DNA from: Auanema rhodensis
Taxonomy: Eukaryota; Animalia; Nematoda
DNA length: 64,000 nucleotides
Assembly (NCBI GenBank): GCA_964057225.1
Contig: OZ059896.1
Coordinates: 9,920,001 to 9,984,000 of the forward strand
Direction: 5' to 3'
Shown here in pieces: positions 1 through 64,000 of this stretch. The first letter of the stretch is position 1; the number at the start of each line of letters is the position of its first letter. The translations under genes and the position numbers were made by a program. Below the pieces are notes generated by a model, which had not been told where the DNA came from, did no database searches, and saw only the letters and a program-made list of their open reading frames with translations.

Positions 1-3000
1 CCATAAACGAAAAAAAAATGTTTTAATAGTTTTTTTTGTTTAAAGTGCTACCGTTTCTTTAGAGTAATGATGTTCAAAATGAGAGTGGGTGGCATGATGT
101 AAAAAAAACGAAGAAAGAAAATGACAACGATTTGAATCAAATCAGATATAAAGACATTTCAGATACTAGATTACAAACAAAAAATCCAACTAACCTTTTA
201 TCGTAATCATTGCAAGGTTTTGATTGTCCAATCAATCGAAGAATACTCGAGAATTCAGAAAAAAAAAACAATTTCTGAATTAATATACTAGCTGAACTAG
301 AACCTAAAATAGTTTCATAAATATTGATAAATTATATATAGATTATATGCATATAGGTAGGTATAAGATAATATAAAATCTAATATATTATTTAAAAATA
401 ATTAAATATAATGAAAAGAAAGAGACAGGATGCATGAGGTGCACGAAAGATCATGAGTAAAGAAGTATGAACCCCTGTCCTTGAAAGTATAGACTGAAAG
501 TAATCCATCACACGTGTGCCAACTGTGAAAAGGAGATCCGATATAAGGATACGAATGGGTGTGAGCGCAGCACCTCTGACACACTCCGGAGTTCCACCTC
601 CTTCTTATCTCGACCGATATATAGATAGAGATTGTGAGGTGAGGAAGAGAGAAGAAATAAAATGCACAGCATACGAGAGATATTAGGGACAGAAAGTCAA
701 CAAGATACCATACAATATGAAGAGAGCAAAGGATTGTTAAAGAAAACTAAAATCAAAGACATATCATAGTTATGTGTATGGAGTGAGAGAGTGCGAGAGA
801 AACTGAGACAATGACCACCCTCTATATCCTCAAAAAGAGCTCAAGAGGCTAAACGGCAAGGGCAGATACAAGGAATACAAAGTATAAAATGATGACAGAA
901 GATTGAAAACAAAGATATTTCAATAGGATTACTGATGAACAACATGGCTCAAGATTTCAATCATTTGTTTTATAATTATTGAAAATCGTTGATTATCTAT
1001 GAAAACAACAATATCCTATACAGGAATAGACATCAGAAGTTGGAGATAGCTATATTCATTTGTGGATTTGAAGTAGAAATGATTTTCCTTTAAAAGCAGT
1101 TGACATTGAATGTTATGCAGACTTTACTACTTGGCTGTCCTCTAAGTATTACTATTCAAAAATATTTTAACTATAGATTAATATAAGTTTTTTGGATTAT
1201 GACGTCATGAGTAACATTCAAATTAACTTATGTCAATGAATATAATATAACTAATTGGATTATACAAGTAGTTAAAGTAAATAAAAAAATAATATTCAGT
1301 AAAAAGAGAGAGGTGAATCTTATTCTTTACTTATATTCGGATTTACATTGGAAAAATTGTAACAAGAAATGACCTAAATGAGATTATCTACTAAACAAAT
1401 AGAAAAAAGTATGTATAACCACTTAATCTCATCCTATTAAGTTTTTTACAATAATGATGAGGACAGATAGTAAAGCATTTTTATTCATCTTAATTCTAAT
1501 TTTTATATCCAAGTAATTGGAAGGATATATTTAAAATAATTTCATACGTATTAAATGCTACTGAAAATAGAAAGTAAACAACTGATTGATATTTGGCACT
1601 CTGGTTAGATGATAGATCACTAAATTATATTTTTATGATTATAGATGGTCCTAAAGTTAACGAACAACTGTGTATATGAGATAAGACTATATGACATTCC
1701 ATATTAAATATTATGATTATAAAGATAACTATTCCTACCAAAGTAAAAAGAATGTTCGATTGAAGAATTATTTATGTTAGTTTATAAAAAATAATTTGCT
1801 GTAGTATGTCAATGAATGTAGGTGAATAAAGCAATTTTAAGATTCAATTTTGCTCCTTCTAGCATCGCTCGTACAGTTCTATGCTGGATGCCGTCACTAC
1901 CAGCCCGGCTAATCCGGTACAAGTTGACAGAGTGAACGAACAATTTAATTTATCGCTAAAATGTTCGTTTAAGTTGACAGTTTGAGGAAAACTATGTTTT
2001 TTATGTCATCAAAAAGAAGACTGTGAACATAGGTACTTTAGGAAATCAAATGAGATTTGTGTCAGGTAGAAACAATATTTTCAAATTTTTTTTTTCAACG
2101 AAAAATTAATCAAATAAAATACTAAATTATATGATATGGCTTTAGAATTGTTTTATCTAAATATACAATATGCCTCAATCATTAGAATCTGAATAGAAAC
2201 AGACAGATCAGCAGAAATTAGAGTTATGGGTTTGACCGTTAAACAGTAAGCCATAAACCACACGAAGTGTGAAAAGGCTAGACAAGTGCTAAGGCAATGA
2301 AAAGAGGTGGAGCGAAAGAGAAAGTGATCAACCACGTTGTTCTCCACACTGAATTTTGATAGTCTAGATGAACAGAAGCTATAATACTTATAGATTCATC
2401 TAGCAGGTCATATCTTTTATTTGGAGACAATAAGTTGGCAGATCGTAAAGCCGTCAAACTCTACAGGAGACATCATAGTTAGAAAAGGGACAGATTAAAT
2501 GAGGCTAAGAAGAGGATTGAGAAAAGTATTCGTAGGAGGCAGCTCCTGAAATGACAACAATATGAATGGAATATTGAAACAATCAGATTAGTGATTTTCT
2601 TATTTTTAAATCAGAAAAAAACTTCATAATAAAGAAAAAGAAAAGCATTAGATCAGAACACAAATCTCCAAATGAAATATGTGAGAGAGTTGCCCAACCT
2701 CGATATGACAGACATACGACGGGAACTCAACAAAATCAGCGATCAGTTACGGTAATCGAAGCTGACGATGAGGGTCATCATCACTATATAACATCCGTTA
2801 CGGTTACGATATATGAGTATATGAAGATAAGATTCTCGTTCATATTCTATTAGATATATGGTTTGTCACATTCACAGTTTCTTACATAATATAACGAATT
2901 ACTAATGATAATATTATTGATAAACTATGTGAATGAGGAAAAAAAATAATTTTTTTTTCTCGTCAAATTAAAAGAAAAAGTTGATTTAAAATTTTTGGAA

Positions 3001-6000
3001 AAAATGTATATATTGAAAGACTTGAAAGAGAAAAAAAATGACGAAAGTGAAAAAAGAAAAGAAGATAGAGAGGGAAAAAGAGGAACAGGAGGCACACGTA
3101 CATATGTATGTATATAATAAAAATAGATAAACTGTGTTCATACTGAATACCAGTTTTTTTTCTTTCTAATAAGGCTTTCAAAGCACTTTCTGAAAAGATG
3201 GACAACTTATGATTTCAAGTTTTTCACTAACTCATGATATGAGAAAGAAATTAATGACAAAGAATAGGAATACAAACGAAACGAGAGTAGAAAAAAAGGG
3301 AATATAAAGATTTTAAAAACTTAAAATAAGACAAATTAAGCCAAAGTTTTGTTTCATATAAGTTTCATGTTTGTTTGTTTTTTTTTCAAATATATTTTCA
3401 TTTTCATTTTTGAAATGTACATACAGTGTTATGCAACTTATTCCTCCTATCACAGAACTTCTCTCTTTGATTATATGAATTGAAATGTTTTATATCAAAG
3501 ACTAAGAAGTAACAATAGCGGACCGATGTTACCGTTTAGAGCAAAAACGATTTCGTTGTTCCTATTCTGTTGGTCCGGCAGATTAGCCGAAAAGACCGGT
3601 TGAGACAAAAACAATGTGAAAAGCCATGATTCTAAAAGAGGGAATTCCTTTTGGAAAAATGAAGAGATTACTATGAATTGAAATAAAAGTTCTAAAAGGA
3701 AAAACATTTTTGTTATATGATTTCCGAAAATTAATTGTAATTCAATGTAGGCGTGGAAGCTTTTCTGAGATAAAGCCAAAGTGATTTTCTGATTTTCATA
3801 TTGAAGATGTAGTATATAAACGAATAATACAGTTAATATAACTAAACGGAAACACAATTGACGTAAATATTTTGATTTTGTGTGGAAATCCTTTATAAAA
3901 ATGATTGAACTATGTGATTTAAGATGATGTCAATCTACTATTTGATAACTGATTATAGAAATCTGCAGAAAGCTACATGAAAACAGCTTCTCAGAATGTT
4001 ATCTCATGTACATATATGTATTTTTTTTTGAAAATAATTGATATTTTCTAAGAAAAAATTTAATTGTGAACGACCAAGTAAGTGAATAATGCAAAATTCT
4101 GGTGATCTTTATTGGTCATGAACCAACTTTTGTCAAACTCAACTCAGAGGTGTTTATTCATAATCAAAGACTGTCTATAGCTGTTATAGTACCCTAACCA
4201 TTATAAAGATTTTTTCTTGTGAAATAACTGAAATAATTCATTTATATTTCTTCAATTTAGTTCTGTAAACATCAATTTGAAAAATAACTATTTTGTACTT
4301 TTAAAACTTCTTCCAGTACAAAATTACATCTATTATGAATATAATATATTAAAATATGTTTCAATATACTGTAGTTCAAGAAAATCAAAAAGTAAAGATT
4401 ATTTCGTAGAAAAGATTGAATAGAAAATATTTTTAATTTTATAAATTAATATTTGCAATATTTTAAACTTTCAGACGTAAACCCGATGACGATTGAAGTG
4501 TTACGTAAGATTTCAGAAGTCCAATTGCGCAAAGAAAGGATTTTGATGTGTTCCGTGAAAATACATACATGCATACATGTGTGAATGAATAGAAGAATAG
4601 TCAGAATTTGCAAAAAAAAGTTCTCAAAGTGAAAGAAAATCTTTTATTTTCAATTGGCTAAATGATTCCTTATTTCGAGGTACGAAGAGATGGAGACAAA
4701 CAGGAAGTTATAGCAGGATGATGATTGAAACGACGAATATGAAGAAGATGATCGGTCACTTTGAAGTGACATGGGAAAGAGTTGAAAGACACAGTAAGAA
4801 ACGGTACAGAACAAATGTGGGTATACGAGTTGAGTGTTCTGGATGAAAATGATTAAAATTGGAGTTCGGTAGTGGAGTTTGTGATGACATGAAAGTAAAC
4901 TTGAATTTACTTGAATGAGATCGAGAAATAATTAATGCTGAATTAACAACCAAATAATATTGACGAGATAACAAGGAACTAGATAAAGAATACGAAAACG
5001 TTTACACACAATACCGGTGAGAACGTCTGGAGAGGCTCCGTTACGGCCAGACAGGACAACAGACGAGGTAGAAGGAAGAACTACGTTGACGATGATGATG
5101 GTGATCGTTCTAGGTCACAGCCAGCCGCCTGGTTTCTTCTCAGTGGACATCACCTTCTTCATTTCCAGCAGCAATGCGTCAATTCCTCTTTTTCACATCA
5201 TATCCTTATTCGGATGGACACATTTGATGGGTCATCATCTCTCTAGACATGATGTGCTCTCTATTAGATTCCCAGTAGCACATTGTGAAGTAACGTCCGT
5301 ACGTCCTCATCACTCTTTATATAGTATCTTTAGATTTAAGAGTGAGAATATGAAAATAAATATTTTGATATCCCATCTGATTTCTTAATTAATGGTTGCC
5401 ACTCTTAATCATCTCAATCTTATCATATTATCAAAATAGGTGCAGATTATCTGGAGCATAAATACAAATAATAATAAATAGTGAATTTTTAAATCTGTCT
5501 AGCAACAAGTCTTATACATTTCTAATAGACCTTGAAAGTTGACAGAAACATTGTAGTACCAAAAAAATGAAAAAACGATATCGTAGTTCTTGACTAAAAT
5601 GCCGAATGACCTAATCAGTTTTGTTGGAAAAAAGAGGTGGAAATTGAATAAAATGCTATGTTCTCTTCAAATCTACTAGGTTTTGTCCCGTTTGAAAGGT
5701 TACAATGAATTGACCAATCAGAGAAAAAAAACATCAGCAAGATGGCCAAAAAAAATGTTTCCGTGAGTGAGGTCCTGACATTTGAATGGAATCATTTTCA
5801 ACCTCAACATCACAGTTCTATCTCCAATTTGACACAACAACTCATCAATGTTATCCTGTTTTTCGAATATATTATAGTATATTGAAGGTGTTATAGAAGA
5901 TAAGAAAAGACAACTATAACAAAGTTGTTTTTATTTAGTTCATGTATCATCGCCTTATTTGATATACAAGAGGTTACTGATGAGACAACACACGGAAGGA

Positions 6001-6209
6001 AAGCTACGGGTAGACGAAAGAGAGCAACAACAGTGTTGATATGGTAATCAAGATGAGAACTATCTCCATATCCTATTCTCTTCTTTCATTGTAGCCATTG
6101 AGACCGGCTCATCCATCATGATGGGCATCAGAAAACTGAATAACCGATAACAATCTTTTTCTTAGTGATGTTGCTATAGTAGATATGGTGGGCACAACAT
6201 ACTTGTTGC

Positions 6210-6213
<4 letters not shown>

Positions 6214-6272
<59 letters not shown>
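6214..6272. repeat. (CT)n microsatellite
   Basis: Perfect CT run of about 29 units; source of the spurious ERER ORF 6109..6378. Confidence 0.95.
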
Positions 6273-6275
<3 letters not shown>

Positions 6276-6899
6276 CTCCCTCTCTCTTTTTATTTTCAAC
6301 TCTTTTTCTGTATTTCTGATTACAAACAAACATCTTTATCAAAAACATTTTTTCTTTAGTTTGTTTTGGTTCTCCCAATAAGTAAATTGTCGTAAAACTT
6401 TTTCAACAAAAATGAAAATTTCAACGCATTCTCTTCAACTTAGTCTTCAAAATTTCTTCAATTTTAAAAGGTTCATATCAATTTCTCTAAAAATCAAAGC
6501 ATTAAGATCAAATGTAAAAGACTAAATATACATAAATGAATCATTGAAATACTATTAGATGAATATATGAAGATAGAAGTAATGAAGCCAAACGAATTTG
6601 GTTTCAATTATCATCTAAAATTGCTCCTTGACAACTAAAATTTGACACCTAATGATCACATCTGGCATATATACTAATCTAAATTAGGTATAGATTATGA
6701 GAAATGGGGTAGTACCAATAATAGAAGATAGTTGTAATCTTATATTGCTGATAATATATTAAATGTTAAAAATTATATAATAATAATTTAGTTATTATTT
6801 ATAATTTGTCATAAATATTCGTCTTACATCAACAAGTTACTAATTTTGTGGAAACCTTGACTGTTGATATCATCATATCGTTTACTGTTGATTCTGGAG

Positions 6900-7520
6900 G
6901 TCAGAAACTATTTAAGGATTTCCATATTCAACTGTTATTCATCAGCATCAGCGGGTGAGGAAGAAAGACTTCGCCTTTGATGGCCAGAACAGAAGAAGAC
7001 CGTCTCATCTCAGTTGGGGTGACAGAGAACAAAGGCCTGACCCTAAGTAGCTAGGAGGATTATCCAACCACTCGAGTCATCTCATCATCATTCGTGGTTC
7101 TTCTTCAAAATTTTTGTTAGTGTCCGCTATGGTTTTCTTCAGTACGGGACCAGCCTTCTGACACATATGAACCGTCGGACACAACAGATTAAATTCAGCC
7201 GTACTTGAAGTTGGGATTGAAGATTAGTGCCGATACTCTTTATTTCTACCAGACAGAATTAAGAAGACGGCATTATTGGAGAGATTCATTACCATATTTT
7301 TAAGATATTGGATATAATATCATGACGACAAGTGGTTTTAGCTGTTGAATGATGACGTCTCATTGCTTTCAGATGAAGGACGCCGCTTCAATTATCGGGC
7401 GCACTTCGTCAGAGCATGAGATTCGAGGCTAAATGCCTGACAATAACAGCTTAGGATTAGGTGAATCAGATGTGAAAACCCTTTACAGTAATGTTTGAGA
7501 GGGATATATACATTGAAAGC
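6900..7520 (-). mobile_element. Highly decayed non-LTR (RTE-like) reverse transcriptase remnant
   Basis: Minus-strand translation with frameshifts gives motifs in RT order: NITVKGF..DSPNPKLL (cf. KGVRQGD.ISPKLF), NL.CSDEVRPI (cf. LxFADDIVL), QYLKN (cf. KYLG), SYVSEGWSRT (cf. TYGSETW). Many stops. Boundaries approximate. Confidence 0.5.
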
Positions 7521-10101
7521 TGTCTCTTTGTTTCAAAATATGGGTATGAAACAATAAATGAAATATGATCCAAAAGTTATACTATGAGGTGAATGTCTCG
7601 ATATCTCACCTTAAATGATAACCATCTAGCAGTAACTATAATATTATTATCGTTACGTAAACCATTATTAGACAAAGTTATGCCGCTTTCAGGTCATAAA
7701 ACATCTTCATTCAATATTAATATTCGTGTAAGTTATATATATATATATAATATATACAAACATATCTATATCAAATTATTATATTTATAATAATGAATGA
7801 AAAGGGATTTTAAAAAATTCTTATAATTTGTAATAATTTCATATAAAATCAAAACATAATTAAGAAATATGGTTGCAAGAATATAGAATATTAAGAAGAT
7901 GAAGAATATTAAATGATTATGGAAAGAATTCAATTAACTTAATTTGCAAAAATGATTAAACAGAGATTGAAGATAGAAGAAAAAGAAATCAGTTAGATGT
8001 CAGAAAACTGTAAGTTTCATCAACTAATTGGTTATCCAATTCGATCATATAATTTATATTAACCACTTCTTCGAATAATCATAATTATAATGAAAAATAA
8101 ATAATCTATATAAAAGGAAAAATATAAACGAGAACCATATGTGAACACGTTAAGAAAGAAGATTGTTATAGCTTCTTATAGAATAATAAACATAACTCCT
8201 TTATATACTAATCGTATTCGTTATAATATTTAAATATGTTAATGGAAAAATATAACTTTCAGATGATATTTCTCTCAAATTTGTTAAAAAAAAAATATTT
8301 GTATGAATAATCTTTCGTTTTGTTTGATTAGAAGATTAGTTATATCCTAAATATTTTATCAGACTATATGTATGTATACGTATTTATATAGCTCGCTCGA
8401 TTTAAACCATTTTTCTGTTATATTAAAACATTTTTTTTTGTCAAATTGTTGTTTTTTTCTCTTTGAAATACTAAAATAAATATGTACAAACATATGTATA
8501 TGTTTAGATAATTATATATGATTTTTGAAAGATAATAATCCTTCTTAGAACATAATTATATTTTCTTTCTTTCTTTTAACTTCGGCTGACACCTCATTAA
8601 TGGCATAGAGATTGACAAGCAAGCAAAGAAACAAAAAAAAAGAAGACGAGCTTAAACCTATAATGATACAGGTGGCTGTTCTGAAGAGGTTGTAGGAAGG
8701 GAGCAGGATTTGCAAGAGGTGCTAAATCCTACTTAGATGGTCACAAGGCTCTAGAATCGGCTATCTGACTTCTGTCAAAGAATCTGTAAGCCAAGATCAA
8801 GGCTCTTAACGCTTCAATCAGTATCTTTCCCAATTTGTTATAATCCGTAAATAACACAATACGAACTAGAGGCTGGGGGGACGGAAGAAAAAAGGCGATT
8901 GAAATAACGAAATATTAATTAATTCATATTTTAATTTTATATTAAAAACATAATATAAACTAAATATATGTGTAAAGTCTTTTTAGAATGTATTCGAGAG
9001 AAATTTAGTGATATCAGATAATATTTTTTTTTTCCAAAATCAAACAATAACACAATATACAATGTACATACTTTTGTTTATCAATATGATGGAAATTCAA
9101 AAAAATTTCTATAGTTATATACATTTTGTATTTTTTTAAATCATCGAATTACAAACTTGTATCAAATGATATTGATGAAAATACTCGTAATATGAAATAT
9201 TTTGAAAAATTTAGAAAAAAAAGGAGGTTACTGAAGCAAATGGAAGAAATGTCTGTTCTTTTTTTCAGGAAAAAAAAACATTTGAAACAAAAATATAGTT
9301 AATAACTATATTTTAAATATGTTTAATGATTTATAATCATAAGTAATAAGTAAATACAAATCTTTTTATTTTTATGTTCTCGATTTCTATTACTATTTTT
9401 CTGTCACATCTTCATTGCTAGTCACGGTATAATATTCATCTGACTACTGATTTTCACACGAATAATGAGTACCATATGGTTTAGAAAGACATTAAAAAGC
9501 GTTTTCTGGTTTGAATGAGAAGAGAAATCGAACGTGGATCAACAAAAAAGTTTTTCGTCTGCTTCTACAAAATGAGAAACATGTGTATGATTCAAGAAAA
9601 AAAATGAGAATGACCTATGTGGACGACATGAAGAACATGAAATGATGATACCGAAATGTGCATATGCAACTGATTTTTAATCATTTTCTATCAATTTCAC
9701 ACGTAAATATGATAACAAAGGTTGAAAGAGAAGAGAAAAAGAATAGAGAGTCAATCATGAGAAAATAGCTTGCTGAACTCTTAAAGCTGAATATTGTTGT
9801 ATATACATATGTATGTTTCAATTCTACTAACTGACTCAAATTACTCCGGGAAAGAGGATGAAGTCTACATGACATTCCGGAAAGTGGAACAGCAGCCTGC
9901 AAGTGGAAGAGCAGACGTCAAAATTAAAGTTTTGCCATTCTGTTCTGGTGATACGATAACAGAAATACTGATATCGCTTTTTTTTTCAAAAAACTCTTTT
10001 GTGGAAAAAATATTTAAAAGTTCGAAAATAAATAAAATGTTTTAGATGTGCAATCTGTGAACAATTTTATTAGTTTAGTAGTTTAACCAGGCTGCATGAT
10101 C

Positions 10102-10132
<31 letters not shown>

Positions 10133-10160
10133 AAGAGAAAGAGAGGGAGAAAGAGAGAGA
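10102..10160. repeat. Imperfect (GA)n microsatellite
   Basis: Directly visible GA/GAAA run. Confidence 0.9.
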
Positions 10161-13100
10161 TCAAATCAAATCCATAATAGCTTCAACGTTTGGAAAACAG
10201 CATTCTGGTTAAATAAGAAAAAGAGCATAAGGTCAAATTTGTACATGACAAATGAATGATAAAACTAAAATTGAAAAGAAATCGTCAATCTATGTTTGAT
10301 TAGTTAACTAAACGTTATAATTTTATCAATAAAAACGCATTTTATAAAATAATTATAATGATATTTTATAAAATATGTTAAGTTATAGTTTTACTTTTAT
10401 ATTATTTTAAAAAATTTCTGAAGCTTATTGAAAAATATCTTAAATAAACGAAAATGATGAGCACAGTTGCTCGCGGTAATTTGACAAGCTGACATCATTA
10501 TTATTGCTCGGATGAGCAAGATAGATAGCTAGATTTCATACAGGTCAAGTTTAAACGAAAAAAAAGTTGTGTCATGAGCAAAATTCGAATTGATTGAGCT
10601 TATTGAACAGATAAATTCAATTTTCAACAATAGTTTCTACATGAATATTGAGATTGAATGTTGATACCTTTAAGCACGAGAGCATGTAAGATATGTGAAT
10701 AAGAATAATTAAAAAAACATTATATGAATTATATTATATACTATATACTATATACTAAATATATAATTAATTTACTATATTGACATTATAGGATATTGAA
10801 TAATTAAGATTAGCATTGTGACACCACAAAGCAAGTTGGCGAACAGGCTTCCGTTCCGAGTTGGACATTTACAATGCAGGCGGAACAGTTTTACCGGAAA
10901 ATATGAAAAGAGAAAAAAATAGATAAATGAGAGATTAGAAGAGAAATAAGGATTGCTAAGGTAAAATGGTCAATTAGAGAAAAAAAGATGAGACGATTAA
11001 CAAAGTAAAGATAGAGTTGTCAATAAATAGCCTAGGTAATTGACTCCTGCTGTCCTTCAGATTGTCTGGCGGTTTACTTTGAATGTTTCGTAACCGGCGA
11101 GGTCGATGTACTGGCCTTTCATCGTCGGTCACCACCATTGACGATTTTCAGAATGTTAGAAAACAGCATTTGTTAGTCTTGAGCAGTTTAGCTTGGTTCT
11201 AGATGTTTATACTGTCATCTGACACAACATAGTTCATTTGAAATTACTGTTTTGTTAAAATCAGTTGAGGAACTTGAAAATGAAATATATGAAACAAGAG
11301 AAACTTATCTTGTTCCAGAGGAAATTTGAAGCAGAAAAGGTATTAAGTGTCACCAAGTTTTAAAAGATCAGACCATTGTCTGGACAACTTGAAAATTTTG
11401 GTAAAAGTTTTAAAATTAGACTATCGAGATATGGAACAAAGAATAAAGCCAATTTTCTTATTATATAGTTGTATAAGTTCTCAAGAATAATCTAGTTTTT
11501 GCAATTTAAAAAACAAGAAACGAAACATATGCGTAGGTGAAAAGTAATTTTTTTGGTAAAAAAGCTGAGAGAAAGAAAACCGAAAACGCAAAAAGTTTCG
11601 AAAAATTCGTAAATCCGATGTATTCTCAATCTGAATTTAACAAAACAAAGAATAAAATATCAAAAACACACTTACAATCATTTGAACTTGAATAGTTAAT
11701 TGATAAAAAATTGGGATTATATTATGAAGCAAAGAGAATAATCGAACACATTTCTCGATGAGCTTTGTAACGAAATCCTCGACAAAGATTTTTTTATAAT
11801 CTTTATATTGACAGAATATACTCGGTATAATCGCTAAAAATCTTACATTCAAAGTTAATTATATAACTAATATAAGAATTAATTGAGAATAATTGATAAA
11901 ATAATTGCAGATCCTTTTTAAAAAAGATGATAAAAATCAATTAATAAAACAGAAGAATGAAATCAAAGCAAAGTTTCTTAACAAAAGCAGTTGCTTCTTG
12001 GTTTTCCTTCTGCAAGGATGATGTAAGGAGGGATAAGATGAGATTGAGAGAGAGGAAAAGAAAGAACGATGAACAAGATATATTGAAAGCTTCTAGATCA
12101 ATACACGATAGATAGTGATGGATACCTCCCACATGTTTCACACTGTTCATACCTTTTCTAGAATGAATTCCTTTGTATTTTTTCAATTTCAATTCTTTGT
12201 TAGTTTATTACTAATGTATTATCATAAAAATCTATTTCTAAGAAGCTTCGGAATAAAGATCATGTAAAAACTCTGTTTTTTTCAAGTCTGCTTATAGCTG
12301 ATCTTCATTGTTTTGAATATTTATTATAAAATGTATACTATATATAGTATTTACAAAGTTAAATAATAATATTTAAATGATGATGTTGTACTTCATTAAT
12401 AATAATTTTTTCTTTTTCTTTTCAAATTATTTTAAACTTTTCTCGTATTTATATATTTATAACTTTACATTATACTTATTTTATTAAGTATTTTTCAATT
12501 TTAATATTATTATTAAATAAATATTTTAAATTTTATATGTTATTATATATCTAGTTTTCTTATACATTTTGTTTTCTTAACAATTTATTTCTAGAGAGAT
12601 TTGATAAACTTTTTTTTTCTCAAATATCAATATAATACATAAGTTAAATGTGTATCTTATTACCGTAAAAGCTTAATATTGCAAAACATAAGTGAAGGAA
12701 AAAAAAAGTTTTTCTCATACAATTTTCTTGTTATAAAAGTTTAAAACAAAAAAACAAATTACGTAAAACTCTTCATACTAAATAATATATGAACAAAAAA
12801 AAATATCACTGGAATGTAATCAAGCTAAAAATCAAAAATAAAATACAAAATGATTCTATATTGTGAAAGTTCTTGGAACATAAACTACTAAAGATATAAA
12901 GAATATTGGTTCAAAGTGTTATGAGTATTGCATAATCACCCAATTCCTTTTTTTTCTATTTTCTTCTAAAACAAATTACATTTTGTAATTATTTTAGTAT
13001 CAAATGAATATTATAATAATACAAAATGTAATAAAAAAAATACAAATTAATGACAAATTGAAGATAAACATTCAATCAAAATTCAGCTCGTGTTTCTGAT

Positions 13101-13463
13101 AAAGTGTATAAACTGGTTATGATACTTGTGAGTTTCGGAAGACATATGTATGTATGTATGTGTACAATATCCAAAATAATAATAAAATGAATGAATAACC
13201 ATACATCTCATTATCTACCTGATTAAGTGTTGTTTTCAAATTTCATACGGACATGTATTATAAAAGTTTTCGAAATAAAATGATAAAATCAGTTTCAACA
13301 AGATAAGCGTATGAGTTCTTGTTGATATCGGCAACATATTTAGATTAAAAGATATTTTCTTTTTTCTCCTGTTTGGGCATTCAGTTTCTATTTTGGTGAG
13401 CTGAATACAATCTGATGTAAGAGAAAGAGTTCAGCTGGTTCATGTTGAAAGTCCTTTACACTC

Positions 13464-16400
13464 TTAATGCATGGTAAGTAGCGCCAAGCTTGATAAAGGA
13501 CATGCCGCAAAAGCATTATGCTCTGTACGTACAGTTACTTTACTATCTTGTAATGTATCAGGCTGTGCAAAAACTATCTGCAACAAAACAGAATATTATT
13601 CATATAGTATATGTATTATATTTTTTTCAAAAAGATATACTAACCTGATCACGGTACATGCGTAGCTTCTGTTCGGCTACAAAAAAATTTTGTTGAATTC
13701 TCATGGGTTGTTCTCCTGCACGTATAGGTGCTACACATGTAGCCGGAAACGACATCAGATATTCCGTTCTATATATAGATATATATATTAAAATAAAGTT
13801 ATAATTAGAATTAAAAGATATATGTGTATCTTATAGTAATATTCAAATACAAGGTATTGAATAATATCATATAATACAGTATATACAGTAACACTAACCT
13901 ATCACTAGCTCTGAATCCGTGAAGCCAATCAGGATCTCCATTATCCACAACCCGTATGCGTTCTCCTAATTGAAGTGCTGGTCCACCATTTGGAGGGCAA
14001 TATTCATGAATGACTATGTGACCACCAAAATTAGCTAAAAATGTCTCTTATCAGAATTTAAAAATTAAAAAAAAGTTTTAATAACTATAGTATAGATGAA
14101 TTCATATAAATGTATAAAATTATTTTTATATTCTATATATATATATATATCAAATTATTAAATATATGTATACTTTCTCGTTTACGTAAGTAACTAATTC
14201 AATGAAATTAACTGGTTCAATAAGATTTAATTTATTGAAATTTGATAGAATATTTGAATATGTTGATGTATTAATCTTATTTATAATATAAACAAACTTT
14301 GTACTAACCTAAAGAAGCACTGCTTCTTCTACTAGTTACAGTACACGGACTACAACTGCGATCCCAATCAGAGAGATCGGATGCGCTGTTCTTAGCTCTA
14401 TACTCTCGGGCAGCCAGCTTGGACCCTAAAAGAAAAGAATTTGATAATAAAATGATTAGTTAATATACGGTATGGTTTATAAATAAAATTTCATTTCAGT
14501 AGTATGTAAGGATGGATGAATGTATTTGTATGGTGGATTATACTACTTTTATACAAAAATAAATGTAATGGTATCTTCGAAAGTTAAGTTATACAATTCA
14601 AAAAAATGAACAAAAGTTTAATAAATGATGTGTGAAAATATTTGCAATACTTTTAATTAATGTGTCGGGGAAATTAAATGAGGTCATAGAATAGAAAAGC
14701 TCCCCCCTCCCCCCTTCTTTCTCTCTCTCTCTCTCTCTCTCCCTCTATTCTCTACTTTCTCTTTACTCATCCAAGGCATTCGTAAGAGAGGGTGAAAAGA
14801 GGTAATTGATAAAAGAGAAATATACGAGAAGAGGGGGCATTTAGAAGGGTTTGCGCAAATATTCGACTTACGTAGGGGGCTTCGGTTAGCTGCTTGAATC
14901 TTAGGTGGCATTTCCTGATAATCAAGTGATAACGATTTCATCTGGGTTGTTAATTTTGGAGCTCGTCGGCGTCCTGTTGATCGACCTGAAAATAATTTTT
15001 CTTAAAAGAATACAAATTTATTCAAATATTTTGAATAAATTAATTCATTCTTTGAGTTTAAATATATTTTCTTACATTTTCTTAATGGTGATTTAGTACA
15101 TAATAAGCTCATGATAACTTAATTTTGTACACAAAACAACAATAAATATTGTAGTTGAAGAAAAAATAAAAAATGATGAACGAGTTGAGAATGAGTTGAT
15201 TAATATAGGGTCAGAAGCAGAAAAACGTATAATTGCTTGAGATCTGTGGATTTGAGATTACTCATATTTTCTCACTGCAACCTAATAAGCTCGTAGCACG
15301 AACAAGCCATCAGAGAAAATTTTGGTTTTGAAATCTGTTGGTCGCTGTTTCACTCTCGACTGCGTCTGATTCCCGGGCAACGAAAATACAAGTCAGTGAA
15401 AAAGGGATAAGCTACGTGAGGGGGGAGGAATATAAGAGCATTTACAGAAAATACGAAAGAAAATAAAGAAACTGATGATACGGATAAATAAGAAAGATTT
15501 TTTTTTTCAGATTTAAGAATCTTCTTATTGAGATAATGCAGAAAATATAGACTAAAGATGAAAAGTAGCTATGATCATGTAGGAATATTATCAAACATCA
15601 AGAATTGACGCAAATAGTTATATTTTTACTTCTTAATAGCTAAGCATAGAAACGAGGGAGTTCTTTATATTTTCGGATAAAATGGAGATAAAAGTATTGA
15701 TGAATCAGGTAGATTTTCGGGCTGATTAACTATTATATCCATTATTTATATGAGAAGATACTGAAATCCAAGATTCAGGAGTGGTAGACTAGGAACAATT
15801 CAGTTCAGCGAGGTATAATAGGGAGAGCGAAAAAATTTAAGTGAGTGAAAAGAAGTGGTTGAGCTGGAGACGAGGAGAGGCTATGAAAGAGAGATATTTC
15901 GGACAGCAAGAGAAATCGGAGGTTCTGATGGGAACCGGAAACTCTTTTTTTGAAATTATGAATGAAACCATTACGAAATATGAATATATTATATCAATAG
16001 TTACATGCTTAAAGAAGAATAAGAAGAAGAATAAGTAGAAGAAGCAGGAAAAGAAGAGGAAGAATATGCGGAAAAACATTTGAGAAGATAGGCACACGGA
16101 AGATCAGTATAATATTGAACTTTCTGCTCTTTCACCCGATTAAATGTATCCATCAAAGAATAAAAAGGACAACGAATACATGAAAGAATGAATTATCAAG
16201 ATTTAGGAGACCAGCAAGAAACAGAATGAGTACTAGTAGTGAATAGAGGTTGAAAAGAAATAATAAGAGGGGGAGGATAGAAAAGTAATAAAAGTCAGCA
16301 GGGTAAAAGAATAAGAAATATATGAAAAAGAGTAAAGAAACAAAGAAAGAATAGGAAATCAAATGATAGAGCGATGGAGAAGGAGCGAGGGTAGAAAGCA

Positions 16401-19400
16401 CGATGTGTTATAGTAAATCTAAGAGAAAGAGTAAAAGATCTAATAGGATTAGGATTTTGAGACTTGTCATTGAACGCCACGGATGAGAATCAAATGGGCA
16501 AAACTTGAAGATAGTTTGAAGAAAATTCAAAACAACCTAAGTTGTTCGTCGTAAGAAAAGGAGACATGTTATCAGTTCAATGAAAGCTGCAAAAAAAAAT
16601 AATTTCCAGTTTCTTTTTCTACAAGAAAAAAGAAAAGGTTTGAACAACAAAAAACAGATTGATAGATACTAATCTCGAAAAAAAATGAATCTCTGAATTG
16701 TGAAGAACTCTGAAGTATACATCATCTTATATAGTTTGAATATAATTTAAAAAAAAAACAGTTTTTATTATAAAAAAAATAGTTGTCATTTGATAAACTG
16801 TTGAGAATGGTAAAAAAATAATATGAAAAATAAGAAAGGAAAGAACAAGAGATGAGGGGGTGGAGATGGGAAAATTGAAAAAAATCAGTAGGAAACTATG
16901 CTAAAACGCCAAAAATGAAATATTAAATGCAAATACTTGCATTGGGATTTTGTAATTAATTTCAAATAATAAATATGAATTTGAGAAATATTTTTAAGAT
17001 TCTTAGAAAAATAAAGAAGAAGAGGTATGTACATATATTTCTATAAAACCTTTTAATCTTTCTCTATATACATATGTATTTTTTAATATTTATAAATAAA
17101 ATATAATATAATATAATATAATACATATATATATATATATATATATATATTAATGTATAAATGTAAATATAAAAAAGACAAACCAGCATTATCAAGATGA
17201 GGAGTTGAGCCCAACATAGGATCGTGATTGTTTGCCGTATTCATATCCACGTAACCGGAATCCTACAATGTATACTAAACGTAATTTTGTGGTATGATTC
17301 TCTTAAAAATATTCTGATTTTCGAATCAAGGTTACATAATTTTTGATTTTCTGAATATTTTTTAATATAATAATATTTATTATTCAAAATAATATCTTTT
17401 AGCCTTTTCAATATATTTGCTTAAATTTTGTTAAAGAAAAAATCTTTTTAGATGGATTGCTATCCAGAACACTCAACTTGAAAACTTTTTGCGTCAAACT
17501 TGTTAACAACTTAGATACATTTTCGATAGAAGTAATAGGTTCAAGTGGACATGTCTGACGTTCTTCCACTTCACATTCCGTGGATCATTTCTCTACCCAG
17601 CTTCTCACTCGCAAAAAAAATCGAAATTATGTTTTTTTTTTTTAAATTCTCACTTCTCACTGTTAGCTTTTCGCTATTTATTCAATATTATCAGTTTTCT
17701 TTAATCACCTGTAGAGATACTTGAGATAAGTTACGTGGACTTGGCGTGCCTGAGTCCAGGTTATTTGTTGAGGAACCTCGTCGGCCGTATTTTCCTGTAG
17801 CTTGCTTCAATGCTAGATATACGGGATCAATGGGAGTATCTGAAAAAAAGTATAATTTATATAAATAGTCAATACAATCAAACGAATAGTTTGTGAAAGA
17901 AATTAGTTTATACCGATTTTTGGTATGAGAAGTTAAGATTTCCTTGTAGCTGGGTTAGAAAATATTCTCATGGCTCTATTGCAAAACAAATTATTTTATA
18001 TTAAAAATTATATAAAATATATAATATGTATACATCTATTTTCATTATTTTTAATTTACGAAAAGTAAAAGAAAAAAAATACAACGAGGACAATTGATCT
18101 CTGACTTTGCAAACTTTGCTGTATACAACATCGTGCAAGCAATTGCCGTGAGTATTGGTGGTCAAATACAATAATTACGTAAATTTCTAATGATTAAATA
18201 TAATGAAGTGAATTATTTTTTGAATTTTCGATTATTTAAATATAATAGGTATGAATATTTATCAAATCACGACTTAGAGACCAAAGAGTTGCACAATAGA
18301 ATATAGAATATTTGTATGGCTTCTCTTCGATGGAAGACTTAGTATAATTGTGTCGAAAAAAAATTATTCGGCTTCATATTTAGAAATTATTTTGAAATAA
18401 AAACTTTCTTTAACCTCCTATCTCATTTACGTAAAGTATAGAGAGATGTTCTGAGATTTGTTTGAAAGTAATAAGAGAAGACGAGTTGAGGATTCTAGAT
18501 TCTTAAACTACTAGATTTACAAGTTTTACTGTTAATGATTAAAGAATAATATATACACGAATTATTTATATAATAAAGAGATATATGTATATGTATACAC
18601 ATATTTATGTGGAAATATAAAAAAATTTTTAAGACATTTCTTGGTAAATATCTATGTAATTTATATCATATCATGACATTATTCTTTTTCATCTTTTAAA
18701 TTATTAATTTTATAAATTCATAGTAGTTGTTTAACTCTGATTTCCTAAAGCGTTTGGAAACGTTTTGACATTCCCTAAGTTAAACTGTTATCTACATTCT
18801 TCTCATTTTCAATCTTTTCATTTGAGATTCATCTAAATCCTTTTTCTTCGGAACAATTTGCCATACTTGTCAATGCCATCAGACAACTACGTTCTTCAAA
18901 ATTCAATTTAATTTTTTCGTAAGCCTGAAATAAGAGAAAAAGATGACAAATGCATCAGAATTGAATAAATCAGATTCATAGAGCAATTGTTTTTCTTTTT
19001 CTTTTCTTTTTTTATTTTGTTTAATGTAATTTTGATATTTGAAGATTTCAATATGATCTCAAAATAGGTTTGGCTTTAGCTTCAATTTTCATCTTATATT
19101 ATTTGTTTTATTAATATAATACAATAAACAAATAAAATGTTTAAATCAGAGCAGTTGTACTTGAGTTTGATGATGATTTTTGGTCAACTTTTTCTATATA
19201 AACTTATTCTATAAATTTTGTAAATGTTTTAAATAATATTATTTGTATTGAAGACTAAGTATAAACTTATTTAATTGTTCTTCCCTATGTATATCAAGTG
19301 CATTACGTAATATTCGTCATTGTTCTTGTCCGTTTAGTATGTTGAAAAAAGTTTAGGAACATAGGAAATAAAACAAAAATTATTAGTTATAGTTTTAGGT

Positions 19401-22260
19401 TTGAACTAGGAAGAGAAACGAAGCTTTTGACTTTGAGCAATGAGAAGAATTAATGAAATATTTATGATATATAGCTAAACTAAACTTGTCGATTTAACAG
19501 AATAATTTCGCCTACTCTAACCATTAAGCTGAAGTTTGAAAGTGTAAGAGATAGAAAGAGAGAGAGAGAGAAAGCATGTGAGAGAGAATAAGCAAGAGAG
19601 AGAGAGACTGGAAAATACCTTAAAGCCTTTTTCCTTACTGCTTTTTCCTTTCTCGCTTTCCGACACAACGTCGCTATGCTCTTCTCGCAAACTCTTTTCT
19701 TTTCCTCTTTCTTCCTAATACTCATTCACGAAATAAAAATACTTTCTGTAGTATTACAGCAAACGTTCACAACCTTCTTGTTTCATAGACTTAATTGTCT
19801 TTTTTTTTCTCTTCAAGAAAAAGATAACATACATAGGTTGATCTCTGAAGCAAACCTTAGGAAAAAACTCAGGAAAAAGAACCGTGAAAAACAAAAATTA
19901 GCCAAAAATCCTTCATGCGTCAATTGCTATGTATAAATTTTAAAAAATGAGAAGTTTTTCTATCAAAGATTTATGAAATGGTGTATTTAATATGTTGTTT
20001 GAGGTGAGATCGTTTGTTGCCTGGGACAAAGTTGTCAAGAAACAGCATAGTTTCAAATGAGAATTCATAAATTATTGTATAATTTAGACTTCTAGTATGG
20101 TATCGTTTAGCAAATATTATATTTTTGTATATTCCAATAAATATTCTATTTATACTAGATGATTGTATAGTATATCCTATATAGGTTTCCGTAATAGTCA
20201 ACAAGCATACTACATAACAGTTGACATGTAAGCTTGAACTCATATTCAAAAAAAAAAAATTGCTGTGTTATATAAATAAAATTACTATAACATGAGTATA
20301 ATTATAAGAATATATTTATATAAAAAGCAAAAATTCTTTGCTTTCTAGGTTGAATTGAAAAAGCAACAAAACATGCGAAAGTCTGTGAATTCAACATGAT
20401 AGTTACGCAATACTTATCCACAATCCTTGTGAATATATATGATTTTTCGTTTGTTTTCAATTCAAATTTGTAGAAGCAATTCCAGAACTATATATATATA
20501 TATATATATGTATTTGTATATATGAACTAGTAAAAATATATATCAACTCTTTTATAATTGATTAATTATAATAACAAAAAAAAATGTTGTAATCTTATAT
20601 ACATATGAATATTTTTTTCATTTTTTTATTTCATAATTAAAAAAAAAAGAAAGAAATGACAAAATATTCAGCTTATTTGTAGTATCTTGTTACATCTGTT
20701 GACTTATTCTTATATAAAGAATCAGAAAAATATATGCAGAGTGCATGAATCAGAACAATAATTTTACCTTTTTTATTTCCAAAAATAAAGTTGCTGACGT
20801 AAAAGCTTTACCAATACTTTAAAGTAATATCTTTTCGTCTTCGAATTGTTTTTATTTTCTTCGAAATGGCCATTTAGGGCGATGTTTAAAGATTGTTTTT
20901 CTTTAACAGTCCCCAATGAATAATGAAAGATTAGAATGTCTTTCTTTTCTTTTTCTTTTTTTTTTGGGAAAAAGTTTAAAACAATTATTGAGAATGTATA
21001 AACTTAAATTTCAAATGAAATATTAACAATACTAATTATACTAATTATGTGTTTGTATACTATTACTTACTTCTCTATTCAATCTTAAAATAAGTAAATA
21101 GGATATTAAAAGCTATAAGGAAGTATGAAAGTTTGTTCTAATTTTCATTTCAATTTTCAAAGAAAAAAAAATTACATATCTATTCTTTTCAAATAAAATG
21201 AATAAATAATGATATGAATTATATTTTTCTTTTTGACATGGCTTAGTTCCATTTATAATTTTTGAAAAAAAAAAGATTATTTATAAAACACGTTTACATG
21301 AATATTATTTCTACTAATTAGGTTTAAAATAATTTTCCAAATATCCAATGAAGATGACGTTGACTGATTTAAATGCTTAGAATGAAAATGAAAGGGGTAG
21401 GACGACAAGTAGAGGACAAAATGGAAGCTAGATGTATATGTATATATTCTTATGAACGAATAACATTAACATGATAGTCTAATAGAATAAAAATTTTATA
21501 AAAAAATTGAATAAAAAAAAATTTTTTTTTTGTCTTCATGGTATGTTTGTTATATTATATTTGAAAATGAATCATTTTCATAAATACATACATATATTTC
21601 AAATAGAAATACTATTTGTATTAAAATCATCAGGAGAGATTGAAAAGAAATATATTTGTTATATTATGTTTACATATAATTATTTTATTAATTGTATTTA
21701 ATGTTTGGGAAAAATAATATTTTAAAATCATACTAACCTTCAATTTCTCTGCTTGGCGTACTTTCGTTCGAATAATGCATTTCACGTTCTCTCTGAAAAC
21801 GGGTAGCTAGATCAGATTGATGGGCTCGACGTAAAAATCGGCGAGGTATATTAGGATTCGACATAGGTTGTGATGGTGAGTATGATGACAGAGCTTGACC
21901 ATTATGAACTGCTCTAGATGCTGCAGTAGAGGGACTGCATGTTGCCATAGATGTTGATGTCATAACGCGTGAACGGACACGCTGCTGAAACTCTTTGGCA
22001 TCAGAGTTTCCGACTACCATCGTGCTATACAGATCTGGCTCGGATTGACGAGCGTACAGATGATAGCCTGATGGTGATACAACACTTGCAGCAGATAATA
22101 TGCGGTTTGGACGAGATGGCAAAGTTCGCCGATCTCGTTTAGGAGATATGTGGGGTGCCGTTGTAGATGGCACAGCTTGCGTTTGAATTCCAAGCATTGG
22201 TACAGACATTGGAGTTTGAGGAAGCGACATACGCCGTCGATTAATAGTAGTTGTTGACAT
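13464..22260 (-). CDS. STAC-like adaptor, short isoform with alternative first exon 22260-21739
   Basis: 174-codon Ser/Arg/Pro-rich ATG exon, preceded by a TTTTCTAG acceptor 15 nt upstream with an in-frame stop (trans-splice-like). Its phase-1 donor matches the acceptor at 17839. Confidence 0.75.
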
Positions 22261-25200
22261 TTTTAATCAAAATAACTAGAAAATAATTTTTGGAAGAAGT
22301 TTATAGGCTGAAGGGATAAAATGTGCAGACAATAAAGCCCTACAGATTGGTGATAAAATAATATTATAGAATGAATATGTATTGGTCTGTAGTATATGAC
22401 TTTGCAGAAGTACTGTGATCTTTGTAACAAAGTTCAGATGCCTTCGTGAACACAGCCAAGGGCTGTTGAGGGGGAAAACGAAGGCTGAGCCTGTCGAATG
22501 GAATGCTTGAGCTACCACCCTCACGCCAAGTAGGCGTGGCTAATCTTATACATGAAATGAAGGCGTTGAGAGTAAAGAGAGGATAGGGAAATTTCAGAAG
22601 AAAGTAATTGAGAGAGAGGAAGGGAGAGAGGGAGAGGGAATAAAACGAACAAGAGTAGAAAAGGCTAAGAATATATGTATTGGGCCAAATATGATTAGCT
22701 ATTCGTTAAAAAGGCAAAAATAATTGATATTCAAGCAGGGGAAGACGAGTTTTTTGTCTCCAAAGTTGTAGTTCCCTATTATCATTGAAGCTGTGTTAAA
22801 TTTTGATCGTTTAAACCTATTTTTGCAACTTGAAAATTTTCAAATTCAAATATATAATTTGAAGAATAGAGCATGAAAAATTGCTCTTAGTTATCACTTT
22901 AGATCATCTATGCTCCTGTGCGAATTTAAAGCAAAGATAAGTATATGGATAAGATTTAAAATTTTATTTCCAAAAATTATAAAATATTGGCAGTTTCCGG
23001 TGTTTTTTTCTTGCTTTTTCAGCAATTTAAGCCAATTATCGTCGTTTTCTTCTCTTACATATGTTAAAAAGAAAATTAGAAGTTAAGCATGTATGTATGT
23101 TCAAATGGCAACTCATTCATACAAGTTTTTTGAAGGAAACTTATACAAACCATCATTGAAAGTCGTTGAATAAGTTATGTGACCAAAGATTTTATATCTA
23201 ATCTTAAATTCCATATTAGAATCATATGGGTTAAAGTTAATGCTGAATGATTAGAAAGTTTTGGAGCTAAATATGTTGTAGAAGATCAACATCTTTCTGA
23301 TTTTCAGATAAGAATTTGAATTAGAATGCCCTCAAAGATTTCAAACATTGACTTTAAAGAATGAGATAATAACTAAATACGGAAAGATATCAAGCATTTC
23401 CTATTTCCATTGAACTTTTCATTTCCTGTCTTCATTCATCGTTCGTTCTTTTTCTCTTTGTCATTCAATCACATAACTTTTTTGCATTTGAAGAAGACAC
23501 TTTATCTCGATTATTGCGATCAATTGAGCTTTTCAAATAGTGGCTAAACGTTTAGTTTAAAGAAAAAATAATAAAATTCTTATAGTCACATATAGTATAC
23601 ATATATATTTTTCGTTTTTTTTTACATATATGTGCAAATATCTGAAGAAAAAATAAATTGAGCACAAGAAATATCCAAGATTACTGAACTCAGTAATTTT
23701 CTACCCGTCCTACGGATGTTTTTGTTTCCTCTGCTTTGGATGGGGGGGGGGAGGGGTAATACAAGGCTTCATTCGAATGTTGAAGGACCTGGATCAAATT
23801 AGAAAATTTTTGCTCCACATAAAAGAGGAAGACAACGAGAACTGGATGATCCCAAACGAATAGTTATACCGCATATGACAGATATGAAAAATATTCAAAT
23901 TGTGATCACAATATTTCATAGTCATGTAGCATATAAAGCGGTTTCTAATTGCTTTATTCGTCTCCATTTCGGCATTTTTTATTTGTTGCTGGCTACTTTG
24001 AGTTTTTAATGGACCAAAATTGAAAAATCATGCAAACGTCTAGAGCCAGCCTTTATTGCCATTTTGGACTTCTGGCCTTCTGATCCTTAGAGACTAATAG
24101 AGGACGGAGCGATTATGTTTTACGAGTATTCACTCAAAATGCTGAATAACATCAGAAGCTCAACTTGATCTGATGAAATCTTCGCCAGTATTCAGCTTGG
24201 AACAATTTGTGCTTCCTTTTTTTGCTGCGATTTCCCACACTTGTCTCATTAAAGCTTGGTACTCTCCCTTTTTCTCGAAGTCTGTTCATTAGGTTCATCT
24301 TTTAAACTTTAAAAAATTATATTTTTCTCTTTAAGTGTTTGAACAAAACTTTTTATATTTTATAGAAAGTATATATATATCTTCAAAATACTCTAATATA
24401 TATCATAATTCAATGTCCGTATGCAAATGCATATTTTCGTTTCAGTTTTCTATATTATTCCAAAAAAAAAATTGTAGCCAGTATAGTTCTTTCGAAGAAA
24501 CAAGATGATCATATAATCATCATCCCCTATATTAATTCCACCTCCGCATATTTTATCCAGGAATGTTTGATGTTCTATTTGGATCTTCGTACTCTCTCTC
24601 TCTTTCTTGTTCTCTCATTCTCTCCATCTCGCTCTTTCCCTCTTAATATCTGTATCTATTTCTCTTTCTGTTACTTCTTCTTTCTTTTCTTTTTTTTTCC
24701 ACTCACATATTTTTCTTATAATTCACCTTTCGGGCCTACACTTTAGCATTTCCTTCTATATCATCTGAACTTCTGTCTTTAATTTAAACTTTCATACGGC
24801 AAAATAACTAACCAACGTGCAATGTTGTTTGTTAGTTTCAAAGTGTATTTATAGAACCTTTTCAAGATTTTCAAGATGATAATGAATTTGAAAACAGATT
24901 TTGAGGAAAACTTTCAGTATAATTCCGAGAAGAGAAATTTTACAGGTTTTACAGATAAAGAATATTTTTTAAACCGTAGCTCCCATCATTGAGGCTTCTT
25001 CAAAAAAACAAAAAATTTTTTTGGTTCAAAAAGTACAAAAAATGGATGATGTAAGAAAAAAATTAGCCAAAAAAAAAAAAAAGAAATATACATATGCATT
25101 CATATTCATTCATATGCATATATACATATACATATATATATGTATATGTACATTCTCTCTGTGTAATATCAGATTTCTATATCAAGAATAGATTGTCATT

Positions 25201-25890
25201 TACATCTCAATAACTGCTTACTTTCCTCTTCTTATATTAAACTCTAACGATCATATTCCTAATCATTCAACACATAAAATTAGAAGATAAAAATAAAGTT
25301 CAGAATTATTTGAGGCGGAAGCAAGAGGTAGAACAGTTTATTTTCATATATGCATCCATATATTCTTGTTTAATAGCTAAACTTAGACATATTTTTCTCA
25401 TTTCCCTTATTATCATATCTTTCTTATAGTTATTTTGTTATAAATAGATATATTATTAACTTTTAGATTATGTACATACTATGTATTGATGTGTCTATAT
25501 GTATATCTGAATATACATATGTATGTATATGTACATCATGTACATGCATATACACATATGGTCAAAATATATAAGAAAATCGAAAGAAAAATAATAATAA
25601 TAGAATAAGAATACTTTTTTTTTCTTGTAAATGATGCAAATGTAGAATACAATATAGGGATATATACTTAAATATCTCTATATATATGTATTATAAATAA
25701 ATATAATATATCAAAGATTTTGAGAAGATAAAAATAAAAATAGATATTTCTATATAAGAAATAAAAAAGAAAATGTTTGGCCTAACTATTATCTTTAATA
25801 GCTTATTTAGAAATATTATACGTATCAAGTATTATTCATACTTTTACTAATATTATCTAATTCCTAGATTAAGATATAACAACTCCTCCA

Positions 25891-25921
<31 letters not shown>

Positions 25922-28900
25922 TACCTCTTATTGTCGAATTGTGTTCAATTTCAATAAACTAATAACTATATAAGTATAATTAGAACTAACCACTGTTCTA
26001 TGGAGTGGCAGTTTGAAACGATGAAGACCCTGTACAACTCGAAATGCTGCTGACCATTTTCGACGAGCATGGTTAGCCGTGACCGCATCGCTTGGCGTAG
26101 ACTCTTTTGAGCTCATTGACTCAGATGTTTCTGGAAAACAAGAAAAGTATAATATATCATGAAAGTATAACATATAGTCTAAATGTGAAAAGAAATAAAT
26201 CTTGGATATGTTAAATTTTTAAGATAAATGTTGTTTGAGTAGTTTCATACAACTCTTCCTTCAAACTGAGAATCATAATAATATTTTGAATTGGAAGAAA
26301 TAAATGCAAAAATTTATCAAATATTTATTAATCCGTGTTGAAACTAAGTTGAAGTTTTGTAATCAAAGTTATGATCTGTGAACTTTGCGTTCCATCTTCA
26401 ATACTGAACATACATATGCATTGATTGACTCTCGTATGTATTTTATATATAATTAGAGATAATTTGTCTTATAGTTTGAAAGCTTTTTATTTCTAAAGTA
26501 AGTTGTAAAGATTAAAAACCATAGTTATTACATTCTATTCTAGGTATTGAATAAAAACATTTTAGAAAAGCATAATGTTAAAGAAATGAAATTGCTCTAT
26601 TGAAGTAATTAGGACATTAGTAGATGCTTGTATGTGCCACCGAATGAAACATGACTTTAACTGAACTAGTCAATAAAAGTATTGATGCATATACATATAC
26701 TAAAAGAAACTGTATGATATAAATAGATAGATGTATATATAAATTGATAGATAATTCAGTAAAATCAAAAAAAAAAGTATAATTATATGATAAATGACTA
26801 TATATATATATAATCTCTATTTGCATATATGTATAGAGATATCAATAATATTCAATGTTAAAGTATTCAATAAGTCATACATGTTTCGATGTATATAAAC
26901 ATTTCCGTATTTATAGAATGACATCAACGAAATATTAAAAAAAACGGGAGAATATGAGTGTCAGAGACATTGAGAGAGAAAGAGAGAGAAGAGAGAGAGA
27001 GAGAGGAAGGGAGAGAGAGAAGAAAAAAATCAAATGAGACGTAACAACTGTTTTAAAGGAGTCTAGTATGAAATCTCAGACAATTTTCAAAATACTGCTT
27101 CACGTTTGTCATGCAGTGCAACCGTAGTCATTAAGTAATTGTAATAATAACTCTTTTGAATGCCAAAAAGTTTATATTTTTCGAGTAAGCAACCACTTGG
27201 TGCGCATACACTTCAACAATATTTGACGGAAGTTGTCATTTTTGACATTTTCACGTTGGGTTTTCACGCGATAATGTATCAGAAAATCAAATAATCTCAT
27301 ATCTTAGTTATTGATATAGATAGAAATGCTTGAAAATAATTAAAAATTTTACTTTAATAAAAGTTTTTATAAGGTAATATATTTCTGAGAATTTATTACT
27401 AAAATCATTAATAGCGTGAAGAAGAAGAAAAAGAAAAAAACCGTTTGGTTATGATACTATGTTTGAAATTTATAAAACTAACAAAACTTAAACGATTGAA
27501 TTACAAATAAGCTATAAGAAAAGTTTTATATATAGAAAAATAATGGATGGGAAAATGATGCTTGGACGGGATGACCATAAAGATAAAAAAAGAATACAAA
27601 GATACAAAGAGTGAAAATGAAATTGGAGAATGTTTTGAATGAAAACAAGGATCAGATGAAAGTTATAATGATCCAGTAAGCTTGCGGTAATGAACATACT
27701 AGAAAAAAGTACTGAAAGCGATAAGTGAAAGCGATAAGTAAAACAAGGAAAACGAGCAAGAAACAATTTTCTTGTACTATTTTACGATAATGTCTATTTC
27801 ATTTTTCAACAACATTACGATTTATGAACATTGTAATAGAGTAAAGTTAAAAAATAAATAAATAATAACTAATATCTAATTAAGTAAAAAGTACTTATAA
27901 CATAAATTAATTTATTTTTAATTTATTATATTATAATTATTAAAATCTAATGAAATGATTTAATATTATAAATTATGTAAAATGAATATCCGGTCAAAAT
28001 AAAGAAGCAACACACACACACATGCACATGCACACACACACACACATATACACAAAATCATCTACTTTTTCATATTCATCATTGGTAGTTTTTATAAGTG
28101 TTTTTCGACATCATTCAAAATTTTTCTTTGGTCCGGAAATGAAAGTTCAAGTATTCTTAGAAAAAGATTTTCAAATAAAATTATTAACATTTTATGAATA
28201 TATTTTAAAAACTATAAGAAAACACATAAATTAAATTGAATTGAACTATATGAGAAGCAATAAGTCATGTTGCTTCGAAAGTTTAAATAAAGTATGTTTG
28301 AAACGTTTGCATATTTAAACTTAAGGCTTATTTAATACAAAACAATATGAAATATTATTTTGTATAACTGTTTGAGATTTCATTTGAAAGTTTTGAAAAG
28401 TTACTTGCGATTGTTTTTGTTATTGTCAAAGTTCAAAAGAATAAAAAACAGCGAAAGTCAACAATAATGAAGTTTTCTAAGTTAAATTATTTTACTGAGG
28501 TATACATATTTCAAAAATATAATAAGTTTGAAAATCCAATAGAATATGCTCCAATATGATAAATCTGGTTAGGCAAGGAATTGAAAAGGGGAAGAAGAAA
28601 TGAAAAAATGTTGTCAGACTATATTTAATAAGAAATACTATAGCAATGAAATGACATATAAACTATAATATAGTCATCATTTCTTGAATACAAATTAAAA
28701 AATTGAACTTTCAAAACTTCAAAAAGGCTGCAGCTGAATTGAACTGGAGTTACAACTCATACCTAAGCATATTTAATAAAATAAAATGAAATTTTTATTT
28801 AGAATGAAAACGACTATTTTACAAAACCTATTGCTTCCACAAAAAAATATTGTGTTTAGAGCTTACAGAAACTGACAAAAATGGCACATCAGCCAGCTGA

Positions 28901-29811
28901 ACCTGATGGAAGTGATGATAATGAGGAGGAAGAGCAACAACACAAACAGGACATTCGCTGAATTGGCTCTTTTGAATTCCCGTTGACAAGTTGACTCATA
29001 AGAAAGAAAACGACGGTAAAAGATTTGAGAATAACAAAAAGTTAAACTAATAATGTAAGTCTAATCAGACACATCTGGATACCAGAAAGACAATAGTATG
29101 TGAAAGAGAGAAGAAAGATTAAATAAGAAATGATAGTTCGATAGAATTCTGACTACATATCGGAGAATGAAACAATCTGAGAACATTCTCATAGCGTTTC
29201 GATTAAAGATGATATATAATTTAGAAAATGCACATTGAATGTTTTTTTTATTTGAATATTATATTAGTTTAGAAGAATATGAAAAAAAAAGCAAAAAGAA
29301 GTTCCAAAAATGCTATACATAGATAATTTTCAGAAAGTTAGATGCTATAACACTAGAAATAGCTCGTGAAATACTTCTTTCGCTCTCATCCTTCTCGTGA
29401 CAAATTTAGCTTCCAGAATAAAAAAAATGAAAGAATGTTTCAAAACAAGATCATAAAAAGAATTTGCTTGGTCACGAAGGCACAATGTAATTACTTGATA
29501 AGCAAATTTTGAGTTCAAATGAGTAAGAGGACAAAAAAAAGTTAAATATTAAATTATGGTAAAACATCCAAACTTTTCAAGATCAAGATATATTAATCAT
29601 ACTAATTATGCTTTTATGATAACTTTGAAATTGAAGAAATATGAATGAATAACAATATACCTCGTAGAAGTCGATGAATTTCAACAAGACTTCGAGCACA
29701 CTTTTCTAGAGCTGCCCTGGGAGACGACTTGACAACAGATTGCTCTTCGTTAGAGGTTTCATATGGTTCATCATCTTCCTCAGTCGAAGATCGCCGACGT
29801 GTATGAACCAT
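13464..29811 (-). CDS. STAC-like tandem-SH3 adaptor, long isoform
   Basis: Phase-consistent GT-AG exons 29811-29661, 26130-25991, 18924-18867 (least certain), 17839-17709, 17262-17184, 14985-14872, 14425-14309, 14034-13899, 13768-13645, 13577-13464. Contains IDPVYLALKQ (cf. STAC linker VDPVYExLR), SH3 LQLGERIRVVDNGDPDWLHG..FPATCV, and a second SH3-like RIQQNFF..MYRDQIVF..CPLSSL*. Confidence 0.75.
25890..25920. repeat. (CAT)n microsatellite
   Basis: Directly visible trinucleotide run. Confidence 0.85.
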
Positions 29812-32046
29812 AATTACTCAATTCACTGTGTTGAAGAGTTAGATGAAGATTTAGTAAGTAATACTAGAGAAATAGTTGAAATAGAACCGTTGATGAAGTA
29901 TTAGATACAACGCTATAGAAAGAAGCTTTACGCAACAGTTTGTTCGTTATTTAGTTTTTCTTTCTCGTCGTATAGAATGATGAAATCTGGGAAGAAGATT
30001 AGAATATGAGGCGAAGCTAGAAGGACTTCTTGCAGCAAGAAGATGAGACGTCTCAGAAATAGGAGCACGTGAATATCCTTGGTTTTAGAATTTTATCAAT
30101 CCTGCTCTTTTTCAATTTTTTTTTATAAATTGAAAGACCAAGAGATTGCAATATTCCAGAATAGCAGTGATTTCTGCAACTGCAAGGTTCCTTAGTTTCG
30201 TGAACAGCCTCACTGCTGTTTCGTCTTATTTCTTAAATCTCAACAGGCTTGTTGCTTCGTAAAGCGAAGGTGGAGTGAGGGTGGAGGACAACTGCTGTCA
30301 AGCTTTCCATACGCTTATTACTGACAACATACATTATCAGCCGTTCACAATTTCACATTTATGTTCTTTTGTTCTTTTCCTCATATTCTCCTTGATTTCA
30401 TATCTCTCTCTCATCATCTGCCTCATTTTTTAGATAACTCCCTCATCTTTTTTGCATCTTTCGGTTTCCATTTCTCTTTCTTTTCATGTGTTTCTCATTT
30501 AACTTATTGTCATTTCATTTATCCCACTCAGCACTCTCCAAATCACCTCAACGAAAAAACATTTTTTGCGACAGAAGAACGAAGTAAAGTAAAGAGAGAA
30601 GGGTTGTATATATTGTTTGGTTCAGTTAAACAAAATATTATAAAATACAACTATATGTTAGTTGAATGCTCTTCAAAAACTATACTATGAGATATATCTG
30701 ACTTCGTAACCTTCACACCTGACAACTGCCAGATGGGGCACACAGTTCAGAAGTTCAAAAAGTAACGAAAAGTTGCAAAGTGGCTTCAGTGATGGGCCTT
30801 GTTGTGACACTTCAATTATAAACAGTTCAAACATTCAAAACAAACGTACAATTTTGAAAACGAAAAAAAATAATAATTACGAGGTAAAATAGAATAGCAA
30901 CAGTATTTCTTTGAACTCAATGAATGTATCGTGTTATTAGGGAAGGAGAAAAACACATATTTTAAAAAAATATTATAAAAGGATAAATAAATGGACGAGT
31001 ACAGTCTTTCAGCGGTTCCTTATTCCGAGAAACAAATGTCAAAAATGGTCATTCATATGATGTTTTTGAACAATAATTTCTATAGCTATGAATTATAAAA
31101 AGATACAAAGATGTGTCATTATCTATTGATCCATTGATGAATAATTCTCTATAGTATACATACAATACATAGATCTTTATTTGCTTAAAATTATTATTTT
31201 TTTGACATCCATACTCGTTTTCACATTGCTTAGATAGCTTTTGTTAACATAAGCCTTTTTTAGATTTATCTGCATTTGTTACAAATAAATCTTTTTTTTT
31301 TCATCAACGTTATTGGCTCTTTCAAAATTGAAACATTGATATTAGATCTTTATTTATCTTCAATAGCACAATAGCAATTCATTTGTTATAAGATAATTGA
31401 AAATATCATACAATACATATGTATGATTAAAGAATAATTAATATTTTATAATTCTTAGAGTAACAGCTCTTTTTTACAAAAAAAAAACTTTAAGTCATTT
31501 GTACTCTTTCTTTACAAATGTTCTCTTGGTAGAGACATCCACATCGAAAGCTGGCCGCTATCATCACATCGTTGACAATTTCTGACAATGTTCTGTACTA
31601 AGACTAAGAAGACCCCTCTGGCCTCTTCTTGTCAATCATTGACCTCAGAACTATGTGGATATCGGATATACTTAGGTGCCGAATAGAAAAAATAAGAATA
31701 CGAAGTTTACAGCTTTCCATTGCACCAAATGTTTCTATAGGTCGTTGATGTTCGTAACTATATACATATAGTATAGTATATATATTATATATATATAGCA
31801 TTACATATGAAGTCAAATATCACAAATATGTAAACCTTAACCTTAACCTTATGCAACACTGAGCTGGTGATCAAAGTACTAAACTAACATATCTAAGACT
31901 CTAGAGCATCTGAATGATTCAATGTTTTGTAAAATTTGACATATATTTAATGAAAAATATAGCTTCATCTTTTATAGTTTTGATGTGTAATATAAAATCC
32001 AAGGATATAGGAATAATGTCTATTGGCTAAAGAGGGATATATATAG

Positions 32047-32089
32047 AGAGAGAGAAAAAGAAAAAAGAGAGAAAGAGGGAATGAGAAGA

Positions 32090-32143
<54 letters not shown>
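32047..32143. repeat. (GA)n-rich microsatellite
   Basis: Long GA run; source of the spurious SLSL ORF 32027..32278. Confidence 0.9.
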
Positions 32144-32147
<4 letters not shown>

Positions 32148-34164
32148 GGAGGAAAGAGCAAAGATATGTAACGCATATGTGTGTTCATAATATAAAGAGA
32201 ATCAAAGAATATAGAAAAGGAAGATGAGCATGAAATCAAATCCACATGGCTACAACTATGAAAATTAATTATATTCAATAAAATGTTAAAAAGATCAAAC
32301 TTTTAATACAAATCACGTCATAAATGACTACCTAACAATTATAAATAGATTGTAGTTATTAAATAAGACAAATATATCTTTTAGAATCAAAGTTTATAAA
32401 TAATTTCAATAAATGATTATGATTATAATACTTAAAATAAAATATATTCATCCTTTTCAATTTGTTTTGAAACCATTTTTATTTATAGAATATATTTAAA
32501 TCCTTTTGTATTTTAAGAGATTATCAATTTTCATTTCCGAATTGTATCATAAGATGAGCTTAGAGCATTTTTATAAAATAAACTTTTTTTGAAACTTTAT
32601 TCTTTCTCCATATGTTTTCCGACAAAAATTAAACGATTGATTAAATATAATATGAATTTATTGTTCTATTTACTGTGCAATTATAAGTGAAAACAAGAAA
32701 AATAAAAGATGTTATATTTTGAAGATCTATAGTTTTTTTCTAAATTCCATCAAAAATTAAACAACTGATATTTCTTCACATGCATGGAGATGATGAAAAA
32801 TACCGTTGTCGTAATTCTAATAAAAAAACCGGATTAAATGATGCAAAAGCTACTTCGTTATTAGATAATCTCATATATATCTATAATTCTCACATTGTAC
32901 TGAATAGCTAAACAAATTTCTCGGCAATGTTTTTCAACAATCTGAAGTAGTTTCTTTGACTTTAGTGACTGTCTTTGCTGAAAGAAAGAACAGCTGGGGG
33001 CAGTTCGTTCGATTAGCTTAATACAAAGACAAAGCTTCACACTTTGAAGGGAAAAGAGTCTTATCAAAGATATATATGAGCATTTCGCACTATTCATCGA
33101 CTATGTTAATTGGAAAGTTTTTCTAAACTTTGGAAAACAAAACATCATCATAAATAGAAAGTTTTTAAACATGTGAACCAAATATTTCATGATGTTATTA
33201 ATGTTGCCAATTCTAGTGGGAGAATAGTTCAATATCTCAATATTTTAGCCTAGAGATAGAATGCTAGAGAAACAACATAAGAGTCTTTGTATTTTTTATC
33301 GATTTAACGATAAAACATGTTTTTTCAGCAAAAAATAAATACGAAAGATAGGGAAGCTTTACAGCTTCAAAACCAAGGTAATCTTCCTTCCATACAACCA
33401 GAGATTTTCATGGATTTCTTAATTTCAAAACATAATTTCAACGATTTGAACTTAATTGCAGTGTTTGTATCAATGCAAAAAAGCTTTCACTATTCTTGTA
33501 GTTTTAGTTTCTATAGATTTCTTAATGATGAAGTTAGATCAATTACAAATAATTAGAAATAGAAGTATTATGTAAACTTGGATGAAAGAATAGTTAAAAG
33601 TAAAATATAACACAAGGATAAATAAAGAATTAATTCTTGTTTCCTAAAAGAGCATAATTTACATGAAAAAGTGAGATTATTGTAACTATTCTGAGAAATT
33701 TTGAGACAAATATTTGCAGAAAGTAGCTATCAGATAGCCGAAATTTATAAGAAGAAAACAAACCATCTAAGGCTATCCATTTTGAAATGGATTAAAAGAA
33801 AAGCTAATAAAATGTTGAAATCATGAAAGAAAGTTTTATAAATCTTTTCATGCTATTTTTATTTTGAATAATGGGCAACACAGAGGGATAAAATAGTTGA
33901 ATCAGAGAAAAAAATAGGTAAAACAGAAAAAATGTAGTGTATGAAATATTTTAAATTGTTATTAAAAGTATTTGTTATAATTCAGAAACGTTCCAGAAAG
34001 TTGACATACGTTGAATATTCAATAAGTGAAAAACTAAAATGATACATTTTTTTCCTAGTATATGAGCAGTTTTCTCAAGAGAAATTCAAGTACGAAAAAA
34101 AGGTAGTGAAAGCAAAGATCGCAATACGTTCGTAGAGGAATATACTTAATGGTTTCTGTGAGAG

Positions 34165-35356
34165 AAAATAAGAACCTAGTTAAGAAAATACATAATATTT
34201 CAGCTAAACGTGATGAAAAACTATTCATTCTTGTGTCTCAAGAAAATTTTCACAGTTGAACACAGCCGAACTGTGGTAATTAAGACATCAAAATGGTCAA
34301 AGTTCAGAAACTATTTGATAGTTGACAATAGAATATTTTATTTTTTATAATTATTAATGATTAATTATTTTATATATTTATTATTATTATTATTATTATA
34401 TAAATAATGGAATATAATTGTATTAATTTTATTAATAATGCTGTTGCTTGAAAAGCTCTGAAGTCCAGCTAATGATCAGTTGTATTCAAAATAAATAGTA
34501 TCCGAGGGTTTAGCCAATAAATACTGAGTCTCCACCCTCACTTATCAATCACTGATAAAGTAGCGATTTCATGACTTCGGCTGTCAGACCAATGACCAGT
34601 AGTAGGTCGCAGTTTTGCCGTCCACTTATAATTACACCGCTGTTCATTTAGTGCTCATATCCCATTTACTCGATCGTTTTTTGCTGCTCTCTCTACACTC
34701 ATCCTCTACATTACTTTCCTAATTAACTATTCTTTTTCTTCTCTATGTATATAATCCTTTGGCACCTTTATCTTTTTTCTCCCATATCTTTTCAGTTGTG
34801 GTTCTTCCACCACTCACATTTCTTTTTCGTTCACACGGGTCATTTTACGGATCCGAGTCTTACTACTTCCAGTTCAAACAAACGTATAAGATTATTTTTT
34901 CTTTCTTTAGTATATGTACATTTACCATTGTATTGTCATTGCCTTTCCTTATTAAATATTTTTTGATCATGTTGTACAACTATTTGAAAATATATCTTAT
35001 TTTGAAAAAGAGGTTATTAAAACTACACATAAAAGTAGTATAGAAATGAAGGATTATAATACCATTTTCAACATTTCAGTCATTTCAATACATTTTCATT
35101 CTCTGAAGTCACTATAAAGCCTCATTTAAATCACTTTTTTGAAAAAGTATGAAATGAGTCAATTTTTAAAAGCACTAAAAAGTGCTTATTTTCCATGATT
35201 TTTATGCATGTTCAACCAATTTTCTGTTGAGATGTTGATTTCAATTTTCATTTTCTATTTTCATGCCTAAATACTCGGAAATTGTGTCATTTTCACACTT
35301 TTTTGAAATTTCAAGGATGTCGATTTTAGAAAGAAAGTTGTAGTATCTCTGAAGAT
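34165..35356 (+). repeat. Left arm of ~1.19 kb inverted repeat (433 bp outer flank plus Maverick TIR from 34598)
   Basis: Reverse complement of 38761-39955. Differences seen: T35131 vs G38986, and (ATT)6 vs (ATT)7. Confidence 0.95.
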
Positions 35357-35407
35357 CTCTGAAGATAAAAATAATGTTCAATTTTACAATCTTTTATCTC
35401 ATTTTCG

Positions 35408-36183
35408 TCAGTCAGAACCGCAAAGCGAAGTATCCGGAGTAATTATTTGAAAAAGATCATCCAGAATTCGCTCTACGCGCATTAATGTTGCAGCTTCATC
35501 CTCGTTTGCCTCTGGACCTATAACACAAAACTAATCATTCATAATAAAACTAATCATTAAATAATTAAAGTCATTAATCAAAATGGAAAATATAAAAAAC
35601 ATTCTAAAAATATATTTAAAAAATACCGATATGAGTAACGTCAGCGAGAACTGAAGCAGCGTCGATCTGTCTATTCAGTCTCAACATGAAGGCGTCTCTC
35701 GAGGAACGCTAAACACAATATTTACTTATTAAATGATTATGTATACATTTTCGTATATTATATAATAGTCCATTATTATAATTTATTGTTAACGGAATAA
35801 TAAAAAGAAACATACTTGGTTAACTTCCAGAGTGAGAATTGTTGGATCGCGGTGACCCCGAACTAAATACAAATATTTTTGATAAGAACATTGTCTTTAC
35901 AGTTGTTATAAAAGAAAGCAAAAAGCTTAGAGGTTTTGCATACCTGATTGTCGCCCCAGTAAAACATTTATTTCCTCGATGTATTGCAAAATAGTGCTGC
36001 TGATGACATCCCATGTGTCCATATCCATTGCACCGTATCTAAGACATGTAATTAAATAATATAATAAAATAAAAATTAAAAGTAATTAGAAATCATATTC
36101 TCACCTTTCATTGAGATAAAGGCGGATCTCTCGATACTCCACTCTAGCCCAACGCGTTTGCGTGTCACTGCTGACCTTTTGCA
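35408..36183 (-). CDS. 5'-truncated five-exon cargo gene of unknown family inside the Maverick (~137 aa)
   Basis: Exons ~36183-36105, 36038-35944, 35862-35816, 35708-35627, 35517-35408. Four GT-AG AT-rich introns (66, 81, 107, 109 nt), all phase-compatible, no stop until TGA at 35408. Exons are visibly GC-richer than the introns. Confidence 0.8.
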
Positions 36184-36184
36184 G

Positions 36185-36953
36185 TTTGCATGGGTAGTAC
36201 CATTAAAAAAAAAGACAGGTAAAGAAACTGCAGATGCTTTGGAATCTATCTTTACAAAAAGTAAAAGAATACCAAAAAAGATGCAAACTGATAATGGTAA
36301 GGAATATTATAATAAAGAAATGAATAAACTTTTCAAAAAATTAGAAATTAATCACTTCTCAACTTATTCAGATAAGAAAGCTTCTATTATCAAAAGGTTT
36401 AATAGAACCTTGAAAGAAAAGATGTGGAAAATGTTTACTCATCAAGGAAATCATTAATGGACTCATCTTCGATGATTTACTCTGGGGTTATAATAATCAT
36501 TATCACACTTCAATAAAAATGACTCCAATAGAAGCTTCAAAAATAGAAAATGAAAGTATTGTCTACAATAATCTATTTCCCATAAAACATAATTTTGAGG
36601 AAATTCAAAAAAATTCTAAATTCAAAATAGGTGACACAGTCAGAATAACAAAATATAAAGCTATTTTTGACAAAGGTTATGTTCCGAATTGGATAACTGA
36701 GATGTTCAAAATTGCAAAAGTTCATATTGGTGAACCTGTGATGTACGAACTAAAAGATCTTGCAGATGAAGAAATCAAACGAAAGTTTTATGAAGAAGAA
36801 CTCACACTTTACAATAATATCAATGAAGAGTATAAAGTTGAGAAAGTGATAAAACATAGAAAATCTAATGGAGTAAAAGAAGTGTTTGTTAAGTGGTATG
36901 GATATCCGGAGAAATTTAACTCTTGGATAAAGGAAACGAATTTAAAGACATAA
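36185..36953 (+). pseudogene. Maverick retroviral-like integrase with C-terminal chromodomain, 5'-deleted and disabled
   Basis: FAWVVPLK, QTDNGKEY, ASIIKRFNRTLK (catalytic E appears as K). Stop at 36455, frameshift before DDLLWGYNNHYHTSIKMTP. Chromodomain YKVEKVI..VFVKWYGYPEKFNSWI. Confidence 0.93.
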
Positions 36954-37161
36954 GCATATCATACTCAATTATTAAAATAATGAAGTTTGATTTATCAAAT
37001 ACTGACAACCTTAACTCTATTTTCCTATTATCCTTGGCTTCAACAATATTTTCGCTTAAAATTAAGCAATAACATTTTTTTAAATAAAAATTTTTTCAAA
37101 CATTTTAAATACTTAGGTATAAATTTAAATATAATACTTCTAGGAAGCTTTTCACTTCTAG

Positions 37162-37905
37162 GAAGCTTTAGCTTACGCAATTAATGATTTCATCAAACCA
37201 AAGGTTCAAGGAGTCTCCGACTTCAGTGACTACAGTGTCAAAAATTATTACCCAGAAAGAAATAATAATCCTTTACTCCCCCAAAGTATAAGAGGATGTA
37301 TTATTGGAAAGAGTGGATGTGGAAAGACTAATTTACTTATGAATTCGCTATCAGAAGAATACCTTGATTATAATAATCTTTATATCTTTAGTACAACCTT
37401 ATTTCAGCCTTGTTATCAAGCTCTTATAAATGGTTTCGAAAATGGATTAAGTAAAAAAGAAATTAGAAAATGTTTTGGAAAACAAGACTTCATAATTGAA
37501 GAAAAGGAAAATCCCCAAAGAATTATTGAAGGGTATACATCTGACAAAATAGAAGATATTCCAGATCCTAGCTCAATTGATCCCAATAAGAAGACTCTAA
37601 TAATTTTTGATGATCTTTTATTAGAAAAAAAAATAAGATAGAACAATATTATACTAGAGGAAGACACTCTGGTGTAGATTGTTTGTACATTTCTCAAAAT
37701 TATATTAAGTTACCAAAGAATACAATTAGAGAAAATGCTAACTTCTTCATAATCTTTCAACAAGATAAGATGAATTTAGATTATATCTACAGGGATCATT
37801 GTAATTTCTTGAATTTACAAGAGAAGTTTGGTCTACGAAGTACAACTTTATAACAATTGATAAATCTAGTGATCTTGATGATGGAAGGTTTAGAAAATGT
37901 CTGAA
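37162..37905 (+). pseudogene. Maverick A32/FtsK-like DNA packaging ATPase, disabled
   Basis: Walker A IIGKSGCGKT (~37301-37330) and Walker B LIIFDD. Frameshift in the A-run at ~37625, then YYTRGRHSGVDCLYISQNY..LPKNTIRENAN. No in-frame ATG upstream of Walker A. Confidence 0.9.
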
Positions 37906-37996
37906 ATATTTTTTCATCATCTAACACTTCTAGGAAGTTTAGCTTACGCCTTATTTCAATTGTGACCATCTTTTCTAAAAGAAATCCTTAAAATTT

Positions 37997-38329
37997 TCAA
38001 TTTTGAATACTTTTTTGAATGTAAGCTATTTGTTCTTTTGGTATTCTTTTTTTAGTTACTTTAGAAATGTCTACCAATCCTCCAGATTTAGGAATTTTTG
38101 ATTCTACCAATCCTCCAGATTTAGGAATCTTCGATTCGAAATCATCATACTCCTTTTGGTTGCTCTGATTAGAATACGACTGGAATCTACCTTTAGTATC
38201 CCTGTTTTTATAACTTTCTGGAGTTTCAAAATTTCTAATATTTTTATTTAAATAATCTACACTACAACCAATTTCTCTGCAGAATTTTGTTTTCTTGATG
38301 TAAACATTGTAATGAATGATGGTATTCAC
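37997..38329 (-). CDS. Maverick-associated small basic ORF, possible HTH-like DNA-binding protein
   Basis: Open frame directly downstream of the protease. KTKFCREIGCSVDYLNKNI resembles an HTH. In-frame 33-bp duplication. No ATG, so possibly a fragment. Confidence 0.4.
   Translation of the reverse strand: MNTIIHYNVYIKKTKFCREIGCSVDYLNKNIRNFETPESYKNRDTKGRFQSYSNQSNQKEYDDFESKIPKSGGLVESKIPKSGGLVDISKVTKKRIPKEQIAYIQKSIQN
38071..38136. repeat. 33-bp tandem duplication (ESKIPKSGGLV x2)
   Basis: Units 38071-38103 and 38104-38136 differ at two synonymous positions. Confidence 0.9.
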
Positions 38330-38742
38330 ATTAGACCAATTACTGACTTTTGATAATCATAAGATTCTAATAATTTTAGAAAGAGTAGACAATAATAGCC
38401 ACAATGATGATTTCCGAATTCTTGAATTTGACATGTTGATAAAAGTATTCTATCTTTTTTATTTCTACTCTTGAGATATTGTTGAAGTTCTAGAGGAGGA
38501 TTTAATCCAAAAGAATCAAAATAATAAATATTTTCTTTGTTTTTAGAATAACAAACCCAATAAGTACCTTTATTATTAGAAGAATCTAGATTGAGAATAC
38601 CAATTTATTTTTCCTTAATTCCTTGTGGTGGCAAAGTGTCTCTCATAAAGACTCCTCTAAAATCCTAGATTCCCAATATTTCTGCTAATTCTATGAGTTC
38701 GAAGTTAGTAAGAGGTTTCAAAGTTTTATCTAGCTTCACCAT
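38326..38742 (-). pseudogene. Maverick adenain-like cysteine protease, disabled
   Basis: MVKLDK..FRGVFMRD.LP..ILNLDSSNNKGTYWV (catalytic H appears as Y)..YFDSFG..QIQ..CGYYC. Two in-frame stops. Confidence 0.9.
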
Positions 38743-38760
38743 TTATTGAGCTTATTTTTT

Positions 38761-39955
38761 ATCTTCAGAGATACTACAACTTTCTTTCTAAAATCGACAT
38801 CCTTGAAATTTCAAAAAAGTGTGAAAATGACACAATTTCCGAGTATTTAGGCATGAAAATAGAAAATGAAAATTGAAATCAACATCTCAACAGAAAATTG
38901 GTTGAACATGCATAAAAATCATGGAAAATAAGCACTTTTTAGTGCTTTTAAAAATTGACTCATTTCATACTTTTTCAAAAAAGTGGTTTAAATGAGGCTT
39001 TATAGTGACTTCAGAGAATGAAAATGTATTGAAATGACTGAAATGTTGAAAATGGTATTATAATCCTTCATTTCTATACTACTTTTATGTGTAGTTTTAA
39101 TAACCTCTTTTTCAAAATAAGATATATTTTCAAATAGTTGTACAACATGATCAAAAAATATTTAATAAGGAAAGGCAATGACAATACAATGGTAAATGTA
39201 CATATACTAAAGAAAGAAAAAATAATCTTATACGTTTGTTTGAACTGGAAGTAGTAAGACTCGGATCCGTAAAATGACCCGTGTGAACGAAAAAGAAATG
39301 TGAGTGGTGGAAGAACCACAACTGAAAAGATATGGGAGAAAAAAGATAAAGGTGCCAAAGGATTATATACATAGAGAAGAAAAAGAATAGTTAATTAGGA
39401 AAGTAATGTAGAGGATGAGTGTAGAGAGAGCAGCAAAAAACGATCGAGTAAATGGGATATGAGCACTAAATGAACAGCGGTGTAATTATAAGTGGACGGC
39501 AAAACTGCGACCTACTACTGGTCATTGGTCTGACAGCCGAAGTCATGAAATCGCTACTTTATCAGTGATTGATAAGTGAGGGTGGAGACTCAGTATTTAT
39601 TGGCTAAACCCTCGGATACTATTTATTTTGAATACAACTGATCATTAGCTGGACTTCAGAGCTTTTCAAGCAACAGCATTATTAATAAAATTAATACAAT
39701 TATATTCCATTATTTATATAATAATAATAATAATAATAATAAATATATAAAATAATTAATCATTAATAATTATAAAAAATAAAATATTCTATTGTCAACT
39801 ATCAAATAGTTTCTGAACTTTGACCATTTTGATGTCTTAATTACCACAGTTCGGCTGTGTTCAACTGTGAAAATTTTCTTGAGACACAAGAATGAATAGT
39901 TTTTCATCACGTTTAGCTGAAATATTATGTATTTTCTTAACTAGGTTCTTATTTT
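38761..39955 (-). repeat. Right arm of inverted repeat (TIR to 39519 plus 436 bp outer flank)
   Basis: Reverse complement of 34165-35356. Confidence 0.95.
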
Positions 39956-39991
39956 ATTTCTGCATTTGCAAGAATTGACTTAGTATTTCAG

Positions 39992-40512
39992 TATAATCAC
40001 GATTTCGTCACTTATAATATGTTTGCGACGAAAGAAACGTTGTAAAGAGCCAAGAAGTGAAGTAAGGCAGAATAAGGGCAGCCCTAAATCAGGATCACAC
40101 TCATTTCGAAATGAAACACGTTTGTGACTTATGTTCATAAAGCTTAAACTTATATTTTAAGGTTCGTTTAGTAGTCGACAGCACCAAAAGGTGGAAAAGA
40201 AAGAGAAACATAGAAAAGAGAAGAAAGAACACAGTGCTAAAAAAGAATCATTCAAATTTTCTGGAGAATATAAAAGTGATACATCTAAAATTGGTGAAGA
40301 AGATTCTTTGGATCAGTTAAAGCCTAGAAAACAACAAGCAAAGCGCAAGCAGGACGTGAGCAATTTTTTAAAACTTTGAACATTGCTGCTTTACAAGAAA
40401 TTTTCAGATTGGTAACAATTTAGTAAAAAATAAAGGAGAATATAAAACATGGAACGTTTATATGGAAAGCAGTGATTTTGACGAGACGGTTAATGATGAG
40501 AAGAAACAATAA
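39992..40512 (+). CDS. Small Lys-rich protein with hydrophobic N-terminus; first exon not found
   Basis: Exons 39992-40119, 40162-40355, ~40408-40512, phase-consistent: IITISSLIICLRRKKRCK...KTWNVYMESSDFDETVNDEKKQ*. Starts at a phase-2 TTTCAG acceptor with no upstream ATG exon. Confidence 0.6.
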
Positions 40513-40919
40513 TGGCATACTGTAGATTACGATATCGTTAAAAAATACGTGACAGACAGTACTGTAAAGTATGCTCTGCGAATCACATTGTATATCCCAA
40601 AGTTGCCAAATTTTAAAATTAATATTGATTAGTAGCAAACAATAATTACTACATGTTATTTTTTTTAACTATGCTAGTATGATTTAATTCTTAAATTTCA
40701 GCTTATCTGGTCTCATTGCGAAAGTTTATCAAAAATAAATCTTATTTTTAGCGACTTCTTTAATCATTGATTACTAAACGTATTTGGTTTTTTTCATCTT
40801 TTACTGTATATTATTTGTGATAGTTATTAACTATTCAAATATATTAATGTAGAAAATATTTTTTGTTGTTGTTTTGTTTTAAAAAAAACGTTTTATATAT
40901 CTATATTATCAGGGAAACC

Positions 40920-43291
40920 ATGTCCTCCAGCAATGAGAGGTATGTCTAGTTTTACGAAAAATCTAATTTTTATTTAAGAAGTTTAAAACGGAAACGAAGA
41001 ACAGCTACAACTAAGGATAATGACAAAGTCTAATTCTTTAAATCAGTCTCTGAGTGATCTCAATTTTTTTAGGTATTGCCTCCACCTCCTACTCCTCCTG
41101 GATTGTGCGGAGGTAAGTTAATTTTCGCTTTGATTAATAATGTTATTACTTATTGCAGATGGTTTGTAAAGTTTTCAGTTTTCAATATTTGATGTTTCCC
41201 GTTTTAGACGACAGCGATGGAGAAATTATTTGTCTTGGCGTTTTTCCGGTAAATCTTCATTTGTTATTCTTCATCATATTATTTTAGACCGAAGGTGCCA
41301 AGAAAGATAAAAAAACTGATGGAAAGTTTTCGATCTGCCCTGAAAGTTTAAATCACAAAGTCGATTCTAATGGAGCCAGTATGACACGCATTTAAAGGTG
41401 TTCACCAAATGAGAGTTAATGTTTTCAGATGAGGAACAAGAAGAATGCATGATTCTTGAAGTTTCAAAAAAGAATCCAGTCGTGGAAAACTACAATCCAG
41501 CAGAGATTACGGGGGATGATGATTGTATGGTTGTTGGCAGCGGGTAAAACTTAAAACAGTTTTTTTTGCTTATATTATATTCATTTAGACCAGAACTACA
41601 AACAAATTCTACCACACGGGTTAAACCTTTCAAATGTAAAAGTTGTAGTGCGGGATTTGTAACACAAAGTGGATTAAATATGCACGCAGCGTCTTCTCAC
41701 AAAACTGATGTTAGCATAGCAGAGCAGTTCTGTTCTCAGGTTATATTCAGAATTTATTCATGTTAACCTATATTCTACTAAGTTATTTTAGGATTTTGGA
41801 CTTCCAGTGGGGGATGTGATAACCTATGTATGTAGAACTTGTTGTGTGTGTTTTGAAGACAGTAAGAGATATAGTGAACATATCCAGGCTCACTTGTCGC
41901 TTTCACCATTCTTGTAAGCTTTTCATTAAGAATGTTATAATATGAATTTCTTTCAGCCAATGCAATTTCTGCAGTGGAACTCAAGTCTGTGCCAAAGATT
42001 TAGAGCGACACCACGAGAGACATATGAGTAAAATTTTACCTGAACCTTTTAAATATATGTGTGTGCACTGCGAAAAACCAACATCTTTCCTAAAGGTCGG
42101 CTGACTTGAGCGATCCATTGCAAAAAATTTTTTTAGGAATCTTCTTTCATATACCATCTTGCTACAACACATAACGCTCCTATTTATGTGTTTTGTAAAT
42201 CGTGCGGTGCTGGTTCTTGTCAAGGGAGCACTATCATTAAGCATGTTAAAGAAGGCAAATGTAAGAGGCAAATGGTTAGTTACATGTTGCGTAATTCGAA
42301 AAAGCCAATTTTTAGATGCCATCTACCATGAACATTGGTTTTACGATAGCAACAGACTTGAAACTTGAACCGAGAGATGAGAAGCTGCACTTGGCTACTC
42401 TAAATGCTTTTCCTGTACGCAGCTGGTACTAATTGTTTTACTTAAGCTTGTTATTTTAGAATAATTTCCTAACATTGTCACCATGTACTCACCGGACATT
42501 CATTAGATTCGGAAACGTGTTCACTTCTTGTCCAGATGAAACAACTTCTGGCAAATGTTTTGGAATCGTAAAAAGAGTTTTCACTCTTCAATTATAATTC
42601 TTAATTTTCAGGTGAATAGCCATAGATGGCAGACTATAATGGCTGCCAAAGAGTCGAACGGCATTTGCGATGATTCCATTTTGAACAGATATCGAAACAA
42701 TGAAAATAAAGACGCCGACGCGTTAGATTATTTAACATATTTAATGAATAACCCTGGTTAAGCATATCTGTTAATTTAATTTAATAAATTCTTTTTAGTG
42801 CCATCTAAGCCTATTCCTCCTCGCCTTTCCGCTGCACATAGAAAACTAGCTGGAGTTAAGAATAATCAAATTAATACAGATAAAGTATATATTTTTTAAT
42901 TTGCTTATTGAATTCTCTTTTGATAGATGATACAATGCTTTTTCTGCAAGAAGCGATTACCTATTGTTAGTTGTGCACTGGCATCAATGATAAATACACA
43001 GAGATTATGCCATCAAATTGCTTACTTACCAGATTTCAAAACAAGTAATACATCTCCTACAGTTTTTTCCAATTTGATGAAAAAATTGAAAGGTAGATTA
43101 CTGGTAAAATAATTATGATCCTAACTATCAATACTGCAGTAGCAGGATACCAAGCATCAGATGATCAGCCGGTTGTTCCATTTTGTAAAGAACACTTCGA
43201 TAAATCAATGGTCGGTAATGATAGTGTGGTAACAAGTATGGCTATTTTGAAAGTTGATAATAATGAAAATTTGCGTGCCTTTGTGAGCTAA
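40920..43291 (+). CDS. Multi-exon C2H2 zinc-finger protein
   Basis: About 5 fingers after splicing (CKSC..LNMHAASSH; CRTC..YSEHIQAH; CNFC..LERHHERH; CVHC..YHLATTH; CKSC..IKHVKE). N-terminal KRKRR NLS-like motif and SIM-like motifs. Confidence 0.85.
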
Positions 43292-43774
43292 GTTTAACTT
43301 TTCATATATATTTTTATTGCTGCTTGTATTGATATGCCTTCAATTTTAATATTTCTGCTACTTTTCTGTAACTAAATTTGCACCTGCATTGTTACAAATG
43401 CTTTTCCCATCTTCAAATTAACAAGTATCTTTAATCGATTTTAAAAATCTGTAGTTTAGTGAACATGTGGTTTTTTTGAACCGCATATTATATTTTATTT
43501 CTTCTTGTTATTAATTTTTCCTCACCCAATATAAATCTAACTCTTTAATGATATTTTGTTAGAAATACGGAATTCAATGCTGTATATGTCTAACTATACT
43601 TTTTCATTCCATTTTGTTTTATAAGAAGTAAAATTCCATGTTCAATGTATGGTTAGTTTTGAAGTATTTTTATGCATTCAAATTTATTTTAGTTCATTGC
43701 TGGTGATTGAGATTTAGTGTAAAATTCGATATTGGAGATCAGTTGAGCCGCATGGGTCGTAATTGTTTTATCGA

Positions 43775-45202
43775 TTAGTTCCACATTTGTTTTAGTTGTG
43801 AGAAATATAGAGTAGCTTCCTCGTCGCTGTTGGGATAGTTTGCGGTATTGCTGAATAATTTTATTTAAAAAATTGTTTCGCTATTAGTTTATACCTAGTA
43901 ATGGGCCGAGTGTGAGATGGCTGTTCCGTGGCTTTAAAGTAACTAGCTGGCATTAGTTTGAGAGAAATTATGAATATAGATGGTGTACTAAAGATTTCAT
44001 AATTATAATGAGCCGGCGTACAATATTCTTACGAAGCTATCAGAAGTTCCATTAGTAGAACAAAAAATGGAGTAATTGATTTACCCCAAATCACAAATTG
44101 CATAAATATGCCCATAATTAACACTGTTGTAACATTGAAGCAAATAATGAAAAAAAATACTCTTGTAATCTGCAATTTTTAAAATGCATTAGTGTTTGCC
44201 ATTTTTGAAAGCATACCTTCAATACACGAGCGTTTTCTTTTAATTGATAGCGTTGACTTAAAGCATAATCACGGTAGGACCGTAGTTTTTCAACTGTGTG
44301 AAGCATCCTCATGTTACACCAAATCAGAACGTTTATCCACTGCATTAAAAAATATTTTTAGTAAAAAAATGAATTCATACAGCAAATGATATCCCTATTA
44401 TAGCATATCCTATGATAAAGCAGGTGATCAAATCCATTCTAAGCTTAGTTGTGTTGATTGACATATGTGTTGTAATCAAAAACTTCAAGATTATTAAAAA
44501 AACCGACAAAGCTATAAATGATAAATGTACTTGGATATGTTTATATATAATCATATAAACATACAAGCATTTCTTTTATTTTCGTAATGTCTTATACTTA
44601 ATGTTGCCCATGTTCTCTCAATTACAACAGCAAAAATAATGAACCAGGATGACCAAAGACGATGAAGTTTAACTATACCGCATACCACAAGCAAATAATC
44701 GTCACTGGATTCAACTGCAATAGATCTTATTTCTATTATTTAATTTTAAATTTCTTACATCCTATATATATCCATCCGACTTGATAGCACATGAGTAATA
44801 ATTGTGCAACAAAAAAAGCATTATATTCCAATAGATGACAAAAATAGATCCATTTCAAGTTCTTATGAATGCTGCTCATATTATAAGCTTTATAAGTTAG
44901 CATTCCATTGACAGCAGCGTTTAAACAAAGAATAACTACTTCCATTTCCATTAAAACAGTAAATAAAGGTAATAGAGGAATTTTATCTAATTGCCTCCTA
45001 GAAAATATGAAAATCAGAAATATTTTGTCACTGTAGACTAAATTAACTTACCAGTCAATATATAACGGTATGTAAAAGGTATTATCAGAATAAGTTGAGA
45101 AATCTGTGATGTTGCGTCTAAAAACGATGTTTTTTTGAAAACAAGAAGATTTTTCTTTAATAGTGAAACTTACGCCCAGAGCACACGCCAACGTGCCGAC
45201 AT
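43775..45202 (-). CDS. Serpentine chemoreceptor, Sre-like (Sra superfamily)
   Basis: Spliced model MSARWRVLW..FYIPLY..IERTWATLSIRHYE..YALSQRYQLKENARVL..YFSQLKQMWN*, with multiple TM segments. Confidence 0.85.
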
Positions 45203-45984
45203 TTTGGAAACCTACTAGAAGAAATGATGAGAATTCACTTAAATTCCAATATTGCTTAATCTGGGACACTATTATATTTTCTTCATTTCGAATGATTATT
45301 CATTAAACATTGGCTTTAATTAAAGAACTTTAAGAATGACGTTGAGATTATTCTTCATTCTTATTTGTTTTTCAATTAAAACATTTAAATATCCAGACAA
45401 TTGGGCAATATTCAATATATTAAATGAATGAATCCTATTATACAATAACTCGCTCACGCAACAATTCTATGAACATACAAACTTATAGAAGCTTTTACAA
45501 GTTTGTATGTAGTTAATTATGATGTTCAATGATGAATAGTAATGTATATTCAAAATAATATACATTTTTTTGTATTTGATGATTAATTACCTCATAACTC
45601 TTACAAGAACTTAATGGTTGTACTTTATTTTAATTGCAAGCAGAGTTGCCAAATATATTTATTTGTTCCCCTACCCTTGACTATTGGGATGCTGATGCCT
45701 TTTAGTTCAAATTTCCTCGAAAAGTTTAACTTTCTATGATTTCACTTGTGTTCAGAAACGTTTATCTTTGTGAATTTCGGACTTTCTGAAAATTTTCTGA
45801 GAGAAAATATAACCACATGTTTTCTCTCTGTAGAAGAGACAGCTGAAGTTCGCATTAGAAGAAAAAGAAAAGATTACGAATAGCTTGTCCTGGAAGAAGA
45901 AAGAGTGAAAGAGAATAGGGCGGATCTGAGAGATATGTCGGTCGTAAGCTTTTCTGCCAATTGACTAGGTGTGTGCAAAACACC

Positions 45985-48900
45985 ATGGACGACGATGAAG
46001 ATATTGCATGGATTAGAGAAGATACTACTACTCAGGTACTAATTATTTCTATTACGAGTAACTTAATATTAGTATAGGATACAACTTTGATTTATATTTA
46101 CAGGTAAATAACGATGATACAAAACCAGAAGTTGCAGTTGTTCCAACTCCTATTATAACTATACAGTCGGCACCAACTCCACCACCTACTACAGATATTG
46201 CTGACGAATTTAATTGTATATTCAAACTTAGAATATTTAAACTTCTATCAAAAACTTATAGATTCAAATGAGCCTGAGCCTGCTCAGTCGGTTAATAATC
46301 CACCACCAACCACTGAGAATGTTCAATCAATTTCTACCACCGTAGCTCCTGCTCCAGATTCTATTCCTAATAATGAAAATAATTCACAGTCAGGAGAGAA
46401 GTCTACTTCATCGGATTGCTCCAAATTTGATATAAGTTAGTATTCAAATTTAAAATATGCCGCTACCCTAAATGATATCCAGATTTTCTAAAATTTCAAT
46501 TTCGAAATGCTTTCGGTCTTACTTTTAAAGCTTCAAATCTACATATAGCAAAACTTCCTCAGCAGACAAACTTTAAAACATTTTTAAGTTGGTTTTGTGA
46601 TATGTGGAACATTCATTTAAGCGCGCAAGCATATATTTTTCTTTAAGTAAAACCTATTATTGTTCTATTGCTTTATCTATACATATACGTTCTAAAATCA
46701 TATCTTTGATAAACCCGAACCAATCATTTTCAATATTATCACATTTTTTTTAGATGAATATGAGAAGAAGCTAAATGCTACGACACATGAAGCGTTGAAA
46801 TTGTTGGATCAAATTGGAGCAAAGTCTACTCAACTTATAGAACAAAACAAGCAAATTACACAAGAGTATAAATATTAATAACAACAACTTCAAACAATAT
46901 TCTATTTCTATTCAGCTTGACAGTTCAAAATGAGGAATTGCTAAATCAGGATAATAGTATTCGACATAAAACCATTGAAGATCATGTACAAGTTCCAACT
47001 ATTTCTCAACTTCCTTCAGGAGGGTATGTTATTACTATTAATACAAATAATTGTGAATATCAAAGCATCTGATTTTTATTTCTTTTTTCCTACCTATTTG
47101 TCGATATTCATTTGTTATCCTTGAGTGAAAAGGCTTCTGTTCAACTAAAATGACAACTGACTCTTAGAAGTATGTCCTTCCCACCCACGCAATCAGCAGC
47201 TCAAAATAGCGTGGAAGAAAGCAAGACCCAGAAATATTTAATATTTCTTAATTTCTTTAAAGACTTACCGAATATAGTGAAATACTTATTCAGTTTTATC
47301 TTAAAGTTTAAGAAGTACAATAAATTTTTTTTTGTAGTAATCGCCTATTCAATTATAATTCTGCCCTTAAAAAAATTAGTCTGATGAATTTTTAAATTAT
47401 TTTGCATGTAAAGCTGAAGAAACAAGAAGAATAATGTAATTTTAATATTGAGTTCATTTTCCAATATTTCGATCAATTTGATACTTCCAGTATTTTTTTT
47501 ATTTCTTCAACAATGGAGAATCAAAAATGATATGAAGACGATGAAAAAAAGTGATATTTCTAGAACATACGAATAATCAAACTTTTCAATTTTATTTCTA
47601 ATTTTTAGTCTTTTGAACATATTGAGCCAATTTATACAACCTATAAAATATTTTTTAATATCTAAAAATGATCTAAAGATCAAATATGATAATTCTACGA
47701 AATTTTGTTTTTTTCAGATTACCTCGAAACGTGGAGTCAGTTTTAATTGGAGGCCTAGAAGCAGTTACGGGATGTGTCGTTCTGCCAACAGGGCTTATCT
47801 TGATTACTGATGCTGTTCAAGGAATTCAATTATTTGATATTGAAGGAAATGTTGTTCGAAAGGTTTTTTTAATTCAAAAGTCAATCAACAGCTTATTCAC
47901 ACAATTGATATTCAGGTTTCTAATCCAGACTGGCACAACCCTCGAAGTCCTTTGTCACATAAGGATCATATATTGGTATGCGAAACTCAGCTGATTAGTT
48001 TTTGAGGAAGTCAGACGTAAAAGAACATCTGAAATGACATAATAGAATAATACAAGATGGGCATACATTTTTTAGAAAAAATAATAACAATGATCCAACT
48101 ACTTTCAGCAGTATTTCAAAGAAAACAAAATATCATAATGTGACATATAGCAGCAAAGCAAAAAAAGAAAAACATTATTCAAAAAAATTAATTAATTATT
48201 CTTTTCTTTAAAATATTTAATTAGAACATCGATCTCTTCTCATTGAAACATTTCAGCTTCTGGCGGATGTCAAGATAGAAGGCGAATATCTTCGACATAT
48301 TTTAAAATTCACTGCGAATTTGGAATATGTTGCTAAAATTGAAGGACCACAATGGCTTGTTGGACGAAATATTCTGTCAGATAGGCTATCTATAGCTCAT
48401 ACCGATTACTTATACCTATCAGCATGTGGTCAGGTAAGTATTCCAATATTGAATAACATAGCAACGCCGATATTTGAAGATTTCATCTGCCATATATGAA
48501 TTAAGTCCTGTTGGTCAATGGACTGAGCTTGATTTTCGTCAATCAGAGTCTTATATTGATATGTTAGCATTTGCTACAATTGGTACTATTACTCAATTAT
48601 TGGTTGTAGAAGGTTAATTTTTACTATTGAATAAGAAAAACAATGCCTATTGTTCATTTTCTGTTTTTTCCAACTATTTTATAAGATATCATATAATTTT
48701 CTTATTATAGGAAGAAAAAACTATGTTCTTCAGTTATCCATTCGGGAATCCCAGGTTGTAGATCGACGACGTCTTGCTATCTGCCAAAGACCTGGTGCTT
48801 TAGCAAAGGACGATGCAGGTTTTTAACATTGCTAATGCTAATGAAAACAATGTATGTTACCTAGGTCGTTTGTTCGTTGCCGATAAAGCAACCGCCTGTA

Positions 48901-49046
48901 TTCATCTTGTCGATACGGTTCAATGGGTTTCTGATAAAAATTTAGCTTGCACAGAATCAGTTGTACCGTACTTTAATGCCAAATGGGGCTTACTTGCTAT
49001 ACCTGTTAAAACAGCAGTGCGTCTTCAGAAGTACTCTTTCCGTTGA
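45985..49046 (+). CDS. Protein with low-complexity N-terminus, coiled coil and C-terminal NHL-like beta-propeller
   Basis: Starts MDDDEDIAWIRE, then P/T/S-rich exons and a helical exon at ~46755. Blades such as VTGCVVLPTGLILITDAVQGIQLFDIEGNVVRK and RPGALAKDDAGRLFVADK. Stop at 49046. Confidence 0.75.
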
Positions 49047-50523
49047 AAGCTAAACCATTCGGGTATTTCATGTTGCACTCCCGTTGTAATCATTTTTGAA
49101 TATAATTAAATAATAACTAATGAATTTCATATAAGTTTTTTCATGTTTTGCGTTACATGGACCAAAAATTGATCAGCAAATTATTGCGATATACTAAAAA
49201 AGACAAGTTTATAATATATATCTTTATACATGTTTAAAAATAAAGGACAAAATTTAGTTGCATGAAATCAGTGACAAAAGCTTGGCCTAAATAGTCTATA
49301 TCACGATTAAATGATTAAAAAGATGCAAGAAATAAGTATATGTAAATAATTGTAGCTCTCAAATAAACTAAACCCGATAGCTTTTTCTCATTGCCTATAT
49401 ATGCTGACATCTCAGTTGAGAAATATGTTATTGATCTATATGGAGCATTTTGTCCAATCACAGGATGGTTTAAGACGCTTTACATAGAACTCTGATAAAT
49501 TAAACAAGGAGGCAACATACATTAGGTTATTGTGCTTATTTCTGTTAAAAATACTCTTACTCACGATTGAATAACTTTCTTAAATATGATAAACCAACTA
49601 AGAAATGGCAAAAGAAGTATACTCACTAGGAAACAAAAACAGAAAATTTTTTGAACTTATTTAAGATATAAGGCAAAGTCACTACCAGCGCATACTACCG
49701 TACGAAAAAAATTACTTGGCCCGTTATGATAAAAAAAGATCTAGAACAGTTGGAGAGAGCATATAAGGTACAAGGTATGACACCAAGTACATGAACGGGA
49801 CTGGAAAATGAGAATTCAAGGCTTCCAGTAAAATTGGGTTATTAAACATTAGAAAATAAATCAGTTGAACTATAGGGAACTAAATACAACGAAATAGTTA
49901 ATAGAATTGGGGAAATCACAAAACATAAACACTATTATCACACGGGTACATGAGCATTCAGTCAAATAAACTGAGAAATATGAATATGTGCAAAAGGCGA
50001 AAATGGGAAAGAATAGATCATAAATGGCAGAAGACAGGGTAGTCAGGAGCAAGTAATAAACCGCGTTTCGATAAAAACACCAATTTTTTGCGTAATTTCA
50101 AGTCAAATGAGGACAAATAAAATTTCTAATTAAAATTCTTCTATACTTTAACATTGATAGAGAATGAAATAAAAAAACATAGACAATGTACGATTGATGA
50201 TGACTTTGAAGAACTGATTATCAGTTACAGTTGTATGACTTTGTCATATATGCGGAATTATATTATGAAGAGTAAAGAACATGATATGTGTTGAATGTAG
50301 AGGCTGTAGGATGACTAATGCCTAATAAACAGGCATATAGCAGCGCAGAAAGAACAATAACAATTAGGAATAAATAAATGCAAAAAAAAAATAAATATAG
50401 AGAATAATGAGGAAGGAAAGGAGAGTGGAAGCAGAAGCTCTTACCAAAGCACGTGATATGATATGTATTTTAAGTAGATCAGCTCTTGGCATTAGGGATG
50501 CCACAGTTTATTTTTTCCGTTAA

Positions 50524-53500
50524 CTATACACTACTCATACTGGGTAGTTCCGGTGCAGGACGTTCAGATGAAAGAGATGTCCCTTTTCTTCCACTACGCT
50601 TATATTCCTCCTCTTTGGATATCAGTTCTGCTATAGCAGTCTGAAATTGGAGATATTTTGATACAGATCTGATATTTATTAATAGAATTATAGATTATGC
50701 CAGTGGTAACCATATTATATAGCATAATATGAAAAATAAGTTGTTTTTAAAAAAACATTTTCTATGCTTTGTATATAATACGTGTAAACAAATATTATCT
50801 ACATGAGAAGCCAAATAGTATTTTATAAATATAGAATTCGTACATACCTGAACTCGTTTAACATGACCTATCTTAACTATGCCTAAATCTTTAAAATCCG
50901 ATCTTTCCAGCATTCGCAGTTCTCGCCCTCTCACGTCGTTTTGCTTAAATTGGGTGGAATACTGAGAAAATCCCAGAGAATTGAGCCACGTGCATACTTC
51001 GTCCACGGACCAAGTTGATACTGAACATAAATCAGGCGATATTGAATAAATTTTTCTCATACCTGGTGTGCTAGGTGATCCTGTTCGCTTTTTCCATTGC
51101 TTGCTAAGCCAAGCAGCAAATCTGCTTCTTTTTTTACCACTAGACGGTTCGTTTGGCTGCAATTCACGCAAAGCCGCTTCTTCTCGGCTCATTTCTTGTC
51201 GAATACAACTCATAACATATCTCCAATGATCAGGCTCATCTCCCTGAAATAATACTACTACTAGTATATTTCCTTTTCCTCGCCTCAATCATATTGGCTA
51301 ATATTCTATTTAATATGATGTGTCACACATTCACATCTTTCTTCCCGCATTTAGAAATTAAAAATTAGAAAAAAAGTTTACATATTTAAAAAAAGATGGA
51401 ATTGAAGAAAAACTGGAAAATAGAACCGGAAAGCTGACTTACATGGACTTCAAAGGAGAAATGAGGGGCGGGGCCTAAGCGAGGCTGGTTGGCTGGAACT
51501 TTGCTTGGTTCGGACCAGCCAAAGTGATCCTCCAAATGGTCGGCTACCTGCTCTACCGCAGCTAGAACATCTTCTCTGGTAGCTCGACCTTCTGATATAC
51601 TTGTACTATCAGTCTGAAAATGTATTATTAAGTATACTTTATTTCTCTACGTTATTCAATTTTATTTTTGTTTGTATGAGAATGTATTTATGTTAAAGCT
51701 TAATCATGTGACAATTCGCGATTTTCTGTTTTGAGCTTTAAAAATAGAATTTAAGCACTTAAGGTCATACCTTTCTTTCATTTTTCATACCCAACTAACT
51801 CTTTAAAACTGTGAATATCTGTTTTGTTAACGTAACTAGGCATCTCATGCCCTGAAAAGAAGCTTTTTGCCATTTCCTGCAAGAGCAAATAAAGCGCTGT
51901 TAGGCCATTTTCCTTTATTTCTACATAAGGCAAAACCCAAAAGCAGCAGCAAGCTCAAAATGAAAAGAATTCTTAGATTAAATATAAAAAGGTAATAACT
52001 TTTGCTCCGGATGCAAACTTAATAATCTATTAAACCGAATTAAATGTTTGCTTACAGCTTCATCAAAAGGATCACTATGAAACATTTTCAGGCTGATTAA
52101 ACAGCTAATATATTTTGAAGATGCTCTGAGAACTGCTTGAGGTTTCAAGATTACTTATGTTTTAAAGTTTTCTCGTGTTGAGGCAGACACCATGACCCTA
52201 GAGAAAAATCTGAAACGAATACAGATTCTCAGTTGTGCTTCACTACTGTTTCCATTTGTTTTTTAAACCCAACGGGATTGGCAGACATGAAAAGGGTTAT
52301 TGAAAAAACAACTATTTGAATTTTTTTATCAATTTAAAAAAAAAACTTTGCTAAAATTTAACCCAAGATTGCTCATAACATTAAATTAAAACCATGATTT
52401 TCCTCCAACACTTTTATTCATACTCAATTTTCACTCTGGAGAAAAAAGTCAAACAAAAGACCGTAGATATCCCATGTCACCATACGCGTCTCGCTTTTTG
52501 ATGCTGATTGCAACATCTCCCGGGGAAAGTTTGTTGAATCCTACGCTTTGGATAGAGGCATCTATTCACTTAGGTTTCAAGCTAGAATTCACTTTCGCTA
52601 CAAAGAGAAAAAACAACACATTGAAATTTAGCAGCTTTTTTCCTCAGTTAGAAGGGTGAAAGTGGTTGTGTCGTCAGCAACTACTGGCACAAGGTCTAAC
52701 TTCCCCACGACACACGCACATGCTCAGAAGTCCCGGACTCAATTTGCAATTCATCATAACGCAAATTTCCGATGAAGAATAATAATGAGCCGACCGGGCT
52801 TGGTCCCCTAATTTCCTCTTCTTTGACGATATGCTCATACTCAGAAGAATACCCGACTTTTCTTTCCAAGTTAATATCAAATTTCAGAACTAATAACCTG
52901 GCTATTGCATTACTCACATTCAAATAAACTTTCTATTATGACAATCTTAACAATAATATTCAGAAAAAAACAAGGAATATATTTTCTCATTAAAACTTTG
53001 TTTCAGCAGCACTCTGAATTCACTATTATTTCACTAGGCCTGGGTCTTCTAGCAAGAATGTTCCGATGAATACTCCATAACCACCAATGCTCGTGTGATT
53101 GTTTACGAAGAGTATGCATATCCCTTTATCCGACAATCACCTGCAGTCGTTTACGCTGCTTCCTCAAGAACGAGAGATCAAAAAACCATGGTTTGTTATC
53201 CTTACTCAACTAACTTCACTACAATATAAACCTGCATTTTAAACTATAAAATAAATTAAATTTTCAAAAATATAACTAAATAAAGTGTGCTTCTCAAATT
53301 CATCATTTAAATTCGTTTTTAAGCAAAGTCAAGAGAGCGCCTATCAATACGGCTCGCATCCTCGTGGGAGTAGAGGTAATTCTGAGCCTAAGCTTTCATA
53401 TTGCTATGTGGATTAGCGCAAAGAAAGGTCATTGGATTCATATAGTCTTAGCCATCATAGTCGGCATTAATCTTCTGGCTGCTGCACGGTTACTTACACG

Positions 53501-56500
53501 ATTGCGCGGTACGAATGCAGCTTCTCCAATAACCGTTTACTTAGTTTGGAAGATGTTGCAAGAAGTTACGATTGTTCCTGTTCTCGTAGTTTTCACATTT
53601 ATCATGCTTGAGGTAGGTGTAAACAATTATCTAAAGCTTCCAATATATAAACATCATGTTTGTCACTGTGTACGGCATGGCATATACATTAGAATTTTTA
53701 ATCACCCATGTGCTTTTGATATTACTTTCATTCATATTTTATAAAAACGAAAGCGTATATGACGTTGGTTTGAGAGTTTCGTTTCACAAAACAATAAATT
53801 ATTGCTTCCGATAACATTAGCACATTAATTACATATTTTAGGGCTACATAAAATCATGGTCGAATCCAACAACGGCAATACAAGTACTTATTGTTGTTTG
53901 GATTTATGCAGCATATTCATTTTACCTCATTATTTACTTGTGTAAGAAAACTTACAAAAACGAATAGCTATCATAAAACCTTTTTATAGGTAGGCTAGCT
54001 CGCCAACTTTGGAAGAAAAAAGAAGACAAAAGAAAAACTTCTTTCAATAGTACCATATCGATTATCACTCAATCTTTTGATGCTAACACAACAGCTGAAA
54101 GCGAACCCGCAGCATGAAAATAAAGAACTTACGGTTTCATCGGCGGTACGAACTGCAGTTGTTGCCGTTTCTAACGCTTCCAGAAATGCCGAGCTGACTC
54201 CTAAAGTTGCAATCTCACTTTCTACAAGGCGCAAGAATTCAGCAGCTCTCCTAGAAAAAGGAACTTCTTCAGCTCCAACAGCAGTCGGTGTTGAGGGGGC
54301 TGTGGAACGCTCCTTTTGTTCCTCCCATTTCTTCAACGTAGCATCGAACTCCTAAAGGTAACACAAAAAAAACTCCAAATCAAAAAAATAAAAATTTACA
54401 GGGTTTCTAACAAGAAGCTGAGCTCGATTTTTGTGCACAATCTGGAGAATACCGGGAGGCTGCATCCATGGTTCACCATCAACCTGAAACGATCTGTTCA
54501 TATCAACAAAAACGAGTTTTTTAACGGCTTATTTTGTAAATGTAGTCTTTCAATAAAATAAAATTTTAACCTGAACAGGAATTGGTTCGTTTCCAAGGAT
54601 TACTATTCTCACATGACGGCATTGTGCAATTCGATGGTTCTGAAGCCGAACAACATTTGGTACACGGCTTGTTGCTACATGAATCACACCAAAAAGGGCA
54701 ACAACCTACAACATCAATTTAACTTTTATATACTGATTTGTAAACACCTCCAATAGTTTATCATCAAAACTTTGAGCAACAAATGCATCTTCTTTCGCGG
54801 TTCCCCAAAAATTTGCTCCACCCGAATACGAAGGAATGTTCAAGATGACAATTCCTTGCAGAGAAGGCAAGTCAATTGGCTGACCATCACATTCCAATCT
54901 AATTCGTTGATCAAGGTTACGATATGTTCTATGCATGAGTTCCCTTCCGCCAAGCATTCCGTACCACAAAAAAAGCTTCGATCGACTATTGGTCTAAAAA
55001 CTTATATAATACCTTGGAATATCATACAATAAGACCTTATCAGATCCTTCCCGTTTATTATGAAAATCTAGAGCAATTTTAGCGTCCAACCCAATCCCGA
55101 AATAGTTATTCATAGTTTTAAGTTCTCGGTATTTATCTCTAAACATACCCAAATTATTTAAAAACAAAAATTATATGCAAACAAAGGTGTTTGGAATTCC
55201 CGAGTGCCTGCAGCCATTCCCAAAACTCTAGCATTTAGAAGTAGAACCTCAGCTATTAAAGAACTTCCTGCAAACGAACATGGCAGCAGCGACCTGAAAC
55301 TAGTTTTTCAGTAGCAATAACAACTAATTATGTTAGTACTTTTTGGTAACTTGTTCTACAGCACTTTGCCTTTTCTTATCTTTGATTATTCTGTTCCAAT
55401 TACTCGCTCTTATGTTCGCAGATTTTTCGGCATGCTCTGAAAAGAAAATACTTATGTTATAAAAAAAAACTTTATTACCATATATACTGCTATCAGAGTG
55501 ACTTAGCTTAATATCGGTAGATGTTCCAGAGTATAATTGGCATTCAGAATGGGGTTTAAACAATCTATCATCAAGAACAGGTCGATCTGGCTCTCCAGTA
55601 GCAGATTGTTCCCGTGTACCTCCCGGTGTAGGGGGTTGTACATGACCAATACTAAATATAGTAGATAAGAAACAAAAAAATGTAAATAATACCAAGGACT
55701 ATTTAAAGCATCTCTATCTACTGAGTCATTGTCAGGCGCGCTACTGTTAGAGGATGGTTCACGTAATCCAGTAGAGCCAACAATCGACAATCCAGGATTA
55801 GAAGAATGAGATGGAGATACTCCTAAAAATTATAATATAATTTCTGGTTGAATTTATTTCTGGAACCATAGCCACTTGTTTGACTCAAGTCAGTCATCCA
55901 ACCATCAGTCACAGTTAACTTATCTACATTAGTGGAAGGTGAAGCTGGCGGGCTGCATGCAGAAGATAAGGAGAGATTAGAAGAAGATATTTTTAACACA
56001 GATGGAGTAGTTTTACTTCGTTTAGTTCGGAACTTTGCGCGTTTAGAAGCCGCGGCGCTGAAAAATTGAATTTTGTTTTCAAATTAATGTATAAAGTACC
56101 TATCACGGTAATGTTGGTCGATTCCTCTTTCAGCAACTGTCATGATGTCTTTCAAAGCCTTTTTAAGGCTATTAGCCCTCCCGACAATAGAATCTCTTCT
56201 TCTCTTTTCCTCAGACTGCCAATCTAGCAAATACAAAATAGGAATAGCTAGATAATGCGGTATATTCTTACTTTCCTCTTCCTCGGGTTCAAGCCCACTC
56301 TCTTCTTGTGGTGAAGCTTCGTCTTTCTCCAACGTTTTCATCAGATTATCAAGCTTCGCTAATAAAACAACGCACCTAACAAAATGAATAAAAGACAAAT
56401 ATAAAACAAAAGCATACTTATCAGTTACAGGATCATTTGTAGGTGTTCCATCTTCTCTCTCCCATTTTTCAACTTGTTGATAGGTCGCAGCTACTCCTTC

Positions 56501-58305
56501 CATCAATTCTCGCACAGTTATACAGAGTGATCTGTTATAGGGATAAAAGTATGATAATAGAAGTCTGAATTATTACTTAACAGCCTTTATAACCTCATGA
56601 GGTTCTTCCGCTTCCATTACAGTTCTAACTTTATTGGTCACAGTTTGTTCATAATGTTTAATGATGTCGGCTGGCGGACCTTCAATTCCCAAAACACTCC
56701 ACCTAGAAATTAAAAATAAGAAGTATTCTTAAAAGCAATAAATAAAGTACCTATCCAACATTCTTGTAGGTGCCCTTTCAAAATCCTGAAGAAGAGATGG
56801 AAGCTCATGCACATTATAAAACGCATGACCCCAACCGAGAACCCGAGCCAAATCATTCCCAGTTCCAAGAGGCAACACAGCAAGTTGACACTTAAATAAA
56901 GACAATAAATGATAATCAAATTGAAAAAAATTTACTTTCCGGTGCAAATCTAAACGATCAAAAGTGCTCAGCACCCAGCCCACAGTCCCATCGCCCCCAC
57001 ATACTAATACTCGGAAACTGTCCAAAGAAGAAAATAAAGTCAAACTGAAAGGAATATCATAACAATAGCACACAATATTCAACTACTAACGCAAACTCCG
57101 GACCAGTTGCGATAATGTCAAATACTTGTACAGGATTCAAAAGTCTTTTGAATTTTCTAATCATTCGTTGCCCTTGATTATCACCTGACTTTGAATTCAC
57201 CAAAACCAAGAGAGGACTTCCACCTCCAAATTCACCCCCTGAATTTAACATGAGTTAACTGGAAAGCATTAGAAATTCACAAACCAATAGCATCAGAACG
57301 AAACTTAAATTCTCCACAAGGAGATACTTCCCGCAAAGATAATGGAGGTACAGCAGAGAGCGAAATTCCACCAAGGTTACAACCTCTACCAAGTTGACTC
57401 AGGCATCCATCATGCACAGCCTGAGCACACCATAGACATCGCCAATCCTAAAAAGCAACGTTACTTATTATCTTCACGTCTCACAAAATAGATTATAAAA
57501 CCATGGTTGCATAATATAAATAATCTTTACTATAATATGGAAAAATTAGGTTTATACTATGATATACCTGCAGTTTTGTTGCTGATCCACAATATTTTTC
57601 ACATACAGCACATTTAGCAGAGGGCGAAAGATTTCCCTCAACCCACTGATGAGGCATTATTGAATTCTAACAAATTAAACAATAAAAAATAAGCACAACA
57701 ATGGAAAAACCTCTGGACTAATATATTGCAAGTGATGTGGTATTGATCCTTCAACAGACCACTTACAGTTTTCAGTAATTTGCTTCATGCATTTTTTGTG
57801 AGTTTTAATCTTACATACTAAAAAAAAAATTAAAAAAAGAAAACATTATATCACTAACCATCACAGCCCCATCCATGTTGAGGAAACCCAGACAGTTTTT
57901 CTCTACACACATTGCAGAATCTAGGTCGTTTCAGAAGTTGAGCAGGTGTGTACTTAAAAAAAATAATTATATAACACCATCTTAGCAGTTTACCTGAACT
58001 TGAATCCATGTGTGAGCACCTGAAGTACTTTCAAGCAACTCATCAACTGCAGGAGCCTGAAGAAACAGCAGAAAAATTATTCTATTTATCGCATACTTCT
58101 TTATCAAGAAATAACAATAAATAAATCAACAAACAAATCATTACTGATAAAATCAATGAGATAGTTTTTGCATGTTTCAATGAAAGTTTTAAATTAAGCA
58201 ACATACCTTTTCTTTCTTTTCGTCTACAAGTATTGAAACAGATTGTCTCCATAAGTCCATCTTCGCTAAACTACTGTACGTATGTAGACTATATAATTTC
58301 GATAT
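50524..58305 (-). CDS. dgk-4: Type II diacylglycerol kinase (DGK delta/eta-like; C1-C1, catalytic, accessory, SAM); 5' end unresolved
   Basis: C1 exons at 57.3-58.05 kb, [65 protein letters not shown] domain [20 protein letters not shown]. Stop at 50524. Confidence 0.92.
53324..54117 (+). CDS. Nested antisense gene in DGK intron, four-transmembrane protein; first exon unresolved
   Basis: Exons 53324-53612, 53842-53941, 53990-54117, phase-consistent. Four hydrophobic helices, then a basic tail [21 protein letters not shown] at 54119-54124. Confidence 0.7.
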
Positions 58306-59666
58306 CTAAACAAAATAAAAAATAAAACAAAAATAAAAATGAAAGCTGAAGATTTATAAAAACTAAACACTTTATTCCTGATTTGCGTTACAGCAATAAT
58401 TTAAAATAAGACATTTTAGAATTTTTTCAGGTAAATTAAAATTAACTAAAAATATCCATTGAATTTGAAATTATATGAAACTTAGGTAGTTGATATAAGC
58501 TGCGTTTAATTTTAATAACGATTTGACAGAAGAAAAGGAAACTGGTCAATGCAAGACGTTACATTATAAGGAATTAGTTCGCCTACTAAACAGACCCGCG
58601 TCAAAGAAAGTGAAAAGGCAAAAGAAGTAGTATTAGGAATATTAGAAGGCCTGATGACAACATGTGAGAAGTTCAGGTCGATCAAATGCAACCAATCTAA
58701 GCTCCCCGATTTTAACTGGACAGTTTTCTACTGTGATCGGAGAATAAAGATGGAGTACTAGATATGTTTCATGTGTACCTGATTGACCTTAGCTAATTAA
58801 TCATCGAAGATTTTCTTGAGATTTTCCTCCATTAAGTTATGTTCATATATAAAGAAGAATTTCACAGAAAGAGATAGGGCAAGACAAAACGAAATCCGCT
58901 TTCAACCAGATACCAGAAGATTACGCCCACTTCACTGATTATAGAAGGACCGCTAATACGATGTTTCTGTATTAAGCATCTCCCAAGGAAAATGATAAGA
59001 AAAAAGGAGAAGAACAACACATTGGAAAACACGATGATATCTACTGTTCTTTATAAAAGTTATAAACTAAATTACGGGTAAATCTATGAGCAGGATAACT
59101 GAGAATGGTTATAAAATCATATCATGAGCCAGGGAAAAACAATAAAAAAATGTTTGTTATGATTGAAAACAAGTAATATTAACTTACTGGCTAACTATAC
59201 ATGATGACAAAGGGCGGTGATTGAAATATGAAGAACTCCCGTAGAAATATCCTGAAAAGCAGCTAATGTATTTAACGGAAACCACAGAAGAAGTTAGATA
59301 GTATAGATTCATTGAGATGTGATTATATATCTTAGAAAGTTATCCTGAACATATAAACGCTGATCTATCTATAAGCAAAGATATATCTTAAGCTAAAAAG
59401 TTGAGACTTTAGATATTAGATATCACTTGTGGAGAACATAGATAGAGCAATTCACACGTGTAAGATAGACCACTAAACGTGGAGTCGCAGGCAACAGACA
59501 GATAGACAGCGAGAGTATTCGCAATGGAGCGACTTGGGTGCACAACCTGGTGCACTCAAATTAAAGAGTTATTATCGTTATTTCCGGTTCCTTATTGTCC
59601 GAAAATAAAATTTTCACATAATTTTTCATAGAATATAGTATATTAAATCTATTCCTTAATTCTAAA

Positions 59667-62295
59667 ATGATATCACGGTTGGTATTGCGGCATGTACCGC
59701 TTACAAACGGAAGACTGAGAACTTTTGCAAGTTCAAGCTCAGAAAAGATAGATTCAAAGCAAGATCAACACCATGCTCCGGCGAGAATGCAGATTCAAGA
59801 GATATTACCCAAAGGTATTCCAGTTGAAAAAGTCTCTTTATCAAGAGGCTTATCCATGAATAAATTTGAAAAGGTTAATCATTACATTGTACCAAAAAAA
59901 ACAGGATTTTTTCCAGGATTTTTTCATTTACCCCGAATATAATGATACAGATGATGTTAGAAACATTGAAGGGTTTGTGGATGTTCTGAGGCAAACGTTA
60001 GAAGTAGCAAGTGAGAACTAACTTAGTTTTTTCACTTTATGATAGTTTCAGACAAATCGGGAGACATCGAGAAATCAGGATACTTAACTGATGATATCAA
60101 ATATGCTTTAGAGAAAAATCAAATTTCTGCGACATTCATTCCATCCGAATTCAAAGGATTAGGTTTATGTCGAAAAGATTTAGCTCATATATTTCAAGTT
60201 AGTCTGACTTTATTATATTTTACTAGTGTCTACCACGTTAGAATTAGAATATTGTAGTCATGCAAGTAATATGTCTATTAGTTTTTTTATTTGATAGTTC
60301 CAAATTTCATTTTACAGATTTATTATTATCTATTTTTTCGAATATTGTTTCCAGGAATTAAGCCTTGATTGGAACATTTTTAGTAATACAAATGTAACCT
60401 ACATCGCATCACAACTTCTAATTCTATATGGTAACGAAGAACAGAAAGAAAAATACTTGCCATTAATTGGAAATGGTAAATGCAGACCTGCCATTGCTAT
60501 GTCTAACCTTCAAGGGTTTGTTTTAATTAGTCAGAGAATTCGTTAAATTATTAGATTGCAGGGTTGAAGATGTTGTGGGAGAATGTATAAGTAGTACTGG
60601 ATCATCCATGCTCTTATCCGTAAAAGGAGCTCCAATGATTGCTTCCGAAAATGCCAACTTACTGTTCGTATTTGCTCAAAACAAAAATCAACTAACGGTT
60701 TGTTTCGAATATTTTTTTTCAAAATTTTACTCATTTTTGTAGAAATCAGATAGCGTATCATGCTTTATTATTGATACAAATGATCTGTCTTCAAGCGATA
60801 AATATCAATTAACTCGTCAGGATAGCTTAGGATTAAAGGGAACTCATAGTATTCATTTCACTGTTAATATTTTCTAGTTTTTGTATTTCCAGTCTCTGAG
60901 TTGCGTTTGGAGTCAACTATAAGTACATCAGCTTTATTAGGAGAGGATGGCCAAGGACGCGAAGTTTTATTTCTTGAAGAAAGATATATTCATTTTATAT
61001 TTTTAGATTAAAAATGAATTAACCTGCTGCGGCCGCTTTCCACTAGCAGCGGGAACTATAGGACATGCAAAAAGATTGCTAACTAGCCTAGCATCCATTG
61101 CTAATAGAACTTCGAGTAACAAAGGAGTATGTTCATACAATATTGAAGCGATTTTTTTAGTTTTCATGTTTTAAGGATCATAGTTGTGTTTCTGCAGATA
61201 CTGGAGCGCAAAGAGTGGCAACTTCGTTAGCTTTAAGCCTATATTCTTTAGAATCTGCACTTTTTTATTTGGTTGGATTGATTGATGAAGGAGTCCCGAT
61301 GGTTGCTGACGTTGAAAATGCTCTCATATATGTGAGTATAAACAAAATAATTTTTTTTCAATATCAAATATAGAAATTAACAAGAGATGTTCTTCGTAAT
61401 TGTGTTTCTGCTACACTTGAGCTTGGTGGAATTCGAGCTTCAAACACAAAAGATATGTTCGAAAAAGAAATTCGTGATATATCAACACTGTTGTCACTGG
61501 TATGGTTAAACATAGTGTTGGTGAAAAAATTGTGTTTCTAGAATAGTGAGGGAAATATTGTGGAATCTGTAGCAGTTGCAACGTTATCAACTTGGACTTC
61601 AAATAGTCATAATAAGTTAGCGTTCTTTTCTCCTAAATGTTTGCTTATTGTAACGATTAGATTGACCAGCACTTTGAAACGACTTCTACATAATGAAAGC
61701 ACAAATGCCGATTTGAAGAACCCAAAGCTCACTCACTACATAGCTGAGCACGCTCATCCTTCACTACAAGTACTAGTCCCCAATTTCGCTTGTTTGTTTT
61801 TATATTATCTTTGGGGCATTTCAGCTCGCTTGCCAAGAGTTAGAGTTTTCTATGTCACGTTTAAATACTGTTATTTCGAAAATGATTGCTGAACAGGGAA
61901 AAAATTTGGAACAAGATTATGGTAGTCTGGAAGGAATGGTTAACGTCTTACAAGTAATCGCTACATTAAAAGCAATATGTAGTTCCTGAAACCTTTAGAA
62001 TCAAATGGTTATGGTTGCTACAATTTCTCGAGCTTCGCGATCTTATGCTATTGGCCTTCGTAATGCTGACATTGAACTTGCGTGGGCGACTGCCATTTGC
62101 ACAAGGTAAGTTCATGAGTCAATGTGAGATATTTATATTATTTCTAGGCTTTCGAGAGCTAATTGGTTTGAGCTAGAAGCAATGTCTGATTATTTCGGTC
62201 TTGTTAGATTCAATCCTTCCTTATTGAATGCTGGTCGAGCTATTTTTGATCTGGGAGGATATCAAATTGAATCCCCAACTCAGAGAAACTGGTAA
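59667..62295 (+). CDS. Mitochondrial ACAD9/VLCAD-like acyl-CoA dehydrogenase family protein (divergent, acdh-13-like)
   Basis: Arg-rich presequence, FIPSEFKGLGL, LYGNEEQKEKYLP, LGLKGT, LGEDGQG, C-terminal ISRASRSYAIGLRNADIE..PTQRNW*. Many ~40-50 nt introns. Confidence 0.88.
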
Positions 62296-62422
62296 AAAAA
62301 TTTGGAAAATAGAGAATAATAAATGTTTTATATTATAAGTATTACTTTATAACGGCAGGTGTTTAGTTCGCTCTCATATTTTGCATGTTTATTTAAAATT
62401 CATTTCCCTGATTGTGATATAG

Positions 62423-63402
62423 ATGGGTGATTCTTCGCGTATTATAACGGCTCAACAAGCGAAAGAATCAATGAAGCAAATGAGGAAAATGACGAATGTT
62501 TGCCTTTTTCTCAGTCATTTTGTCTAAATTCATTACTAGGTTATGTCCAGCTCTTCAAAGATGTTAAAAGACATGTTCAGTGAACTCAACAGTAGTACTG
62601 ATATCTTGAAAAGTTTGCGCAATGGTCATTCATTTTAAGTTACTGGTTTTAGAAGAGGAAGATGAGGATTCAGATTTTTCTAACAGTTTAATCAATGAAC
62701 TTTCTAACAAGGTTATTTGTTGTTTGTTTGACATGAAGATATCAAAGTTTTTTACAGTCTATTGATCGGGAAATTAATGAAATGATCAAAAAGAAACGGA
62801 GTAAGAGAGATGTAAGTGTTCGGTTAGCCTCTTTATATTCAGAATTTGAATAGTTGTTTTTAAGAGTTCCCGTGAAGTAGACAGAAAATGTATTAGCCGG
62901 CCTGATATGTCGACATTAATGCTATATCTTGCAAAAAAAAGTGGCGATGAAGCCAGTGCGTCGATCATTGTGAAACGCCATTCAAAAACAGAAAAGTTTG
63001 TAAAAAAGTCAGTTTTGGTTTTTGTTGACAATTGTGAATTAAGTACTGTTATAGAATTAGGCAACTATCGAGCTGTGATTCAACAGATGAAAATATAGGA
63101 AAAGCGTTTATTAGCAAGGTTAAACGTTTCGTGCAAAAACCAGAGTTGTTTCTGAAAAAAAAATGTGCTTTGGATCTGACCGCGGAAGGTATTTTTTATT
63201 ATTAGTAGTTTACTTTATAATACTCTTTATAGAAATTTTCCGGATTCTTTACAATGTTCTTACTAAATATAATGAAACGGAGTATAAGCCATGTTTGTTA
63301 AGAAGCGCTCATGTTCTTAAAGAAACAAATATCTTGCTGTCACGTGTGCGGCATTCGTGGAATGCACCTCCTCAATTTTTAAGATATTTGGAAAGAGTAT
63401 GA
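62423..63402 (+). CDS. Uncharacterised helical protein (~240 aa), probable downstream operon gene
   Basis: Phase-consistent multi-exon model MGDSSRIITAQQAKESMK...WNAPPQFLRYLERV*. ATG directly follows an AG acceptor 127 bp after the ACAD stop. Confidence 0.7.
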
Positions 63403-63705
63403 AACTAATTTATAATTGATTGTTTTATAATTGATGTAATTCTCTGTTTATGGGAATTTTTCTTTTTTTGTATCATCGTATTTTTATACGATTACTTTTA
63501 TAGCTCATCGGGTATTCACATATTTTTCAATTTTATATTCATATATCGGTTATTGAGTATATATAAAATGTTGAACTTGAACAACGACTTTTACGATATA
63601 AGAATGACGTGCTTGAAGATAGGTCACCTTTTACACTTCATTGAAAAAAGTGGATTGCTAGCTGATCGTCTTTCGCTAACGCTAGAAGTCGCTTAAAGTT
63701 CCCTA

Positions 63706-64000
63706 ATGTGGTTGCCAACATTATTAATTTTGATTTTCTATAATAATTTTACAGCTGCCAGAGGTTAGTTTTCTATATTTAAACCTCGACTACTTCATCT
63801 GATAGAAATTATATGTATATATATTGAAAGTTTTTGAAATTAATTCTAAAAATCGATTAAAATCTGAGACCTATTGGACTTAAAATAATCAATGACTGCC
63901 AGTTTTCTACGTTTGGGCTCTTACTGGTTTCAGGTCCACCGGCTATTAATGTTCCTATTAGCAATAACAATGATCCTGTGAGTTTTTCCTAAATTTGAAA
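63706..64000 (+). CDS. 5' part of a secreted-protein gene running off the window
   Basis: MWLPTLLILIFYNNFTAAR signal-peptide-like exon, phase-1 splice to GPPAINVPISNNNDP, then a GTGAG donor. Confidence 0.5.

Follow-up and report, generated by a model that had tools for sequence, protein, structure and literature searches.

A probable 5'-truncated cargo-gene relic in a reduced Maverick element of the nematode Auanema rhodensis

A 64-kb stretch of Auanema rhodensis genomic DNA (hereafter the window, which is the whole stretch that was analysed) was examined for the organisation of a transposable element and of a spliced open frame within it. The element occupies 34165-39955 of the window, has long inverted repeats at both ends and includes matches to an integrase, an ATPase and a protease, and was classified as a 5.8-kb deletion derivative of a Maverick/Polinton. 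Its left (34165-35356; 1192 nt) and right (38761-39955; 1195 nt) terminal inverted repeat arms were found to differ by a single mismatch and a single gap in 1195 nt (99.7% identity) and to be separated by an interval of 3.4 kb. The 5-6 nt that flank the arm homology differ between its two ends and show no target-site duplication, and the true termini may lie a few bases off. Pfam analysis of the left-arm ORFs was blank. Within each arm is a GC-richer island (GC 0.40-0.53; 34520-34880, mirrored at 39260-39620) that is devoid of recognisable coding content and of Pfam matches, and a (TAT)n/(ATA)n microsatellite is located near the outer part of both arms (34334-34399 and 39718-39786). A 10-bp tandem duplication at 35347-35366 marks exactly the inner edge of the left arm; it is absent from the right arm and is followed by ~16 nt of weak arm-like similarity.

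Outside of the element, the window was found to include an open frame of 197 codons at 50698-51288 (minus strand) that encodes a SAM domain (SAM_1, E=1.3e-14) and probably represents a host-gene exon; more open frames are present on the same strand up to 57082. A GC-rich cluster of minus-strand open frames at 21736-22705 (177, 87 and 113 codons; GC 0.41-0.47) had no Pfam match, and the largest frame of this cluster has a CpG observed/expected ratio (o/e) of 1.14. Most of the remaining inverted-repeat pairs in the window trace to long (CT)n/(GA)n microsatellites at 6197-6307, 10102-10164 and 32029-32169. Nothing was found when the window was searched against Rfam.

Between the arms, remnants of Maverick core genes were detected. 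An integrase remnant, with the rve core and a C-terminal chromodomain, spans 36182-36947 on the plus strand in two pieces and two frames (at least one frameshift), and its N-terminal part is gone. The rve match in Pfam is partial and under cut-off (E=1.9e-6, profile positions 36-94 of 102), with Chromo matched at E=1.4e-9. The integrase has 34 relatives and is 79% identical to a protein of Caenorhabditis angaria, 63% identical to C. briggsae CBG24082 (rve plus chromo) and 82% identical to an integrase of Heterorhabditis bacteriophora. A nearly full-length A32/FtsK-type packaging ATPase lies at 37216-37918, also on the plus strand, in three pieces and three frames (at least two frameshifts). 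It was matched to Pox_A32 in Pfam (E=4.4e-4) and, at a best E value of 3.8e-70 in the protein search, to PF04665 proteins, with 72-75% identity to the ~250-aa members of C. remanei, C. briggsae and C. brenneri and 83% identity to proteins from unannotated assemblies. On the minus strand, a partial match to an adenovirus-type cysteine protease (Peptidase_C5, profile positions 22-116 of 179) was detected at 38329-38604; this match is weak, with E=0.0048 and 17 bits vs. a curated cut-off of 21.3. An unassigned open frame at 38000-38356 adjoins the protease match on the same strand and includes a 33-nt tandem repeat (38070-38137; 2.1 copies, 94% matches).

Other genes of a complete Maverick were missing. 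No Pfam match to a protein-primed type-B DNA polymerase was obtained for the open frames of at least 45 aa in the element, and there is no room for this gene since the protease match is separated from the right arm by only ~150 nt. Major and minor capsid genes were likewise not found, and the region from 35357 to 38760 has no free coding space of the required size. Further copies of the integrase or ATPase were not present in the 64-kb window. The element is a nematode Maverick in kind, but a small, broken and internally deleted derivative. By contrast to its near-identical arms, the core genes at 36182-38604 have lost sequence in two large deletions and carry three or more frameshifts, which suggests that the element was copied in reduced form or that the arms were homogenised. 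Given near-identical arms around core genes with several breaks, the element had probably been reduced before it was copied, and the breaks would predate the last copying event.

Between the left arm and the integrase remnant, the minus strand from 36178 to 35408 was found to encode five exons and four GT..AG introns, with one frame that stays open to a TGA stop codon when the exons are translated one by one. The chain starts with a 5'-truncated exon 1 (36105-36178, with its donor GT at 36103-36104), continues through exon 2 (35944-36038), exon 3 (35816-35862; 15 aa) and exon 4 (35627-35708), and terminates in exon 5 (35408-35517) with the TGA at 35408-35410. The four introns measure 66, 81, 107 and 109 nt and are in phases 2, 1, 0 and 1; all of them start with GT and end with TAG. 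The exons sum to 408 nt, which corresponds to 135 codons and the stop. Downstream of the stop codon is a short unique stretch (35357-35407, minus strand) that contains GATAAA, a variant of the poly(A) signal, at 35393-35398, 12 nt after the TGA, and that reaches into the 10-bp duplication at the arm edge. The distance from the stop codon to the end of the left arm is thus ~50 nt, or ~25 nt when the weak continued arm similarity is counted.

A sequence-only reading of this locus had proposed that a Maverick carries five minus-strand exons, spliced in phase, between its left terminal inverted repeat and its integrase, and that the ORF track misses them. The exons proved to be as described: each one, translated in its own frame, yields the corresponding part of the peptide given in that reading, the set at 35408-36178 is flanked by the left arm, which ends at 35356, and by the integrase, which starts at 36182, and no ORF of at least 100 aa is listed there. 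The carrier was named correctly as to kind, based on its integrase, ATPase and inverted arms, but is a 5.8-kb broken derivative rather than a full Maverick. The upstream limit, which had been set at 36183, was corrected to 36178, the position of the first whole codon.

For an estimate of how readily such a chain may arise by chance, the nine segments (exons and introns) were shuffled separately in 2000 shuffles, and each splice boundary was left free by ±10 nt. By this approach, an open GT-AG chain was obtained in 0 of 2000 shuffles. The genuine sequence yielded a single open-chain solution, both at ±0 nt and at ±5 nt of boundary freedom. GC content by codon position in the exon chain was 0.56/0.39/0.45, a coding-like pattern. 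Base composition also differed sharply between exons (GC 42-50%, 26 CpG) and introns (GC 15-26%, 2 CpG), and the edges of this contrast coincide with the splice sites. Taken together, these results confirm that the five-exon chain, spliced in phase, is genuine. Neither the exons nor the inner 3.4 kb of the element were found a second time within the 64-kb window.

The exons were also distinct in composition from the rest of the element. When pooled, they have a GC of 0.47, a CpG o/e of 1.18 and a GC content at third codon positions (GC3) of 0.45, compared to 0.27-0.30, 0.36-0.41 and 0.21-0.26, respectively, for the core-gene remnants. A Maverick core gene was therefore rejected as the identity of the exons, as those of this element have no introns and are rich in AT and poor in CpG. 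For long open frames of host type in the window, GC3 is 0.25-0.42 and, in two such frames, CpG o/e is 1.03-1.14. The exon GC3 is above that of every host-type open frame of the window. A composition that equals or exceeds the host maximum hints at an origin in a genome richer in GC, but a chain of only 135 codons allows nothing firmer.

At its 5' side the exon chain is cut, and so is the integrase. Upstream of the first whole codon at 36178, the frame of the chain stays open to 36202 and then meets an in-frame stop at 36203-36205, with no ATG between, and the sequence from 36182 to 36202 is that of the integrase in reverse direction. Integrase homology begins abruptly at 36182-36185, immediately next to exon 1 on the opposite strand. 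The alignment to integrase relatives has scores of 29-51 and 5-9 identities in the 11 columns to the right of this point; the 1-12 columns to its left give -2 to 9, which is noise. In the relatives, which reach 313 aa, the aligned part begins no earlier than about residue 59-101, in agreement with an rve match that starts at profile position 36. The missing N-terminal part of the integrase was not matched on the plus strand under the exons. A nested insertion that split the integrase was rejected, since the missing part is absent from the far side of the exons. Thus, the exon chain and the integrase diverge on opposite strands and are both without a 5' end at one and the same junction, and one deletion across a divergent gene pair would explain both truncations.

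The position of the exons corresponds to a region that has been described in nematode Mavericks. Between the left terminal inverted repeat and the integrase, these elements have a cargo region of 2-5 kb that is high in GC and includes introns (10.1101/2022.07.12.499685), and which Widen and colleagues read as host-derived cargo that is swapped between species (10.1101/2022.07.12.499685). Nematode Maverick core genes are intronless and AT-rich, the GC content of the elements is under that of the host, and most copies are incomplete or pseudogenised (10.1101/2022.07.12.499685). The exon set at 35408-36178, bounded by the left-arm end and the start of the integrase, lies precisely in this cargo slot, and it agrees with the cargo description in having a GC above that of the core genes (0.47 vs. 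0.27-0.30) and four GT..AG introns.

Based on these results, we consider it likely, at a probability of roughly 0.65, that the five exons represent the 3' portion of a spliced cargo gene, truncated at its 5' end, that was carried by a Maverick now reduced and non-autonomous. In the parent Maverick, the slot that separates the integrase from the left inverted repeat would have contained a complete cargo gene, with transcription directed away from the integrase. The 5' parts of both genes, together with the intergenic region that they shared, would then have been lost in an internal deletion, and the remainder would be a 0.8-kb tail (last five exons, stop and possible poly(A) signal) placed directly against a headless integrase. 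A second deletion would have taken everything past the protease, and the outcome would be the 5.8-kb non-autonomous mini-Maverick. As the window holds a single copy, we infer the fuller parent gene rather than see it. Having neither a start codon nor its own promoter, the remnant is most likely a non-functional relic. The hidden gene of the sequence-only reading is not an intact one, as the chain is without a start codon and upstream part and is cut at the junction where the integrase loses its N-terminus. That reading was right in what it observed and partly supported in how it was interpreted. The architecture is already described as an intron-bearing, GC-rich slot (10.1101/2022.07.12.499685).

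The family identity of the 135-residue tail was addressed by searches with single exons. Exons 1, 2, 4 and 5 gave no Pfam match up to E=10 and, except for one chance match at E=1.6, no match among PDB sequences. Exon 2 had 0 matches at E<=0.001 among 1.84 billion representative proteins, a library that should cover annotated nematode proteomes. Exon 5, used as a 40-aa stop-free stretch in which five intron-encoded residues were added, gave no candidate in a 5.8-billion-protein library; this search covers proteins of 22-70 aa, and its blank is silent on longer kin. No relative of any exon was found with these single-exon queries. The queries are 24-40 residues in length, for which detection is estimated only above ~60% identity, and by this estimate the blanks rule out very close annotated kin and little else. 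The earlier statement that the protein is without protease or kinase motifs holds at the exon level only (Pfam blanks for exons 1, 2, 4 and 5), and the earlier claim of a new cargo family was overstated, since the analysis backs it only with blanks from short single-exon queries.

Two cargo families have been reported as preferentially carried by nematode Mavericks, the HtrA-like serine proteases (wosp/wasp) and the krma kinases (10.1101/2022.07.12.499685). The krma proteins are ~430 aa and have an N-terminal ubiquitin-like fold, with no other recognisable domain and no kinase domain that is recognisable to InterPro (10.1101/2022.07.12.499685); their fold is like that of HipA/CtkA-type kinases, which are mostly helical bacterial enzymes, and the catalytic residues are conserved (10.1101/2022.07.12.499685). 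It is possible, though we give it well under an even chance, that the tail is the C-terminal part of a member of one of these families, krma or, less likely, wosp/wasp. This identity is compatible with the relic explanation and is in line with the preference reported for these two families in the slot (10.1101/2022.07.12.499685). Blanks in Pfam are expected for a krma protein without an InterPro-recognisable kinase domain, and with only the last 135 residues left, N-terminal hallmarks would be gone regardless; it is a realistic possibility that the tail stems from the helical C-terminal region of such a kinase. The failure of exon 2 to match any of the 1.84 billion proteins argues weakly against a known family, as a query of 31 residues is estimated to need ~60-65% identity. 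For wosp/wasp, no motif of the serine-protease type is visible in the exon translations and no protease family was matched by any searched exon, but the catalytic domain could sit in the lost part.

Another identity considered, to which we assign the same rather low likelihood, is that the tail belongs to a third, as yet undescribed family of intron-bearing genes that are carried and exchanged between nematodes by Mavericks. A host gene of an ordinary kind that was captured by the element is a further candidate. If so, the exon GC3 of 0.45 would mark an origin in another, more GC-rich species.

An unlikely alternative to the relic of a cargo gene is that a piece of a host gene (its last five exons) was copied into the break at the internal deletion of the element, as a one-off filler that was never the cargo of a working Maverick. 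The fragment is indeed cut at both ends, within an exon at its 5' side and ~25-50 nt past the stop at its 3' side, and its composition is at or above that of host-type frames (CpG o/e of 1.18 vs. 1.03-1.14 for two frames; GC3 of 0.45 vs. 0.25-0.42). By contrast, the position is exactly that of the published cargo slot (10.1101/2022.07.12.499685), the 3' end is orderly (the last exon is complete, and GATAAA follows the stop by 12 nt), and the parent copy that a filler would have come from is absent from the 64-kb window. A single deletion in a divergent gene pair, moreover, accounts for both truncations without an extra event.

Still less probable, and in our view improbable outright, is a working small gene, which would be transcribed, e.g. 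from within the integrase remnant or with trans-splicing at an AG before exon 1, and would use the earliest in-frame ATG, located in exon 2, to encode ~107 residues. Such a gene would be consistent with the intact frame of 135 codons, the four good introns and the possible poly(A) signal, and with the near-identical repeats that point to a young copy. A young copy, however, stays open-framed without selection. Exon 1 has no ATG, an out-of-frame ATG and short open frame are located just upstream, and no promoter region is recognisable, since the upstream DNA is integrase sequence in reverse. The weakest explanation, that the exon chain is an artefact of GT and AG dinucleotides picked in AT-rich sequence, has in its favour that these dinucleotides are common and that the boundaries were originally picked by eye, but is refuted, as far as sequence statistics go, by the failure of all 2000 shuffles despite their ±10 nt of freedom, by a GC and CpG contrast that matches the splice sites base for base, and by the coding-like GC of the codon positions.

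With the exons taken as the relic of a cargo gene, the find represents a known phenomenon, and any novelty rests solely on family identity. Mavericks are the single documented vehicle for gene transfer between distant nematodes, with two cargo families described so far; a further family, if true, would extend the list of genes that they move. A reduced, cargo-bearing element of 5.8 kb with near-identical repeats would also show that pieces of cargo ride on non-autonomous derivatives. The copy described here is most likely a relic, and its worth is as a pointer toward a complete gene in fuller copies.

In comparison to known systems, the locus is most similar to the cargo region of nematode Mavericks, which it resembles in position, in a GC above that of the AT-rich, intronless core genes, and in its introns; the ATPase and integrase are, in addition, 63-83% identical to Maverick-type proteins of Caenorhabditis and Heterorhabditis. 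It differs from the published slot in its size (0.8 kb vs. 2-5 kb) and from published cargo in the loss of the 5' part of the gene, and the element is unlike complete Mavericks in that the polymerase and capsid genes are missing. Slot architecture of this type is already described and is not new. Cut-and-paste DNA transposons give rise to internally deleted, non-autonomous derivatives, and the element is similar to these in that near-identical terminal repeats are kept while the interior is deleted and the coding capacity for its own movement is gone. Unlike ordinary derivatives of this type, its parent was a virus-like Maverick and a piece of cargo is still aboard. The presence of a host-type, intron-bearing gene fragment within terminal inverted repeats is also reminiscent of Pack-MULEs, of Helitrons and of the MULE capture of msft-1 in C. 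briggsae. By contrast to capture by Pack-MULEs or Helitrons, proteins of MULEs or Helitrons are absent, the integrase of the carrier is of the retroviral type, and the fragment is more simply explained by a deletion in a once-complete cargo gene.
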